DNA from: a virus
Taxonomy: Duplodnaviria > Caudoviricetes
DNA length: 64,000 bases
Direction: 5' to 3' (one strand)
Virus record (IMG/VR): IMGVR_UViG_3300020414_000007
Span: 1-64,000 of that record
Shown: one piece after another, positions 1-64,000 of the stretch
How the letters are laid out: each line of letters opens with the position of its first letter
Numbering within the stretch: the stretch's first letter is position 1
The notes under the pieces: model-generated
The model's database searches: none
The model's input: only the letters and a program-made list of their open reading frames with translations
What the model was told of the DNA's origin: nothing
Made by a program: the position numbers and the translations under genes

Positions 1-894
1 CCTAAGGAAAAGCAGAATGCTGCAAAGGAGCGTCTTCTCGCTAAAGCAAAAGCAAAGCGTGCAAAACTGAAAGAAGAAACCATCAATGAGCGTGGTGATT
101 TCTGGCATCCTGATCCTGAGAAGGATCGTAAACTGGGTGGTCCTGGCGCTAACCAGCGTGCTCGTGAAGATCGTGCTGCTGCATCTAAACCTGCTGCTAA
201 GAAGGAAGATCCTAAGAAACTGCGTAAGGGTGAGTCCTATATGGACTACTCCAAGCGTCAGCAGGCATCGAAGAAACCTAGATATTCTCCTGAGTTGCAG
301 AAGCGTATCGACGCTGCTAAAGCAAAGAAGAAAGAAGGCATCGTCGGCAAGGTCATGCGTAAGATTGGTCTGAAGAAAGAAGGCACTATTACTTACAAAG
401 AGTTTATTGCAGAAGGCAACCGCACAGCTCGCATGATGCAGAAGTCCAAGACTCAGGTTACTGGACACATCAGTGCTGATAGAGGATCAGACGAGAAGAA
501 AAATCGCGAGAAGCGTAAAGGACTTGAGAAAGATCTCAAGAAGCATGGCATCGGTCACAAGAAAGGTGTGGGCGAATATAAGTATGACAGTGGAGAAACT
601 GGCCGAGAAGTTTCCTATCAGACCTCAAAACCTGATAAGATGTCTAAACGGCGCTTTGGCAAAGTCATGCGTCGCCTCGGTAGAAAGCATGGGCAAGAGT
701 CAGTAATCACTAAAGATAAGGACAAATCTGCCAAATTGCACTATACTGAGAAAGGTAGTAAAGCTAAATCCGATTCTATTGGAAAAACTAAAGCGGGAAA
801 ACATCCCGACAGCTACGGAGAGACTTCAGGCACTAAGGTCAGAAGTGGAAAACTCCCTAAGAAAACTAACAAAGGAGCATATCATTATGGCTAG
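1..894 (+). CDS. 5'-truncated Lys-rich putative internal head (poly)protein
   Basis: Frame 1 is open from base 1 (PKEKQNAAKERLLAKAKAKRAKLKEETINE...) into the listed ORF 241..894. Basic, with I/L-x-E motifs and TYKEFIAE, which resembles the T4 capsid-targeting sequence MKTYQEFIAE. Confidence 0.6.
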   Translation, partial: PKEKQNAAKERLLAKAKAKRAKLKEETINERGDFWHPDPEKDRKLGGPGANQRAREDRAAASKPAAKKEDPKKLRKGESYMDYSKRQQASKKPRYSPELQKRIDAAKAKKKEGIVGKVMRKIGLKKEGTITYKEFIAEGNRTARMMQKSKTQVTGHISADRGSDEKKNREKRKGLEKDLKKHGIGHKKGVGEYKYDSGETGREVSYQTSKPDKMSKRRFGKVMRRLGRKHGQESVITKDKDKSAKLHYTEKGSKAKSDSIGKTKAGKHPDSYGETSGTKVRSGKLPKKTNKGAYHYG

Positions 895-1024
895 TCAAAC
901 GCCTGAAGGTGTTTGGGTGTGTGCACATTGTGGACTCACTGCACCTCGTGGACATTGGCGTCCTAAAACTTGGATCGAAAAGCACGAGATGAATTGTGCA
1001 TCTAACCCCAAAAATAAAAAATGA
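887..1024 (+). CDS. small Zn-finger-like protein (45 aa)
   Basis: MASQTPEGVWVCAHCG...HEMNC has CxxC plus HxxxC; overlaps both neighbours. Confidence 0.55.
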   Translation: MASQTPEGVWVCAHCGLTAPRGHWRPKTWIEKHEMNCASNPKNKK

Positions 1025-1488
1025 AATCTTTCTCTGAATTCAACAAAGAAACTGTCGATGAAGGTGTAGGTCTATCAGTCGCGAGGGCGATTGACAAGAC
1101 TAATCCTCCATTGGGTAGACCCTCAAGACGTAGGGCAGTTTCTAATGCGTTGAAGATGAGAGAAGTGATGAAGGGTGCTAAGAAGCGCAAAGATGAAAAG
1201 GGTAAGTCTCCTGTAAATTTCATGCAGGATAAAGACTATCAAAAAGAGGACTGGCAGAAAAAGTCAGGCAAAAATGATGAAGGTGGATTGAATGAAAAAG
1301 GACGCAAGAGCTACGAAAGAGAAAATCCAGGAAGCGATCTTAAGAGACCTTCAAAGAAAGTTGGGAACCCTCGTAGAGCGAGTTTTTGTGCGCGAATGAG
1401 CGGCATGAAAAAGAAACTCACTTCTAAAAAAACTGCGAATGATCCCGATAGCAGAATTAACAAATCACTTAGAGCTTGGAATTGTTGA
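1021..1488 (+). CDS. basic putative internal head protein
   Basis: N-terminus MKSFSEFNKE is CTS-like; C-terminal domain WQKKSGKN..GGLNEKGR...SFCARM...W.C is common in phages. Confidence 0.65.
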   Translation: MKSFSEFNKETVDEGVGLSVARAIDKTNPPLGRPSRRRAVSNALKMREVMKGAKKRKDEKGKSPVNFMQDKDYQKEDWQKKSGKNDEGGLNEKGRKSYERENPGSDLKRPSKKVGNPRRASFCARMSGMKKKLTSKKTANDPDSRINKSLRAWNC

Positions 1489-1499
1489 GGTAGGTTATT

Positions 1500-1787
1500 A
1501 TGGAATTTTCGGACTTCTCCCTTGAGAGAAAGGAGTGTGAGAAGTGTGGTGCCACATGGATTAATGGTAAACATGTATGGCGCGGCACTGGAGCACAGAG
1601 CGACTCTTCGGAGTTAGATCTGGCAGGTCTAGTTTGTAATAAGTATGGTAACGACCAGTGCATCAATCCTAAGAAAGGAGTGGATGGTGGACAAACTTGG
1701 GAGTATCGTGCTGGGTATATTGATGGTATGATTGAGGGAAGAAAGAAGGCTCTCACTGACTTTAATACGTCAGTAGATCCTGACTGA
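1500..1787 (+). CDS. Cys-containing hypothetical protein
   Basis: CEKCGATWING...LAGLVCNKYG..CINP; SD GAGGT upstream. Confidence 0.7.
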   Translation: MEFSDFSLERKECEKCGATWINGKHVWRGTGAQSDSSELDLAGLVCNKYGNDQCINPKKGVDGGQTWEYRAGYIDGMIEGRKKALTDFNTSVDPD

Positions 1788-1843
1788 ATTGTAACGACTA
1801 AGCACAATTACACATACATAAGGTAGTTGCATAACGAGACTTA

Positions 1844-2167
1844 ATGAAGTTTTTAGTTGCATTTCTTGCCTCATTTTTTATTGCCCTACCAGCATGGGCA
1901 GTTGATGTTACAATGGGATCAAATGGTAATTTGATTTTTGATCCTAGCGACATTAGTATTTCAGTTGGAGATACTGTCCATTTTGTTAATGGTATGTTGC
2001 CTCCTCACAATATCATCTTTGAAGGAAGAGAAGATCTCAGCAGAGAATCTTTGATGTTTTCACCAGGTGAATCTCAAGATATTACTTTTAACGAAGCAGG
2101 AGATTATGAATTCTTCTGTGCACCCCACCAAGGCGCTGGCATGACGGGGGTGATTCACGTTTCATGA
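1844..2167 (+). CDS. petE: plastocyanin
   Basis: Signal peptide ending AWA; type-1 Cu ligands PHN and CAPHQGAGM. Confidence 0.95.
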   Translation: MKFLVAFLASFFIALPAWAVDVTMGSNGNLIFDPSDISISVGDTVHFVNGMLPPHNIIFEGREDLSRESLMFSPGESQDITFNEAGDYEFFCAPHQGAGMTGVIHVS

Positions 2168-2664
2168 GACAGATTAACGTTACTGTCCTAAACATAACGG
2201 TTGCGATACTGGATTTCCTATATCGTAATCACGATATACAACGTTTTTGGGTGTTAGAGGTTATTGCTCGTGCACCCTATTTTGCTTTCTTGAGTGTCCT
2301 ACATTACAAGGAGTCTCTAGGATTAAGGACTGAAGCACACTTTCATTTAATGAAAGAGCACTTTTATCAAACAGTCAATGAAACAGAACACTTACAAGAA
2401 ATGGAAAGACGTGGAGGCGCTGATCGTTGGATTGATCGCTTCCTCGCTTATCATTTGGTTCTTGTCTACTATTGGTGTAACGTGGGGTATTATTTTATTG
2501 CTCCTAAGTCTGCTTATCATCTGAGTGAGCAAGTTGAGATACATGCTGCTCACACATATGAGAAATACCTGACAACCCATGAAGATGAGAAAATACTTGC
2601 TATAATGAAAGACGAACAGCAGCACGCAAAAGAGCTGTCTGATGCTATAGCAATGCTCACATAG
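2164..2664 (+). CDS. ptox: plastoquinol terminal oxidase
   Basis: RFWVLEVIARAPYFAFLSVLH and two ExxH di-iron motifs (ETEH, EQQH). Confidence 0.93.
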   Translation: MRQINVTVLNITVAILDFLYRNHDIQRFWVLEVIARAPYFAFLSVLHYKESLGLRTEAHFHLMKEHFYQTVNETEHLQEMERRGGADRWIDRFLAYHLVLVYYWCNVGYYFIAPKSAYHLSEQVEIHAAHTYEKYLTTHEDEKILAIMKDEQQHAKELSDAIAMLT

Positions 2665-2676
2665 AATTTACAAAGT

Positions 2677-3735
2677 ATGAAAGTAGGAATTATTGGTCTC
2701 GGTCGTATGGGCGAGGGCATGTCCCGTCGTCTGATGAAAAATGGTCATGAGGTGTGGGGATTCCGTAGGAATCTCAAGAAAGCCGAAGAGGCATATGAAA
2801 ATGGTCATGTCTCTGGCATTGCTTACACACTCAAACAACTTGTAGAAGTTGTGCACAGGCAGCCATCCATCTATGGAGAGAAGTCAGGTGAAACAATGTA
2901 TTCACCTGCAGTCTTTATGATGGTTGTGCCTGCAGAAAACGTAGAGGATACTATCAATGAGTTACTACAATTTTGTAGTCAAGGAGATATTATTATTGAT
3001 CATGGCAATAGCAATTTTAAGGACAGTCGGAAAAGAGCCGAGCGTCTTGCAAAATTGGGCATCGCGTATATTGACTGTGGCACTTCTGGTGGTGTTTACG
3101 GTTTGGACCGTGGATACTGTCTTATGGTTGGTGGCGGAGATACTGCAGTATCCGCCTGCTCTCCAATCTTTAATGCACTCGCACCAGGTATTGAATCAGC
3201 ACCTCGTACAGCAACTGGCGATTACATAAGTCCTGCAGAGCGTGGATGGTTGCATTGTGGTGGTCCTGGCGCAGGACACTTTGTCAAAATGGTACATAAT
3301 GGTGTAGAATATGGTATCATGCAAGCCTATGCAGAGGGTTTTAATATCCTTAAAGAGGCAAATGCAGGAAGAGCTTATGTGGCTGAGGGTGACGCCGAAG
3401 TGGCTCCCATGGAATGCCCCGAAGATTATTGTTACGACATTGATGTACCTGAGGTTGCTGAGTTGTGGCGTCGCGGTAGCGTGGTTGGGAGTTGGTTACT
3501 TGATCTTACTGCGTCTGTACTACGAAGCGACCCTCAACTTGATAAGTTTGACGGGGGTGTATCCGATAGTGGCGAAGGTCGTTGGACTGTTCATACCGCT
3601 GTGGACCTTGGCGTACCCGCTCCTGTATTATCTACGGCTCTTTATGAAAGATTCTCTTCCAGAGGACTAGGCAAATTTGCATACAAAATCCTTAACGGGA
3701 TGCGTTACATGTTTGGAGGACACAACGTACGATGA
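2677..3735 (+). CDS. gnd: 6-phosphogluconate dehydrogenase (short type)
   Basis: GIIGLGRMG Rossmann motif, DCGTSGG, GHFVKMVHNGVEYG. Confidence 0.96.
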   Translation: MKVGIIGLGRMGEGMSRRLMKNGHEVWGFRRNLKKAEEAYENGHVSGIAYTLKQLVEVVHRQPSIYGEKSGETMYSPAVFMMVVPAENVEDTINELLQFCSQGDIIIDHGNSNFKDSRKRAERLAKLGIAYIDCGTSGGVYGLDRGYCLMVGGGDTAVSACSPIFNALAPGIESAPRTATGDYISPAERGWLHCGGPGAGHFVKMVHNGVEYGIMQAYAEGFNILKEANAGRAYVAEGDAEVAPMECPEDYCYDIDVPEVAELWRRGSVVGSWLLDLTASVLRSDPQLDKFDGGVSDSGEGRWTVHTAVDLGVPAPVLSTALYERFSSRGLGKFAYKILNGMRYMFGGHNVR

Positions 3736-3959
3736 AAACAACTGAAACTAATCAACAACTACTAGAGAGATTTGATAAAAGAATCAAACAACTCTCAGAA
3801 GAGCAAGGTAAACTAGACCAAGCTTATGAAAGGTGGTTGGAATTAGAAGTCATGCTGACTCGATTGGAGGGATCAAAGCAAGCCATTGAATATCTAGAGT
3901 ATGGTAAACTTCCTAATGATGGTCAACACACTGGTATGAAAGACCATGCACCTCGGTGA
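3732..3959 (+). CDS. hypothetical coiled-coil protein
   Basis: ATGA overlap with gnd; heptad-like sequence. Confidence 0.65.
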   Translation: MKTTETNQQLLERFDKRIKQLSEEQGKLDQAYERWLELEVMLTRLEGSKQAIEYLEYGKLPNDGQHTGMKDHAPR

Positions 3960-4077
3960 TTTTCTTAAATGGATCGCGGTACCCTTTGTATTATCCACAA
4001 TATATTTCGGGGTACGAAAAGGTGAAAATAACTACTACGAGTCGGATGATTATGACGGAAACGGAACAGCGCACTAA
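3946..4077 (+). CDS. ndhP: NdhP-like small subunit of the NDH-1L complex (43 aa, absent from the ORF track)
   Basis: MHLGDFLKWIAVPFVLSTIYFGVRKGENNYYESDDYDGNGTAH: one TM helix plus the FG..(G)..Y...Y.GNG(S/T)AH tail typical of cyanobacterial NdhP. Confidence 0.8.
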   Translation: MHLGDFLKWIAVPFVLSTIYFGVRKGENNYYESDDYDGNGTAH

Positions 4078-5392
4078 GGGTCTTGTTATCTTTGGTGCCA
4101 CTGGTGATTTGTGTAAAAAGAAAATTATCCCTGCACTTTATAATCTCTGGAAGAAAGGTCTTCTTCCAGAGAATTTTGTTATAACAGGGACTGCTCGACG
4201 AGAACCTACAGTAGAGCAGTGGAAACAATCACTTGGTGATTACCCAGAAAAGTTTTTTCACCATCTGGATTATGTTTCAACGGATCTGACTAATCCAGAA
4301 ACGTTTACTCACTTACCAGATTACTTAGAAGATAATACATATTTCCTATCAGTTCCTCCAGAAAGATATGAAGATGCTATCATCAATCTCAAAGAAGCAG
4401 GACTCCTCGACAACCCAGAAACATCCCGTCTGGTTATTGAGAAACCCTTTGGGTACGATTATAAATCTGCTGATCATCTACAGTCTGTGGTGGGGAGATA
4501 TCTACGCGAGAAACAGGTATATCGCATCGACCATTATCTTGGCAAAGATACTGTTAACAATATTCTTGCTACGCGCTTTAGCAATATTTTGCTTGAGCCA
4601 ATTTGGAATCGGGAATATATAGATGAAATTCAAATCTTTGCAACTGAAACTATTGGTTGTGAAGGTCGCTCACAATACTATGAGACATCAGGTGCAGTGA
4701 GGGATATGCTACAGAATCATGTCTTGCAAGTCTTGGCATTGATTGCTTGTGATGCTCCTTACAAAATGAATGCTAGGGAACTCAGACGTGAGAAGACAAA
4801 AGTCTTAGCTGCCACTAGAATTAGCGAGAATATGGTCCTTGGACAGTATGATACTTACCGTAATGAAGAGGGCGTTAGTCCTAGCAGTAACACTCCTACC
4901 TATTGTGCTGGTACTTTATATGTCGATAACTGGAGATGGAAAGGAGTTCCTTTTAACATCATGACAGGTAAAAAACTACCCTATCAATGTGTAGAGGTAG
5001 TGGTAAAACTTAAAGCACCACCAGTAAAATTGTATGATGGTGAGGTCAATGACCGTATCGTCATGCGATTGCAACCAAGACCACACTTGGACATTCGGAT
5101 CGATATTAAATCGCCTGGTCTTAATAGCGATCTAGAGTTAGCAACTCTAACTCACGACTATCCACAGGACAGAGCTATCGACGGTTATGAGAAACTTCTT
5201 TATGACGCTATCAATGGGGACCAGTCCCACTTTGTACACGCTGATGAAGTCATGGAATCATGGAGAATCGTTGATGATCTTCTCTGCACTGGTGACACTT
5301 GTCCCATTCGCACTACTCCTTACATCTATACTGGTGGGTGGGGACCATGGCACAAAACACAAAACATAACAGATTGGGATTATCCAGCATGA
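4046..5392 (+). CDS. zwf: glucose-6-phosphate dehydrogenase
   Basis: GATGDL, IEKPFG, RIDHYLGK, DMLQNH; start moved from 3956 to the ATG at 4046 or 4052. Confidence 0.96.
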   Translation: MIMTETEQRTKGLVIFGATGDLCKKKIIPALYNLWKKGLLPENFVITGTARREPTVEQWKQSLGDYPEKFFHHLDYVSTDLTNPETFTHLPDYLEDNTYFLSVPPERYEDAIINLKEAGLLDNPETSRLVIEKPFGYDYKSADHLQSVVGRYLREKQVYRIDHYLGKDTVNNILATRFSNILLEPIWNREYIDEIQIFATETIGCEGRSQYYETSGAVRDMLQNHVLQVLALIACDAPYKMNARELRREKTKVLAATRISENMVLGQYDTYRNEEGVSPSSNTPTYCAGTLYVDNWRWKGVPFNIMTGKKLPYQCVEVVVKLKAPPVKLYDGEVNDRIVMRLQPRPHLDIRIDIKSPGLNSDLELATLTHDYPQDRAIDGYEKLLYDAINGDQSHFVHADEVMESWRIVDDLLCTGDTCPIRTTPYIYTGGWGPWHKTQNITDWDYPA

Positions 5393-5589
5393 GAAACGAA
5401 ATTCTTACTGCTCTCAGGACAGACGCTGAGGGCAACATCCAAAAAGCAAGACTCAACATTGAGATCTATCTAAAAAATCCTGTAGGTATCGGTGAGCATC
5501 CTGATGTCCTTGGTGCTATTCAAGAGCAACTGGATATCATTGCCCATGAGCAAGAGCGTATTGATATGCTGCAGAAGTATTTCTCATGA
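5389..5589 (+). CDS. conserved cyanophage hypothetical protein
   Basis: MRNEIL...YLKNPVGIGEHPD; ATGA overlap with zwf. Confidence 0.75.
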   Translation: MRNEILTALRTDAEGNIQKARLNIEIYLKNPVGIGEHPDVLGAIQEQLDIIAHEQERIDMLQKYFS

Positions 5590-5644
5590 GTGCGATATTC
5601 GTATTAGGTTTTACTCTACTGCTCTGTATCACAATGGAAATGAC

Positions 5645-5803
5645 ATGGACAAGGTAGCTTTACTGGTTAGACATACGATGGAGAGTCCTTATGGTATAGG
5701 GACTCTCTCAATGCTTTTGGTGTTTGTACCCATTTTGGGTATTTGGGCTATACATAAATATAATTGGGAGCACTGGGAACCCTTTGCCAAGAAACATAAA
5801 TGA
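5645..5803 (+). CDS. small membrane protein
   Basis: One TM segment, then HKYNWEHWEPF. Confidence 0.6.
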   Translation: MDKVALLVRHTMESPYGIGTLSMLLVFVPILGIWAIHKYNWEHWEPFAKKHK

Positions 5804-6012
5804 GATCACAACTCATTCTACTAGCATGTCTATCACCTATAGCTGTCATTTTTATAGTGATGAAACTTGCCGTTTGGATTGCCACAGCAAATGCTGAAGT
5901 TGATTATGTCAGACGAGAACCTTTACGAAAACGAGGACCCTTCGTGGCGGACCCGTATGCGGACGTTGATGAGGAGGAAGAGGAATATGGAGATCGCACA
6001 GACTATAGATGA
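5800..6012 (+). CDS. small membrane protein with acidic tail
   Basis: N-terminal TM segment; ATGA overlap. Confidence 0.6.
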   Translation: MRSQLILLACLSPIAVIFIVMKLAVWIATANAEVDYVRREPLRKRGPFVADPYADVDEEEEEYGDRTDYR

Positions 6013-6133
6013 GTCACTCGCAGAGTGGTATTCAGAGAGGGGTCTAGAGGTCCCCCAATGGAAGAGTAATGCAAACCCCCAGTGGTGGATTGACTACCTC
6101 GTTTCACTGGGAATCGACCCTAAAAACCCTTAA
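5987..6133 (+). CDS. hypothetical protein
   Basis: MEIAQTIDESLAEWY..., purine-rich SD upstream. Confidence 0.55.
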   Translation: MEIAQTIDESLAEWYSERGLEVPQWKSNANPQWWIDYLVSLGIDPKNP

Positions 6134-6342
6134 TGCATCAAGATCACGAAGACGAAGAAGAATCAAGATTCAGTTATAATTTGACAATAGAAGATATATG
6201 TCTTCTATATCATTGCGTAAATGAAACGATAAGACTTTGGCCAGGTGCCCCTGCTCGACCATATCATGAGCAAGAGCACCTTTCCCATCTACAGAAGGAG
6301 CTGTACAAAGGTATTCTCGATTTCAAATATAGAAACCTATGA
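6133..6342 (+). CDS. hypothetical protein
   Basis: WPGAPARP motif; TAATG coupling. Confidence 0.6.
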   Translation: MHQDHEDEEESRFSYNLTIEDICLLYHCVNETIRLWPGAPARPYHEQEHLSHLQKELYKGILDFKYRNL

Positions 6343-6545
6343 ATCTATTCCTTCGCCCATTAGCAGATGTCAACGGAGTCACTTGGAGTATCATTTGGAT
6401 GTTGGTGATACTGCTGGTAAGTGTAGCCTATGTTATCTACTATATACTAGGTATAGATGAGAGGGAATCACATGGGAGCCATGACACCCCCAAGCAGGAA
6501 GTCCTGCTACAACTTCCGAGTGACCGAGATAGTGAAGGTCCTTGA
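6339..6545 (+). CDS. small membrane protein
   Basis: LRPL..VN..TWSII followed by a TM helix. Confidence 0.6.
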   Translation: MNLFLRPLADVNGVTWSIIWMLVILLVSVAYVIYYILGIDERESHGSHDTPKQEVLLQLPSDRDSEGP

Positions 6546-6933
6546 CGGAGATACAATAGATGTACTTATCGATTTGGGATTTGATCTCTATAAAAAAGAA
6601 AGAGTTCGTATCGCTGGCGTCGATACTCCAGAAAAACGCACAAGGGATCTCGAAGAAAAAGCACTCGGAATTGACGCAACCAACTGGCTCAAAGATAAGT
6701 TGGAAGGTGCTATCGATGGTGATGACATGCTTACTATTCGCACAGAGCTTGTTGGCGGTGTGGGCAAGTACGGTCGCCTTCTCGGCTGGTTATACATTGG
6801 GGACGCAGAAGTCTCGCTTAATGAAGCAATGATCGAGGAAGGTTATGCTTGGCCATATGATGGTGGCACTAAGCAAAAAGACTTTGAAGAATTGAGAGAA
6901 ATTAGACGCGCACACGGGACGCTTGTTGAATGA
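6472..6933 (+). CDS. thermonuclease (SNase-like) family nuclease
   Basis: VLDGDT, RIAGVDTPE, GKYGRLL motifs. Confidence 0.88.
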   Translation: MGAMTPPSRKSCYNFRVTEIVKVLDGDTIDVLIDLGFDLYKKERVRIAGVDTPEKRTRDLEEKALGIDATNWLKDKLEGAIDGDDMLTIRTELVGGVGKYGRLLGWLYIGDAEVSLNEAMIEEGYAWPYDGGTKQKDFEELREIRRAHGTLVE

Positions 6934-8591
6934 GTCAGAATGAAATCTACCTTGGTAATCCTAATCTAAAACGTGCAAACGTTGCTCAGAATTTTACGCC
7001 TGAGCAAGTACAAGAATTTATAAAATGTCAGCAGGATCCAGTATATTTCATTAAAGAATATATCCAGATCGTTTCACTTGATAAAGGTCTGGTGCCATTT
7101 AGCATGTACGATTTCCAATCCGACATGGTGAGGAAGTTTCATGATAATAGATTTAATATTGCAAAACTACCACGACAGTCAGGTAAGTCCACAGTTGTGA
7201 CCGCTTATCTGTTGTGGTATGCACTGTTTAATGATCAAGTAAACATTGCCATTCTTGCTAACAAAGCAGCAACGGCAAGAGAAATGCTCCAACGCTTGCA
7301 ACTGTCTTATGAAAACCTCCCAAAATGGCTCCAGCAAGGGGTCATCAACTGGAACAGAGGATCGCTCGAATTGGAGAATGGAAGTAAAATCATGGCTGCT
7401 TCTACTTCTGCTTCTGCAGTCAGGGGTATGTCTTTTAATATCATCTTTCTGGACGAGTTTGCGTTTATTCCAACGCATATTGCTGATGAGTTCTTTAGCT
7501 CTGTTTATCCTACTATTTCTTCAGGTAAGTCTACTAAGGTGATTATCATCTCCACGCCAAAGGGGATGAATATGTTTTACAAACTCTGGCACGATGCGGA
7601 GAAAGGAAAGAATGAATACGTTACTACTGAGGTGCATTGGTCAGAGGTGCCAGGTAGAGACGCTGACTGGAAAGAGCAAACAATTCGCAACACATCAGAA
7701 GAGCAGTTTAACCAAGAATTTGAATGTGAATTCCTTGGATCTGTTAACACTCTGATTACATCATCTAAGTTAAAGACACTGGTATATGAGGACCCGATTA
7801 AATCTAATCAAGGATTAGATATCTTTGCCGAGCCAGTCCCAGAGCACACATACTGTATGACAGTTGACGTTGCTCGTGGTCTAACAAAAGATTATTCAGC
7901 ATTTTGTGTCATGGACACAACTACTATTCCATATAGGATGGTAGCGAAGTATAGAAACAATAAAATTAAACCACTGCTATTCCCAAACATCATTAATGAT
8001 GTTGCTAAAGCATATAATCATGCTTATGTAATGATTGAAGTAAATGATATTGGAGGACAGGTAGCAGATACTATGCAATTTGATTTGGAATATGACAATC
8101 TACTGATGTGCTCCATGCGTGGACGTGCTGGTCAGGTAGTTGGTCAAGGATTCTCTGGATCTAAAGTGCAATTAGGTGTTAAGATGTCTACCGCAGTCAA
8201 GAAGACTGGGTGCGCAAACATGAAACAGTTGATTGAAGATGACAAACTTATCTTTAATGACTATGATATCATTGCTGAGTTGACTACATTCATTCAAAAA
8301 GGTCAAGCATGGGAAGCAGAAGAAGGTTGTAATGATGACCTTGCTATGTGTCTTGTAATTTTCTCATGGTTGGCAACGTCAGATTACTTTAGAGAATTGC
8401 ATGACTCTGATGTCAGAGCACGCATGTATGCTGAGCAGAAAGAAGCAATCGAAGCTGATATGGCACCCTTTGGTTTTATATCTGATGGACTCGATGAAGA
8501 GACATTTGTCGATCCTGAAGGTCAGGTATGGAATAACGCAGAGAGTGTGGGTGAATATGGAGACATGTCGTATATGTGGGACTATAGATAA
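6930..8591 (+). CDS. g17: terminase large subunit
   Basis: RQSGKST Walker A, IFLDEFAF Walker B, DVARG and NDDL nuclease motifs. Confidence 0.97.
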   Translation: MSQNEIYLGNPNLKRANVAQNFTPEQVQEFIKCQQDPVYFIKEYIQIVSLDKGLVPFSMYDFQSDMVRKFHDNRFNIAKLPRQSGKSTVVTAYLLWYALFNDQVNIAILANKAATAREMLQRLQLSYENLPKWLQQGVINWNRGSLELENGSKIMAASTSASAVRGMSFNIIFLDEFAFIPTHIADEFFSSVYPTISSGKSTKVIIISTPKGMNMFYKLWHDAEKGKNEYVTTEVHWSEVPGRDADWKEQTIRNTSEEQFNQEFECEFLGSVNTLITSSKLKTLVYEDPIKSNQGLDIFAEPVPEHTYCMTVDVARGLTKDYSAFCVMDTTTIPYRMVAKYRNNKIKPLLFPNIINDVAKAYNHAYVMIEVNDIGGQVADTMQFDLEYDNLLMCSMRGRAGQVVGQGFSGSKVQLGVKMSTAVKKTGCANMKQLIEDDKLIFNDYDIIAELTTFIQKGQAWEAEEGCNDDLAMCLVIFSWLATSDYFRELHDSDVRARMYAEQKEAIEADMAPFGFISDGLDEETFVDPEGQVWNNAESVGEYGDMSYMWDYR

Positions 8592-8821
8592 TGGAATTAG
8601 ATCAGGAGTTTGGGTTAGAGCATTTACTATTTGTCCAAAGGAAATGCAAAATCTGTGGAGAGATTAAAACCCTTACCGATGATTTCTATAAGACTAGAAA
8701 AGACAGAGGTAACACGCCAGGTGCATATGCATATGAATGTAAGGGCTGTTATATCTGGAGAGTGAAACGAAATAAGAAGAGGAAACGTAAGATCGTAGAG
8801 TCTGACTATCCTGATTGGTAG
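8591..8821 (+). CDS. Zn-ribbon hypothetical protein
   Basis: CKIC...CKGC. Confidence 0.65.
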   Translation: MELDQEFGLEHLLFVQRKCKICGEIKTLTDDFYKTRKDRGNTPGAYAYECKGCYIWRVKRNKKRKRKIVESDYPDW

Positions 8822-8858
8822 TTTACGGCTGGTTTCCCCAGTGAAATAATGCATTTCA

Positions 8859-8865
8859 ATAAATA
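8859..8865 (+). promoter_or_regulatory. T4-type late promoter for g18
   Basis: ATAAATA 43 nt upstream of the g18 ATG. Confidence 0.7.
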
Positions 8866-8907
8866 ATTTCAGCATCTTTGATAGAATTTCAATCAGGAGA
8901 TTAACCG

Positions 8908-11679
8908 ATGGCATCTACCCAACTTTCACCAGGGGTCGTTGTTCTTGAAAGGGATCTGACCAACGTTGTAAACGCGACAGTCGATAATGTCGCTGCCATC
9001 GTTGGCTCATTTGAGAAAGGTCCTGTAGAGCAAATTACCTCTATTACCTCAGAGCGAGAGCTCTTGGCGATCTTCGGACGCCCCAACGAATACAACTACG
9101 AATACTGGTTCAGCGCTGCGCAGTTCCTGCTCTACGGCGGCACCCTTAAGTGCATCAGAGCCGCAAACGCTGCACTTAAAAACGCTATTGATACTGCACA
9201 GTTTACAGTATCAACCTTCAGCGCTGCTGATACAGTTTTGACTGTTAGCGCTGCTACAGACTTCGACGTGAATGATCTCCTCTTGATTGATGCTGAAATT
9301 TTGACGATCCAGTCGGTCTCTGGTAACGACGTTACTGTTGCTCGTGGCACACTTAGCACATCTGCTGCTTCTCACGCCGCTGCTGCTCCTGTCACTTTGA
9401 TTGAGCCTGCTGCAACTGCGTCTACTATCAACGAAGGTGCAACCTTTACTGATTCAGACACTACTCTGACAGTTACATCGGCAACTACTCTTGCTGCTGG
9501 CACCAACTCTTACATTAGAGTCGATAATGAGATTCTTAGAGTTACTGGTGTTGCAGGTAACGACCTGACTGTTTCTCGTGCGCAACTTGGCACAACTGCT
9601 GCTGCTCACACTGACGGATCTGCTGTTACTCTCCAGACTGTTACTGATAACAAGACAACTATCAATGAGCTGACTGCTACTGGCATCACTGCTCCTCTGA
9701 TCAAAAACCTCAACGAGTATGAAACTACTGTTGAGAGTGCTTCAAACAACTGGAAGTGGGCAGCGTCCTCTCCTGGTATCCACGGTAACTCCTTGAGAGT
9801 TGTGGTTACTGATGCTGGTGCTGATCAGATTGGTTATCTTGCACAACCTACCTCCGCTGAGTGGGAATTCACTGCTGGCGCAGAAGTTTCTTTCTCTGCC
9901 GCTAACATCTATGGTAAGGTTTACGGTTACTCTGTAGTCGCAACTCTTAAGGATGATGCAACTCTTGTTGGTAGCTGGGCAGACGATAACTTCTTCACTG
10001 CTAACTCTGGTAACGTCACTGGTCGCGTTGTTGCTTACAACCCTGAGACTCGTGAGTTGGAAATCACAATCGACGGCACATCTTCTGACGTGCTTGAGAT
10101 CAACGATACTCTGACTGAGTTGGCAAACAGCGGTGGATCTGCTGGATCTGCTACTGGCGATAGCGCAGTTATCGAGTCTATCTCTCGTAGACTTCGCATC
10201 TCGCTCAACGCTGGATCTCCTAGATTCCAAGCAAACCAGACTCTGACTGACGACAACGCTGCTACTATCACCATCGCTGCAGTTGGTGATGAGTATGAAG
10301 ATCGTAGATACGGTCTTAACCAGCGCTGGATCAACATCGCTCCTCGTCCTACAAGCTCTAGCTGGGTTTCTGAAAGAGGTGGTCGTAATGACCTGATGCA
10401 CGTCCTCGTGTTGGATGGCGACGGTAAGATTACTGGCACACCTGGCGCACTGCTTGAGAAATTCCTCAACGTGTCCAAGGCATCTGATGCTAGATCTCCT
10501 CAGGGTGACAACATCTACTATAAGGATGTTATCAAGAATACTTCACAGTATATCTACTGGGGTAGTCACGAAACTAATAATATCTTCGACCGCGATTCTA
10601 ACAGCAATGATAGTTTCGGTCTGAGTGGTATCAACAGAGAGTTTGACCTTATCAAGGCAGACGGTGCTATTGCATCTATCGATGATCCTAGCAACATCAA
10701 CCCCTTGAGCGTCAACGTTGTTGGCACTAAGCAAAACGCTTCTGTCGTTTACTCACTGCAAGGTGGCGTTGACGGTTACACCGTTGATCGTCCTAACATC
10801 CTCGCAGGTTACGATCTGATTAGCGATGCTGAGACTGAAGAGGTCGATTACATCCTGATGGGTCCTTCCATGAGCACCATGGCAGACACCATCGCTAAGG
10901 CACAGCACATCATTACGATTGCTAACACTCGTAAGGATTGTATCGCTTACATCTCGCCTTATAGAGCTGACGTTATTGGTCAACCTTCTACACTTCAGAT
11001 TGTTGAGCGCACCGTCAACTTCTTCGATCAGTTGACAAGCACATCTTACGCTGTGTTTGATAACAACTATAAGTACATCTACGACAAGTATAACGACGCC
11101 TATCGTTACATCCCATGTAATGCTGACGTTGCAGGTCTTACATTGAGCACAACGCTTAATCAAGAACCTTGGTTCTCACCTGCTGGTTTCAACAGAGGTC
11201 AACTCCGTAACGCAATCAAACTTGCTTACTCTCCTCTGAAGGATCACAGAGATCGCCTCTATGCTTCAAGGGTCAATCCTATTGTTGCATTCCCTGGTCA
11301 AGGCATCGTCCTATTCGGTGACAAGACTGCTCTCGCTTTCCAATCTGCATTCGACAGGATCAACGTCCGTCGTCTCTTCTTGGTTATCGAAGAGGCAATC
11401 GCTGAAGCAGCGAAGACTCAACTGTTTGAATTGAATGATGAGTTTACTCGTCAGTCCTTCAAGAACGTGGTTGAGCCTTACCTTCGCTCTGTCCAGTCAC
11501 GTCGCGGTATCCTCGACTTCCTCGTGGTCTGCGATGGCACCAACAACCCTGCGGAATCTATTGACCGTGGTGAATTCTACGCTGAGATCTTTGTGAAACC
11601 CACAAGATCCATCAACTTCATCACACTCACCTTTACTGCAACTAGAACTGGTGCTTCCTTTACTGAAATCACTACTTGA
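8908..11679 (+). CDS. g18: tail sheath protein (923 aa, with inserted repeats)
   Basis: SPGVVVLERD N-terminus; WFSPAGFNRG; FDRINVRRLF. Confidence 0.96.
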   Translation: MASTQLSPGVVVLERDLTNVVNATVDNVAAIVGSFEKGPVEQITSITSERELLAIFGRPNEYNYEYWFSAAQFLLYGGTLKCIRAANAALKNAIDTAQFTVSTFSAADTVLTVSAATDFDVNDLLLIDAEILTIQSVSGNDVTVARGTLSTSAASHAAAAPVTLIEPAATASTINEGATFTDSDTTLTVTSATTLAAGTNSYIRVDNEILRVTGVAGNDLTVSRAQLGTTAAAHTDGSAVTLQTVTDNKTTINELTATGITAPLIKNLNEYETTVESASNNWKWAASSPGIHGNSLRVVVTDAGADQIGYLAQPTSAEWEFTAGAEVSFSAANIYGKVYGYSVVATLKDDATLVGSWADDNFFTANSGNVTGRVVAYNPETRELEITIDGTSSDVLEINDTLTELANSGGSAGSATGDSAVIESISRRLRISLNAGSPRFQANQTLTDDNAATITIAAVGDEYEDRRYGLNQRWINIAPRPTSSSWVSERGGRNDLMHVLVLDGDGKITGTPGALLEKFLNVSKASDARSPQGDNIYYKDVIKNTSQYIYWGSHETNNIFDRDSNSNDSFGLSGINREFDLIKADGAIASIDDPSNINPLSVNVVGTKQNASVVYSLQGGVDGYTVDRPNILAGYDLISDAETEEVDYILMGPSMSTMADTIAKAQHIITIANTRKDCIAYISPYRADVIGQPSTLQIVERTVNFFDQLTSTSYAVFDNNYKYIYDKYNDAYRYIPCNADVAGLTLSTTLNQEPWFSPAGFNRGQLRNAIKLAYSPLKDHRDRLYASRVNPIVAFPGQGIVLFGDKTALAFQSAFDRINVRRLFLVIEEAIAEAAKTQLFELNDEFTRQSFKNVVEPYLRSVQSRRGILDFLVVCDGTNNPAESIDRGEFYAEIFVKPTRSINFITLTFTATRTGASFTEITT

Positions 11680-11728
11680 TTATCAACCTACTTCCGTTAA
11701 TTCATTACATCCATTAGGAGTTTAACAA

Positions 11729-12415
11729 ATGGCCGTCAATCCAGATCTTTCAAGATATCCTGGTCAGTCGGAAGGTAAGCAGGTCAACGCACCTATCCTT
11801 GACTTCCGTAACCGTATTGGGGATCTTGCCCGCCCTAACCTTTTCCAAGTGGAAATTGGTTTCCCACAAATCATCACCAATGGTCGCCCTGCTACGGGTG
11901 CGACCCCTGGTTCTACAGAAGAGCGCACACAGGAAGAAGCAGGTGCCAGCAACGCTGGCTCTGCCTCAGCATCTGCCTCTCTTGCATCCTTCCTTGTGAA
12001 GGCTGCTAACATCCCTGCATCTACAGTGGGTGTGATCGATGTCCCTTACAGAGGACGCACACTCAAGATCGCTGGTGACAGAACCTTTGAGCCTTGGACA
12101 GTTACTGTCCTTAACGACAAAGGATTCGCACTTAGATCTAAGTTTGAAGAGTGGTCTACTAAGATCCAAGCACTTCAGCAAAACTTGCAGGAAGCAAAAG
12201 TCATCTCTCAATATCAGTCTGACGCTGTTGTGCGCCAGTATGATAGACAGGGTGCCGTCGTTAGATCCTACCAATTCGTTGGTATCTGGCCTTCTAACAT
12301 CTCTGCCATTGACCTTGCATGGGATAGCAACGATACTCCTGAAGAGTATACCGTTGAATTCCAAGTTCAGTACTGGACATATGCAAACGATGTCAACATG
12401 GCAAACGGCGTCTGA
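11729..12415 (+). CDS. g19: tail tube protein
   Basis: ARPNLF, YRGRTLKIAGDRTFEPWTVT. Confidence 0.95.
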   Translation: MAVNPDLSRYPGQSEGKQVNAPILDFRNRIGDLARPNLFQVEIGFPQIITNGRPATGATPGSTEERTQEEAGASNAGSASASASLASFLVKAANIPASTVGVIDVPYRGRTLKIAGDRTFEPWTVTVLNDKGFALRSKFEEWSTKIQALQQNLQEAKVISQYQSDAVVRQYDRQGAVVRSYQFVGIWPSNISAIDLAWDSNDTPEEYTVEFQVQYWTYANDVNMANGV

Positions 12416-12423
12416 TAAAGATG

Positions 12424-12430
12424 CTAAATA
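12424..12430 (+). promoter_or_regulatory. late promoter for g20
   Basis: CTAAATA in the intergenic gap. Confidence 0.65.
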
Positions 12431-12455
12431 ATATTATAATGATTTCGGTGTAAGA

Positions 12456-14060
12456 ATGTCATCTCAATTATTTGGATATTCTCTTGATAGGAAGAAGGGC
12501 TCCACGAAGGTGGGTCCTTCTTTCGTGCGTAAAGAGAATGATGATGCTGCGCAACCGATAGTTGCGGGCGGATACTTTGGTCAGTACGTTGACCTAGGTG
12601 ATGCTGCCAATAAGCAAAGTGAAGTGGACTTGATTGGAAGATATCGTGAGATGTCTCTCCATCCTGAGTGTGATAGTGCTATTGCAGATATTGTAAACGA
12701 GGCTATCGCTGGTGATCTTGACGATCATCCTGTTGACATTGAGCTCTCTAATCTCGATGTCTCTGATAATGTTAAGTCAAGAATGAGAGAAGAGTTTGGT
12801 AACATCTTATCTCTCTTAGATTTTGATAGAAGAGCATATGACATCTTCCGCAGATGGTATATCGATGGAAGACTTTTTTATCATAAGATGATCAACCCTG
12901 AGAATCCTAAGGAAGGGATTACTGAGCTCAGGTATATTGATCCTCGTAAGATTAAAAAGGTTGTTGAATACGATAAACCAAAAGACAGAGTATCACCTGC
13001 TGATCCTGCAGTATCTACTTTGATCCCTAAATCTGTAGAGTATTACATCTACAGTCCAAAAGGTCTTAGAGGATATGAGAATCACGGTGTAAAGATTGCG
13101 CCTGATGCAATCTGTTATTGTCATTCAGGACAGACAGATATGCAACGCAATTTTGTTTTGTCTAACCTTCATAAAGCTATTAAAGCACTCAATCAGCTCC
13201 GCATGATTGAGGACTCTCTGGTCATCTATCGTCTGTCCAGAGCACCCGAGCGTCGTATCTTCTACATCGACGTTGGTAATCTGCCTAAGCAAAAGGCAGA
13301 GCAATACCTTAGAGAGGTGATGAGTCGCTACCGTAACAAGCTTGTCTACAACGCTGACACGGGAGAGATTCGTGATGATAAGAAATTTATGTCTATGTTG
13401 GAAGACTTTTGGCTTCCACGTCGCGAGGGAGGGCGTGGCACAGAAATTTCTACCCTACCTGGCGGGCAAAACCTTGGAGAATTGGAAGACGTTAAGTACT
13501 TCCAGAAAAAACTCTATCGCTCTCTGAATGTCCCAGAGTCGCGATTGGAATCTGACAATACTTTCAACGTTGGTAGATCTGCAGAGATCACTCGCGATGA
13601 AGTTAAATTCCAAAAATTTGTCGTTAGGCTCCGCAAGCGCTTCAGTGATCTGTTTAGTGATCTGCTGAAGACACAGTTGGTGCTTAAAGGCGTTGTCTCA
13701 CTTGAAGAGTGGGATGATATGAAGGAGCACATCCAATACGATTTCGTTGCGGATAACTACTTCAGTGAATTGAAAGAGAAGGAATTGCTCAATGAGCGCA
13801 TGGCTCTTCTCGCTCAAATGGATCCCTTTGCTGGAAAGTATTTCTCACTTGAATATCTTCGTCGTCAAATTCTACGTCAGACTGACAGCGAGTTTACGGA
13901 GATTGATAAGCAAATGAAGAAAGAAATTAAAGATGGTAAGCTTATTGATCCTTTGTCTATGCCTGCTATGGAGCATGAGCAGATGGCAATGTCACTTCAA
14001 CCTCCGCAAGAAGAGGAAGAAGGAATGGATCCCGCAGACTATGAAAAGGGAAATATCTAA
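12456..14060 (+). CDS. g20: portal protein
   Basis: RAPERRIFYIDVGNLPK, EDFWLPRREGGRGTEI. Confidence 0.97.
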   Translation: MSSQLFGYSLDRKKGSTKVGPSFVRKENDDAAQPIVAGGYFGQYVDLGDAANKQSEVDLIGRYREMSLHPECDSAIADIVNEAIAGDLDDHPVDIELSNLDVSDNVKSRMREEFGNILSLLDFDRRAYDIFRRWYIDGRLFYHKMINPENPKEGITELRYIDPRKIKKVVEYDKPKDRVSPADPAVSTLIPKSVEYYIYSPKGLRGYENHGVKIAPDAICYCHSGQTDMQRNFVLSNLHKAIKALNQLRMIEDSLVIYRLSRAPERRIFYIDVGNLPKQKAEQYLREVMSRYRNKLVYNADTGEIRDDKKFMSMLEDFWLPRREGGRGTEISTLPGGQNLGELEDVKYFQKKLYRSLNVPESRLESDNTFNVGRSAEITRDEVKFQKFVVRLRKRFSDLFSDLLKTQLVLKGVVSLEEWDDMKEHIQYDFVADNYFSELKEKELLNERMALLAQMDPFAGKYFSLEYLRRQILRQTDSEFTEIDKQMKKEIKDGKLIDPLSMPAMEHEQMAMSLQPPQEEEEGMDPADYEKGNI

Positions 14061-14085
14061 ATAGTATTATTGAATCAACATAATC

Positions 14086-14340
14086 ATGCCAACTCAAGCC
14101 GCACTAGACATTGTAAATTCCGTATTCGCTGGTCAGAAAGATATTTCTGATTATGTTGCTAATGCATTGCAGACTACTGCAGTTGATGCAATCGACGCAA
14201 AGAAGCAAGAAATCGGTAAGCAGATGTTTAACCCCAACGCTCCAGAGGAGGAGAAACCTGAAGAGGAGACTCCAACTGCTGAGGCACAACCCGAAACACC
14301 AGAGGAAACTACAGATGAAACTGATCAGGGAGGAGATTGA
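14086..14340 (+). CDS. acidic prohead core protein (gp67/68 position)
   Basis: Between g20 and g21, acidic tail, late promoter CTAAATA at 14057. Confidence 0.6.
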   Translation: MPTQAALDIVNSVFAGQKDISDYVANALQTTAVDAIDAKKQEIGKQMFNPNAPEEEKPEEETPTAEAQPETPEETTDETDQGGD

Positions 14341-14962
14341 ATCCGCTAAGGTTGTAATTACTGAAGGTAAGAATGGCAAGAGAAGCCATTTTATCGAAGG
14401 TGTCTTCCTGCAAGGTGCAATCAAAAATCGCAACGGAAGAATGTATCCAGTGGAAACATTGGGTAGAGAAGTTGCTAAATACAACGAGTCTTACATTTCA
14501 AAAGGTCGCGCACTTGGTGAATTGGGTCATCCTGATGGTCCTACCATTAACCTCGACCGCGTGTCTCACCTGATTACTTCTTTGAAGCAAGAGGGTAACA
14601 ACTTCGTAGGTAAGGCAAGACTTCTCGATACCCCCATGGGTAACATCGCTAAGTCGTTGCTCGACGAAGGTGTAAAGCTTGGAGTTTCTTCCAGAGGTCT
14701 CGGATCTATCAAGGAAGAAAACGGCATCAAAGTTGTCTCTGATGACTTCATGTTGGCAACCGCTGCGGATATCGTAGCAGATCCTTCTGCCCCTGACGCT
14801 TTCGTCAATGGCATTATGGAAGGAAGAGAATGGGTCTATGCTGGTGGTGCAATCCATGAGCAAACCATTGACAAAATTAGACGCAGAGTTGATAATGCTG
14901 CGCGAAATCAAATGGAGGAAATCAAACTTTCCGCATTCCATTCGTTTTTGAAAAATCTATAA
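14315..14962 (+). CDS. g21: prohead protease
   Basis: MKLIREE start; NRNGRMY, GELGHP, GVSSRGLGS, DIVADPS. Confidence 0.95.
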   Translation: MKLIREEIESAKVVITEGKNGKRSHFIEGVFLQGAIKNRNGRMYPVETLGREVAKYNESYISKGRALGELGHPDGPTINLDRVSHLITSLKQEGNNFVGKARLLDTPMGNIAKSLLDEGVKLGVSSRGLGSIKEENGIKVVSDDFMLATAADIVADPSAPDAFVNGIMEGREWVYAGGAIHEQTIDKIRRRVDNAARNQMEEIKLSAFHSFLKNL

Positions 14963-15012
14963 ACATAAATAATCATAGTAAATCCACGAATTTGTACCCG
15001 AGGAGACACCAC

Positions 15013-16062
15013 ATGTCTAACGAAATTGAAACAAATCTGGACGAATCGAGCGTGACCGCAAACGCTAAGCCTGGCGATCCCCAGAAAAAACTGGAGAATG
15101 ACGGCAGTAGCCTTGGTGGTGTGCAAGACCTCGGTGGTCCTACTCCCCAAAACAGCAAGCCTGACGACGATAGTAACAAGTATAAGACTATCGCGGGTGG
15201 CAACGCAGTACCCCCTTCCACAAAACCTTCTGACGCATCCGCACAGAAAGCTGAATTCAGCACTAAAGGCGATGTAAAAGCTGGTCACGAGCCTGAGGGC
15301 GAAGTGATTGCTGAAACAGAAGAAACTCAGGAGACTGTGATCGAAGTCGATCTGTCTGCTGACGTTGCAGCTCTGACTGAGGGTGAAGACCTTTCAGAAG
15401 AATTCAAGGATAAAGCAAAGACAATCTTTGAGGCTGCTGTGGTGTCTCGCCTCAATGAAGAGTTGGAGCGTATGCACGAGGACTATGCAAAGGTCCTTGC
15501 AGAAGAAATTGAGACCGTCAAATCTGATCTTGCGGAAAAGGTTGACGACTATCTTACATACTCTGTTTCTCAATGGATGAAAGCTAATGAGCTTGCCGTT
15601 GAGCATGGCATTAAGACAGAGATGGCAGAAAACGTCCTTTCTGGTCTCAAACAAGTTTTCGTCGAGAATTTCATCGATCTTCCCGACGAGAAAGTTGACT
15701 TGGTTGACGAGATGACCGAGCAACTTCATAGTATGGAAACTAAACTCAACGAACAAATCGAAGAAAACGTTGTCCTCAGCAAAGAGGTCGGCGGATTTGT
15801 CAAGAATGGGATCGTGAGCGAAATCTCTGAAGGATTGTCACAGACTCAGCGCGAGAAACTGGCATCCCTTGCAGAGGCTGTTGAGTTTGAAAATGAAGAG
15901 TCTTTCCGTGCGAAGGTCTCTACCCTCCGTGAATCATATTTCTCTACCAAACCTCAAGTAACTACTGTTACTGAAGACGTAGAGGTGGAGAATGCACCCA
16001 CTGGTGATGCAATGTCTGCCTATGTGACTGCACTGTCACGCTGGGCATCTAAGTCCAATTAA
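15013..16062 (+). CDS. g22: prohead core scaffold protein
   Basis: Acidic coiled coil, KAKTIFEAAV; late promoter ATAAATA at 14965; SD AGGAG. Confidence 0.93.
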   Translation: MSNEIETNLDESSVTANAKPGDPQKKLENDGSSLGGVQDLGGPTPQNSKPDDDSNKYKTIAGGNAVPPSTKPSDASAQKAEFSTKGDVKAGHEPEGEVIAETEETQETVIEVDLSADVAALTEGEDLSEEFKDKAKTIFEAAVVSRLNEELERMHEDYAKVLAEEIETVKSDLAEKVDDYLTYSVSQWMKANELAVEHGIKTEMAENVLSGLKQVFVENFIDLPDEKVDLVDEMTEQLHSMETKLNEQIEENVVLSKEVGGFVKNGIVSEISEGLSQTQREKLASLAEAVEFENEESFRAKVSTLRESYFSTKPQVTTVTEDVEVENAPTGDAMSAYVTALSRWASKSN

Positions 16063-16092
16063 TTTTTTAATTTCCCTAGGATAGTAATTCAA

Positions 16093-17439
16093 ATGTTTAA
16101 CACAGAATCTCTCCAGGAGAAGTGGTCCCCTATTCTTGAGCACTCCGAGCTCGATCCTATCAAGGATAACTATAGAAAAGCGGTTACCTCTGTCCTTCTG
16201 GAAAACCAAGAAAGATTCCTCGCTGAAGAGCGTGGTCTCATTACAGAAGCAGCACCTACCAACTCTCTTGGTGGTACTGGTTACAGTGGTAGCTCTACAG
16301 CTACTGGTCCTGTTGCAGGTTTCGACCCTGTGCTGATCAGTCTGCTCAGACGCTCCATGCCTAAGCTGATTGCTTATGATATCTGCGGTGTGCAACCAAT
16401 GACTGGTCCTACTGGACTGATCTTCGCAATGCGCTCCCGCTATACCAATCAGACTGGCACAGAAGCATTCTTCAACGAAGCAAACTCCGAGTTTACTTCT
16501 GAGAACGCTGCTAACAGCCTTGCCTCAAACACTCAAACAGGTAGCAATCCTGGTCTGCTTGCTGACGCTGCTGGTAACTACACCATTGGTGGTCAGGGTA
16601 TGACAACTGCTCAGGCAGAAGCTCTTGGTGACGCTGCTAATAACAGCTTCGCTGAAATGGGATTCAGCATTGAGAAAGTTACTGTGACTGCTAAGTCCAG
16701 AGCCCTCAAAGCAGAATACAGTCTTGAGCTTGCTCAGGACTTGAAAGCAGTCCACGGTCTGGACGCCGAGTCTGAGCTCGCCAACATCCTCTCTACTGAG
16801 GTGCTTGCCGAGATCAACCGCGAAGTCGTGAGAACTGTTTACAAGATCGCAAGACCTGGCGCTCAAAACAACACCGCAACTGCTGGCACATTCGACCTCG
16901 ACGTTGACTCCAACGGTAGATGGTCGGTTGAGAAATTCAAAGGTCTTCTCTTCCAGATTGAGAGAGACATGAATGCCATCGGTCATGAGACTCGTCGCGG
17001 GAAGGGCAACATCCTCATCTGCTCTGCTGATGTGGCATCTGCTCTCTCTATGGCTGGCGTGCTCGACTACACTCCTGCTCTTGCTGGTAACAGCAACCTT
17101 CTCCCTGATGATAACAGCAGCACTCTTGCTGGTACTCTGAATGGTAGAATCAAGGTGTATGTTGATCCTTACTCTGCAAACGTGAGTGATTCTCACTTCT
17201 ACGTTGCTGGATACAAGGGCACTAACGCTTATGACGCTGGTCTCTTCTACTGCCCCTATGTGCCTCTCCAAATGGTCAGAGCCGTGGGTCAGGACACCTT
17301 CCAGCCCAAGATTGGCTTCAAGACCAGATATGGTATGGTCGCCAACCCATTCGCTGAAGGCACAACCCAAGGTGAAGGCGCTCTTAACGCTAACGCTAAC
17401 CGTTACTACAGACGTACTAAGGTTGCTAACCTCATGTGA
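16093..17439 (+). CDS. g23: major capsid protein
   Basis: GVQPMTGPTGLIFAMR, KSRALKAEYS, FQPKIGFKTRYG. Confidence 0.98.
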   Translation: MFNTESLQEKWSPILEHSELDPIKDNYRKAVTSVLLENQERFLAEERGLITEAAPTNSLGGTGYSGSSTATGPVAGFDPVLISLLRRSMPKLIAYDICGVQPMTGPTGLIFAMRSRYTNQTGTEAFFNEANSEFTSENAANSLASNTQTGSNPGLLADAAGNYTIGGQGMTTAQAEALGDAANNSFAEMGFSIEKVTVTAKSRALKAEYSLELAQDLKAVHGLDAESELANILSTEVLAEINREVVRTVYKIARPGAQNNTATAGTFDLDVDSNGRWSVEKFKGLLFQIERDMNAIGHETRRGKGNILICSADVASALSMAGVLDYTPALAGNSNLLPDDNSSTLAGTLNGRIKVYVDPYSANVSDSHFYVAGYKGTNAYDAGLFYCPYVPLQMVRAVGQDTFQPKIGFKTRYGMVANPFAEGTTQGEGALNANANRYYRRTKVANLM

Positions 17440-17461
17440 TCCATATTTCACATACTTTTCG

Positions 17462-17487
17462 GAGGGGCTTGACGCCCCTCTTTTTTT
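17462..17487 (+). terminator. intrinsic terminator after g23
   Basis: GAGGGGC-TTGAC-GCCCCTC followed by a T run. Confidence 0.85.
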
Positions 17488-17497
17488 ATGCCATACT
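17469..17497 (+). promoter_or_regulatory. sigma70-type promoter overlapping the g23 terminator
   Basis: TTGACG-17 nt-CATACT with extended TG. Confidence 0.55.
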
Positions 17498-17503
17498 ATA
17501 TCT

Positions 17504-17725
17504 GTTGAGTTGATCGCTCAACACGGGAGTGACCGAATAACCCTGTTGGAATTTGGCGGGGTAAGGTAAATGATTAGAGGTGGTGCTCGCTGCTAGGTCC
17601 GTCCTAGAGAACCCCGACCAAGGGAATCATTGTTGTTATGCCCAAAATTTCGCACTAGCGATTCCCATAACATGAGGGTAAAATGTAATCCCTCCTCCCA
17701 CACCCTACAAAGGGTGTATTTTTTT
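17504..17725 (+). ncRNA. structured ncRNA resembling the manA RNA motif
   Basis: ORF-free, GC-richer stretch with its own promoter and terminator (ACACCCT..AGGGTGT + T run); 5' hairpin GTTGAG/CTCAAC; GGGAGTGACCGAATAA and GGTGGTGCT blocks match my recollection of manA RNA. Confidence 0.6.
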
Positions 17726-17750
17726 GTCTATTTGTAAAAAAGCAACAAAA

Positions 17751-17791
17751 GTATATTACGATACCAAAACACTTATAAGTAGTAATAGAAT
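17751..17791 (+). promoter_or_regulatory. NtcA-type promoter
   Basis: GTA-TATTACGA-TAC, 21 nt, then TAGAAT. Confidence 0.5.
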
Positions 17792-17862
17792 TATGCGAGG
17801 TGGAAAAATGAATCCAAGCCTTCCTACATCATGAATGCTACAAATTTATGGAGGAAGTTATC

Positions 17863-18036
17863 ATGCATAACATCCTATCGCGAAATCAACTAGACGAATG
17901 GAGACACTTTGAAGATACCGTTGACAGTTTAGCACTGGAAGACGAAAGATTAAGTGATTACTACGAATGTCTAATTGAATGCGATACTTATAATCAGGCT
18001 CAATGCAAACGAATATGCAAAGAGGTTCTTATGTAA
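17863..18036 (+). CDS. small Cys-motif protein of cyanobacteria/cyanophages
   Basis: MHNILSRNQL...DYYECLIEC.....CKRIC; SD GGAGG. Confidence 0.75.
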   Translation: MHNILSRNQLDEWRHFEDTVDSLALEDERLSDYYECLIECDTYNQAQCKRICKEVLM

Positions 18037-18061
18037 CCAAACGCTGACAGGTATAGGATTC

Positions 18062-18088
18062 GGGGGTGCTACGGCACCCCTTTTTTTG
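18062..18088 (+). terminator. intrinsic terminator
   Basis: GGGGTGC-TACG-GCACCCC followed by a T run. Confidence 0.85.
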
Positions 18089-18128
18089 TTAAATAGTCTA
18101 TAATAAATTGACCTATTGCCAGATCGTT

Positions 18129-18293
18129 ATGCCTCGTGGTATAGTAAGTAAGGTTGACATGACCGCTCGTTTAATTAAACTGAAGAATGAATTGTATAAC
18201 GGGATGCATCATGATAAAAATGGTGACTGGCATGATGGCGCACATCACGCTTATAATCAAATCCTAGACATCCTTAACGAATACATTCAATGA
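18129..18293 (+). CDS. hypothetical protein
   Basis: MPRG...WHDGAH. Confidence 0.65.
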   Translation: MPRGIVSKVDMTARLIKLKNELYNGMHHDKNGDWHDGAHHAYNQILDILNEYIQ

Positions 18294-18472
18294 GCAGAAA
18301 TTCTAAAGACCTCGATTTCATTGATGACCATTTTGAAAACCACATGGAAATTTTGAAGGCGCGTATTGCACGCATTAAAAACAACGCTCTCATGGAAGAG
18401 CCTTGCCCCATCTATGAGGGCGATGCAGAAGACTGGGAAGACTTCTGGTACAACGAGGATACAGATGACTAA
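18290..18472 (+). CDS. acidic hypothetical protein
   Basis: ATGA overlap. Confidence 0.6.
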   Translation: MSRNSKDLDFIDDHFENHMEILKARIARIKNNALMEEPCPIYEGDAEDWEDFWYNEDTDD

Positions 18473-18662
18473 TGGCACTCCCATTACCAAGGAAGAAGTC
18501 AAGGAAATGATTGATGATGCCATACGACAACATAATCGTAACGCTTCAATTATCAGTTTTTGTGTTGGTTGGGTTGTTCTTGCACTTTTTGCTGAGGGTT
18601 TGCTTCGACTTATTGGAGTAATCCCACCCTTACTGCCATGGCTACAGATCACATTGAAGTAA
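18465..18662 (+). CDS. small membrane protein
   Basis: EMIDDAIRQHNRNASIIS followed by a TM helix. Confidence 0.7.
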   Translation: MTNGTPITKEEVKEMIDDAIRQHNRNASIISFCVGWVVLALFAEGLLRLIGVIPPLLPWLQITLK

Positions 18663-18835
18663 TCGGTGTAACACTAGCTTTTTTATTCGCCATTTCTATG
18701 TTTGTGCAGGGTTACCTGATCTTACATGGGAAGGGCGGATATCGTAATGTACATAAAGAGAAGGCAGAGTCTATAAATATGAGGAGAAGAGTAGAAAAAC
18801 TCCTAAAGGATAAGACACATGGCGACATGGAATAA
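18638..18835 (+). CDS. small membrane protein
   Basis: N-terminal TM segment. Confidence 0.55.
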   Translation: MATDHIEVIGVTLAFLFAISMFVQGYLILHGKGGYRNVHKEKAESINMRRRVEKLLKDKTHGDME

Positions 18836-19376
18836 ACAAATTGAAAACAGGAATTTCCTGTCCCCCATAGGGTTTAAGTTTATCTTGGCAAAGTATCCCA
18901 AGGTTGCTTACTTCTGCCAGTCTGCCAACATTCCTAGCATGAATATGAATGTCCCTGAGCAGTTGACTCCTTATAGACCACTGCCTATGGATGGTTTCAT
19001 ATCATATGATCCCCTTACCATATCATTCCTAGTGGATGAGGATCTAGAAAACTATTTGATCTTACACAACTGGTTGAGAGGACTTGGTGTCCCAGATACC
19101 ATGAGTGAAAGAAGCGATTTTTATAACACTGCACCTACTGCTGCAGCAAATGAGCCTGTAAGTCTCTTTGCTGATGGCACATTGTCTGTGCTCAACAGTA
19201 ATTTTAATATGAATTTCAACGTAGTCTTCAAGGACCTAATTCCTATGGGCTTGAATGCACTAGAATTTAATGCTAGTATAGATGGCACGGAGTATGCCAT
19301 GGCACAGGTATCATTTAGATACTCATCCTATGAGATACAAACTGCTGATGGTATCCGTAGGACCCAACTTGAATAA
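18819..19376 (+). CDS. g3: tail completion / sheath stabilizer
   Basis: NFLSPIGFKF, YFCQSANIP, FLVDEDLENY; late promoter TATAAATA at 18772. Confidence 0.9.
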   Translation: MATWNKQIENRNFLSPIGFKFILAKYPKVAYFCQSANIPSMNMNVPEQLTPYRPLPMDGFISYDPLTISFLVDEDLENYLILHNWLRGLGVPDTMSERSDFYNTAPTAAANEPVSLFADGTLSVLNSNFNMNFNVVFKDLIPMGLNALEFNASIDGTEYAMAQVSFRYSSYEIQTADGIRRTQLE

Positions 19377-19382
19377 CTTATA

Positions 19383-19817
19383 ATGAATCTTGATAAAGTC
19401 CAAGAAGAATGGCAGAAAGACAGTGAGTTGCACCGAGATCTGCCAGAGTTGCTTGCGAATGAAAGTTTAGAAACTTCCAGACTACACTCAAAATACATTG
19501 CATATTACAATCAGTTTCGCATGATGCTCACAGAGTGTGAGACAAAGTTGCATAAAATGAAACTGGAGAAGTGGCAATACTATTCTGGTAAGGCACCTGC
19601 CTCTGTGTATAAAGAAAAACCCTTTTCACTTAAAGTGATGAAGGGTGACATCGCAATGTACATCGATGCTGATGATGAATACTCAAGACAGCGTATGAAA
19701 TATCAATACCTTGAAACTTGTATAAATTCTGTTGAGAGGATTCTCAAGCAGATCGACAACCGAGGTTTTGCTATTAAGAATGCTTTTGATATCATCAAAT
19801 ACTATGGCGTTACATGA
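19383..19817 (+). CDS. uvsY: recombination mediator UvsY
   Basis: LHSKY, YYSGKA, RGFAIKNA; synteny with uvsW. Confidence 0.88.
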   Translation: MNLDKVQEEWQKDSELHRDLPELLANESLETSRLHSKYIAYYNQFRMMLTECETKLHKMKLEKWQYYSGKAPASVYKEKPFSLKVMKGDIAMYIDADDEYSRQRMKYQYLETCINSVERILKQIDNRGFAIKNAFDIIKYYGVT

Positions 19818-21277
19818 CGATTATCAGAAAGAAGAATGAAGTATACCTTAAAGTTGAGACAGAAGCACATATACACAAAGAATTAGCAGAGCATTTTTGC
19901 TTTGAAGTCCCTCAAGCAAAATTCATGCCCGTCTATAGAAAGAGGGTATGGGATGGAAAGATCCGCCTGTATTCGCCTGGCACAGGTGAGATCTATGTTG
20001 GACTCTTTGATTATGTCTGCGAGTGGTTAGACAGCAAAGGGTATCCCTACATGATCGGGGACAGTAAACATTATGGATCACCCAAGGATACTGAAGATTA
20101 TGTCACCCCTCTTGTCTGCAAGGATTTTACTAGATCTCTGGGTTTGCCTTTCAAGGTCAGAGATTACCAACTCAAAGCAATATTCGAGGCACTTAAATAC
20201 CGCCGCAAACTATTACTATCCCCCACGGGATCTGGAAAGTCGTTAATCATATATGCTCTGACGCGATGGCACGTCAATCTTGGTAGGGAAGTATTGATAA
20301 TCGTCCCTACTACCTCTCTGGTTAGTCAGTTGGTCCAAGACTTCACTGACTATGGATGGAATGCGTCTCATCACGTCCATCAGATCATGAGTGGTAGAGA
20401 GAAGTATGTTGATAAGTCTGTTGTTATCTCTACATGGCAGTCTATCTACAAAGAGCCGAAGAGATTCTTTGAAAGGTTTGATGTTGTTATCGGAGATGAA
20501 GCGCATCTATACAAGGCGAAGAGTCTAACAGGAATACTTAATAAGTGTCATGATACAAAATACCGCGTGGGTCTGACAGGGACACTTGATGGACTTCACA
20601 CGCACCAGTTGGTGCTAGAAGGATTGTTTGGTAGGTGTGATCGTGTTACGCAAACTATTGACCTAATGAAGAAAGGTCAATTAACACCATTGAAGGTGAA
20701 TGTCTTGCTATTAAAGCATGGGTATGTGCCTTTTGACAACTATCAGCAAGAGATGGATTACATTGTATCGCATACGAGGAGAAATAATTTCATCTGTAAT
20801 CTTGCTAAGGATCTGAAAGGTAATACACTCATCCTATTCAACTATATCGAGAAGCACGGTGACCCACTTTGGGACTTGCTAAATAGTAAAATAGAGAAGG
20901 GTCGCAAGATCTTTTTCATCCATGGCGGAGTTGACGCTGTGGAACGTGAAGAAGCGAGACAGATTTGTGAGGGAGAAAAAGATGCAATCATCCTTGCGTC
21001 TTACGGAACATTCTCCACTGGTATTAATATCAGAAACCTACACAATGTAATCTTCGCTTCTCCTTCCAAATCTAGAGTCCGTAACTTACAGTCTATTGGT
21101 CGTGTCTTGCGGAAGGGAGAAAACAAAGCACAAGCGGTGTTGTATGACATTGCCGACGATTGCTCCCGAAATGGTAGACACAATTATACTCTACGTCATT
21201 TAGTTGAAAGGATGAAAATCTATGACGAAGAGAAATTTAATTATGATGTAACTAAGGTAAAGATCACTAATGATTAA
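19814..21277 (+). CDS. uvsW: SF2 helicase UvsW
   Basis: WDGKIRL, SPTGSGKS, DEAH, LQSIGRVLR. Confidence 0.95.
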   Translation: MTIIRKKNEVYLKVETEAHIHKELAEHFCFEVPQAKFMPVYRKRVWDGKIRLYSPGTGEIYVGLFDYVCEWLDSKGYPYMIGDSKHYGSPKDTEDYVTPLVCKDFTRSLGLPFKVRDYQLKAIFEALKYRRKLLLSPTGSGKSLIIYALTRWHVNLGREVLIIVPTTSLVSQLVQDFTDYGWNASHHVHQIMSGREKYVDKSVVISTWQSIYKEPKRFFERFDVVIGDEAHLYKAKSLTGILNKCHDTKYRVGLTGTLDGLHTHQLVLEGLFGRCDRVTQTIDLMKKGQLTPLKVNVLLLKHGYVPFDNYQQEMDYIVSHTRRNNFICNLAKDLKGNTLILFNYIEKHGDPLWDLLNSKIEKGRKIFFIHGGVDAVEREEARQICEGEKDAIILASYGTFSTGINIRNLHNVIFASPSKSRVRNLQSIGRVLRKGENKAQAVLYDIADDCSRNGRHNYTLRHLVERMKIYDEEKFNYDVTKVKITND

Positions 21278-21713
21278 TTACATTCAACATGACGCTGAAT
21301 TCTACGGCATCATCAAACTTGTGTCAGGAGAAGAAATCCTTGGCACGATGATCGGTACCGAGGAAGATGGTCAGACAATTATCTTTGTATCAAATCCAGC
21401 AGCACCTAATCACCATACAGTCCATAAAGAGAGTGGAGAGGTAGGTGTCGCTGTGGGATTAATTAAATGGATGATGTGGTCAGATGAATCATTCTTTATT
21501 ATAAACGAAGCAGACATCATGACTATTGCTCCTATGTCTAGGGAAGCAATGATCATGTATAAGATGTGGGTAAGAAAAGAATATGGCTCAATCGAAGATG
21601 ACGAGTTTGAAATAGGTATTAATAAAAATATGGGACTCGTCGGTAAAGTAGCAGAAGCTCGTAAAAGACTAGAAAGGATTTTCAAAACTCAAAGTTACGA
21701 TCCTAACGCTTAG
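21270..21713 (+). CDS. conserved cyanophage hypothetical protein (Sm-like)
   Basis: IKLVSGEEI; position between uvsW and g55. Confidence 0.75.
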   Translation: MINYIQHDAEFYGIIKLVSGEEILGTMIGTEEDGQTIIFVSNPAAPNHHTVHKESGEVGVAVGLIKWMMWSDESFFIINEADIMTIAPMSREAMIMYKMWVRKEYGSIEDDEFEIGINKNMGLVGKVAEARKRLERIFKTQSYDPNA

Positions 21714-21727
21714 TACTAAGAGCCCTC

Positions 21728-21809
21728 TTGCAACCCTTGACATGGTTGAGTATAATTATAATTAACAGCGTTGTCAACACTTGACGAATAATTGTTATTG
21801 GAGTAACAT
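21728..21809 (+). promoter_or_regulatory. two tandem sigma70 promoters for g55
   Basis: TTGCAA-17-TATAAT (21728) and TTGACG-17-TAACAT (21781). Confidence 0.7.
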
Positions 21810-21835
21810 ATTCACATGTGAGACCGCTTCACACA

Positions 21836-22315
21836 ATGCAAGTATTAATGCCTCCTAAGAAAAAACAGCACTACGTTGACAATAAAAAGTTTCTTGCTGA
21901 ACTGATCAAGTATCGTCAGGAGGTTGAAGTCGCTCGTATGCGTGACAAACCAAAACCTAGGATAAGTAATTACATTGGAGAATGCTTTCTAAAGATTGCT
22001 ACCCATTTGTCTTATCGCCCCAACTTTATTAACTACATGTATAAAGAAGACATGATTGGGGATGGTATTGAAAATTGCGTCCAGTATATTGATAACTTTG
22101 ACCCTAATAAATCCAAGAATCCTTTCGCTTATTTCACTCAGATTGTCTTCTACGCATATCTGAGACGTATCGCTAAAGAAAAACGACAACTGGATATTAA
22201 AGAAAAACTAATCGAGAAGAAAGGATACGATGAAGTCTTCCATTCTGATTCTAATGACAATCATTCTGATATGAATTCTATTAAGAATAGAGTAGAAACT
22301 AATATGCGTAATTAA
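21836..22315 (+). CDS. g55: late sigma factor
   Basis: HYVDNKKF, NFINYMY, KNPFAYFTQI. Confidence 0.95.
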   Translation: MQVLMPPKKKQHYVDNKKFLAELIKYRQEVEVARMRDKPKPRISNYIGECFLKIATHLSYRPNFINYMYKEDMIGDGIENCVQYIDNFDPNKSKNPFAYFTQIVFYAYLRRIAKEKRQLDIKEKLIEKKGYDEVFHSDSNDNHSDMNSIKNRVETNMRN

Positions 22316-22316
22316 T

Positions 22317-22913
22317 ATGATTGATCTGTTTGCTATTCCTGTCCACAAGGGCAGGGTGATTCCTACTGAGGAAGAAAAGAAAGGGACTGACGAGTTGCTA
22401 GAGGAGATCTGGAGCACTGTTAGTCCTGGCACTTGGGGTGGAGAGACAGGTCTTTCTTCAGGTGAGATTAGTCTCATGCTTCAAAAAGATACTCGCCTTG
22501 AGTGGATGCTTAAACCTATGTGGGAAGCGGCAAAGATGTATTGGGATCACCTAGGGTATGTCCCTGACTCTCGTATCATTGCTGAGTCTTGTTGGGTTAA
22601 TCTGCATAGGAAAGGTGATATGACTAAGGAGCACTCTCATAATGGTGGTGCCGCAGGTGTGCATATTGCATCAGTTTATTACTACAAGAAGAATAAAGAT
22701 AATTCTGATCTAGAATTTGTAGATCCTCTGGATTATATCAAACGTATGACGCCTATCGGTGGCAAGATGGATGACCAGTTGTTGGGAAAGACTGTCCCCA
22801 CTGATCAGTATGACTTCTTGATGTTTCCATCGTGGGTCCGTCATAGGGTCTCGCCAAATCCTGTAGATGATGCTAGAATTGCGATAAGTGTTAATTGGGT
22901 CGGTGGCATATGA
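22317..22913 (+). CDS. 2OG-Fe(II) oxygenase
   Basis: CWVN..HSH, SVYY, FPSWVRHRV, RIAISVN. Confidence 0.85.
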   Translation: MIDLFAIPVHKGRVIPTEEEKKGTDELLEEIWSTVSPGTWGGETGLSSGEISLMLQKDTRLEWMLKPMWEAAKMYWDHLGYVPDSRIIAESCWVNLHRKGDMTKEHSHNGGAAGVHIASVYYYKKNKDNSDLEFVDPLDYIKRMTPIGGKMDDQLLGKTVPTDQYDFLMFPSWVRHRVSPNPVDDARIAISVNWVGGI

Positions 22914-23938
22914 GTAAGGTCCTTCTTATTACGGATCAGCATTTTGGTGTCAGGAATGACAACCAAGTCTTCATTGACAAGTATCGTGAATTCTATTCCA
23001 ATGTTGTCCTACCTACGATTGATCGTCAAGGAATTACGGAAGTAGTTTGCCTTGGTGATACTTTTGATCGTAGAAAAGGAATCAACTTTGCATCGCTAGA
23101 GGCAGCAAAGGAGATGTGGTTTACACCACTAGCAGATCGTGGAGTGATGTTAACCATGCTTGTAGGCAACCATGACATCTATTACAAGAATACTCTTCGG
23201 GTCAATGCCCCAGAGTTACTATTGGGAGAATACACCAACATCCGTATCATCTCTGAACCTACTGAGTCTCGTATTGGTGGTATCGATATTCTTCTTCTTC
23301 CTTGGATTTGTGACGACAATCGCACAGAGTCAAATAGATGCATCCAAGACAGTAATAGTGATGTCTGCTTTGGCCATCTTGAGCTTAACGGGTTTGAAAC
23401 TATACCTGGTTATTACATGGAGCACGGTGACGACCCAGATGTATTGTCCAAGTTTAAGTTGGTGTGCTCGGGACATTTTCACATGAAGAGTAAGCGTAAG
23501 AATGTCCAGTATCTCGGTAATCCCTACCAATTATACTGGAATGATTACGGTCAGAAAAGAGGGTTTCACATCCTAAATACAGATACTCTCAATCTTAAAT
23601 TTTATAAGAATCCATACGACATCTTCCACAAAGTTTATTACAACGATGAGTTTGATGCTAAAAACGTGCCCAATCTTGAGGGTAGTTACGTCAAACTGGT
23701 AGTTGAAAACAAGTCTGACATTGTAAAATTTGATCAGACTGTCCGACAACTCCAAGGGTCTAAACTTGCAGACCTGAAGATCATTGAAGATCTCTCTGTA
23801 GATCTTGATGATGTCAAAGAAGATGTTGAGATTGAGGACACTCTCAGTATACTTGAGAAGTGTGTTGAAGAATTTGATAACAAGGATGATATCTTCGGTA
23901 TACTCAAGTCACTTTATTTGGAAGCGTTGGAGGTCTAA
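22910..23938 (+). CDS. g47: recombination endonuclease subunit (Mre11-like)
   Basis: TDQHFG, LGDTFD, GNHD, SGHFH. Confidence 0.95.
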   Translation: MSKVLLITDQHFGVRNDNQVFIDKYREFYSNVVLPTIDRQGITEVVCLGDTFDRRKGINFASLEAAKEMWFTPLADRGVMLTMLVGNHDIYYKNTLRVNAPELLLGEYTNIRIISEPTESRIGGIDILLLPWICDDNRTESNRCIQDSNSDVCFGHLELNGFETIPGYYMEHGDDPDVLSKFKLVCSGHFHMKSKRKNVQYLGNPYQLYWNDYGQKRGFHILNTDTLNLKFYKNPYDIFHKVYYNDEFDAKNVPNLEGSYVKLVVENKSDIVKFDQTVRQLQGSKLADLKIIEDLSVDLDDVKEDVEIEDTLSILEKCVEEFDNKDDIFGILKSLYLEALEV

Positions 23939-23940
23939 CA

Positions 23941-24195
23941 TTGTTTGTCTTAATCGATAAGGGAAGCGGCGGAGTATACGCCGTAAAAGATGAAGATAAC
24001 CTTGAGCGTGTAGTCCAAATGTTTGTTGACAAAGACGACGCAGACAGGTATTATGGATTGCTTGTAGCAAACGATTATGAGCGAGAGTTGGAAGTGATGG
24101 AAGTCGATGAAGAGACCGTCAAGTTTAACTGTCGTGGACATGGATACAGATTCTCTGTAATCACCCCTGATGATATTGTAATTCCCCCTGTATAA
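23941..24195 (+). CDS. hypothetical protein
   Basis: TTG start with SD GGAGGT; lies between g47 and g46. Confidence 0.7.
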   Translation: MFVLIDKGSGGVYAVKDEDNLERVVQMFVDKDDADRYYGLLVANDYERELEVMEVDEETVKFNCRGHGYRFSVITPDDIVIPPV

Positions 24196-25910
24196 TGATT
24201 GTATTTGAAAAGATTCGCTGGAAAAACTTTCTCTCCACAGGTAATCACTTTACCGAGATTGATTTTCTAGAATCTACTGGTAATTTAATACTCGGTTGCA
24301 ATGGCGCAGGGAAGTCTACTATGCTAGACGCCCTGTGTTTTACTTTGTTTAATAAACCATTTCGTAAAATTATCAAAGCACAGTTGGTTAATAGCATCAA
24401 CGAAAAGGAGATGCGTGCTGAGGTAGAATTTAAGATTGGATCTGTATCATATAAGGTAATCCGTGGCATGAAACCTGCCATCTTTGAGATTCATCGTAAC
24501 GGTAGTCTTCTTGATCAGGATGCTGCTAACAAAGACTATCAAAAATATCTTGAGCAAAGCATTCTCAAGTTTAATTACAAGTCATTTACTCAGGTTGTGA
24601 TCCTTGGTAGCAGCACCTTTGTGCCTTTCATGAAGTTGAATGCACCTAATCGACGTGAGGTCATTGAAGATATCCTAGATATCCAGATCTTCAGTAGAAT
24701 GAATGTCTTGCTGAAGGATCGCTCTAAAGATATCAGAGACGAGATGAAGGTGTGTGCACATGAGGTAACTCTTGCTGAGCAGAAGGTAGAATTGCAACGT
24801 AAATCTATCGGAAATCTGGAGAAAATGAATGCAGATTACCTTGAGAAGTTGCAGGATCGCTTCACTCAAAACGAGAAGAGGTATAATGAAAACACTCAAC
24901 GTATCTCTGCACACGAAAGTAGCATTGCTGAGTTAAAAACTAGCATTGTAGGTCTACCTGATCTAGAAAAGAAGCATGATAGTCTCCGTGACATGCGTGT
25001 GAAGATCGAGCAGAATCTTAAGAAAGCAAAGAAAGACTATAACTTCTATTCTAAGCATGACAAATGCCCAACATGTGATCAAAACCTAGAAAAAGAGCAT
25101 AAGACCAAGCATCTGGCAGAGGCAGCACAAAGGGAAGAGAAACTGAGTAAAGGATTTAGTGATATCACTACCACAGTCAACGATATTTTCACTCAGATTA
25201 AGGAATATCAGGGTGTGCAGGAGGAAATCACTACCTTGCAACATGAAATCACAAGTTATGGCAAGGAAAATAGTAAGATCCTGAAGGAAAATGAAAAAAT
25301 TCTTAAGGATTGCAACAAAGAAACACCTGATTTAGATGTTGAAAAGAAAACTCTTGTTGATTTTGAGACAACCCTCTCGGAGACAGAGAAAAGGTGTGCT
25401 GGAGTGAGAGATCAGGAGAATAATCTCAAGATTGTATCCAATTTACTCAAGGATGGAGGGGTAAAAAGCAAGATTATCAGCAAATTTATCCCTATCATCA
25501 ACCAGAAGATTAATAAATACTTAGCACAAATGGATTTCTACGTCGATTTCACACTCGACGAGGAATTTAATGAGGTTATTAGATCCAGATACCGTGATGT
25601 GTTTAGTTACTCATCATTTTCTGAAGGCGAGAAGCAAAAGATTGACTTGGCACTCCTCTTTACATGGAGAGAGATCGCCAAACTTAAAAACTCTGCTTCC
25701 ACCAATCTTCTAATCTTGGATGAAGTGTTTGATTCAAGTCTAGATGGTCAATCAACCGACGAATTGCTTAAGATTCTCAAGTTGATGGACTCAACACAAG
25801 TATTTGTTATCTCGCATAAGGGTGAGATCTTGGAAGATAAGTTTCCAAGGACTATTAGGTTTGAAAAAGTTAACGATTTTAGTAAAATTAAGGAGACTGT
25901 CGATGAATGA
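24195..25910 (+). CDS. g46: recombination ATPase subunit (Rad50-like)
   Basis: NGAGKST, CPTC zinc hook, FSEGEK, LILDEVFD. Confidence 0.96.
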   Translation: MIVFEKIRWKNFLSTGNHFTEIDFLESTGNLILGCNGAGKSTMLDALCFTLFNKPFRKIIKAQLVNSINEKEMRAEVEFKIGSVSYKVIRGMKPAIFEIHRNGSLLDQDAANKDYQKYLEQSILKFNYKSFTQVVILGSSTFVPFMKLNAPNRREVIEDILDIQIFSRMNVLLKDRSKDIRDEMKVCAHEVTLAEQKVELQRKSIGNLEKMNADYLEKLQDRFTQNEKRYNENTQRISAHESSIAELKTSIVGLPDLEKKHDSLRDMRVKIEQNLKKAKKDYNFYSKHDKCPTCDQNLEKEHKTKHLAEAAQREEKLSKGFSDITTTVNDIFTQIKEYQGVQEEITTLQHEITSYGKENSKILKENEKILKDCNKETPDLDVEKKTLVDFETTLSETEKRCAGVRDQENNLKIVSNLLKDGGVKSKIISKFIPIINQKINKYLAQMDFYVDFTLDEEFNEVIRSRYRDVFSYSSFSEGEKQKIDLALLFTWREIAKLKNSASTNLLILDEVFDSSLDGQSTDELLKILKLMDSTQVFVISHKGEILEDKFPRTIRFEKVNDFSKIKETVDE

Positions 25911-26079
25911 GCCCAAAATTGACATTGGGTACTATGATACAAAGATCCTTTACGAAGGATGTATGATGTATGCCAAAACAGCCCCCACTAGAGAAGAAGC
26001 AGACTATGCTATGCTTCTTGCCAAGCAATTCTATGACATCATAGAATACGAAAAGACCCACGGTAACGTTGACGCTTGA
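25903..26079 (+). CDS. hypothetical protein
   Basis: SD AAGGAG; overlaps the end of g46. Confidence 0.55.
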   Translation: MNEPKIDIGYYDTKILYEGCMMYAKTAPTREEADYAMLLAKQFYDIIEYEKTHGNVDA

Positions 26080-26159
26080 TCCAATTTAATAAGTGGCACA
26101 CATTCCCTTCCCTTTCCATAGGGGAGGGTTTATAGTATGCATATACAAACGCAAAACAC

Positions 26160-28298
26160 ATGACCGCTAACCTCGAAGTCAAAGGCACACTTGCAAAACT
26201 CCTCGCAACTGAGGATCTGATTGTGGAGCACAAGACTTGTGAGACGGCATCTTTCGACGTAGATCGTCGTGTGCTGACTCTACCTATCTGGGACGTGCCA
26301 GACATTGTTTACAACCTACTCGTAGGACACGAGGTAGGACATGCTCTATATACTCCCAACGAAGACTGGACTGAATCATTCAAGTCCGTGCCCAAATCAT
26401 ATGTGAATGTCGTTGAAGACGCTCGCATTGAGAAATGCATGAAGCAGAAGTTTCCAGGTCTTCGCAAAGATTTCACTGGTGGTTACTCTCTTCTTAATGA
26501 GCAGGACTTCTTCCAAGTCCGTAACGTTGAGTTGGAGCAACTCAAGTTGATCGATCGTATCAATCTTCACTTCAAGATTGGTGCATATGCCTTGATGCCT
26601 TTCAATGCTACTGAGCAGCAGTATGTTGATAAGGTTGACAACATCGAAACCTTTGAAGATGCTATCGAAGTTGCTCGTGAGATCTATGAGTATGCCAAAG
26701 CAGAGGCAGAAAAAGAGAAGATCGATACTGTAGAAGACGGTAACGAGGACGGTGGCACTGGTAGTGACGGTGACGGTGAAGGACGTGAGTGGTTTACTGA
26801 CACAGATCCTAACGGTCAACCTGATAAGTCACCAAACGATCCTGATCTTGATACTCCTTCTTATGAAGAAGGCGATCAGGAAGAAGGCACTGATGCAGAA
26901 TACCCAGAGTATCAGCAGGACATCGATGTTGCAGATACAGACAAAGCACTTGCTGAGTCTCTAGAGCAACGCACTCAAAAAGAAGATAACTACGGAAACA
27001 CCACTAAGTATCTTGAGATCCCAGACTTTCCTATCAAGGAAATCATCGTGCCTGCTGAGAAAGTATGGGGTATGTTTGATGACTTCTACAAGCAAGAGTG
27101 CTTCACAAACCAAGAGCACATGAATCCTTCTCTTCGTCTTCTCCAAGACTACAAGGTAAGGTATCAAGAGTGGAAGAAAAATGCTTCTCGTGAGGTTGCA
27201 TATCTTTCTAAAGAGTTTGAGATGAAAAAGTCTGCATCTGCATACGCTCGTGAGCAGGTGTCTCGCACTGGTGTGATTGACACTAACAAACTCAACTCTT
27301 ATCTTTGGAATGATGACATCTTCAGGAAGGTAACTACCACTAAGGATGGTAAGAATCATGGTTTGATCTTCCTTCTTGACTGGTCTGGATCTATGGCAGA
27401 TCAAATTCTTGATACTGTCAAGCAACTTATCAGTCTTTGCTCCTTCTGCCGTAAGTCAAACATTCCTTTCGCAGTATATGCATTCGTATGTGATGGTCAT
27501 TACATGCGTGAAGAAGAGTATGATAAGGTTGAGGGTCAGTATTACATCCCTAACCACTTTGCTCTCCCTTGCTACCTACATAGTGAGATGAATACGCAGA
27601 AGTTTGAAGATGCTTGTGCTAAACTCTTCGCTGTAACTACTGCATTCAATGACCGTCGCTCATGGGATGCTAACTTGAATGTCCCTAGTCACCTCGGTCT
27701 TGGTGGCACACCACTGAATGATGCTATTGCTTGTCTTCAGTCTCTGATTCCATTCTTCAAGAATAAGCACAACGTTGAGAAGGTGCACGTCAGTATTCTT
27801 ACTGATGGTGAGTCAAATGCAGGTGCAGTCAATCAGAAGTCAACTCTTTCTGATGATGACTACATGTATAAGTCTGCTCTTGGTTATGGTTATCGCATCC
27901 GTGATCGTAAGAATGGTCGCATTTATAAAAAAATGGAAGATAACTATAGCGGAGTTACTACTCGTCTGCTAGAATATATCAAGGGTCGCTTCCCTGAGGT
28001 AAACTTCCTTGGTTTCCGTATCATCACCACTCGTGATCTCAACTGGATTCTTGGTCATGGCGGTGAGGCAAACAAAATGCGTCAACTCTGGAAAAAAGAG
28101 AAAGCATTGACTATGCCTAACCATCGTGGTTACCAAGAATTGTATTACATTAATGACAATTCTGTAGGTGTTGAGGTAGAATTTGATGTAGCGGAAGACG
28201 CAACCAAGGCACAGATCAAGTCTGCCTTCAAAAAGTCCCTTAAGAATAAGGCAAACAACAAGCGTATTCTCTCATCCTTTATCGCACAAATTGCATGA
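26160..28298 (+). CDS. CobT-like protein: HExxH domain + acidic linker + vWA domain
   Basis: HEVGH, EDARIE, MIDAS DWSGS...GGTP...TDGE. Confidence 0.85.
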   Translation: MTANLEVKGTLAKLLATEDLIVEHKTCETASFDVDRRVLTLPIWDVPDIVYNLLVGHEVGHALYTPNEDWTESFKSVPKSYVNVVEDARIEKCMKQKFPGLRKDFTGGYSLLNEQDFFQVRNVELEQLKLIDRINLHFKIGAYALMPFNATEQQYVDKVDNIETFEDAIEVAREIYEYAKAEAEKEKIDTVEDGNEDGGTGSDGDGEGREWFTDTDPNGQPDKSPNDPDLDTPSYEEGDQEEGTDAEYPEYQQDIDVADTDKALAESLEQRTQKEDNYGNTTKYLEIPDFPIKEIIVPAEKVWGMFDDFYKQECFTNQEHMNPSLRLLQDYKVRYQEWKKNASREVAYLSKEFEMKKSASAYAREQVSRTGVIDTNKLNSYLWNDDIFRKVTTTKDGKNHGLIFLLDWSGSMADQILDTVKQLISLCSFCRKSNIPFAVYAFVCDGHYMREEEYDKVEGQYYIPNHFALPCYLHSEMNTQKFEDACAKLFAVTTAFNDRRSWDANLNVPSHLGLGGTPLNDAIACLQSLIPFFKNKHNVEKVHVSILTDGESNAGAVNQKSTLSDDDYMYKSALGYGYRIRDRKNGRIYKKMEDNYSGVTTRLLEYIKGRFPEVNFLGFRIITTRDLNWILGHGGEANKMRQLWKKEKALTMPNHRGYQELYYINDNSVGVEVEFDVAEDATKAQIKSAFKKSLKNKANNKRILSSFIAQIA

Positions 28299-28374
28299 GT
28301 AACATTGCACTGGAGGTCATTTTCTGGACCTCCTTAACTGTCTATCTCCTTGCTAAACTAGGAGTCTTTAAGAA

Positions 28375-28914
28375 GTGAATATCTTTGCAGTAGATGAAGA
28401 TCCAAGTCTGGCAGCATACCAGTTGCCAGACAAACATATTGTCAAGATGCCACTAGAGTGTTGCCAAATGATCTCTATTGTTTATAGTGATTGGTATCAC
28501 CGATACGGTCCTGTCTTTAACAAAGATGGTAGACCATACAATACTAAGAAGGGTGCCTTCCGTAATCATCCATGCACGAAATGGGTCGCTGAGTCTGACC
28601 ATAATCTTGCATGGATGTTTCAACATGCATTTGCATTGTGTGAGGAATATACTTTCCGATATGACAAAGTGCATTCCTGTGAGCGCTCCCTACGCTTAGC
28701 GGCGCTTCTAGCACCCACAGAGGGGTGTCCTGACGATCACACACCATTTGCTCGTGCTATGCCTGACGTGTATAAATATGATACGTCTATAGATACTGTT
28801 ACTGCATATCAAAGGTATGTGGCAAGCAAACCATGGGTCAACGATAACTACCTGCGTGTGCCAGATAGAAAACCGTCATGGGTTGCGTTGCACACCCCCT
28901 CTGCGTGTGTATAA
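28375..28914 (+). CDS. pyrimidine-dimer DNA glycosylase-like protein
   Basis: MNIF...DKHIVKMPLECCQM, NHPCTKW, EYTFRY.K.H. Confidence 0.75.
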   Translation: MNIFAVDEDPSLAAYQLPDKHIVKMPLECCQMISIVYSDWYHRYGPVFNKDGRPYNTKKGAFRNHPCTKWVAESDHNLAWMFQHAFALCEEYTFRYDKVHSCERSLRLAALLAPTEGCPDDHTPFARAMPDVYKYDTSIDTVTAYQRYVASKPWVNDNYLRVPDRKPSWVALHTPSACV

Positions 28915-28940
28915 TACATGTATACACAACAAAGAAACAC

Positions 28941-30029
28941 ATGACTTTCGCACCACACCCTGTGACAACCGACGACATCATCAACTTCCTCACTGCTGAG
29001 CATGGTGAAGAAGTAGGCGTCCCTCAACTGGTAGGTGCTGCTGATCACTTCGGATGCTCTCTTGCTACTGTTAAGAAGCGTCTTAAGAATCACAAGTCTG
29101 GTCTTGGTAAGTGGAATCTTACCGTCGCAGAAAAACTTGAGAAGACATTCAAAGCACCCGCTGCTCAACCCGCACCTTCCGTGAATTTGGTCCCCGCAAA
29201 GAATCCCAACTATGTACCTTTTGGCAACTTTGCAGATCTTAAGAAGATCATTAAATCCAAAATTTTCTACCCTGCGTTTATTACTGGACTATCTGGAAAC
29301 GGTAAAACTTTCGGAGTCGAGCAAGCATGTGCAGCGCTAAATAGAGAGTTGATCCGTGTAAATATCACCGTTGAAACCGACGAAGATGATCTTATTGGTG
29401 GTTTCCGTCTTGTTGATGGTAACACTGTTTGGCACAACGGACCTGTCATCGAAGCTCTTGAGAGGGGAGCTGTGCTGCTTCTAGACGAGATTGACCTTGC
29501 TTCTAACAAGATCCTCTGCCTTCAGTCTATCCTTGAAGGTAATGGAGTCTTCCTTAAGAAGATCGGTCGTCAGGTATATCCTGCTGCAGGTTTTACTGTC
29601 ATCGCTACTGCTAACACCAAAGGTAAGGGCAGTGATGACGGACGTTTCATCGGCACCAACGTGCTCAACGAAGCATTCCTAGAGCGTTTCCCTGTTACTT
29701 TCGAGCAAGAGTATCCCTCAGTCAATATTGAGACCAAGATGCTCAATAACTACTGTGCTGAGTTGGAGTGCTGTGATGATGACTACATCAAGAATCTTGT
29801 CAACTGGGCAGACATCATCCGTAAGACATTTAATGAGGGTGGTATTGATGAAATCATCAGCACCCGCCGTCTTGTGCACATCATCCGTGCATACAGCATC
29901 TTCTCTGATCGTGTGAAGGCAATCAAGGTTTGCTTGAATCGTTTCGATGATGAGACTAAGCAATCATTCCTTGAGTTGTATGATAAAATTGACGGTGACG
30001 TAAGTGTTGACAACAACCTAGGTCTTTGA
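28941..30029 (+). CDS. cobS: CobS/MoxR-type AAA+ ATPase
   Basis: GLSGNGKT, LLLDEID, TANTKG, NEAFLERF. Confidence 0.9.
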   Translation: MTFAPHPVTTDDIINFLTAEHGEEVGVPQLVGAADHFGCSLATVKKRLKNHKSGLGKWNLTVAEKLEKTFKAPAAQPAPSVNLVPAKNPNYVPFGNFADLKKIIKSKIFYPAFITGLSGNGKTFGVEQACAALNRELIRVNITVETDEDDLIGGFRLVDGNTVWHNGPVIEALERGAVLLLDEIDLASNKILCLQSILEGNGVFLKKIGRQVYPAAGFTVIATANTKGKGSDDGRFIGTNVLNEAFLERFPVTFEQEYPSVNIETKMLNNYCAELECCDDDYIKNLVNWADIIRKTFNEGGIDEIISTRRLVHIIRAYSIFSDRVKAIKVCLNRFDDETKQSFLELYDKIDGDVSVDNNLGL

Positions 30030-30035
30030 TATCAT
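30007..30035 (+). promoter_or_regulatory. sigma70 promoter
   Basis: TTGACA-17-TATCAT. Confidence 0.7.
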
Positions 30036-30058
30036 ATAAATTAACCACCGACTTCATT

Positions 30059-30346
30059 ATGGCAAACAAATACAATGAAGATGCGATCATCACAGAGTTG
30101 AAAGAGTATATTACGGATACCTACAGGGCACACTACTCTAGTGGTCCTGAGGGTATCCAAACTCTTGATCTCATCAATGCTTGTGGTGACGCTGAGGCAT
30201 TCTGCAGGAGTAACATCCTAAAGTATGCCTCTCGTTATGACAAGAAAGGCACCGCTAGACGTGATCTACTTAAGGTGCTACACTATGCAGTGTTGCTGAT
30301 CTACTTCAGCGACCAATCAGTATCCCGCGAATCTTATCCTCAATAA
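30059..30346 (+). CDS. DUF3310-like hypothetical protein
   Basis: HYS...FCRSNILKYASRYDKKG...DLLKVLHY. Confidence 0.75.
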   Translation: MANKYNEDAIITELKEYITDTYRAHYSSGPEGIQTLDLINACGDAEAFCRSNILKYASRYDKKGTARRDLLKVLHYAVLLIYFSDQSVSRESYPQ

Positions 30347-30347
30347 T

Positions 30348-31085
30348 ATGGCAAACCTGTCCCAAACAACTGATTTTGAAACACTCAAGTTGCGTAAAAG
30401 CACCATTGAGTATCTTAAAAACTTCGCTACTATCAACAAGTCCATTGTTATTCGTGCAGGACGTGTCTTGAGCACCATGTCTGTTAGTAAGAGCATCATC
30501 TCCGTGTGTGGAATGAATGATGTTTTCCCTGCTGACATGGCAATCTATGATCTTCCTCTCTTTCTCGGTGCTCTGAGTCTGTTTGACGATCCTGTCCTTG
30601 GATTTGTTGATGATAAGAAGGTATTGATCTTCGATGAGAAGACCAAGGCGAAGACCACATACTACTACAGTGACCCTGAAATGATTGTCACTGTGCCTAA
30701 AGAATTCAATCTTGATCTCCCTGACGTGGACTTCAACTTTGATCTTCCTGCTGATGATCTTGCCAAACTTCTGAAGGCAGCAGCAGTATATGGTGTTGAA
30801 GATATCTGTATCACTGGTTATAAAGGTGAATACAGCATCTGTGTGAAGGACCGTAAGAATCAATCTTCTAATGTCTTCTCACTTCCACTGCAGAATGTGG
30901 CACTCAACACTGCGAATAGCAACGTTGTGCTTTCTGAAGATGAGATCTGTTACTGTCTGAAGGTAGAGAATCTTAAGATTATTCCTGGTAGTTATCACGT
31001 TACGATCTCTACTCGTAATGCCTCCTGCTGGATGGCAACTGGTCACTCCCACCTGTCCTACTACATCGCACTCGAGCCTAATTGA
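30348..31085 (+). CDS. g45: sliding clamp
   Basis: LKNFATINKSI, IYDL..FL, LKVENLKIIPGSY. Confidence 0.9.
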   Translation: MANLSQTTDFETLKLRKSTIEYLKNFATINKSIVIRAGRVLSTMSVSKSIISVCGMNDVFPADMAIYDLPLFLGALSLFDDPVLGFVDDKKVLIFDEKTKAKTTYYYSDPEMIVTVPKEFNLDLPDVDFNFDLPADDLAKLLKAAAVYGVEDICITGYKGEYSICVKDRKNQSSNVFSLPLQNVALNTANSNVVLSEDEICYCLKVENLKIIPGSYHVTISTRNASCWMATGHSHLSYYIALEPN

Positions 31086-32026
31086 TGAATACGTTTCTTT
31101 GGGTTGAAAAATATCGTCCACAGTCTATTGATGAATGCATCCTTCCTGACAGCACCAAAGAAATCTTCAAAGGATTCCTGCAACAAGGTGAGATTCCAAA
31201 TCTTCTGCTTGCGGGGTCTGCTGGTGTTGGAAAAACTACGGTTGCGAAAGCACTTTGTGAGGAGTTGGGATCAGATTATCTGGTTATCAATGGGTCCGAC
31301 GAGGGTCGCTTCTTGGATACGGTCAGGAATCAGTGCAAAGCTTTTGCGTCTACAGTTTCACTTTATTCGGAGAGCAAACACAAGATCATCATTGTAGATG
31401 AGGCAGACAATACTACCCCTGATGTGCAACTGCTCCTTAGGGCAACCATCGAAGAGTTTCAGAGGAATTGTAGATTCATTTTTACTTGTAACTACAAGAA
31501 TAAGATCATCTCTCCCCTTCACTCTCGATGCTCTGTAGTAGAATTCTCTCTCAAGGGTAAAGAGAAACAGTCTATGGCAGCAAACTTCTTCAATAGAGTG
31601 AAGGAGATCCTAGGTAATGAGAATGTAGACTACGAACCTAAGGTTGTTGCTGAAGTCCTGCAGAAATATTTCCCTGATTTCCGTCGCACACTCAATGAGT
31701 TGCAACGTTATTCATCTACAGGTAAGATTGATACTGGTATCCTTGGTGTTGCTAATGATATTCAGATTTCTAATCTAGTTAAGTATCTTCGTGGTAAAGA
31801 GTTTACCAACATGAAGAAGTGGGTTACACAGAATCTTGACAATGAACCTCAGGCAATCATGAGAAAGATCTATGATAACCTTTATAACTATCTACAACCC
31901 AAATCTATTCCTGAGGCGGTGTTAGTTATCTCTGAGTATCAATACAAGTCTGGTTTTGTGGTTGATCAAGAGATTAATATGGTTGCGTTTTTGACTGAGT
32001 TAATGATGAGGTGTGAATATAAATGA
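31082..32026 (+). CDS. g44: clamp loader large subunit
   Basis: WVEKYRP, GVGKTT, DEAD, SRC. Confidence 0.96.
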   Translation: MMNTFLWVEKYRPQSIDECILPDSTKEIFKGFLQQGEIPNLLLAGSAGVGKTTVAKALCEELGSDYLVINGSDEGRFLDTVRNQCKAFASTVSLYSESKHKIIIVDEADNTTPDVQLLLRATIEEFQRNCRFIFTCNYKNKIISPLHSRCSVVEFSLKGKEKQSMAANFFNRVKEILGNENVDYEPKVVAEVLQKYFPDFRRTLNELQRYSSTGKIDTGILGVANDIQISNLVKYLRGKEFTNMKKWVTQNLDNEPQAIMRKIYDNLYNYLQPKSIPEAVLVISEYQYKSGFVVDQEINMVAFLTELMMRCEYK

Positions 32027-32700
32027 GTAGATCGCCAAATGCCCAACGATTAGTCCCATGTATGCCACCTTTGTTGGAAGAGGAAACTATACCTCTCCGT
32101 AGAGAAGATGGATCAACTAAGTTTGGTGGGAATGCTTGTGAGGATCTTGTAAAGGTATTTTTTCTCTCACAAGGTATCAATGTTGCAACGCCTCTTGTTG
32201 ATGAAGGTGCTGATTTGCTCATTGAGAAACCAGAAGGTTGGGTACGAGGTCAGGTAAAGAAAGTTGTCTATCAATCTCAACTAGACTATGGGATGAATCA
32301 AAGAAGCGGAGTTAGAGTTTATCGATCTCGATACAATTTTAACTTTCAAGGTGGTGGAGCAACTGCACCACATTTGAAGAATGGAAGAAGGCAGAGAGGT
32401 CCAGAAAATGTTGACTACTTCTACCATGTGCTTATGACAAAATACCGACAGTTGATTTGGGAAACTCCTGTAAGTATGATACCTCTTCGTAAAGATGGGA
32501 AGTTTATACACGGTAAATGTCCAAATCTAGATAGAGATAATTGGAAGAGAAAACCAGCAGATATTGATTTTAAGAAACTGTTGTTGTATAGTAGATACGA
32601 TCCAATCATTTTTAAGCATCATTCTGAGTTTTTCTTGAAACCAGAAAGAGGATCTTTAGATAATCTTTTCGTGAGTGACACAAATGAAAAAGCAAGTTAA
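32023..32700 (+). CDS. PD-(D/E)XK endonuclease, homing-endonuclease-like
   Basis: G..CE..V...F...G..V..P.VDEGADLLI....RGQVK pattern. Confidence 0.65.
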   Translation: MSRSPNAQRLVPCMPPLLEEETIPLRREDGSTKFGGNACEDLVKVFFLSQGINVATPLVDEGADLLIEKPEGWVRGQVKKVVYQSQLDYGMNQRSGVRVYRSRYNFNFQGGGATAPHLKNGRRQRGPENVDYFYHVLMTKYRQLIWETPVSMIPLRKDGKFIHGKCPNLDRDNWKRKPADIDFKKLLLYSRYDPIIFKHHSEFFLKPERGSLDNLFVSDTNEKAS

Positions 32701-32893
32701 GTCTAGTTACTATTATTATTTCTGGGGTGCTGCTACTATTGCAGTAGTCTTTGGTCAGATCTACGTCGGGAGTGGATATCGCAAACTGCATTACTCTCTT
32801 GAGTCCTTGATCAACAAAGTTGATGGAGTCCTCTTGCATAAGTCTGATGCAACACAAGGTTGGGGCACAATGTATATCGATGAAAGTAAATAA
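32684..32893 (+). CDS. small membrane protein
   Basis: FWGAATIAVVFGQIYVGSGYR. Confidence 0.6.
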   Translation: MKKQVKSSYYYYFWGAATIAVVFGQIYVGSGYRKLHYSLESLINKVDGVLLHKSDATQGWGTMYIDESK

Positions 32894-33482
32894 ACTATAC
32901 CCAGTAGATGTATTTGAATTCCAGTTTTCCACTGAGGAAGACTGGGTTTCTCATGTACAGAAACAAAAATTAGATCAGAGGAATGAGACTGGCATTCTTA
33001 ATACATGGTTGGAGTTACATAAGCTCGAAGCATTCGAACCTATGGTAGACTTCTTTCATGAATGTCTTGATGAGATTCAAGATACTTGGAATTATGACTG
33101 TGATGGTTTCAAGGTTACGTCCATGTGGGCAAACTATTATCGTCCTGGCGTGAGGCACACAGCACATAGACATGCTAACTCTTACTGGAGTGGTATTCTA
33201 TACCTCACAGACGGTGCACCTACGGTCTTTTATGACCCTATTCAGATGCGATCCTTTGGTCAGTTTGAGTTGTATACTAAACCAACTATCTCTACAGAAG
33301 GATTCAATCAGAATGCTCCTGTATTTGAAACAATCTCTGCTGAAGCAGGTAAATGTATCATCTTCCCTAGTTGGTTTGTGCATGACACAGCATATGCTGA
33401 GGAAGATAGATATACTGTAAGTTTCAATGCTTTACCCACTGGCCGAATTAATGATGGTATTGCTAACATAAGAGTATTATGA
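32880..33482 (+). CDS. 2OG-Fe(II) oxygenase
   Basis: MWAN, HRHANSYWSGILY, FPSWFVH, RYTVSFN. Confidence 0.88.
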   Translation: MKVNKLYPVDVFEFQFSTEEDWVSHVQKQKLDQRNETGILNTWLELHKLEAFEPMVDFFHECLDEIQDTWNYDCDGFKVTSMWANYYRPGVRHTAHRHANSYWSGILYLTDGAPTVFYDPIQMRSFGQFELYTKPTISTEGFNQNAPVFETISAEAGKCIIFPSWFVHDTAYAEEDRYTVSFNALPTGRINDGIANIRVL

Positions 33483-34093
33483 AAAAAGAATCTATCTTTC
33501 CCGTAGAGATCTATGAATTCTACAACAAGGATGTTGCTGCTGAGTGCCTTAAGTTGTTTAAGGAAGAGCCTACTTGGAAGAATGATAACGTCCCTACAGG
33601 TGTAAAGACTTGTAAGTCTGTTGAAACTAATCCTAAGTATCAATTCATGATGGATTGGTTTCAGTCATGCTTTGATGAGATTGCTGAGGATCTGGCGCTG
33701 GAATGCGACTCTCTGAAGGCAAACAAAGCATGGGGTAACTGGTCTCCAGCATGGTCTGGGTGGTATCACAGTGCCCATAGACACGCTATGTCCTACTACA
33801 GCGGTGTCTTCTACCTTACAGACGGTCCTCCTACATACTTTGTAGACCCTGTGCAGCAACGTGAATGGGCACACCTCCACGTTGAGAGTAGGAAGGGTGC
33901 CACTACAGGTATTAGATCATATAGTATGGCAAAACCAGGTAGATTCGTTGTCTTTCCTGGTTGGTTGATCCACGGTAGTTTACCTAACAATGATCCTGAA
34001 GATCGTTACACCGTGGCATGTAATTCATTCCCTAGTGGTGAGATTAATCATGGTGGTGACACCTATATGTTGAAGTTAGAGGTATCTAAGTGA
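33479..34093 (+). CDS. 2OG-Fe(II) oxygenase
   Basis: HRHAMSYYSGVFY, FPGWLIH, RYTVACN. Confidence 0.88.
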   Translation: MKKESIFPVEIYEFYNKDVAAECLKLFKEEPTWKNDNVPTGVKTCKSVETNPKYQFMMDWFQSCFDEIAEDLALECDSLKANKAWGNWSPAWSGWYHSAHRHAMSYYSGVFYLTDGPPTYFVDPVQQREWAHLHVESRKGATTGIRSYSMAKPGRFVVFPGWLIHGSLPNNDPEDRYTVACNSFPSGEINHGGDTYMLKLEVSK

Positions 34094-34740
34094 AGTGGGG
34101 TAAAGATATAGATCTGTTTCCAGTAAAGGTTAGGACGTATCAGTCTAAGTTTGACTCAGACTTCTGGCCAATGTTGACAGATTGGTTGTTGGAGAATACA
34201 GAATTCAGGCAAAACAACTTCCCAGAAGGTGTAGAGACTTCATGGCCAATGTTGCAGACCATTGAAGAAGGTCCTATCTATGATCTCAAAGAGTTTTTCT
34301 ATGCGGCATTGACAGACTATCATTTACATCATAAACTACATTGTGATCAGTTAAAGATCTCTACTATGTGGGCAAATCGTGCCCCTGCAAGAAGTGGAGT
34401 GGGTCATCCTCTACACAGACATCCGATGTCTTACATCAGTGCTGTGTTTTATATCACAGAGGGTGCTCCTACTGTCTTCCATGACCCGTTGAGTCAGAGA
34501 AACTATGATTCTATGGAGGTTGTATCTGAGGTCATCAATGAAAATCATTATGGTCCTCATGCTGCAATCGATGCAGAGCCTGGTAAACTGATTCTCTTCC
34601 CCTCATGGTTGATGCATCAGTCAGATAGACACCTAGAAGACTATGATAGGTGGACTATCTCATTCAATGCACTGCCTACAGGCAAAGTAAATATTGGACC
34701 ATGGGACGAACCTATGGCATACATGGATCTTACAAAATGA
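34090..34740 (+). CDS. 2OG-Fe(II) oxygenase
   Basis: HRHPMSYISAVFY, FPSWLMH, RWTISFN. Confidence 0.88.
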   Translation: MKWGKDIDLFPVKVRTYQSKFDSDFWPMLTDWLLENTEFRQNNFPEGVETSWPMLQTIEEGPIYDLKEFFYAALTDYHLHHKLHCDQLKISTMWANRAPARSGVGHPLHRHPMSYISAVFYITEGAPTVFHDPLSQRNYDSMEVVSEVINENHYGPHAAIDAEPGKLILFPSWLMHQSDRHLEDYDRWTISFNALPTGKVNIGPWDEPMAYMDLTK

Positions 34741-35585
34741 AGTATTTGAAAACTCCTCTTCGTTATCCTGGCGGTAAGTCAAGGGTAGCACCTAAACTAA
34801 TTGACAAGTTTCCGAAAGATATTGGTGAGTTTCGCGAGCCCTTCCTTGGTGGAGGATCAGTCGCTCTCCTTTTCTCTCAGAAATATCCTCATATCCCTGT
34901 GTGGGTAAATGACAAGTATGAATACCTTTACCACTTCTGGATCAATCTCCAAAAGAATGGTGATGATCTATCTGATGCGTTGGTTGAAGCTAAAGAAAAC
35001 AACCTCACCGAAGATCTCGCCAGAGAGTTATTTAAGTCTGCTAAAGAAAGTATATCCGAAGCAAACTCTTTTGATAAAGCTGTGCTTTTTTGGATTCTTA
35101 ATAAGTGTTCTTATAGCGGGTTGACAGAAAACTCTTCCTTCTCTGCTACAGCATCACGTCAAAACTTTACCACTCGTGGTGCACGAAACCTGAAGGATAT
35201 CTCTAAGGTAATTAAGAATTGGCACATCACTAACCTTGATTACACTGATGTGATGAATGATGCAGAGAGTGAGCGTAACAATGTATTTGTATTTTTAGAT
35301 CCTCCATACAAAATCAAATCATTTTTGTATGGCACTGATGCTAAGATGCATAAAGATTTTAATCATAAGGACTTTGTAGAGAATTGTAAGATCTGTCCTT
35401 GGGATTGGATGGTAACGTATAATAATGATGATGAATTAAAGGAAGCATATCAAGACTTCCACCAAGAGATCTTCAAGATCACATATGGTATGAAACATCG
35501 AGCAGATAATAAGAATAAAACTGAATTGCTAGTTGCTAACTACGACCTTTATCCCCCTTCACCTCTGGAGCTTCTTTCGGTATGA
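34737..35585 (+). CDS. dam: DNA adenine methyltransferase
   Basis: RYPGGKS, EPFLGGGS, DPPY. Confidence 0.93.
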   Translation: MKYLKTPLRYPGGKSRVAPKLIDKFPKDIGEFREPFLGGGSVALLFSQKYPHIPVWVNDKYEYLYHFWINLQKNGDDLSDALVEAKENNLTEDLARELFKSAKESISEANSFDKAVLFWILNKCSYSGLTENSSFSATASRQNFTTRGARNLKDISKVIKNWHITNLDYTDVMNDAESERNNVFVFLDPPYKIKSFLYGTDAKMHKDFNHKDFVENCKICPWDWMVTYNNDDELKEAYQDFHQEIFKITYGMKHRADNKNKTELLVANYDLYPPSPLELLSV

Positions 35586-35971
35586 GTCATGAGATCCCCC
35601 TTAAAGATTATCTCAACAGTATCAATCTAAAGCAGGGCGATCTCACTACCGATGAGAGAGCGATGAAGAAATATCCTGCGTATGTTATCAACAAATGCCT
35701 AGCACAACACCTTGATACGGTGATGTATGCTAATGCTATGAATGGTTGTCCCTATCTTGATAATGACCTTCAATATCAATTTTTCCTATATAGTATCAGG
35801 AAATCTAAAAGATTTTCTCCTTGGGATAAAAAAGAAAAGAATCACGACATAGATCTCGTGAAGCAATATTATGGCTACAATACTGAGAAAGCTCAGCAGG
35901 CTATGAGAATCTTGACTAAGGAGCAGATTGAAGTTATTAAATCAAAACTTGATGTCGGAGGAAAAAGATGA
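35582..35971 (+). CDS. g62: clamp loader small subunit
   Basis: YLNSIN, KRFSPW, KQYYGY. Confidence 0.9.
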   Translation: MSHEIPLKDYLNSINLKQGDLTTDERAMKKYPAYVINKCLAQHLDTVMYANAMNGCPYLDNDLQYQFFLYSIRKSKRFSPWDKKEKNHDIDLVKQYYGYNTEKAQQAMRILTKEQIEVIKSKLDVGGKR

Positions 35972-36390
35972 GCGAGGAAATCGCATGGTCTCAGGAGGAT
36001 ATGTTGGAGGTTTCTCTTAAGGAACCTGATGACTTTCTTAAGGTTAGAGAGACACTTACCCGTATCGGTGTAGCATCCCGCAAAGAGCGTAAACTGTATC
36101 AATCCTGCCACATTCTTCATAAGCGTGGCAAGTATTACATCGTGCATTTCAAAGAGTTGTTTGCTCTTGATGGTAAGCCTGCAAATATTTCACTAAACGA
36201 TGTCCAACGTCGTAATCGTATTGCAAAACTCCTTAGTGATTGGGGTTTGATCTCTGTTGTTACAGAAGGTGAGCTAGATCTTGCTCCCCTTAATCAGATC
36301 AAAGTGCTTTCATTTAAGGATAAAGGCGAGTGGACGCTAGAAAGTAAGTATAATATCGGCAAGAAAAAGGTGGCAGCACCAGAGAGCTAA
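35968..36390 (+). CDS. regA: translational repressor RegA
   Basis: DFLKVRETLTRIG, LYQSCHILHK. Confidence 0.96.
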   Translation: MSEEIAWSQEDMLEVSLKEPDDFLKVRETLTRIGVASRKERKLYQSCHILHKRGKYYIVHFKELFALDGKPANISLNDVQRRNRIAKLLSDWGLISVVTEGELDLAPLNQIKVLSFKDKGEWTLESKYNIGKKKVAAPES

Positions 36391-36415
36391 ATAGCTCTGC
36401 CATATTAATTTTCCC

Positions 36416-36694
36416 ATGGAATCTTCCCCTAAAAAGGTTGAAGCCAAAAAGGATAAATTTGATTGGGCAGATGAAGGTCTGTCCGCATTGGTGCGAGTCG
36501 TTATTCTTTCGTGGTCTGCAGCAATTCTTACACTTAATTATGTAACTATTCCTGGCTTACAACAGAAGCAGATTGATCCAACTTTTATAGCCAGCGTGTT
36601 TACAGGAACGCTAGCTACTTTTGGGGTCCAAGCAGCTAAGAAGCGCGACGATGATAAACCTAAAGAGGAAAAGAAAGATGCAAAAACTGATTAA
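36416..36694 (+). CDS. two-TM small membrane protein (holin-like topology)
   Basis: Two hydrophobic helices, highly charged C-terminus; late promoter CTAAATA at 36387. Confidence 0.7.
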   Translation: MESSPKKVEAKKDKFDWADEGLSALVRVVILSWSAAILTLNYVTIPGLQQKQIDPTFIASVFTGTLATFGVQAAKKRDDDKPKEEKKDAKTD

Positions 36695-36953
36695 TGTTTT
36701 AGCAGTGCTATCATTTGTTGGCACAGCAGGTATCGTAGGCGGTGGTGCTTACGTTTACCTTAATAGAGAAGCACTTGCAGAGAGTGCTAGAGAAAGGGTT
36801 ACAGAAGCAGTGATGGATGCTGTTACTGGAGCACTACCTGGATTGGTAAGTGGTGCGATGCCTGAATTGCCTGATGTAACTGGTGGGGCAATTCCTAGTG
36901 CACCTGCAGGTGCAGCTGGTGGCGCTATCACTGGTGGCGCTATCCCCTTCTAA
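36678..36953 (+). CDS. membrane-anchored Gly/Pro-rich protein
   Basis: N-terminal TM segment, PELPDVTGG tail. Confidence 0.7.
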   Translation: MQKLINVLAVLSFVGTAGIVGGGAYVYLNREALAESARERVTEAVMDAVTGALPGLVSGAMPELPDVTGGAIPSAPAGAAGGAITGGAIPF

Positions 36954-37720
36954 TGGAGATCAAACCGATAGGCGTGGACAATATTAATGTCCTGCCTATC
37001 CCTACAGCTCTTACTGAAGCACCTCAAGCAATTCCCCCATCAGCACCAGTCACTGTGGATATTGGTGTACCAGTTGTCAATATCCCTGGCTGTGTTGAAG
37101 CGCACGAGGTAAACAATAAGAGTAAAAAAATTGGTATAGACGATGAGAATGGCACTATCACCCTGTGTGATGGTGGTGTCCCATCGTTCAATCCTATGAA
37201 TTATGATAAGGACGAGCTGAAGTTTGAATATAGTGCTGAAGTCCCACCTATTAAGACACCTGAAGCACCAACATCACCTGAGGTAAAGGCACCTGAGATC
37301 AAGCCAGTTACCGCTGAAACACCAGACTGTCCTACAGAGGCACAGCAACTAAAAGAACCTGTAGGGACCCTAGTAGACGCTGGTAAGAAGAAGATTGTTG
37401 AATATAGATTGGTCGGTCAAGAATGTATTCCGATCAAAGAAGAATTAGCAATACCTGATCAGATTATTAAGGCAATACCCTCAGCAGGACAGGTCACAAC
37501 CACTGCATCAATCGCTGTTGTGGCAACTGCAACTGCTGCTGCAACACCCTTCCTGTTGAAACTGGTAAAACCTATAGTCAAACAGATAATTAAAAAGATT
37601 AAAAAGGCAATAGGAAAGGAGCCCCCTAAGTTATCTCAGAATGAGCTCCAAACTAATAAGTATCGTGAGAAGAAAGGATTGCCTCCTTTCAAAATGCCTA
37701 AGAAAAAACCTAAGGGATAG
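36953..37720 (+). CDS. Pro-rich protein with C-terminal TM and basic tail
   Basis: PGCVEAH...CDG, two Cys pairs, TM IAVVATATAAATPFLL. Confidence 0.75.
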   Translation: MEIKPIGVDNINVLPIPTALTEAPQAIPPSAPVTVDIGVPVVNIPGCVEAHEVNNKSKKIGIDDENGTITLCDGGVPSFNPMNYDKDELKFEYSAEVPPIKTPEAPTSPEVKAPEIKPVTAETPDCPTEAQQLKEPVGTLVDAGKKKIVEYRLVGQECIPIKEELAIPDQIIKAIPSAGQVTTTASIAVVATATAAATPFLLKLVKPIVKQIIKKIKKAIGKEPPKLSQNELQTNKYREKKGLPPFKMPKKKPKG

Positions 37721-38408
37721 ATATTTCTTTTAGATCTTCTGCCGTCCCAGTAGCTTCAGTAACCACAGGTGCTTCGATCTTATGGACGTGTGGATGAGTA
37801 TGGCCAGGTGGATTATTAACTACTACATCTGCACACACAGAGTAATAAGGACTCTTAGGATGGAATTGAATTCCACGCAACATCAATTCGCCACAATTTT
37901 TTAGTCTCGCGATCTCAAAGTCGAGGCGCTTATTAGCAGTTAACTGTTGCTGTAGTGCAATTTGTGTTGCTGCTGCTTCTTTACATTGTTCTTGTAACTC
38001 TTTGTCCAATGGTTTGGACCATGTAGCAGAGAAACCAATACCTAGACTGTAATTATCTTTCTGTCCTGTCCTAGTAGGGACGTGATAGAGAATGTCACCT
38101 GGATTGTCGAGCGAGCCATCTTCATCTAGATCACGCATGTCGTACACAGGATCCATGTAGTAAGGTTCGTATGGCTTCTGTGCTGATGCTGATGCAGTGA
38201 CATACGGTGTAAAATTCATGGTGGGTCCTTGACACTGGATACCATTCCCGTATGTGTTAGTGATATATGGACCTTGTAAAACCTGAATTGCCTGGTTGGT
38301 CACTGAGCCTGAGCTATTTGCAATCGGACTTGCCGTTGCACTTACACCCCCTACAGTTTCCGCCAGAGTGGCAGGGGCAGTCGCAAGTGAAGTGATGCAT
38401 AGTGCTAT
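37710..38408 (-). CDS. exported protein, start codon uncertain (ATA 38408 or ATG 38570)
   Basis: Signal-like ALCITSLATAPATLA/ETV, beta-rich region then helical Cys-containing region. Confidence 0.7.
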   Translation of the reverse strand: MALCITSLATAPATLAETVGGVSATASPIANSSGSVTNQAIQVLQGPYITNTYGNGIQCQGPTMNFTPYVTASASAQKPYEPYYMDPVYDMRDLDEDGSLDNPGDILYHVPTRTGQKDNYSLGIGFSATWSKPLDKELQEQCKEAAATQIALQQQLTANKRLDFEIARLKNCGELMLRGIQFHPKSPYYSVCADVVVNNPPGHTHPHVHKIEAPVVTEATGTAEDLKEISIP

Positions 38409-38851
38409 TGGGTAAAGATACTTGTTGTGTCTGTTACGCTGGTGACCTCGGTCACCCTTTGAATAATTGTCTGCTGACTTAAACCAGGACCTGAATACGT
38501 TTCTGTGAACTGAAACGCTGCGCCTGGTGTTGTCTGTGTGAATTGAGGTTTGCTGGTTACTCCAGTCCATGATGATGTCACTCCATCAATAGTTACATTG
38601 TTAGTACCTGTGCCTGGTGTTAAATTACCAGAAGCGGTAACGCCTGAGCCAGTCACGGAATATTGATATCCTGTATTGTAGTCCATCGAATTTATTGTCT
38701 CGGTCACCTTTGAAGTGGTTTCCGTGTGGCTCGTCATCGAGCCCTGGGTAAAGTTTGGGACCACGGGGACCGCCTGGGCAGGAGCAAGTGTGGCAAATGC
38801 ACCCACCACATTTAGGACAGACCAAAGTATCGTCTTTCCAAAACGGGTCAT
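38405..38851 (-). CDS. exported Thr-rich beta protein
   Basis: Signal peptide ending AQA/VPVVPNF; SD TGAGG. Confidence 0.75.
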   Translation of the reverse strand: MTRFGKTILWSVLNVVGAFATLAPAQAVPVVPNFTQGSMTSHTETTSKVTETINSMDYNTGYQYSVTGSGVTASGNLTPGTGTNNVTIDGVTSSWTGVTSKPQFTQTTPGAAFQFTETYSGPGLSQQTIIQRVTEVTSVTDTTSIFTQ

Positions 38852-38862
38852 CGCGAACGTCC

Positions 38863-39360
38863 TCAATCAATTACAGTGATCTCGCTTACGTACTGTCCTG
38901 TGGCACTTGTACCTGCCCCACCAGCTGTCACAGTAAGAATACCTGCACTGGTTACAGTACCTGCGAGAGTATCTTTGGTGCCTGCTGCATATGTCGTAAG
39001 TGATCCGTAGTTAGGATTAGCACCTAGAGTTGTTGCACTTGTAGGCAAGGCATCAGCTTGGGTGTAGCTTTGGCTAAAGCTGAAAGCCGCCCCTGCTGTG
39101 TCCTGTGTGGCAGCGATCGTGCCAGGATTATACACACCTGAAGTGATAGTGCCTGCAGAAACAGTGCCTGCAGTTGACCCGTCCGTAGTATCAATATTTG
39201 ATCCTGAAATACTAAACGAAGAACCAATTCTTGTCGCAGTGGATCTTGCAGCGTCAACTGTAAGTTGCACACTGGCAGAATGTTTAGTAACGAGACCACC
39301 TGCTTGGGCAGCACCCGCTGTCATCAATAACATAACGAGAGGTAGAAAGGCTCGTTTCAT
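38863..39360 (-). CDS. exported Thr/Ser/Gly-rich beta protein
   Basis: MKRAFLPLVMLLMTAGAAQA signal peptide; minus-strand late promoter CTAAATA at 39394..39388. Confidence 0.78.
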   Translation of the reverse strand: MKRAFLPLVMLLMTAGAAQAGGLVTKHSASVQLTVDAARSTATRIGSSFSISGSNIDTTDGSTAGTVSAGTITSGVYNPGTIAATQDTAGAAFSFSQSYTQADALPTSATTLGANPNYGSLTTYAAGTKDTLAGTVTSAGILTVTAGGAGTSATGQYVSEITVID

Positions 39361-39466
39361 ATACCCCACCGAATATAGTTTCAAAGCTATTTAGACAAAG
39401 AAAAAAGTTTAGAGTAAACCGAAATTATATATACGGTATTCCTCAGCACACTTCACGCTAAATATA

Positions 39467-39519
39467 TGTGGTTGCCTTCGGGGACCACACAATACAAACT
39501 CGCTTTATAAGGAGCTATG
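39467..39519 (+). promoter_or_regulatory. structured hsp20 leader, ROSE-like RNA thermometer candidate
   Basis: TGTGGT..C(TTCG)G..ACCACA hairpin, then CTCGCTT pairing with SD AAGGAG. Confidence 0.55.
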
Positions 39520-39990
39520 GACATTACTAAGTTTACGTCGAAAGACATCGACGCTATTTTTGATGCGTCACAAAGATTTTCAGTAGGTTTTGACGACCTA
39601 TTTTACCGCTTGCATTCCTACGGAGTAGGGACACCAGGCGGTCAGTATCCTCCCTACAATATCGTCAAGGAATCTAATATCAAATGGAGGATCGAATTAG
39701 CACTAGCTGGATGGGCACCAGAGGACATTGAGGTATCGACGGAGAGTAATGTCCTACTCATCAAGTCAAAGGCGGCGAATGATAAGAAAGAAGAGTATGT
39801 GCATCGGGGCGTTGCCACTCGATCATTCGCACGAGGTTTCAATCTGTCCGATGATGTGGAAGTCGGCACAGTCAGCTTCACAAACGGGATGCTTGTGGTA
39901 GAATTGCAGAAGATCATCCCCGATCATCAGAAGCTGAAGATTTATGAAATTGGTAATCCGTTGGCTAACACATCCACTGACTCAAATTAA
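39517..39990 (+). CDS. hsp20: small heat shock protein
   Basis: YPPYNI, ELALAG, HRGVATRSF, NGML. Confidence 0.95.
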   Translation: MDITKFTSKDIDAIFDASQRFSVGFDDLFYRLHSYGVGTPGGQYPPYNIVKESNIKWRIELALAGWAPEDIEVSTESNVLLIKSKAANDKKEEYVHRGVATRSFARGFNLSDDVEVGTVSFTNGMLVVELQKIIPDHQKLKIYEIGNPLANTSTDSN

Positions 39991-40135
39991 TTTGTTACTG
40001 GTTGGGTTTCTTATTATTGTTGGTATGATTCATAACCATGCTCACTATACTATGGACCAAGATGCTGACTCTTATGTCAGAGCATGGTGTAAAAAGAATC
40101 CTGATACCTGCCAAAGTTACATCAATGATTACTGA
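39944..40135 (+). CDS. small membrane protein
   Basis: TM helix, HNHAH, WCKKNPDTC. Confidence 0.65.
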   Translation: MKLVIRWLTHPLTQINLLLVGFLIIVGMIHNHAHYTMDQDADSYVRAWCKKNPDTCQSYINDY

Positions 40136-40151
40136 TATATAGTGTATAACT

Positions 40152-40176
40152 AAAGAGTCCCGAGGGACTCTTTTTT
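40152..40176 (+). terminator. intrinsic terminator
   Basis: AAGAGTCCC-GA-GGGACTCTT followed by a T run. Confidence 0.8.
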
Positions 40177-40190
40177 ATTTGGAGAAGCTT

Positions 40191-40433
40191 ATGCAGTACT
40201 ACGCCAATTTATGTGCTCCATACGCCGAGAAGAATGCTACACTAACTATTGATCTACCTGCAGAGGATATGGATCAATTTATGGAGTTGGTGCACATTCT
40301 AAAGGAGGAGAAAAACCTATCAGCTCGACGTGCCTTTACAGATATGGTAAAGTATACTTATGAACACCTAATGCAAAAAGATTATGACCGTAAAAATCGC
40401 AAGAATGCAAAGCGGGGAAGACGTAATCGCTGA
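40191..40433 (+). CDS. hypothetical protein
   Basis: SD GGAG upstream. Confidence 0.6.
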   Translation: MQYYANLCAPYAEKNATLTIDLPAEDMDQFMELVHILKEEKNLSARRAFTDMVKYTYEHLMQKDYDRKNRKNAKRGRRNR

Positions 40434-40815
40434 TATCAAGGAGATTCGTGAATCTCCTGATGCGACCGCTGCACTTGCCTATGAATTCAATGAAGCGTGG
40501 ACTGTTATGGTCCGCCGTCCTGCAGAAGAAATGTTTCTGCAGGAAGACTCAGATCCTGTAGAATCCCTAAAGGATATGCAGGTTGAATTTTTCCCATGGT
40601 CACCCATGACAAAGGGTAGAAGTGTTGTCACCCTGTATTCTGTGGTAAGTCTATCTGAGCCTCATGACAATGTGCTCAATGGTTACCAAGAAATCCTAGA
40701 AAAATCTAAATCCCTTTATACTAATGCTGAAATTGATCATTCTCACACACCACCCGCAGACCTACTTGTTGGGGAAGGTGACGGAGATGGACGAGGAACC
40801 GAGTTTATTACTTGA
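40384..40815 (+). CDS. Sm-like hypothetical protein
   Basis: SGEDVIADIKE, FFPW; typical neighbour upstream of g43. Confidence 0.7.
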   Translation: MTVKIARMQSGEDVIADIKEIRESPDATAALAYEFNEAWTVMVRRPAEEMFLQEDSDPVESLKDMQVEFFPWSPMTKGRSVVTLYSVVSLSEPHDNVLNGYQEILEKSKSLYTNAEIDHSHTPPADLLVGEGDGDGRGTEFIT

Positions 40816-40969
40816 GGATTGCTTCAGCATCACACCCGAGGGTGAGTTGCAAGAGTATCCACTACACACTGACCAACGTTTCGTCTTCTTGACTTCGGAG
40901 CAATGTATGTCTATACTAGATCCGTCAGGCGTCATCGTCACCAAATACAACAACGCAGTAAGTGAGTAA
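40724..40969 (+). CDS. hypothetical protein
   Basis: Overlaps the g43 start. Confidence 0.6.
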   Translation: MLKLIILTHHPQTYLLGKVTEMDEEPSLLLEDCFSITPEGELQEYPLHTDQRFVFLTSEQCMSILDPSGVIVTKYNNAVSE

Positions 40970-43472
40970 TTTTTATACATCCGCAGTCCTACTTGGAGAT
41001 GATATTCTCATTCGTGGATATGAAGACGGTCGCCCCGTCAAGTATCGTGAGAAATCTTCTCCTACCATGTTTCTGGTCCCTGAAGTCCAGTCAAAAAAGT
41101 CTAAATTCAAGACCCTTGATGGTCGTTATGCTCACCCTAAAAGGTTTGATGGTGCTCGTGAAGCGCGAGAGTTTATCAAACAGTATGAGGGTGCTGCAGG
41201 ACTAGAAGTCCATGGGTATGAGCGGTTTGTATATCAACATATCGCCCAGAAGTTTCCTGGCGAAATTGATTATGATATGTCCCAGATGAAAATCTATACG
41301 ATTGACATCGAGGTGGCATGTGAAAATGGATTCCCTGATGTGCAAGCATCCGCTGAGGAAATGCTGTGCATTACCATCAAGGATTTTAATACTAAGAAGA
41401 TTATCACTTGGGGTAGTCGTGAGTTTACCCCACCTAAAGATGTTGAGTATCGTGTCTTCTGGACAGAAGCAGAAATGCTTACCGACTTCCATAAGTGGTG
41501 GGTAGAAAATACTCCTGACATCATTACTGGTTGGAATAATAACCTGTATGACATTCCATATATCTGTAGACGCATTGAGCGTGTGCTAGGTGAGAAGTGG
41601 AAGAAGTCTCTGTCACCATGGAATCGTGTGCTTGAGAGGGAGATTGTCATTCAAGGTCGCACCAACCTTGCTTATCAACTGACAGGTGTCGCCATCCTAG
41701 ATTACCTTGATCTGTATAAGAAATTTACTTATACAAACCAAGAATCGTATCGACTTGACCACATTGCACATGTGGAATTGAATGATGCAAAACTAGATCA
41801 CTCGGAGTTTGAAAACTTCAAGGACTTCTATACGTCTGACTGGCAACGCTTCGTGGAATATAACATCCACGACGTGAATCTGGTTGACAGTCTAGAAGAT
41901 AAGATGAAGTTGATCGAGTTGGCAGTTACCATGGCGTATGACGCTAAGGTAAACCTTGAGGATGTATATTCTCAGGTCCGTATGTGGGACACCCTGATCT
42001 ACAATGACTTGAAGAAACGGGGCATTGTTGTCCCCCCACGAATTACATCAAAGAAGGATGAAAAGTATGCAGGAGCCTACGTCAAAGAGCCAAAGGCAGG
42101 ACTATACGATTGGGTGGTTTCGTTTGACCTTAACTCTCTGTATCCTCACCTCATTATGCAGTATAATATTTCACCTGAAACCCTCGTCGATCAGAGACAC
42201 CCCACCGCCACTGTTGATGGACTGCTCAATCAAGAAGTATCCATCGGGAGTGGAGATTACTGTGTGTGCGCCAACGGAGCACAATACCGAAAGGACATCT
42301 TAGGATTCCTACCCGAAATGATGCAGAGGATCTACGATGAAAGGACCATTTATAAGAAACGAATGCTTGCCGCTAAGCAAGCTCTTGAAAATTCCTCCTC
42401 ACCTGCAGAGTCCGAGGCACTACAAAAGGATGTGTCCAAATTCAACAACATCCAAATGGCAAGAAAGATCCAACTCAACTCTGCCTATGGTGCCATCGGA
42501 AATCAATACTTCAGGTATTACAATCTGGCAAATGCTGAGGCGATTACTCTATCGGGACAGGTAAGCATCCGATGGATTGAAAACAAAATGAATGCTTACC
42601 TAAACAAAGTATTACAAACTAAAGATGATGATTACGTTATTGCTTCTGATACTGATTCCATCTATCTCAATCTGGGTCCTTTTGTACACAAGGTATTCAA
42701 GGGCAGAGAGGCGAGCGATGAGAGTATTGTTAGGTTCCTTGACAAGGTGTGTGAAGTGGAATTTGAGAAGTATATACGAAATTCTTATGAAGCGTTGGCG
42801 TCCTATGTAAATGCTTACGCTCAGAAGATGTTTATGAAGCGAGAGAATATCGCTAACAAAGGCATCTGGACTGCTAAGAAACGATACATCCTCAACGTTT
42901 GGAATAGTGAAGGTGTGCAGTATGCTCAACCTAAACTCAAGATGATGGGTATCGAAGCAGTTAAATCTTCCACTCCTGCACCCTGTCGTGTTGCTATTAA
43001 GGAAGCACTTAATGTAATCATGACTGGTAGTGAAGAGAAAACGCAGGAGTATATCAAAAACTTCCGTCAGAAGTTTGAGGCAATGCCACCCGAGGAAGTT
43101 GCTTTCCCCCGTGGGTGTAACAACGTTGCCAAGAATTCATCACCTGCCACCATCTATGGCAAGGGATGCCCTATGCATGTGCGAGGTGCACTGCTATACA
43201 ACTTCTATATTAAGAAGAAGAAACTATCTCATAAGTATCCTCTCATTCAAGAGGGGGAGAAGATCAAATATCTACACCTCAGGACACCTAACAAGATTAA
43301 CGAGAATGTCATCTCATTCTTTCAGACCTTGCCCAAGGAGTTTGACCTTGACAATTCCATAGACTTTGATCTACAATTCAAAAAGAGTTTCCTCGATCCT
43401 CTACAAGCAATTCTTGATACGATCGGGTGGAAAGCAGAGAAACAAGCATCACTGGAGTGGTTATTCGGATGA
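40962..43472 (+). CDS. g43: family B DNA polymerase
   Basis: DIE exonuclease, [24 protein letters not shown]. Confidence 0.98.
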
Positions 43473-44488
43473 CATCATCTTTTTTTGCGGACATTGTAAA
43501 TGAAATCGACAATGATTACGCCACCCTCGTGGCAGATGGAGTGTCTGCTGGGGATACAACAGGGTATATTGATACTGGTAGCTATATCTTTAATGGTCTG
43601 GTTAGTGGATCTATTTTTGGTGGAGTCCCCTCCAACAAAATCACTGCTATTGCAGGTGAGAGTAGCACTGGTAAGACTTTCTTTTGTCTTGGCGTTGTTA
43701 AGCACTTCTTGGAATCTAATCCTAATGCTGGAGTATTCTACTTCGAGTCCGAGTCTGCTATTAGCAAGACCATGATTGAGGAGCGCAACATCGATTCCAA
43801 GAGAATGTATGTTGTGCCTGTGACTACAGTGCAGGAGTTTAGGACTCAAGCAATCAGGTTGCTCGATAAATATATGGCACAACCTGAAGATAAGCGCCAA
43901 CCTATGTTGTTTGTGCTAGACTCTTTGGGTATGCTGTCCACCACTAAAGAGATTGAAGATTCTGAGGCAGGTAAAGAGACCAGAGATATGACAAGGGCAC
44001 AAGTTGTCAAGTCTATTTTCAGGATTCTCACACTTAAATTGGGTAAAGCAAATGTTCCTCTCATCGTTACCAATCATACATATGATGTCGTCGGCGCATA
44101 CGTCCCTACGAAAGAAATGGGTGGCGGTAGTGGTCTTAAGTATGCTGCGTCTACGATCATCTATCTTTCCAAGAAGAAAGAAAAGGATGGTAAGGAAGTA
44201 GTGGGTAACATTATCCACTGCAAGGCAGCAAAATCACGTCTTACAAAGGAGAATACACAAGTTGACACACGTCTTTACTACGACGAGCGTGGATTGGACA
44301 GGTATTACGGCTTACTGGAGTTGGGTGAGAAGCACGGAGTCTTCGAGCGGAGGGGGAATCGGGTTGTTGTTGGTGAATCTTCCGTTTATCCTTCTGCTAT
44401 TCTTGCCAATCCTGACAAATATTTCACGCCAGAAGTAATGCAAGCATTGGACGAAGCAGCAGCGAAGGAGTTTAGATATGGAAGCTGA
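43469..44488 (+). CDS. uvsX: RecA-like recombinase
   Basis: [20 protein letters not shown]. Confidence 0.95.
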
Positions 44489-45056
44489 TCTGAAGGGTTT
44501 TATCAAGGTCTATGATGGGGTCTTGGATGAAAACTTCTGTCGCAATGCCATCAAAAAGTTTGAAGAAGATCCAGTAGCACAGGAAAACTTTCACAATGAA
44601 GGTAGACCACACTTTACTCACCTAAATATATCGCTGGAAGCAGAAGGATCTCGTAAGGATCCTGTGTGGCAAAAGATACACAATGGATTGGTCTCTGGTG
44701 TTAAACTAGCAGCAGAGAAATACATGCACGATCTAGGGTGCTCTAACTTTTGGCCACCTAATCATGCTCTAGAGCAGATCCGTATGAAAAGATACAGGGT
44801 CGGTGGAGAGGATAGGTTTGATCGACACATTGATGTCGGTGACCATGATTCCGCTCGCAGATTCTTGGTCTTATTTTTCTATTTGAATGATGTGGAAGAG
44901 GGTGGTGAAACCGTCTTTACTGAGTTAGACTATAGCGTGAAACCTAAAACAGGTAGCGTGCTTATCTTTCCTCCAACGTGGCAGTATCCTCATGCAGGAC
45001 TTCCACCTATCAGTAACAACAAGTATATCGTAGGCACTTATCTCCACTATACATGA
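44478..45056 (+). CDS. 2OG-Fe(II) oxygenase (prolyl-4-hydroxylase-like)
   Basis: [19 protein letters not shown]. Confidence 0.9.
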
Positions 45057-46429
45057 CTTACAGCATTGAAGAGATTACTCTTAGTAAACTCATTCTTGAT
45101 TATGAATACACTAGAAAGGTCCTTCCTTTCATCAAAGATGAATACTTTGATACACTCCCCAATCGTATCCTATTCAATACGTTTGATGAGTATGTGAAAG
45201 AGTATACTGTCAACCCAGAGCCTAATGCTCTGAAGTTGGAAGTAGAAAAGCGTCGTGATATTACTGATGAAATCTATAGGGAGGTCGTATCCTTTCTCGA
45301 CAACCTAGACGAAACAACTTACAACGAAGATTGGTTGCTTAATACCACTGAGAAGTGGTGTAAGGAAAGAGCGATTTATCTGGCACTCATGGAGTCTGTA
45401 AAGATTGCTGATGGTCAGGATCAGACACGCTCTAAGGATGCTATTCCTTCCATCATGCAGGAAGCACTTGCTGTATGCTTCGATGACACCGTTGGTCACG
45501 ATTACATTGAGGACTATTCAGACCGCTATGACTACTATCACCGAAAGGAAGAAAAGATTCCCTTCGATATCTCTTATCTCAACAAGATCACAAAAGGTGG
45601 TCTCAGTAATAAGACTCTCAACATCGCTCTTGCTGGTACAGGCGTCGGCAAATCTCTATTCATGTGCCACATGGCTAGTGCCTCGCTCTTGCAGGGGCGC
45701 AACGTCCTCTACATTACAATGGAAATGGCAGAGGAGAAGATTGCTGAGCGAATTGACGCAAACCTTCTCGACATCAACATCCAAACGCTGAGTGATCCAA
45801 TGTATTCCAAGCAGAAATATACTTCTGCTATGGATAAGTTGAAGCATAAGACACAAGGTCGTCTGGTCATTAAAGAATACCCCACAGCATCAGCGCATGT
45901 GGGTCACTTTAAGGCACTCTTGAATGAGTTGAGCATGAAGAAAGGATTTGATCCTGACATCATCTTTGTTGATTACCTCAACATCTGTGCATCATCTCGT
46001 TACAAGGGCACCATCGTAAACTCTTACACATATGTGAAAGCAATCGCTGAAGAGTTGCGTGGTATGGCAGGTGAATATAATGTCCCTGTTGTTAGTGCCA
46101 CACAGACCACTCGTAATGGTTATGGTAACTCTGACGTTGAGTTGACTGACACCAGTGAATCATTCGGTTTGCCAGCAACTGCTGACTTGATGATTGCTTT
46201 GATCTCTACTGAAGAGATGGAGCAACTGAATCAGATCATGGTCAAACAGTTGAAAAATAGATATAATGATCCTACAGTAAACAAAAGGTTTGTTGTTGGG
46301 ATTGACAGAGCGAAGATGAGGTTGTATGATTGTGAGCAGTCAGCACAAGATGATATCATCGACGCTGGAGACATTGAGTCTTCCTTTGACAAGAAACCAA
46401 AAACATCATTTCAAGAATTAAAAGTATGA
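45053..46429 (+). CDS. g41: replicative helicase
   Basis: AGTGVGKS, VDYLNI, SESFGLP, QLKNRY. Confidence 0.96.
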   Translation: MTYSIEEITLSKLILDYEYTRKVLPFIKDEYFDTLPNRILFNTFDEYVKEYTVNPEPNALKLEVEKRRDITDEIYREVVSFLDNLDETTYNEDWLLNTTEKWCKERAIYLALMESVKIADGQDQTRSKDAIPSIMQEALAVCFDDTVGHDYIEDYSDRYDYYHRKEEKIPFDISYLNKITKGGLSNKTLNIALAGTGVGKSLFMCHMASASLLQGRNVLYITMEMAEEKIAERIDANLLDINIQTLSDPMYSKQKYTSAMDKLKHKTQGRLVIKEYPTASAHVGHFKALLNELSMKKGFDPDIIFVDYLNICASSRYKGTIVNSYTYVKAIAEELRGMAGEYNVPVVSATQTTRNGYGNSDVELTDTSESFGLPATADLMIALISTEEMEQLNQIMVKQLKNRYNDPTVNKRFVVGIDRAKMRLYDCEQSAQDDIIDAGDIESSFDKKPKTSFQELKV

Positions 46430-47076
46430 GCGCACCTAAGTTTGGCAAAGACGGACCTAAAGGTATTGACGATGCTGCAGAGAGAATGAATTCTGCTGCT
46501 CGCGATAAGGTTGATAACATGCAGGAAGATGCACAGTCAATGGCATCTGACATGCCTAAAACTCCTGAAGAATTCCTAGAGGATGAGCGTTTCCGTGCAC
46601 CTGAAGCGCGTAAGATGATGGAGGAAAAGACTAAAGAGTCTAAGAAGAAGAAAGGTAAAGAGCCTGAAAAGTTTGAGGTTGACCTTGATGCATACACTGA
46701 GTTTGTTGACAAGGTTACCAGTGATCCTAGTAAGGATTTCAACACTCTGATTGCTCGCTATCGTGAGTTGCATGATGCAGGTTGTAAGATCGAGCGTCTT
46801 GACACTGCAGCATCTGGTATGTCTGCTGAGGCAGGTGAGTTTATGGAGATCGTTAAGAAACTGAAGTTTCAAGGTAAACCATACGACGAGAAAACCAAAG
46901 AGCACCTGCAGAAAGAGTTGGGTGATGTGATGTGGTATGTTGCACAAGCAGCAATGGCACTGGGTGTCCGTCTTGATGAGGTTATCTACCTCAATACTCT
47001 CAAACTTGCAGCACGTTATCCTGAAGGATTGTTTGAAGTTGAGAGATCTGAAAACCGCAAGGCAGGGGACATCTAA
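46426..47076 (+). CDS. mazG: MazG nucleotide pyrophosphohydrolase
   Basis: AEAGEF.E..KK, ELGDVMWY, KL..RYP. Confidence 0.92.
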   Translation: MSAPKFGKDGPKGIDDAAERMNSAARDKVDNMQEDAQSMASDMPKTPEEFLEDERFRAPEARKMMEEKTKESKKKKGKEPEKFEVDLDAYTEFVDKVTSDPSKDFNTLIARYRELHDAGCKIERLDTAASGMSAEAGEFMEIVKKLKFQGKPYDEKTKEHLQKELGDVMWYVAQAAMALGVRLDEVIYLNTLKLAARYPEGLFEVERSENRKAGDI

Positions 47077-47330
47077 TGCCCTTGTCTTGGTCAAGGGATC
47101 CACTTTTTAGTAAACGTAAATGCAGTGAAGGTATGTTGTTAATGTTGGAATTGCAGGAAGCTTTCGACGAGTTAGGTTGGGAAGCAGGCGCTGAGTATGA
47201 AATCTGCACCGCAGGGTGTCAGACATATGAAATCGATGGGCATGGCACTAAGTGGTCTCCTAAGAAGGGCACCAAGAAGTGCAACAAGGATGCTTTTATT
47301 GTTATCAAAAGGACTGATCTAAATAGTTAG
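47076..47330 (+). CDS. hypothetical protein
   Basis: TAATG coupling to mazG. Confidence 0.6.
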   Translation: MPLSWSRDPLFSKRKCSEGMLLMLELQEAFDELGWEAGAEYEICTAGCQTYEIDGHGTKWSPKKGTKKCNKDAFIVIKRTDLNS

Positions 47331-47348
47331 GTAGAAGTCTTCTGCCTG

Positions 47349-48665
47349 ATGGAAATATCTCAGTCAACTGCCAACTTAAATACTGGTAGTAATGATGTAG
47401 CAAAATATATACCTGCCATTGTTGAATTATTTCAGGGTGGGGATTTTAATGTTGCCTCTACCACAACTTCCTCTAGTGACACTGATGCACTAGAGGAGTT
47501 TTTAACGTACGCTAAACAGAATAAGAAGAAGCAAGCATGTGCTGTCCCATTCAAAGCAGCGAATGGGAAGATGTATGTCTTCGGTCAGATGAAGAAACCC
47601 AAGGTCTCTGCCAACATGGGTGACGTTGCAGAGGGTGTATTTGCTGCTGCTGTTGCCTGTAGATTTTTGAATAGAAATAGTAAAGTCAACACAAGTGATG
47701 TGTTTACTCTGCTTCATGGACTACCATCACCTACATCTAGGAATAAGGGAAAGGTAGCACAGCAAACTTACAAGGCACCCAATAAAGATACTGATGTAAA
47801 GGATGATGTCAAGTTGTACATTGCTCTTGCTTCAGCAAACATGTCATTCCTTTTAGATAATAAGTCTGAGTCTGCACTCAAGGAGTATGCTGATGCTGCT
47901 GTGAAGTATGCTAACGATGAGAAGGTAACCAAGTGGGCGAAGTTAGTATATGAGAATGGTAGATACGACAAGATAGAAGTTATCGCTGATGGTTTAGGTG
48001 GACAGCAGACAACAAAGGTTGATGTCCTAGTAAAAATCACAGATGATAAGAATGTGATGCAGGATGTTGATATCAAAGTATCACTGAAGGCAGGTGATGT
48101 TAAACAGTTTGGTCAACAGGGTGGCACTCTCTTTGAGAAGGTTGGTAACAAACCAGGATACAAAGAGTATTGGGAGAAATTGTTTGGCATTGATGTTTCA
48201 TCTAAGAAGGATGCATACAATAAATTAAAAGAGATCGAGCATGACACCTTTGGTGCAGTCAACATGTTGTATGATTATGTTGCAGATGTTGTGCAGAGTA
48301 AACTGAATAGTGATGATGCAATGGGAATGATGACCAAACTTGGTAGAGCGATTGATCACTATGCAACATCAAATGAAGAGCATGTTGAGTTGGTCCAACT
48401 GAATAGAGGTGATGCAAGGGTATATAACTTTGGTAATCTTGCAAACGTAATTGTCAATCAGGAATGGGACGTTGAATATAAGAAAGGTATGGGATCTGGT
48501 GGTGCATTACCTATCATTACGATACATAAGAAAGGTGAAACCACACAGCAACTCTTGATTCTTAGAGTCAAGGTTGAGAATATCAAAGGAGCACCATACT
48601 TTAGAAACTATGTTGAGAAGGGTCGCTACCTAGGCACCCTGATCGGTCGCTACGCCAGTGCCTAA
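47349..48665 (+). CDS. hypothetical protein, possible PD-(D/E)XK nuclease fold
   Basis: GDVAEG...KVDV...KVSLK; late promoter CTAAATA at 47319. Confidence 0.55.
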   Translation: MEISQSTANLNTGSNDVAKYIPAIVELFQGGDFNVASTTTSSSDTDALEEFLTYAKQNKKKQACAVPFKAANGKMYVFGQMKKPKVSANMGDVAEGVFAAAVACRFLNRNSKVNTSDVFTLLHGLPSPTSRNKGKVAQQTYKAPNKDTDVKDDVKLYIALASANMSFLLDNKSESALKEYADAAVKYANDEKVTKWAKLVYENGRYDKIEVIADGLGGQQTTKVDVLVKITDDKNVMQDVDIKVSLKAGDVKQFGQQGGTLFEKVGNKPGYKEYWEKLFGIDVSSKKDAYNKLKEIEHDTFGAVNMLYDYVADVVQSKLNSDDAMGMMTKLGRAIDHYATSNEEHVELVQLNRGDARVYNFGNLANVIVNQEWDVEYKKGMGSGGALPIITIHKKGETTQQLLILRVKVENIKGAPYFRNYVEKGRYLGTLIGRYASA

Positions 48666-48715
48666 AGTGTCCACTCGCACCCAGCCACCGCTTCATTCTG
48701 TCCTATAATAAAACC

Positions 48716-49915
48716 ATGAGCAAAAACACACACCTAGAGCACCTAGAGGACGACATCTTCAATCAAGGATATGCTGGCGCTACCAACGCTATCAACTTCC
48801 TTGAGTCCTTGCGTGACATGCTTACCACTGGTCACGGTGGTAGCAGCACTAAGGTAACCGTCAAGTGGGACGGTGCTCCTGCTATTATCTGTGGCACTGA
48901 CCCTAAGAATGGTGAGTTTTTCGTAGGCACTAAGTCAGTCTTCAATAAGACTGAGCCTAAGATTTGCTACAACGATGAGTTGATTGATTATTACTATCCT
49001 ACTGGTGCAATCGCTGGTATCCTGAAGCAGTGCCTCAAAGAGTTGAAGAAACTTCCCATTGAAGGTGTGGTCCAAGGTGACTTGTTGTATACAAAGACTC
49101 CACCTGTCGTAGTCATGGGTGGTAAGAGTTGTTATAAATTCAAACCCAACACCATCACATACTGTGTGGAGAAAAACACAGAGATGGGTAGCAAAGTGGG
49201 AGCATCTAATCTTGGTATTGTCTTCCACACCACTTACAGAGGTAGCAGTGTTGCTGATATGACAGCAGGATTTGGTGCTGATGTATCTGGTCTGCAGGGT
49301 GTTGCAGATGTCGCAGTCTTCTCATCTGAGTTTCAAAATGTAAATGGTATTGCTAACCTCTCCGCTGGTGAGATCACCAATATCAATATGACTATCGCTA
49401 AAGCAAAAAGAAACCTTCGCACTGGCAGCAGGTTTCTTAATGAGATTCAAAGGGCACAAGGACCACAGTCATTCGCACCTCCTGCTCTCTTCAAGATCTA
49501 CTTCAACCAAGTCATCCGTGGTGGTGTGATTCCTGACGCTACAGGTATTGCTAATGGGTATATCAAGTTTGTAAATGACAAATATGATGCAGAGATCGCT
49601 AAGAAAAAGACTGAGAGGTCACAGCAAGAGTGGACTAAACGTAAGACCAACGCAATTAAATACCTAAATAGTAACACATCTGTTATGAAATCAGCATTTA
49701 CAGGTTTCAAAGATCTGATTGCTGCAAAAGAGCAAGTGATAAATAAACTGAAGAAGATTGAAGGTATTGGCACCTTCCTAGAAGACGAGAATGGTTACAA
49801 AGCGACAAGTCCAGAAGGATTTGTGGCCATCAAAGATGGCACAGCACTCAAACTCGTCGATAGACTAGAGTTCTCTAGAGCAAACTTCACCGTAGCAAAA
49901 GACTGGGGTAAATGA
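48716..49915 (+). CDS. conserved phage protein with RNA/DNA-ligase-type nucleotidyltransferase motifs
   Basis: KWDG, QGDL, PEGFV, LKLVDR.EFS. Confidence 0.65.
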   Translation: MSKNTHLEHLEDDIFNQGYAGATNAINFLESLRDMLTTGHGGSSTKVTVKWDGAPAIICGTDPKNGEFFVGTKSVFNKTEPKICYNDELIDYYYPTGAIAGILKQCLKELKKLPIEGVVQGDLLYTKTPPVVVMGGKSCYKFKPNTITYCVEKNTEMGSKVGASNLGIVFHTTYRGSSVADMTAGFGADVSGLQGVADVAVFSSEFQNVNGIANLSAGEITNINMTIAKAKRNLRTGSRFLNEIQRAQGPQSFAPPALFKIYFNQVIRGGVIPDATGIANGYIKFVNDKYDAEIAKKKTERSQQEWTKRKTNAIKYLNSNTSVMKSAFTGFKDLIAAKEQVINKLKKIEGIGTFLEDENGYKATSPEGFVAIKDGTALKLVDRLEFSRANFTVAKDWGK

Positions 49916-50994
49916 GATTCATTCAATTCATCAGGGAAGCAGCAGAAGCCGCTAAGAAGACGGCGAAACCTGCAACCTCACCAAAAGGTCAGCGCAAAGC
50001 ATCGGATAAGATAGACGACAAGCATGTTGCTATCACATTCGGGAGATTCAACCCTCCTCATGCTGGGCATGGCAAACTTCTTGATGCAGTCAAGGCGCAT
50101 GGTGGTGACTCTGGTAACTATCGTATCTACCCTTCAAGGTCTCAGGATCATAAGAAGAATCCTCTTTCTGCACAGCAGAAGGTAGATCATATGCGTAAGA
50201 TGTTTAAGAATCACGCAGATAAGATCCAAAATAATGAGGCACATAGAAACATCTTTGACATCCTAAGAGACTTGCATGACGAAGGTCATGAGCATGTCAC
50301 CATGGTTGTTGGTGATGATAGAGTGAAAGAGTTTGAGACTCTTGCCAACAAGTATAATGGTAAGCATTATGATTTCAAATCTATTAATATTAAGTCTGCT
50401 GGCGCTCGCGCTGATGATTCCGACGACCCTATTGAGAATCTTTCTGCCAGTAAGATGCGTGCCCATGCTCAATCTGGTGACCACGATTCATTCCACGCAG
50501 GAATGCCCAAAGGACACGACGTAAAACATAGCAAACAACTGATGGCAGATGTCCTTAAGGGCATGACTCCTCCTCCTAAGAAGAGTAGGAAGAAATCAGA
50601 AGTGCATGAGTCATCTGTATGGGAGTATGCACCTAAACTAGATTTTGAAACCTTTCGGGATTACTACATGCTCAACCACATCTATAAGGTTGGTGCAATC
50701 GTAGAGCATGATGACACTGGAATGGTTGGTGAGATTGTCCATAGAGGACCAAACTATATTATTATGAAAGACGGTATGGGTGGTGAGCATAGAGCATGGT
50801 TGCAACATGTTACTGAAGTTGCAGATCAACCATTAGATCAATCTAACTATTCTGCTGATAACGGTAGTGGAAATGAGTGGAAAGTTGGGACTGATACATA
50901 TAGGAAGGCACTGCAGGACATGACACCTGGTCAGGCAACCAAGAAATTCTCTGCATTCAATGCAGAAATTAGAAAATCCGCTACAAATAAATAG
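49912..50994 (+). CDS. cytidylyltransferase-family (HxGH) nucleotidyltransferase
   Basis: FGRFNPPHAGH, MVVGDDR, SASKMR. Confidence 0.88.
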   Translation: MRFIQFIREAAEAAKKTAKPATSPKGQRKASDKIDDKHVAITFGRFNPPHAGHGKLLDAVKAHGGDSGNYRIYPSRSQDHKKNPLSAQQKVDHMRKMFKNHADKIQNNEAHRNIFDILRDLHDEGHEHVTMVVGDDRVKEFETLANKYNGKHYDFKSINIKSAGARADDSDDPIENLSASKMRAHAQSGDHDSFHAGMPKGHDVKHSKQLMADVLKGMTPPPKKSRKKSEVHESSVWEYAPKLDFETFRDYYMLNHIYKVGAIVEHDDTGMVGEIVHRGPNYIIMKDGMGGEHRAWLQHVTEVADQPLDQSNYSADNGSGNEWKVGTDTYRKALQDMTPGQATKKFSAFNAEIRKSATNK

Positions 50995-51018
50995 TTAATA
51001 CGCAAAACTGTTAAGACG

Positions 51019-51894
51019 ATGACTCTAAACATTAAAGTATCTGCTGCACTTGCTGGCTATAGTCTGAAAGAGCAGTCCAAGATCCTCTCCGCCATTGAGA
51101 CTGGACAGCATTTAGACACCGCTCGCCTGTATGAAGGTGCACTCAAAGTGAAGGCAGCCTACGAAGAGTGGGAGCCTGCTGTTGAAGGATACGCTGGATT
51201 CCCTGTGGATCGTGATGAAATCAAGAAGAAAAAAGGGATGCATGACGACCGTAATGTCGGACGTGTCATCCAATCTAAGGGTGAATCCTATGTCATCACT
51301 GGAAAGAAAGCAGACGGTCGTTACATTGTTGTCGGTAAGAAAGGCGACAAGACTGCTAAGGAAGCAGGTGACATCGGTCTTAACATGCAACGCGAAACAG
51401 TAGGTATTGACATTGAAGATCTCCACCAACAAATGCTTGAGGGTATGAAGCAAGCACGCAAGAATGTGGGTGCAAGCAAATGTTGGGACGGATACAAAGC
51501 AAAAGGCACAAAGACTAAGGGTGGCAAGCAAGTCCCCAACTGTGTCAAAGAAGAGGAATTGGAAGAGCGTTACAAAGGTAAGCATGGTCAGTCTTCTGCC
51601 GAATACAAGGATGATAGATCCTCTGGTGGTAAGATGGTGTCTGGTGACTCGAAGATGAGTGGTGCTGAATACACTCATGGACGTAGAGTTAAGGCAGCAA
51701 ACCCTGGATCTCAACCTGATGAAGGTGGCAAGACCAAACCCAAATCTCAGGGTAAAATGGATCGTGGCACCCGTGCAGATCTTGAGTATCGCAAAGCAAA
51801 CCTCAAGAAAAAGAATGAGGAGTTTATAAATAAGTTGTCTGCCTCGGGACTATTCTCTGAAGCAGAGCTTAAACAAATGGAGGAGATGGAATGA
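51019..51894 (+). CDS. Lys/Gly-rich putative internal head protein
   Basis: CWDGYK..GTK.KGGKQVPNCV motif; several x-x-E sites; ATAAATA upstream. Confidence 0.6.
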   Translation: MTLNIKVSAALAGYSLKEQSKILSAIETGQHLDTARLYEGALKVKAAYEEWEPAVEGYAGFPVDRDEIKKKKGMHDDRNVGRVIQSKGESYVITGKKADGRYIVVGKKGDKTAKEAGDIGLNMQRETVGIDIEDLHQQMLEGMKQARKNVGASKCWDGYKAKGTKTKGGKQVPNCVKEEELEERYKGKHGQSSAEYKDDRSSGGKMVSGDSKMSGAEYTHGRRVKAANPGSQPDEGGKTKPKSQGKMDRGTRADLEYRKANLKKKNEEFINKLSASGLFSEAELKQMEEME

Positions 51895-52265
51895 AACCCA
51901 CCAACTCAGCTAACAAGCTACCTACTAAAAAGAAGGGCGGAGTTACCATCAATCCAAAAAAGGAGGACCTTATGTCTGAATCATTTAGAAAACGTTTTCA
52001 AGCAGAAATAGATGCTCTGAAAGAATCTGCCAAGAAAAAGGACAAGCATATCAAAGCCGCTAAGGCAGGTAAGCGTTGGCAAGACTCTGACGGCGATGGC
52101 AAGTGGTATGAGCCAGGTGAAGACGTTAAGAAAGAAGAAGTCTGTGCACCTGCTAAGGTTGACGATTCTGAGTCAAAGCAAAAAGCAAAGGATCGCATGA
52201 AAGCAAAGATGATGCAGATGACTGCTGATCATGATGCTAAGAGACAAGGATATAAAGCAGGCTAA
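51891..52265 (+). CDS. basic hypothetical protein (putative internal head protein)
   Basis: RWQDSDGDGKWYEPGEDV; late promoter TATAAATA at 51825. Confidence 0.6.
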   Translation: MKPTNSANKLPTKKKGGVTINPKKEDLMSESFRKRFQAEIDALKESAKKKDKHIKAAKAGKRWQDSDGDGKWYEPGEDVKKEEVCAPAKVDDSESKQKAKDRMKAKMMQMTADHDAKRQGYKAG

Positions 52266-52305
52266 AAAATGCTATATAGGGTAGAGCTCTTTATAGTATA
52301 GAATC

Positions 52306-52503
52306 ATGCTTAACTTTCTTCTACCCCTCGCATACAAAGTAGTAGACGCTGCTGTTGCTAAGATTCCTGATGACGCAGAGCTTGGTGAGAAACTCATCGA
52401 CCTGTGTCTTCTTATTGTTGGCAAAGCAGTAAAACTGACTAAGACAAGCGCTGACGACGAGCTCTTCGCAAAAGTCGAAGAAGCATTGAAAGCACGCGAC
52501 TAA
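52306..52503 (+). CDS. hypothetical protein
   Basis: Amphipathic helical sequence; hairpin AAGGGGAG..CTCCCCTT follows. Confidence 0.7.
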   Translation: MLNFLLPLAYKVVDAAVAKIPDDAELGEKLIDLCLLIVGKAVKLTKTSADDELFAKVEEALKARD

Positions 52504-52570
52504 TCTTAAGGGGAGTAGTTGCTCCCCTTTATAAATAAAATATAGGAATACAACTTGTCCTCGGAGTAAA

Positions 52571-53416
52571 ATGGCAATCTACGGAACACTTGACGCGAAA
52601 GCGATGGGCACCGCAGTTGTAGCAACTAATGGCGACGCCACGGTTACAACAGCTGGTGACTTCACCGACGCTTCTGATAACCTCGTCAAAGTTGGTGACA
52701 TCCTGGAGCTTTCAGGTGTTGCTTACATTGTCAGAGAGGTTACCTCAGCGACGGCGCTTGAGTTACACACGACATATGCTGGCAGCACTGCAACTATTGC
52801 AGCTGGATCAGCAGTAAGAAGAACTGCACCTAAAGCAGTTGCAGAATTCGTAGTCAAAGGAGGCGACACTCGCTCCCGCGACCTCGTATTCGTTGACACC
52901 ACAGAGCAAGCACTAGACGAGAATAAGTCTCGCGGTATTACTGGTCCTGGTTGGTGGCTCTATGAGACCTATGTCACTCACAATGGTGATACACGTCATA
53001 AGGCTGAGTGCCTTGCATTCGTCCACGCTACTGCTGCTGCAGCAGGTGACGATGCTGATGACACCATCGTGGCAGATGCAGCATCCGCTGTGACTATCTC
53101 TTCTCAACCCGCTGCTTCTACTTCCTCCTCTGGAGCTGGTACGTTTGCAGTCAGCACAAGCACCAGTGGCACACCTGGCACTCTCACCTATCAGTGGCAG
53201 CGTCAAACAGCAAATGCTACTACACGCTGGGTTAACATCAGTGCATCTCTTGACACTGGCGTAACATATGCAGACTTCACTACTGCGACTCTGGCATACA
53301 GCAGTCTCGGTGATGATTCACTGGATGGTTACAAGTATAGAGTTAAGATCACCTCCACAGGTGGCACAGAAGAGATTATCTCTGACGGCGCAGCAACTCT
53401 GACATTCGGATCGTAA
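52571..53416 (+). CDS. virion surface protein with C-terminal Ig-like domain
   Basis: ISSQPA...LTYQWQ...DGYKYRV; late promoter TATAAATA at 52530. Confidence 0.75.
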   Translation: MAIYGTLDAKAMGTAVVATNGDATVTTAGDFTDASDNLVKVGDILELSGVAYIVREVTSATALELHTTYAGSTATIAAGSAVRRTAPKAVAEFVVKGGDTRSRDLVFVDTTEQALDENKSRGITGPGWWLYETYVTHNGDTRHKAECLAFVHATAAAAGDDADDTIVADAASAVTISSQPAASTSSSGAGTFAVSTSTSGTPGTLTYQWQRQTANATTRWVNISASLDTGVTYADFTTATLAYSSLGDDSLDGYKYRVKITSTGGTEEIISDGAATLTFGS

Positions 53417-53436
53417 TAAACAACGTTATATAATGC

Positions 53437-53805
53437 ATGTATTTTGAGTATCTAAACGAGAAGAATCATTTAATGTTTGCAATTAAGCACTACGATAACC
53501 CTCAGTCGGTTACTGTAGATGACTTTATGGAGGACATGAAAAAGTTTAAGTATTTGAAGAGACTCTTCAAACGTTATACTAAAACCCATGTCCTCCGCAC
53601 CAACTTGATTCTTAATCACCTCATCATTCTGTTTAATGTATTCGGTGAAGGCACCATTCCTCTCTTGATGTATAAACTCGAAGAAGAATATTGGTCTATA
53701 TTAAAATCATTTTTGATCTACCTTGATAGGTATCCTGAGATTGCTGGGTGTCTACAACAAGTAGATCCCTGTCCTGAAGTAACAGCAATCTTAGATAGCG
53801 TATGA
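53437..53805 (+). CDS. conserved T4-like hypothetical protein
   Basis: FAIKHYDNP, KYLKRL, ILNHLIILFNVFG. Confidence 0.8.
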   Translation: MYFEYLNEKNHLMFAIKHYDNPQSVTVDDFMEDMKKFKYLKRLFKRYTKTHVLRTNLILNHLIILFNVFGEGTIPLLMYKLEEEYWSILKSFLIYLDRYPEIAGCLQQVDPCPEVTAILDSV

Positions 53806-54185
53806 TTAACGAAGATGCCCCAACAATGAGCGCAGGCACTGGTGGATTCTCTGGATCTGCTAATGCAAGTGGTCCTGTGGCAGGTTTCGATCCTATCCTA
53901 GGAAAGGGTAAGGTGAAGAAACGTAGACGCTATGCTATGAGTAATAAGGAAATGATGAAGACTGAAGGAGCGCAGAAAGATACCTCCTATCTTCCCTTCC
54001 TCATTTCATATGACGGAGCAGAGCAGTATGTGCTCTACAGTAAGTCTGAAGCAGCATTGAAGATAGACCTGCGAAAGATCTACCGTCCAGAAAATTTCAA
54101 GAAGCTTGCAGTCAAGAGACTGTATCCTAATGAAGTCATCCAATTCTATTGGAAGAAAAGACAAGCAGCACTCAGGGCGGAGTAA
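53802..54185 (+). CDS. protein with a gp23-like N-terminal arm
   Basis: MINEDAPTMSAGTGGFSGSANASGPVAGFDPIL versus gp23 LITEAAPTNSLGGTGYSGSSTATGPVAGFDPVL. Confidence 0.75.
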   Translation: MINEDAPTMSAGTGGFSGSANASGPVAGFDPILGKGKVKKRRRYAMSNKEMMKTEGAQKDTSYLPFLISYDGAEQYVLYSKSEAALKIDLRKIYRPENFKKLAVKRLYPNEVIQFYWKKRQAALRAE

Positions 54186-54574
54186 TGTCAGACATCAATA
54201 CTGCTATTATTGAAAGACTAGAAAGAGTTGTTGACTCTTTACAGGAAAACTCTGTAAAGATGGGTCAACTGTTAGCAGTCCATAACGAAAAATTAGATAA
54301 GCAAGATCGTATCGATGAAGTGCTGTTTGAAAAGATCGACAGACTTCATTCTGATCTCAACAAAGACACAGACTCAATCAAGAAAGGATGCGAGCGTGAC
54401 ATCAGACTGATCGATGATCGTCTGAGGATCATGGAGAAAAAGATGTGGACCATCTTCGGTGGTCTTGCAGTCATATCCTTCCTACTATCTGTGCCAGGCC
54501 AGTCCCTTCTCAGACAGTTGACGAATGCCAATGACTCTGCTAACATATCTGCAGAGATTCATTACCTTGCATGA
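54185..54574 (+). CDS. coiled-coil protein with C-terminal TM
   Basis: LLAVHNEKL, TM WTIFGGLAVISFLL. Confidence 0.75.
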   Translation: MSDINTAIIERLERVVDSLQENSVKMGQLLAVHNEKLDKQDRIDEVLFEKIDRLHSDLNKDTDSIKKGCERDIRLIDDRLRIMEKKMWTIFGGLAVISFLLSVPGQSLLRQLTNANDSANISAEIHYLA

Positions 54575-55566
54575 CCGTAGTAGAGGATAAGTTTGTCAGG
54601 CAACTGAGCACACGTCTTCTAAAATTTAAGAATATCCGACCAGGAGTTTATAACTTCCGATGTCCTTATTGTGGTGACTCACAGAAGCACACCAATAAAG
54701 CACGGGGGTATTTTTTTGCGGTCAAAAATGAATACGTTTATAAATGTCACAACTGTGGTAAAGGTGTTGGACTCGCTAACTTCCTAAAAGATAACGCTAG
54801 TGATCTTTACGATGAATTTCTCATGGAGAAATATCGTAACAATCAGACAGGTAAAGGTAGACGGACTGCTAACCCAAAAATTCCATCAGCAACTCCTTAC
54901 TTTGCTAAGAAAGTAACAGACCTTACCCCTATCAATGAGCTAAATAAAGGACATCCAGCGAGAGATTATTTAGAGAGTAGGAAGATTCCCGAGCATTGTC
55001 TTGAGGACCTGTATTATGTTGATAAATTTAAGAGATGGGTAAACACTCAGCGTCATACGTTTGATAATTTACAAAACGATAGACCTCGTATCATCATTCC
55101 ACTGAAGAATAAAGACGGAAAGTGGTTTGGTGTGCAAGGTAGATCCTTGTCTCCTAAATCTAACCTCAGATACATCACGATTCTATTTGACGACGAGGCA
55201 CCAAAACTTTATGGACTTGATAAAATCAGAGAAGGAGCTCCAGTCTATGTTACAGAAGGACCATTTGACAGTCTCTTTATTCCACAGGCGATTGCTATGT
55301 GCGGAGCTGATGTTGATCCTCGTCGTTGGGGTATCAGCAATCCTATTTGGGTCTATGATAACGAGCCACGAAATCAACAAATTACCGATAGAATCAAAAG
55401 AGCAATCGATTCCAACGACCCCGTAGTCATATGGCCAAAGGGTTTGCGCCAAAAAGATATCAATGATATGATACTCGCAGGCATTGATGTCTACAGCATT
55501 ATTAAACAAAACACCCATCAGGGAATATCAGCAAGGATTAAATTTAGCGAATGGAAAAAAGTATGA
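54571..55566 (+). CDS. g61: DNA primase
   Basis: CPYCGDS...CHNC, EGPFDSLF, DNEPRN, KDINDM; promoter TTGACG-17-TAACAT at 54518. Confidence 0.96.
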   Translation: MTVVEDKFVRQLSTRLLKFKNIRPGVYNFRCPYCGDSQKHTNKARGYFFAVKNEYVYKCHNCGKGVGLANFLKDNASDLYDEFLMEKYRNNQTGKGRRTANPKIPSATPYFAKKVTDLTPINELNKGHPARDYLESRKIPEHCLEDLYYVDKFKRWVNTQRHTFDNLQNDRPRIIIPLKNKDGKWFGVQGRSLSPKSNLRYITILFDDEAPKLYGLDKIREGAPVYVTEGPFDSLFIPQAIAMCGADVDPRRWGISNPIWVYDNEPRNQQITDRIKRAIDSNDPVVIWPKGLRQKDINDMILAGIDVYSIIKQNTHQGISARIKFSEWKKV

Positions 55567-57866
55567 GTGACATCACAGTCATTAAAAGAGATGGTCAAGT
55601 AACACAACTGGACCTTGAAAAGATTCATAAGATGGTAGAACTTGCTTGCAGAGGACTTGCTGGTGTCTCTGAGTCTGCTGTTGAGATGAATGCCAACCTT
55701 CAGATCTTTGATGGAATTAAGACTGAAGACATCCAAGAGATCCTGATCAAGTCTGCTAATGATTTGATTAGTCTCGATGCACCTAACTATCAATTTGTTG
55801 CTGCTAGACTTCTTTTGTTTGGTCTTCGTAAGGCAGTATATAATGGTCACCCAGACGGTCACCCTACGGTCCTAGAGCAACTAGAAAAGGGTGTGGAGTT
55901 AGGTGTGTATGATAAACCTCTAATTAATGCATACTCTAGAGAAGAATGGGAAGAGATTAACTCTTTCGTAGAGCATGATCGTGACTATTTGTTTACATAT
56001 GCTGGTCTTCGACAGGTCACTGATAAATACCTCGTACAAGATCGTAGCGCAGGGAAAATCTTCGAGACCCCTCAATTCATGTATGTCCTGATTGCTGCGA
56101 CTCTTTTCCAACAATACCCACAGGAAACACGTCTTGAATACATCAGACGATACTACGACGCAATCTCACAGCACAAAATCAACATCCCCACCCCTATCAT
56201 GGGAGGTGTGCGGACTCCCCTTAGGCAATTTGCTAGCTGTGTTCTTGTTGATGTTGATGACACCCTCGATAGTATCTTTAGCAGTGACATGGCTATTGGT
56301 TACTACGTTGCTCAAAGGGCTGGCATCGGTATCAACGCAGGCAGAATCCGTGGTATCAACAGCAAAATCAGAGGCGGAGAGGTTCAACACACAGGTGTGG
56401 TCCCCTTCCTCAAAAAGTTTGAATCAACTGTCAGATGCTGCACGCAAAACGGCATCAGAGGTGGGTCAGCAACTGTCCACTTTCCTATCTGGCACCAAGA
56501 AATAGAAGATATCATTGTCCTTAAGAATAATAAGGGCACTGAAGATAACCGAGTAAGGAAACTTGATTACTCGGTGCAGATTAGTAAACTATTTTATGAA
56601 AGGTTTATTAGAAATGAAAACATCAGTCTTTTCAGTCCTCACGATGTCCCTGGTCTTTACGACGCTTTTGGTACTGATGAATTCGATCAACTTTATGCCA
56701 GGTATGAAGCGGACGACAGGTGTCCTAGACGCACCATCCCTGCTCAAGAACTCATCCTTGCGCTACTAAAAGAAAGAGCAGAGACTGGTCGTCTTTACAT
56801 TATGAATATCGACCACTGCAATTCACACTCGTCTTTCAAAGACAAGGTGAATATGTCTAACCTCTGTCAAGAGATCACACTACCTACTGATCCTATCAGT
56901 CACATCGATGATGAAGGTGGTGAGATTGCCTTGTGTATTCTCTCTGCTATCAACGTAGGTAAACTTCGCACACTCAATGAGTTGGAGAATCTATGTGACC
57001 TTGCAGTGAGAGGACTGGAAGAGTTGATTGACTATCAAGGTTACCCTGTTAAAGCAGCAGAGCGCAGCACACTTGCTCGTCGCTCCCTTGGTATTGGATA
57101 CATCGGACTGGCACATTACCTTGCTAAGCATGGTGAGCACTATGATGATCCAACAGCATGGAGACTGGTCCATGAGTTGACTGAGGCATTCCAATACAAT
57201 CTTCTCAAGGCATCTAATGCACTTGCAAAAGAGCGTGGACCTTGTGATGCATACCAGCATACAAAGTATCATGATGGAATTCTTCCGATCGATACATATA
57301 AGAGAGACCTAGATGAAATCGTAGCACCTGAGTACAAGTATGATTGGGATTCTCTTAGGACTGACATTCAACAATACGGACTACGGCACAGCACGCTGTC
57401 CGCACAAATGCCTTCAGAGAGCAGCTCCGTTGTGTCAAACGCAACCAATGGAATCGAGCCACCTAGAGACTACTTGTCCATTAAAAAATCAAAGAAAGGA
57501 CCTCTTAAGCAGATTGTCCCGTCTTATACATCCCTGAAGAATAACTACACACTTCTTTGGGACTTGAAATCTAACGCAGGATATATTAATATCGTTGCGG
57601 TGATGCAGAAATTCTTTGACCAAGCAATCTCAGGCAACTGGTCATACAATCCAGAGAATTACGACAACAATGAAGTTCCTGTGTCAGTCATGGCACAAGA
57701 CCTACTCATGACCTACAAGTTAGGTTGGAAAACATCTTACTATCAGAATACTTATGACGCTAAGAAGGATCCTGACGAATCACCATCTTCGACCGAGGTA
57801 TTGGATTCATTGATCAACGATCTAATGAATGCCAACGAAGAAGAATGTGACGCTTGCAATGTCTGA
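55563..57866 (+). CDS. nrdA: ribonucleotide reductase class Ia, alpha subunit
   Basis: ATP cone VIKRDG, SCVL, SNLCQEI, C-terminal CDAC. Confidence 0.97.
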   Translation: MSDITVIKRDGQVTQLDLEKIHKMVELACRGLAGVSESAVEMNANLQIFDGIKTEDIQEILIKSANDLISLDAPNYQFVAARLLLFGLRKAVYNGHPDGHPTVLEQLEKGVELGVYDKPLINAYSREEWEEINSFVEHDRDYLFTYAGLRQVTDKYLVQDRSAGKIFETPQFMYVLIAATLFQQYPQETRLEYIRRYYDAISQHKINIPTPIMGGVRTPLRQFASCVLVDVDDTLDSIFSSDMAIGYYVAQRAGIGINAGRIRGINSKIRGGEVQHTGVVPFLKKFESTVRCCTQNGIRGGSATVHFPIWHQEIEDIIVLKNNKGTEDNRVRKLDYSVQISKLFYERFIRNENISLFSPHDVPGLYDAFGTDEFDQLYARYEADDRCPRRTIPAQELILALLKERAETGRLYIMNIDHCNSHSSFKDKVNMSNLCQEITLPTDPISHIDDEGGEIALCILSAINVGKLRTLNELENLCDLAVRGLEELIDYQGYPVKAAERSTLARRSLGIGYIGLAHYLAKHGEHYDDPTAWRLVHELTEAFQYNLLKASNALAKERGPCDAYQHTKYHDGILPIDTYKRDLDEIVAPEYKYDWDSLRTDIQQYGLRHSTLSAQMPSESSSVVSNATNGIEPPRDYLSIKKSKKGPLKQIVPSYTSLKNNYTLLWDLKSNAGYINIVAVMQKFFDQAISGNWSYNPENYDNNEVPVSVMAQDLLMTYKLGWKTSYYQNTYDAKKDPDESPSSTEVLDSLINDLMNANEEECDACNV

Positions 57867-58047
57867 GCGACAAGTCACAATCACTCTAAGCAAGTCACTC
57901 CAAGAGGATTTCAAATCCTTCTTGGCGTGTTGTGAGTCCTTAGAGGTAGAGCCAAGAATTAACTCTTTTTTATATTATGTCGCAAACTATGGTACCGAAG
58001 GAAGTAATGGGACTGACAGTATTCAACAGCAGAAAGGTGGACACTAA
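57859..58047 (+). CDS. hypothetical protein
   Basis: Overlaps the end of nrdA and the start of nrdB. Confidence 0.45.
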   Translation: MSERQVTITLSKSLQEDFKSFLACCESLEVEPRINSFLYYVANYGTEGSNGTDSIQQQKGGH

Positions 58048-59143
58048 AAAACAACCAATGTTTTTTGGTCAACCTCTAGGTATGCAGAGATACGATGAAT
58101 ATAAGTATCCTGATTTTGATAGACTCACGCAACAGCAACTAGGTTATTTCTGGAGACCTGAAGAGGTGTCACTCCAGAAGGATCGTGCAGATTATAAAAC
58201 TCTTACTGATCAACAGAAGCATATCTATACTTCCAACTTGAAGTATCAGATTCTCCTAGACAGTGTGCAGGGCAGAGGTCCTGGCATGGCATTCTCTCCT
58301 TACTGTAGTCTTCCTGAGTTGGAAGGATGCATGGGTGTCTGGGAATTTATGGAGCAAATTCATTCTCGCTCCTACACTCACATTATCAAGAATGTATACG
58401 CTGATCCATCAGAAGTATTTGATAGTGTGCTAGAGAATGAAAAGATTTTGGCACGGGCAGAGTCCGTCTGTGCCGCCTACAATGATTTTATCACTGTAGC
58501 AACTGAATGGGCAAACAGTAACATGTGGAAACCTGACTGGAAAGAGTCACCCACTTCACAGTGGACACTCAATGATGTCAAGCGTAGACTCTACCGTGCT
58601 GTTGCCAACGTTAACATCTTAGAAGGAATTAGATTCTATGTCTCGTTTGCGTGCAGTTTCGCGTTTGGCGAACTTAAACTCATGGAGGGATCTGCGAAAA
58701 TTATCTCTCTTATCGCCAGAGATGAAGCACAACATCTTGCACTTACTCAAAAAATACTCAAGAAGTGGAGAGAAGGTGATGACCCAGAGATGGAAGTCAT
58801 TGCTGAAGAGGAGAAACAGAATGTAAAACAAATGTTTATCGATGCAGTAGACCAAGAGAAAGAGTGGGCAAACTATCTCTTTGCTGATGGATCTATGATC
58901 GGACTCAACGAAAGACTACTCTCACAATATATTGAATGGGTTGCAAACCGTCGCATGAGAGCGGTGGGTATTCAACCAGTCTACGATATTCCTTGGAAGA
59001 GTAATCCACTGCCATGGACAGAGCACTGGCTAAATAGTCGTGGTCAACAAAATGCTCCTCAGGAAACTGAGATTGAGTCCTATGTCATTGGAGGTATCAA
59101 ACAAGATGTCCAAGGAAACACCTTCGCAGGATTTTCACTATAA
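58007..59143 (+). CDS. nrdB: ribonucleotide reductase, beta subunit
   Basis: FWRPEE, EQIHSRSY, EGIRFY, RDEAQH (alternative start 57977). Confidence 0.97.
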   Translation: MGLTVFNSRKVDTKKQPMFFGQPLGMQRYDEYKYPDFDRLTQQQLGYFWRPEEVSLQKDRADYKTLTDQQKHIYTSNLKYQILLDSVQGRGPGMAFSPYCSLPELEGCMGVWEFMEQIHSRSYTHIIKNVYADPSEVFDSVLENEKILARAESVCAAYNDFITVATEWANSNMWKPDWKESPTSQWTLNDVKRRLYRAVANVNILEGIRFYVSFACSFAFGELKLMEGSAKIISLIARDEAQHLALTQKILKKWREGDDPEMEVIAEEEKQNVKQMFIDAVDQEKEWANYLFADGSMIGLNERLLSQYIEWVANRRMRAVGIQPVYDIPWKSNPLPWTEHWLNSRGQQNAPQETEIESYVIGGIKQDVQGNTFAGFSL

Positions 59144-59531
59144 GTTTGAGGTAGTCTTCGATAAAGACAAGGAGACGGTACTCCAGAAAATTAAACGGTG
59201 GATCAACAAACAGAAGCCACCCTTTAATACTATTCTGGCATACCTATTCTCTTATGTAGAGAAATGGTATTGGGACGGTAAGGTCCTACAAACAATGGCT
59301 AACGTAGACACACAAATCGAAGATTATCATGCTAACCTAGATGAAAAGAAACCGAAACCGATTTACCGCGAAAGGGAATCGGAAGTGGAAGGTCTCAAGG
59401 AGATGGAAATCATCTCGCCATACTCACGACGAGTCGAGGGTGATTGGCTTGCTGAAGACCCCAACAGCTGGTATTACGGACCACTTGAATTTTTTGAGGA
59501 AACTCAAGAAGGAACTAAAGGAGAAACCTGA
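59106..59531 (+). CDS. hypothetical protein
   Basis: Open frame overlapping the end of nrdB; start uncertain. Confidence 0.5.
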   Translation: MSKETPSQDFHYKFEVVFDKDKETVLQKIKRWINKQKPPFNTILAYLFSYVEKWYWDGKVLQTMANVDTQIEDYHANLDEKKPKPIYRERESEVEGLKEMEIISPYSRRVEGDWLAEDPNSWYYGPLEFFEETQEGTKGET

Positions 59532-59654
59532 TGAAAGATACACTTACCGATCAGATAAAGCGCCTCCAACAGGAGGAAACCATCTATCGGGAGATGCAAA
59601 ACTTCCCCGCCGCAAGGGCGGTAAGAAGAGAAATTGAAACTCTACAGAAAAAAG

Positions 59655-59707
59655 TGTAACAAAGAATACATTATAACCTTATAAATAGTAGCAGGATATG
59701 TTATAAT
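59655..59707 (+). promoter_or_regulatory. NtcA box + late promoter + extended -10
   Basis: TGTA-ACAAAGAA-TACA (59655-70), TATAAATA (59680), TGtTATAAT (59699-707). Confidence 0.6.
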
Positions 59708-59713
59708 ATCCTC

Positions 59714-59940
59714 ATCGTTCATCCCTTAGGGGACGCAAGTAAGTCGCGGAACGGAGCGTTCATCCCATGCTAGGATTCTTCCTACTTTATACCACAATTA
59801 ACTGTATTGATGCTGCCGATATGATCGGTCGTCTCGATGCACATGATGGTATGAGCGACGCAGTGAAGGCAGAACTTGTTGAAGTAATTCAAGAAGCAAC
59901 ACCACACTGCTCATGGGACGCAAACGACTAAAGGAACGGG
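59714..59940 (+). ncRNA. tandem glutamine-riboswitch-like (glnA / Downstream-peptide) aptamers
   Basis: Two CGTTCATCCC...GGGACGCAA...GGAACGG units directly upstream of a YRG-motif gene. Confidence 0.75.
59767..59931 (+). CDS. 54-aa ORF nested in the second aptamer
   Basis: MLGFFLLYTTINCIDAADMIGRLDAHDGMSDAVKAELVEVIQEATPHCSWDAND; GGAG 11-14 nt upstream. Confidence 0.6.
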   Translation: MLGFFLLYTTINCIDAADMIGRLDAHDGMSDAVKAELVEVIQEATPHCSWDAND

Positions 59941-59973
59941 CCTAAAAATCCAACTACTTTAGGAGTAAATCTA

Positions 59974-60117
59974 ATGGCACAAATTACTTACCGTGGCGTT
60001 AAGTATAACGCTGAGCAATACAAGGCAAAGGTCCTTGCAGAGCAGGATCAGCGCAGAAACCATGAGCTTATGTATCGTGGTATCAAAGTTGATCGCAAAT
60101 TCGCATCCAAGAGCTGA
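59974..60117 (+). CDS. DUF4278-like small protein (two YRG motifs)
   Basis: MAQITYRGVKY...LMYRGIK; SD AGGAG. Confidence 0.85.
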   Translation: MAQITYRGVKYNAEQYKAKVLAEQDQRRNHELMYRGIKVDRKFASKS

Positions 60118-60121
60118 GATC

Positions 60122-60223
60122 ATGGAAGCACTACAAGTCGTCGGTGGAATCTCCATCGGTTGTGTAGCATTTCTATTTCTCATTATGGGTGAAGTCCACC
60201 TACTAAAAGTTAGTAGGGGGTAA
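60122..60223 (+). CDS. 33-aa membrane peptide
   Basis: MEALQVVGGISIGCVAFLFLIMGEVHLL. Confidence 0.6.
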   Translation: MEALQVVGGISIGCVAFLFLIMGEVHLLKVSRG

Positions 60224-60227
60224 AGAG

Positions 60228-60392
60228 ATGCGGGTCAAACTGGTTTTCGATTATGGACTTCCAGATTATGACCCCGAGAAGCACGATCCAGATAAGACAT
60301 TTGCATTTCTTGTCTATCGCGGTGTGTCATATGCTAAATGGGTTAACCTCAAGAAGCATTTTGGCACATCTTCTTGGAAAGTTACGTCTTGA
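60228..60392 (+). CDS. second YRG-motif small protein
   Basis: ...AFLVYRGVSYAKW. Confidence 0.65.
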   Translation: MRVKLVFDYGLPDYDPEKHDPDKTFAFLVYRGVSYAKWVNLKKHFGTSSWKVTS

Positions 60393-60396
60393 ATGT

Positions 60397-60422
60397 GAGG
60401 GGGTTTACCACCCTCTTTTTTT
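60397..60422 (+). terminator. intrinsic terminator
   Basis: GAGGGGG...ACCCTC followed by a T run. Confidence 0.75.
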
Positions 60423-60456
60423 GTGCTAATATATAATGTAACTCTGTATCTCAGTT

Positions 60457-61131
60457 ATGAAAATCTTTCTCGACAGTAGTGATGTTGAAGAAATTAGAGC
60501 AGCAAACGAGACAGGATTGATTGATGGTGTAACAACTAACCCGTCACTGATTCTTAAGTCTGGGGGTGATCCAGTAGAAGTCATTTCAGATATTGCTGAG
60601 ATGTTTCCATGGGATTCATCCATCTCCGCTGAAGTAGTAGGTGAAACCTACGAAGATATGATCGATATGGCAGATGATTATATTCAGATCAATCCTAATA
60701 TCACTATTAAAGTGCCGTGCACAGTCGAAGGACTGAAAGCATGTAAAGAATTGGCAGCGGATGACATTAAAGTAAATGTCACGCTCATCTTTAGCACAGC
60801 ACAAGCAATCCTTGCTGCCAAAGCAGGGGCAACTTATGTGTCACCTTTTGTAGGTAGATGCAATGATAACTCAGTGTCTGGTGTGGAGTTGGTCCGAGCG
60901 ATCTCCAACACATACCAGTCACATGGCGTGAAGACAAACATTCTTGCTGCATCACTTCGTGATGTGCATCATGTGTCACGCTGTTTCCTTTATGGAGCAG
61001 ACGTAGTAACCATGCCACCTAAGGTCTTCTGGAAGATGTATGATCATGTACTGACTCGTGAAGGTCTTGCAATCTTTGATAAAGATTGGGCACAAGTACA
61101 GGAGATGATGAGTGAATTACGAAAAGGTTAA
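60457..61131 (+). CDS. talC: transaldolase (TalC type)
   Basis: IFLDS, GVTTNPSL, TIKVP, YVSPFVGR. Confidence 0.96.
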   Translation: MKIFLDSSDVEEIRAANETGLIDGVTTNPSLILKSGGDPVEVISDIAEMFPWDSSISAEVVGETYEDMIDMADDYIQINPNITIKVPCTVEGLKACKELAADDIKVNVTLIFSTAQAILAAKAGATYVSPFVGRCNDNSVSGVELVRAISNTYQSHGVKTNILAASLRDVHHVSRCFLYGADVVTMPPKVFWKMYDHVLTREGLAIFDKDWAQVQEMMSELRKG

Positions 61132-61273
61132 AGCGATTGCACACAACCTCAAGTTACTTGCACAAAGTCTTGAGGATGCTATCAAAGAGGATGCTACGGC
61201 ATACGTTGCACCTCCACACACTACTAAATTTGGTTATCGTTATGACGATGACGATGATGGATACGCTGATTAA
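61112..61273 (+). CDS. small acidic-tailed hypothetical protein (absent from the ORF track)
   Basis: GTG start: MNYEKVKAIAHNLKLLAQSLE...YDDDDDGYAD; SD AGGAG. Confidence 0.65.
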   Translation: MNYEKVKAIAHNLKLLAQSLEDAIKEDATAYVAPPHTTKFGYRYDDDDDGYAD

Positions 61274-61275
61274 TT

Positions 61276-61497
61276 ATGAAACTATTAACGCTTGAAGATT
61301 ATCAAAAGGCAGGAGAAACATTCTGGCCAAAGTATTGGTATGTTGCCAAAGAACTTGGTGAAGATGCTAAGACTGAAGACATTATTAAAGTGCTTGAGTC
61401 CATCGGCACGGTTGCACTGCGACTAAAGATGGAGGAAAAAGAGGGACCATTTGGTTTCAACAAACAAGATAATGAGGAGGTATCCGAAAATGGGTGA
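61276..61497 (+). CDS. conserved cyanophage hypothetical protein
   Basis: YQKAGETFWPKYWYVAKELG. Confidence 0.75.
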   Translation: MKLLTLEDYQKAGETFWPKYWYVAKELGEDAKTEDIIKVLESIGTVALRLKMEEKEGPFGFNKQDNEEVSENG

Positions 61498-61636
61498 AGA
61501 CAGTCTACTAGACATATGGAACGAGTTGTCATGGTTCGACGGTGCTATGTTTACAGTATGGTTGGGCATTCTTTATTATGGAAAGTGTAAAATTGATCAT
61601 CACTTTGAGAGACTAAAAAGCAAATGGGATAGATGA
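61490..61636 (+). CDS. small membrane protein
   Basis: TM segment; SD GAGGAGG. Confidence 0.6.
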   Translation: MGEDSLLDIWNELSWFDGAMFTVWLGILYYGKCKIDHHFERLKSKWDR

Positions 61637-61965
61637 AACCACAGTCCGCTAAGGCAAAGGGCAGAAACTTTCAGAAATGGGTAAGGGACATGCTGATCGA
61701 GCATCGGGATGTCCACCCCGAAGACATTGAATCACGAAGCATGGGTGCTGGTGGGGAAGATCTTATCATGGCACGAGATGCTAGGAAGAAGTTTCCCTTC
61801 AGTATCGAATGTAAAAATGTAGAGAAGTTAAATGTATATGATGCTTACGATCAGGCATCTGCCAACTCTGGAGATCATGAACCTATCCTATTCATGAAGA
61901 AGAATCGTAAGAAAGCTTTAGTGGTAGTGGATGCCGAATGGTTTATCAAAAACTTTAAGGCTTGA
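61633..61965 (+). CDS. Holliday-junction-resolvase-like PD-(D/E)XK nuclease
   Basis: SAKAKGR, GEDL, IECK. Confidence 0.8.
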   Translation: MKPQSAKAKGRNFQKWVRDMLIEHRDVHPEDIESRSMGAGGEDLIMARDARKKFPFSIECKNVEKLNVYDAYDQASANSGDHEPILFMKKNRKKALVVVDAEWFIKNFKA

Positions 61966-61990
61966 CACTATCCCCTCAACCATATATAAT
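61962..61990 (+). promoter_or_regulatory. consensus sigma70 promoter
   Basis: TTGACA-17-TATAAT. Confidence 0.85.
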
Positions 61991-62017
61991 ATGGAGGTCA
62001 TCAAGAGGGGATCAAAA

Positions 62018-62170
62018 ATGGAAGAAGACGTTTTGCGAGACGCCGACTTTCTAAATCACACTGTAGAGGTGTTGATTGACCAGCTTCACGAAGCTGTGAG
62101 TCATGGCGACTACGCCGAGGCAAATCTATATGCTAAGAAGATCCGAGAATTAGAGCATGATTGTAATTGA
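62018..62170 (+). CDS. hypothetical protein
   Basis: SD GAGGGG, downstream of the promoter. Confidence 0.55.
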   Translation: MEEDVLRDADFLNHTVEVLIDQLHEAVSHGDYAEANLYAKKIRELEHDCN

Positions 62171-62729
62171 TCCATTTCGTATCCCTATGATCATTATCCC
62201 AGTCATGAATTGGGAAAAGAAAAAAGAATATATCAACCTGCCTGAATATACTGATGCTCATCTGGAGCAAGGTGTCACTGTCTATACAGACTTCTTCGAT
62301 AACTATCAGTCCGACACCCAACCAGAGTATGCAGACAGACTATTCAAGGCACTCAAACCTGAGTTAGAAGATTTCAAATGCGAGAAGTTTCTCCCAGAGG
62401 GACCTATCCAGATCCCTTATGTGTGGTTTCAGACTGCACTCAAAGGCAACAGACACGCTCTCCACAATCATGGACAGACTGGATTCTCTGCAGTCCTGTA
62501 TTACGACTTTGATCCTGAGCAACATCAGGCAACAACGTTTTATTGTCCATTCAATCACTACAATACAGGGAGTGAGATGTCTTTTACACCAAGATGTAAC
62601 GAAGGAGATCTAGTTATCTTCCCGTCTTACATACTGCACGAATCACAACCACATACTTCAGATAAACCAAGGACTATTGTCTCTTGGAATATGTTACCAA
62701 CATACGACACACCAAGAATTCTTGTTTAA
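62157..62729 (+). CDS. 2OG-Fe(II) oxygenase
   Basis: HNHG, SAVLY, FPSYILHES, RTIVSWN. Confidence 0.87.
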   Translation: MIVIDPFRIPMIIIPVMNWEKKKEYINLPEYTDAHLEQGVTVYTDFFDNYQSDTQPEYADRLFKALKPELEDFKCEKFLPEGPIQIPYVWFQTALKGNRHALHNHGQTGFSAVLYYDFDPEQHQATTFYCPFNHYNTGSEMSFTPRCNEGDLVIFPSYILHESQPHTSDKPRTIVSWNMLPTYDTPRILV

Positions 62730-62739
62730 CTAATCCACT

Positions 62740-62813
62740 GGTCTAGTAGCTCAGCGGATTAGAGCAACTGCCTTCTAAGCAGTCGGTCGTAGGTTCGAAT
62801 CCTACCTAGATCG
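62740..62813 (+). tRNA. tRNA-Arg(TCT)
   Basis: Cloverleaf: acceptor GGTCTAG/CTAGATC, anticodon stem ACTGC/GCAGT with loop CT-TCT-AA, T-arm GTAGG-TTCGAAT-CCTAC; no encoded CCA. Confidence 0.95.
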
Positions 62814-62855
62814 TCGGCAGCGATGCCGTGTTACAGACAAACAAGGAGCGATCAC

Positions 62856-63074
62856 ATGACAGTTAGAGATCGATTTTCGGATGTGCTTGACATTGTTAAG
62901 CTAGGTGCATCTGGTGAAGTATCCCTTGACCAGGAGTATCCACCCCTCTTCTCTGCTCTGTGCAGATTCTATTCTGATTACAGAGGTGTCCAGTTTTGGG
63001 GGATCGATGTAGAAGAAGATTACTCTATTCTAATTGACCACTTGCTTGCTGATCACGTCTTGGAGATGACGTAA
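62856..63074 (+). CDS. hypothetical protein
   Basis: SD AAGGAG; GVQFWG..EEDY. Confidence 0.7.
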   Translation: MTVRDRFSDVLDIVKLGASGEVSLDQEYPPLFSALCRFYSDYRGVQFWGIDVEEDYSILIDHLLADHVLEMT

Positions 63075-63108
63075 ACATCTACCCTGGTGGAGTCATTGAC
63101 CCTTAATT

Positions 63109-63795
63109 ATGGATATTTTTTATCACCAATATGATTCAAGGACTACTGATACTCACGCTCTCTCTTTAGAGGGCGTGGGTTACCCTCCAGAATCTTTAGT
63201 ATCACTTCAAGAAGAGCAGACATCATGGACACAGTGTCCTGCATGGCGTCACAAAGCGTCTCGCACTTTTGTTATCCGCTCTCCTTTGGACATTACTATT
63301 CAATTAGATCCTCTTCAAAGTAATCTTACTGACCAACGATTCCATCGTTTTGTTGATGAGATTATTGGAAAGACAATCCAACTAAGCATTCCTGAGTTTC
63401 TTTTTTGGACTCATAAAAAGAATGTTTGGATTGAGCAAAGACCACACCCACTCACTTCATTAAATAATTATGTCTGTGTAGGTGGGTGGTTTTCTTTATC
63501 AGCATGGTGTAGACCACTTGGTGTTGGTATTGAAGTGATTGATCCGAGTAAACCTGTAACAATAAAAAGAGGGGACCCCCTCTACGAGGTCTGCTTTTAC
63601 CCTCCTGATCTAGACACAAAGATTAGATTGGTAAAGGACTATCCATCTGATAAAATTATCAGAGAGGTAGACGCTAGGGTTGGTATTAAAAAATATGCTA
63701 ATCATTTTGTAGACCACCTGCTATTCCGTAAACAGGAGAGTAGATGTCCCTTTGCCTTGGGACGGCGTAAAAAGCACACTGGTCGGGATAAATGA
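63109..63795 (+). CDS. hypothetical protein (CPA-motif family)
   Basis: QCPAW, W.RP, IKRGDPL. Confidence 0.7.
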   Translation: MDIFYHQYDSRTTDTHALSLEGVGYPPESLVSLQEEQTSWTQCPAWRHKASRTFVIRSPLDITIQLDPLQSNLTDQRFHRFVDEIIGKTIQLSIPEFLFWTHKKNVWIEQRPHPLTSLNNYVCVGGWFSLSAWCRPLGVGIEVIDPSKPVTIKRGDPLYEVCFYPPDLDTKIRLVKDYPSDKIIREVDARVGIKKYANHFVDHLLFRKQESRCPFALGRRKKHTGRDK

Positions 63796-64000
63796 CAACC
63801 TTTAATAATAAGATTGCAAAACCATCTACAGATTTCATATGGGGTGACTTCATTAGTCACAAAATATGTGATGATCTGATTGACTTCTATCACACCCAAG
63901 ACTATCTAAAACCTACCGAAGGTATGGTGCTAGAGCAGGGTGTGAGAGTTGTCAGACCAGAGAGAAAAGAATCAACGGATCTTTCGATTCCCTATTATCT
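63792..64000 (+). CDS. 3'-truncated probable 2OG-Fe(II) oxygenase
   Basis: ICDDLIDFY...KESTD resembles the N-terminus of phage P4H-like proteins; catalytic part lies outside the window. Confidence 0.5.
   Translation, partial: MTTFNNKIAKPSTDFIWGDFISHKICDDLIDFYHTQDYLKPTEGMVLEQGVRVVRPERKESTDLSIPYY

Follow-up and report, generated by a model that had tools for sequence, protein, structure and literature searches.

A cyanophage leader RNA predicted to form a nested double glutamine riboswitch around a shared helix

Introduction

Glutamine riboswitches are weak binders that respond to their ligand in the millimolar range, which raises the question of how such binding can yield a useful response in cells. 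The window analysed here, a stretch of 64,000 nucleotides (positions 1 to 64,000 of IMG/VR record IMGVR_UViG_3300020414_000007), derives from an ocean cyanophage (Caudoviricetes) and carries at 59714-59940 on the (+) strand two units resembling glutamine aptamer cores. The question raised by this locus is whether the two units represent two aptamers placed side by side or parts of a single fold. It is proposed that this leader is a nested double glutamine riboswitch built around a shared helix, P3. A rough probability of 0.68 is given to this reading, in which binding, cooperativity and the direction of regulation are predicted from sequence comparison.

Genomic context and sequence sets

The element is the leader of a small cyanophage operon lying between nrdB and talC. 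Two features of this operon downstream of the element are as follows:

59974..60117 (+), DUF4278 (IF17-like) gene of 47 codons, identified by Pfam and PHROG
60397..60427 (+), terminator-like hairpin with T run, found by consensus scan only

The DUF4278 gene was matched by PF14105 (26.2 bits, cut-off 25.3) and by phrog_5049 (86.5 bits), and the corresponding gene is annotated as DUF4278 in phages S-SSM5 and P-TIM40. The hairpin is likely to mark the end of the small operon before talC. This layout is widespread, with 443 phage records matching the region and hundreds of IMG/VR contigs having the layout. The genome records of P-RSM1, S-SSM5 and P-TIM40 hold no RNA annotation at the locus. Among the matches listed in a scan of genome contigs (at least 121), none had the junction or a plausible aptamer.

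P3 was compared across 259 related cyanophage loci containing both halves, a locus count which overstates the number of independent events, since loci of one lineage share their changes. The parsed elements number 260, the window included. A set of 39 loci plus the window was found without the use of any RNA pattern. A compact set comprised 38 distinct sequences that are short in both hairpins and have no embedded genes, and 43 unique elements have a short P2b hairpin with no gene there.

Three studies have RNA libraries in which the stretch also occurs (X1 and X2 being from one sample), in the form of assembled contigs for which DNA carry-over is possible. Very high summed depth was seen at the two conserved cores, with the core bins of X3 at approximately 5000 and 7800, and short-hairpin variants were visible as joints. 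Such contigs are blind to transcript ends, strand and level and give no evidence of regulation.

The shared helix P3

The original prediction proposed that AGUCG pairs with the distant CGACU and that neither unit has a P3 hairpin of its own. All of the strings and coordinates it gave for the two units were verified in the window. The two strands are:

59742..59746 (+), 5' strand of P3, AGUCG, covarying with 59925-29
59925..59929 (+), 3' strand of P3, CGACU, covarying with 59742-46

In a single sequence, a complement of five nucleotides within about 180 nt carries no significance, so it is the relatives that decide. Across the 259 loci the strands were fully Watson-Crick paired in 244; a single G-U was present in 13 and a single mismatch in two. 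The figure of 244 consists of 242 assigned by script together with L258 and L265, which pair when the 4-nt joiner is read. With the 3' strands shuffled among the loci, 158 were fully paired on average and 172 at most; the observed value was 255, and none of 2000 shuffles equalled it. The P3 3' strand was absent from every search pattern used. Seven Watson-Crick versions were found among the relatives: AGUCG:CGACU, AGUCA:UGACU, AAUCG:CGAUU, AGUCU:AGACU, AAUCU:AGAUU, AGACU:AGUCU and AUUCG:CGAAU. At least six double changes were counted; scans for variants at the middle two P3 nucleotides gave no matches for either. Judged on this covariation, AGUCG:CGACU is a real helix, far beyond chance, and the pairing proposed in the original prediction is borne out, as is its statement on the missing P3 hairpins, one helix being common to both units. 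P3 is not a local hairpin, as its strands stand 178 nt apart in the window and enclose the second core and a gene; in compact relatives the spacing is 38-48 nt.

The outer core

The sequences surrounding P3 on its outer side consist of the following:

59716..59720 (+), CGUUC(a), 5' strand of outer P1, invariant in 38 of 38 compact homologs; its partner in the nested model is GAACG at 59934-38 (Rfam type-I alignment of compact homologs)
59722..59733 (+), P2a hairpin UCCC-UUAG-GGGA, three of its four pairs showing compensatory changes in compact homologs
59734..59741 (+), CGCAAGUA, comprising linking strand a (CGC), A, and the 5' half of the E-loop (AGUA, 59738-41), read from the sequence
59930..59932 (+), AAA, 3' half of the E-loop (Rfam consensus GAAGGAACG)
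59933..59939 (+), GGAACG(b), 3' strand of outer P1, together with G59939, invariant in all 260 parsed elements (Rfam alignment)

Unit 1 reads in order CGUUC, A, P2a, CGCAAGUA, AGUCG, C and GGAACG. The segment CGCAAGUA is invariant in the 39 loci and window that were found without an RNA pattern, and it agrees with the Rfam type-I consensus CGGAAGUA. AGUA is found in unit 1 only, and GAA or AAA before GGAACG in unit 2 only; this 3' half of the E-loop is AAA in the window and GAA in about half of the relatives. The long-range pair predicted for the outer core, C59736:G59939, is present and invariant.

The features of the type-I family (RF01739) were found as follows. Its P1 strands, CGUUC and GGAACG, each occur twice in the window and are invariant in relatives. 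Its P2 motif, (U/A)CCC...GGG(A/U) directly after CGUUCA, lies at 59722-33 and again at 59763-69/59912-18. Its joiner, CG(G/C)AAGUA-P3-GAAG, corresponds to CGCAAGUA, P3 and AAAG (59930-33), with AAA for GAA and a predicted E-loop geometry.

According to the original prediction, a glnA-like core is rebuilt by combining the 5' half of unit 1 with the 3' end of unit 2, and scans with the glnA and Downstream-peptide models were proposed there. RF01739 aligns the compact homologs in exactly this manner, the alignment running from the first CGUUC through to the final GGAACG and P3 appearing in it as AGU[38-48 nt]ACU. Five compact homologs scored 43.6, 42.9, 41.0, 36.9 and 33.1 bits, four of them above the gathering score of 35; with RF01704 the same five scored 20.8-31.1 bits against a cut-off of 33. 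In the window itself both models remained sub-threshold, RF01739 giving 30.0 bits (cut-off 35) on unit 1 only and RF01704 giving 25.3 bits (cut-off 33) on unit 1, and Rfam at gathering thresholds reported no glutamine family. Taken as a whole, the comparison supports the outer junction as a canonical type-I (glnA) glutamine aptamer, for which glutamine binding is predicted.

The embedded gene

Between the P3 strands, a second P2 helix (P2b) encloses a gene:

59763..59769 (+), 5' strand of P2b, UCCCAUG, containing the start codon (59767-69), pairing conserved
59767..59931 (+), embedded gene of 54 codons in the P2b loop, phrog_504, with no assigned function (PHROG match)
59912..59918 (+), 3' strand of P2b, CAUGGGA, its nucleotides invariant despite synonymous freedom

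All 167 of 167 unique gene-bearing elements retain the first four pairs of P2b (those with 59915-18), and the pair types seen, CG, UA, UG, AU and GC, are compensatory. The match to phrog_504 scored 72.2 bits (E 4.1e-20). Searches with the embedded protein gave nothing above cut-off in Pfam and only 'hypothetical protein' clusters in Protein Atlas, the two with a taxon record being viral; the gene is likewise annotated 'hypothetical protein' in P-RSM1, S-SSM5 and P-TIM40. In the middle of the gene, entropy by codon position was highest at the third (1.45), followed by the first (1.03) and the second (0.55), and it fell to 0.24 at third positions of the last seven codons, so that the freezing of third positions is confined to the part occupied by the RNA motif. 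On these sequence patterns, the 54-codon gene is real.

The gene and the RNA motif overlap at both ends. The ribosome site GGAG (59753-56) and the AUG (59767-69) are within the inner core, and a linker of GAG, GAGC or GAGU is present in 146 of 170 gene-bearing elements versus 7 of 43 without a gene. At the 3' end, the UAA stop codon (59929-31) shares its letters with the final nucleotide of P3 and with the E-loop, and its place is exactly the same in 160 of 170 unique elements. P2a also closes around an ORF of 66-69 codons in 51 unique relatives. The four layouts, with a gene present or absent at each P2 position, are represented by 126, 44, 35 and 8 unique elements, and the two families of embedded genes are distantly paralogous (hhalign probability 92.3%, E 5.5e-7).

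The inner core and the assignment of P1

The remaining strands form a second core:

59748..59753 (+), GGAACG(a), of which GAACG 59749-53 pairs with CGUUC(b) in the nested model (sequence, consensus fold and covariation)
59754..59756 (+), GAG loop of inner P1, with G59754 the predicted long-range partner of C59921 (covariation)
59757..59761 (+), CGUUC(b), 3' strand of inner P1 (sequence)
59919..59924 (+), linking strand b (CGC) and AAA, with C59921 pairing with G59754 (covariation)

Unit 2 contains in order CGUUC(b), A, UCCCAUG, the interior of the gene, CAUGGGA, CGCAAA, CGACU, AAA and GGAACG(b), and CGUUC(b) is always located 3-5 nt 3' of GGAACG(a) in the 260 parsed elements including the window. 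In the nested model these strands make up a circularly permuted second core, without an E-loop, at the other end of P3. Glutamine contacts are described from solved type-I and type-II structures in the available part of Huang 2019 (PMC6698751), and, judged by where they lie in the shared motifs, all nucleotides involved are retained in both cores.

As all four P1 strands are invariant, covariation cannot directly assign the CGUUC strands to their GGAACG partners. The nested assignment, CGUUC(a) with GGAACG(b) and GGAACG(a) with CGUUC(b), instead comes from one covarying long-range pair, the halves of the E-loop and the Rfam alignment. In the first set, G to C after GGAACG(a) was never seen unless the third nucleotide of linking strand b had also changed from C to G (6 of 6 loci). 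A scan of all IMG/VR for a nucleotide other than G there gave 23 matches, five of them unrelated, and in all 18 true elements, on four P3 backgrounds, 59754 G to C was accompanied by 59921 C to G. In the reverse scan strand b CGG was accompanied by C in 12 elements and by G in one. The CGA form of strand b, in which A faces G with no compensating change, was seen in 25 of 38 reverse-scan elements and 10 of the 260 parsed elements, so that some phages can do without the inner long-range pair. In all 260 parsed elements GGAACG(b) is followed by G, and because of this constancy a side-by-side fold would break both long-range pairs in the loci with G to C.

Folding of the compact homologs gave a similar picture. 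In the 38 sequences 99.4% of cells were paired versus 92.3% when shuffled, the covariation score was 0.218 versus 0.078 (none of 500 shuffles reaching it), and pairing fell to 33-53% when partners were slid by one to three columns. The nested fold was returned independently by RNAalifold, and also by the minimum-energy fold of the compact sequence L166; the minimum-energy fold of the window RNA, against the nested P1, pairs CGUUC(a) with GGAACG(a). Skeleton energies were -23.3 kcal/mol for the nested fold, -19.0 and -17.7 for OFF-like folds and -16.2 for the side-by-side fold without P3. A covariance model built from the compact nested form (R1) matched the window at 59714-59830 with 43.2 bits, a match rejected in its 3' part as spurious, since it rests on a mismatched stretch inside the gene; the true 3' half lies 227 nt from the start and was presumably beyond reach of the model. 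It is most likely, on the comparative evidence, that the P1 strands are exchanged, which places one core within the P3 of the other core. The term 'strand-swapped' used in the original prediction fits this preferred model, and the covariation of 59754 with 59921 supports it.

The alternative closest to the 'interlocking' of the original prediction taken literally is that of two side-by-side aptamers, each with its own P1, in which AGUCG:CGACU serves as a pseudoknot-like bridge. Each unit does have a full set of core nucleotides, and unit 1, whose transcription precedes that of the 3' half of unit 2 by about 170 nt and which can fold by itself, produced the sub-threshold Rfam matches given above and shows its P1a in the minimum-energy fold of 59714-59980; a type-II aptamer can also form from exchanged strands, as crystal dimer and two-piece form (PMC6698751, available part). 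However, such a fold breaks both long-range pairs in the 18 elements with C after GGAACG(a), where the nested fold keeps both, it would leave AGUA and GAA flanking P3 without their adjoining type-I P1, and it is the less stable skeleton, while the Rfam type-I alignment covers the entire compact element. As the bound structure it is considered unlikely; it could be a ligand-free or co-transcriptional state of the nested RNA.

A further explanation, judged marginally less probable again, is that only the outer type-I core senses glutamine and that the inner core has lost ligand binding and acts as a scaffold or translation lock. The inner junction has no E-loop, and the loop that caps its P1 has only 3-5 nt and sits at what is the glutamine site of the solved structures, which could hinder binding. 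The 25 elements with uncompensated strand b CGA point in the same direction, as does the use of the loop as ribosome site when a gene is present. Set against these observations, the inner contact nucleotides, identified by their position in the shared motifs, are invariant, namely those of the C:G end pair, of the G:C pair that involves the middle G of CGC and of the U:A pair formed with the initial G of GGAACG (PMC6698751, available part). The inner long-range pair covaries, and the inner core is retained in elements with no gene to lock (the 43 with short P2b and the 38 sequences short in both hairpins).

That the conserved strings are mainly boundaries of shuffled small-gene cassettes, kept by recombination or coding constraints with no functional RNA fold, would agree with the variable presence of genes at both P2 positions and with the distant paralogy of the embedded families, but is highly improbable given that changes in P3, P2a and P2b are complementary and not identical, that gene-free forms still covary, that a curated riboswitch model is matched and that third codon positions are frozen at the RNA motif only.

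Expression platform and proposed mechanism

DUF4278/IF17-type genes are a class under glutamine riboswitch control (Klahn 2018, PMC6212724, available part), and the glutamine riboswitches described in the accessible portions of PMC6212724 and PMC6698751 are ON switches for genes of this type. A single anti-ribosome-site helix was found, 3' of the whole element:

59957..59965 (+), CUUUAG (59957-62), alternative partner of CUAAAG (59928-33), supported by covariation and the minimum-energy fold; it overlaps the ribosome site AGGAG (59961-65) of the DUF4278 gene

Among unique tails, A or G at 59930 tracks U or C in the ribosome site (A-U 109, A-C 0, G-C 70, G-U 29), and the CUAAAG:CUUUAG helix is present in the minimum-energy fold of 59714-59980. 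This alternative pairing fits a glutamine-ON switch. The embedded gene (59767-59931), the probable exchange of the P1 strands and this second partner of the P3 3' strand were outside the original prediction.

In the nested double riboswitch, P3 would be a helix of 5 bp with a three-way junction at each end. Glutamine would stabilise both cores and with them P3, the E-loop and outer P1, so that CUAAAG (59928-33) would be withdrawn from CUUUAG (59957-62), AGGAG would become free and translation of DUF4278 would be switched ON, the same direction as in known glutamine switches. The glutamine-bound fold would also hide the GGAG (59753-56) and AUG (59767-69) of the embedded gene. With its start region buried in the folded state, this gene would be expected to be translated mainly at low glutamine. 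Ribosomes ending at the UAA (59929-31) would have to unfold P3 and the E-loop, which would set translation and sensing in competition on a single RNA. With two sites joined by one helix, the response to a ligand bound at millimolar levels could become sharper.

A more far-reaching and tentative version, judged less likely than not, is a two-site, two-output switch with cooperative pockets linked by the common helix, which would give the embedded protein at low glutamine and the IF17-like regulator of glutamine synthetase at high glutamine, with ribosomes that complete the embedded gene unfolding and resetting the sensor in every round. Were it correct, the element would be a natural riboswitch whose sensing fold incorporates a circularly permuted aptamer together with a coding sequence and its stop codon, through which the phage would read and steer the host nitrogen state.

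The nested arrangement would have several consequences. A whole translated gene can be enclosed by a hairpin of an aptamer, and with one set of letters acting as sensor and ribosome site as well as codons and stop codon, ligand sensing would be tied directly to ribosome traffic. A phage-encoded IF17-like regulator would be placed under direct control of the host glutamine level. Since family scans miss the gene-bearing forms and the three genome records named above are without RNA annotation at the locus, it is expected that riboswitch censuses under-count such elements and mis-class their layout.

Comparison with known systems

In the tandem glycine riboswitch two aptamers stand side by side, make tertiary contacts and share one expression platform. 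The element described here resembles it in having two coupled aptamers for the same amino acid, one platform and a possibly sharper response. It differs in that the aptamers, adjacent in the glycine system, are here nested, with one circularly permuted and a common Watson-Crick helix, and cooperativity is hypothetical. Nested cores on one helix offer a testable route to cooperativity that is built unlike the glycine tandem.

With the Glutamine-I family (RF01739; Synechocystis gifB/IF17 leader, PMC6212724, available part) the outer core shares P1, P2, the linking strand, the long-range C:G pair and the AGUA...GAA E-loop around P3, with AAA in the window. A DUF4278/IF17-like gene is located downstream in both, and the expected logic, in which glutamine frees the ribosome site, is the same. 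The difference lies in P3, a hairpin in the family and here split by a second core and a whole gene.

Glutamine-II (Downstream-peptide, RF01704; 6QN3, PMC6698751, available part) has the binding-core nucleotides and the CGCA linking strand in common with the element, and it too occurs before DUF4278 genes in marine picocyanobacterial settings. Its P2 is resembled by the CUAAAG:CUUUAG helix enclosing GGAACG(b), which here would be an alternative (OFF) pairing outside the bound fold. Its crystal assembly from exchanged strands (same source) recalls the strand exchange of the nested model. The family has no P3 or E-loop, whereas the element has a covarying P3 and both E-loop halves, and scores below the cut-off.

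Tandem glutamine riboswitches (Sherlock et al., available part) also have two cores in one leader, and that catalogue very likely includes relatives of the present element. Its entries are, however, separate switches in series, in contrast to the shared helix, exchanged P1 and enclosed gene proposed here. The 'pseudo-cooperative' tandem type has a complete aptamer and an expression platform per unit, and the element has neither arrangement. The word 'nested' is absent from PMC9481103, and in the accessible portions of the literature such RNAs appear only as 'tandem', with no description of the layout found; Ames & Breaker 2011 and Ren et al. 2015 may say more. Based on these sequence comparisons, the new aspect of the element appears to be its nested layout around a shared P3 with an enclosed gene, as a variant of the known glutamine riboswitches.

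Genomic setting of the element

The window derives from a T4-like cyanomyovirus (virus record of 186,016 bases), in which the leader at 59714-59940 lies between nrdB and talC. The original prediction placed two interlocking aptamers here, and its strings and coordinates were all found to be correct in the window sequence.

Features of the window (a and b below denote strands of units 1 and 2; P2a and P2b are their hairpins)
17503-17704, manA RNA (RF01745), 119.8 bits
57977-59143, nrdB, one flank of the element
Unit 1: CGUUC 59716-59720, A, UCCC-UUAG-GGGA, CGCAAGUA, AGUCG 59742-59746, C, GGAACG 59748-59753
Linker between the units: GAG, 3 nt
Unit 2, 5' half: CGUUC 59757-59761, A, UCCCAUG 59763-59769
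59767-59931, embedded ORF of 54 codons, filling the stretch between the unit 2 halves
Unit 2, 3' half, 142 nt after the 5' half: CAUGGGA 59912-59918, CGCAAA, CGACU 59925-59929, AAA, GGAACG 59933-59938
59974, AUG of the DUF4278 gene downstream of the element (PF14105, 26.2 bits, cut-off 25.3; phrog_5049)
60457-61131, transaldolase talC, other flank of the element
62740-62813, tRNA, 70.3 bits

Region 59660-60120 is matched by 443 phage records, nearly all of Synechococcus or Prochlorococcus phages. Three of these records were inspected; in each, the region sits between an nrdB-side gene and talC, annotated as 'hypothetical protein' or DUF4278 only and with no RNA feature. The DUF4278 gene is followed by a possible hydrophobic ORF of 33 codons (60122-60223), a 54-codon gene (60228-60392; phrog_6192, 92.8 bits) whose YRG motif resembles that of DUF4278 proteins, and a terminator-like hairpin (60397-60417).

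Rfam reported no glutamine family in the window at gathering thresholds. The likeness to the glnA (RF01739) and Downstream-peptide (RF01704) models was recovered in a permissive scan for unit 1 alone, and below threshold in both cases (30.0 versus 35 bits and 25.3 versus 33 bits, respectively).

Relatives and layouts

Thirty-six IMG/VR loci gathered via the embedded protein and three named phage loci gave a set of 39, in all of which, as in the window, the two core junctions are nearly letter-identical and the intervening gene diverges. Pattern scans with the six nucleotides after AAGUA left free or forced off consensus added 120, 97 and 34 loci; separate scans aimed at changes in the two middle P3 nucleotides gave no match. 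Of the 286 loci collected, 259 were parsed with both halves and, together with the window, gave 213 unique elements.

Layouts (unique elements)
P2a short, P2b enclosing a gene: 126
Genes in both P2a and P2b: 44
Both hairpins short: 35
Gene in P2a only: 8

Compact forms, those with no embedded gene, are about 80 nt long. In 51 unique elements (L024, L030, L134 and 48 others) P2a closes around a gene of 66-69 codons. This gene stops either at a UAA within AAGUAAG, giving a ...GRK peptide end, or immediately short of the stem's 3' strand. The encoded proteins (66-69 aa) are distant paralogs of those embedded in P2b (hhalign probability 92.3%, E 5.5e-7). An additional glutamine-I aptamer at 194-245 of locus L113 (35.1 bits, gathering score 35) has a small P3 of its own and directly precedes the nested pair, forming a triplet. 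In L047, L050, L075, L002 and others GGAACG(b) is separated from the ribosome site by an additional conserved segment, consisting of ACGGAUC, a covarying hairpin and AGAAGGUU; it shifts the ribosome site 40-49 nt downstream and matched no Rfam family.

The shared helix P3

The proposed cross-helix AGUCG:CGACU proved to be real, with compensating versions across the 259 loci far above shuffled expectation.

P3 strand pairs in the 259 loci with both halves (proportions differ from natural frequencies because two scans targeted 5'-strand variants; the 3' strand was part of no search pattern)
AGUCG:CGACU, 131
AGUCA:UGACU, 71
AAUCG:CGAUU, 27 (+2 once a 4-nt joiner is read)
AGUCU:AGACU, 4
AAUCU:AGAUU, 3
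AGACU:AGUCU, 3
AUUCG:CGAAU, 3
One G-U pair, 13
One A-C mismatch, 2 (L196, L220)

Shuffling the 3' strands among loci gave a mean of 158 and a maximum of 172 fully paired loci versus 255 observed, a value reached in 0 of 2000 shuffles. At least six separate double changes were counted, with related loci sharing changes. Among 38 distinct compact sequences, 99.4% of cells were paired versus 92.3% when shuffled, the covariation score was 0.218 versus 0.078 (0/500), and partners slid out of register left only 33-53% of cells paired. Across the gene, P2b keeps its first four pairs in 167/167 unique elements, with CG, UA, UG, AU and GC types all represented.

Nested and side-by-side registers

Two registers are possible because CGUUC and GGAACG each occur twice. 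In the nested register, CGUUC(a) and GGAACG(b) form the outer P1, and an inner hairpin is formed by GGAACG(a) and CGUUC(b); this is favoured over a side-by-side arrangement on four grounds. As predicted, the 5' half of unit 1 and the 3' end of unit 2 rebuild a glnA-like core: the RF01739 alignment of compact homologs begins at their first CGUUC and runs through to the final GGAACG, reading P3 as AGU and ACU separated by 38-48 nt, with four of five above the gathering score. The two type-I E-loop halves flank P3 and are divided between the units, AGUA being confined to the position following linking strand a and GAA/AAA to that preceding GGAACG(b). The nested fold was also returned by RNAalifold for the compact alignment and by the minimum-energy fold of L166.

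In solved structures, according to PMC6698751, the linking strand's third nucleotide forms a pair with the one immediately 3' of GGAACG. Position 59754, following GGAACG(a), changes from G to C only alongside C to G at 59921, the third nucleotide of linking strand b. This joint change was seen in 6/6 loci of the first set, in 18/18 true elements on four P3 backgrounds when the whole of IMG/VR was scanned for elements lacking G at 59754 (23 matches, 5 unrelated), and in 12/13 among the matches listed of the reverse scan (at least 120 rows, 82 unrelated). GGAACG(b) is followed by G in 260/260 elements, window included. Strand b therefore appears to dock on the GGAACG(a) helix, as in the nested register.

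The side-by-side fold may well represent a co-transcriptional or ligand-free state; it would break both long-range pairs in loci with the joint change. Counting against nesting, simple energy minimisation of the window RNA pairs CGUUC(a) with GGAACG(a); the P1 strands are invariant, so that P1 gives no direct covariation; strand b reads CGA, uncompensated, in 10 elements of the parsed set and at least 25 in the reverse scan; and the inner P1 cap is only 3-5 nt, at the ligand-binding end. Taken together, the nested architecture is well supported by sequence comparison, which upholds the interlocked, strand-swapped reading and sharpens it to a nested fold, with glutamine binding at two sites and cooperativity as putative features.

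The gene embedded in P2b

The ORF at 59767-59931, absent from the original picture, is a real gene, matching phrog_504 (72.2 bits) and also annotated in related phages. Mid-gene variation among relatives is of coding type (entropy 1.45, 1.03 and 0.55 at third, first and second codon positions), and third positions are near-frozen (0.24) in the seven final codons, where gene and RNA motif overlap. The stop codon is formed by the last P3 nucleotide and the first two of the E-loop in 160/170 unique gene-bearing relatives (UAA 67, UGA 93), in 156 of which the AUG lies within the P2b stem, 9-12 nt downstream of the 5' end of CGUUC(b). The linker (3-5 nt) is GAG, GAGC or GAGU, yielding GGAG, in 146/170 gene-bearing elements versus 7/43 lacking a gene, and thus doubles as the ribosome site of the embedded gene.

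Proposed expression platform

CUAAAG (59928-59933) runs from the end of P3 across an E-loop half to the leading G of GGAACG(b), and is complementary to CUUUAG (59957-59962), which overlaps the ribosome site AGGAG (59961-59965) of the DUF4278 gene. The resulting helix, which cannot coexist with P3 and the E-loop, is present in the minimum-energy fold. In 218 unique downstream tails, an A at 59930 had U as its ribosome-site partner in 109 and C in none, and a G had C in 70 and U in 29; no partner was found in 10 of the 218. Skeleton energies differ little between the two states, at -23.3 kcal/mol for the nested fold and -19.0 and -17.7 kcal/mol for OFF-like folds.

Given this mutually exclusive pairing ahead of a DUF4278 gene, glutamine would be expected to stabilise the nested fold, free the ribosome site and turn DUF4278 translation on. 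Two further steps are predicted: the nested fold would hide GGAG (59753-59756) and AUG (59767-59769) of the embedded gene, favouring its expression at low glutamine, and a ribosome terminating at UAA 59929-59931 would have to unfold P3 and the E-loop.

Candidate upstream signals and RNA libraries

At 59655-59670, TGTAACAAAGAATACA is a perfect TGTA-N8-TACA palindrome, the form of the NtcA nitrogen-regulator box. GTA-N8-TAC begins 52-61 nt before CGUUC(a) in 115/206 unique upstream regions, with shuffles giving about 6 anywhere in 100 nt, which suggests that transcriptional nitrogen control is added to the riboswitch. Just 5' of the riboswitch lies a second palindrome, AGGATAT-GTTATA-ATATCCT (59693-59712), including TATAAT (59702-59707). 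The equivalent site in relatives also holds a palindrome, whose arms differ in sequence and which in about 34 relatives is itself GTA-N8-TAC; it may act as an RNA 5' hairpin or as a protein site. TATAAATA (59680-59687), the T4 late-promoter word, lies 29 nt before CGUUC(a) and occurs within 70 nt in only 32/209 unique upstream regions.

In four marine RNA library runs (X1-X4), summed contig depth was very high over both conserved cores (59728-59770 and 59912-59970), reaching about 5000 and 7800 in X3 core bins versus at most 45 in bins outside 59728-60009, although such depths derive from assembled contigs only and do not measure expression. Some contigs have a short loop (e.g., TTCG) in place of the gene. 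For exact-match contigs in X1, depth was 32 upstream of the element and 131 downstream.

Comparison with known glutamine riboswitches

T4-like cyanophages are known to carry glutamine riboswitches, as described in PMC9964418 and PMC9602691. The word 'nested' is absent from PMC9481103, and the literature searched yielded no account of cores sharing P3, of an inner core that is permuted or of a P2 enclosing a gene, though an earlier drawing may exist. On the sequence evidence, the nested double core is an architecture new within the known glutamine riboswitch class: published tandem glutamine riboswitches, in the parts of the literature available, are handled as separate switches in series, unlike the shared-P3 element here.
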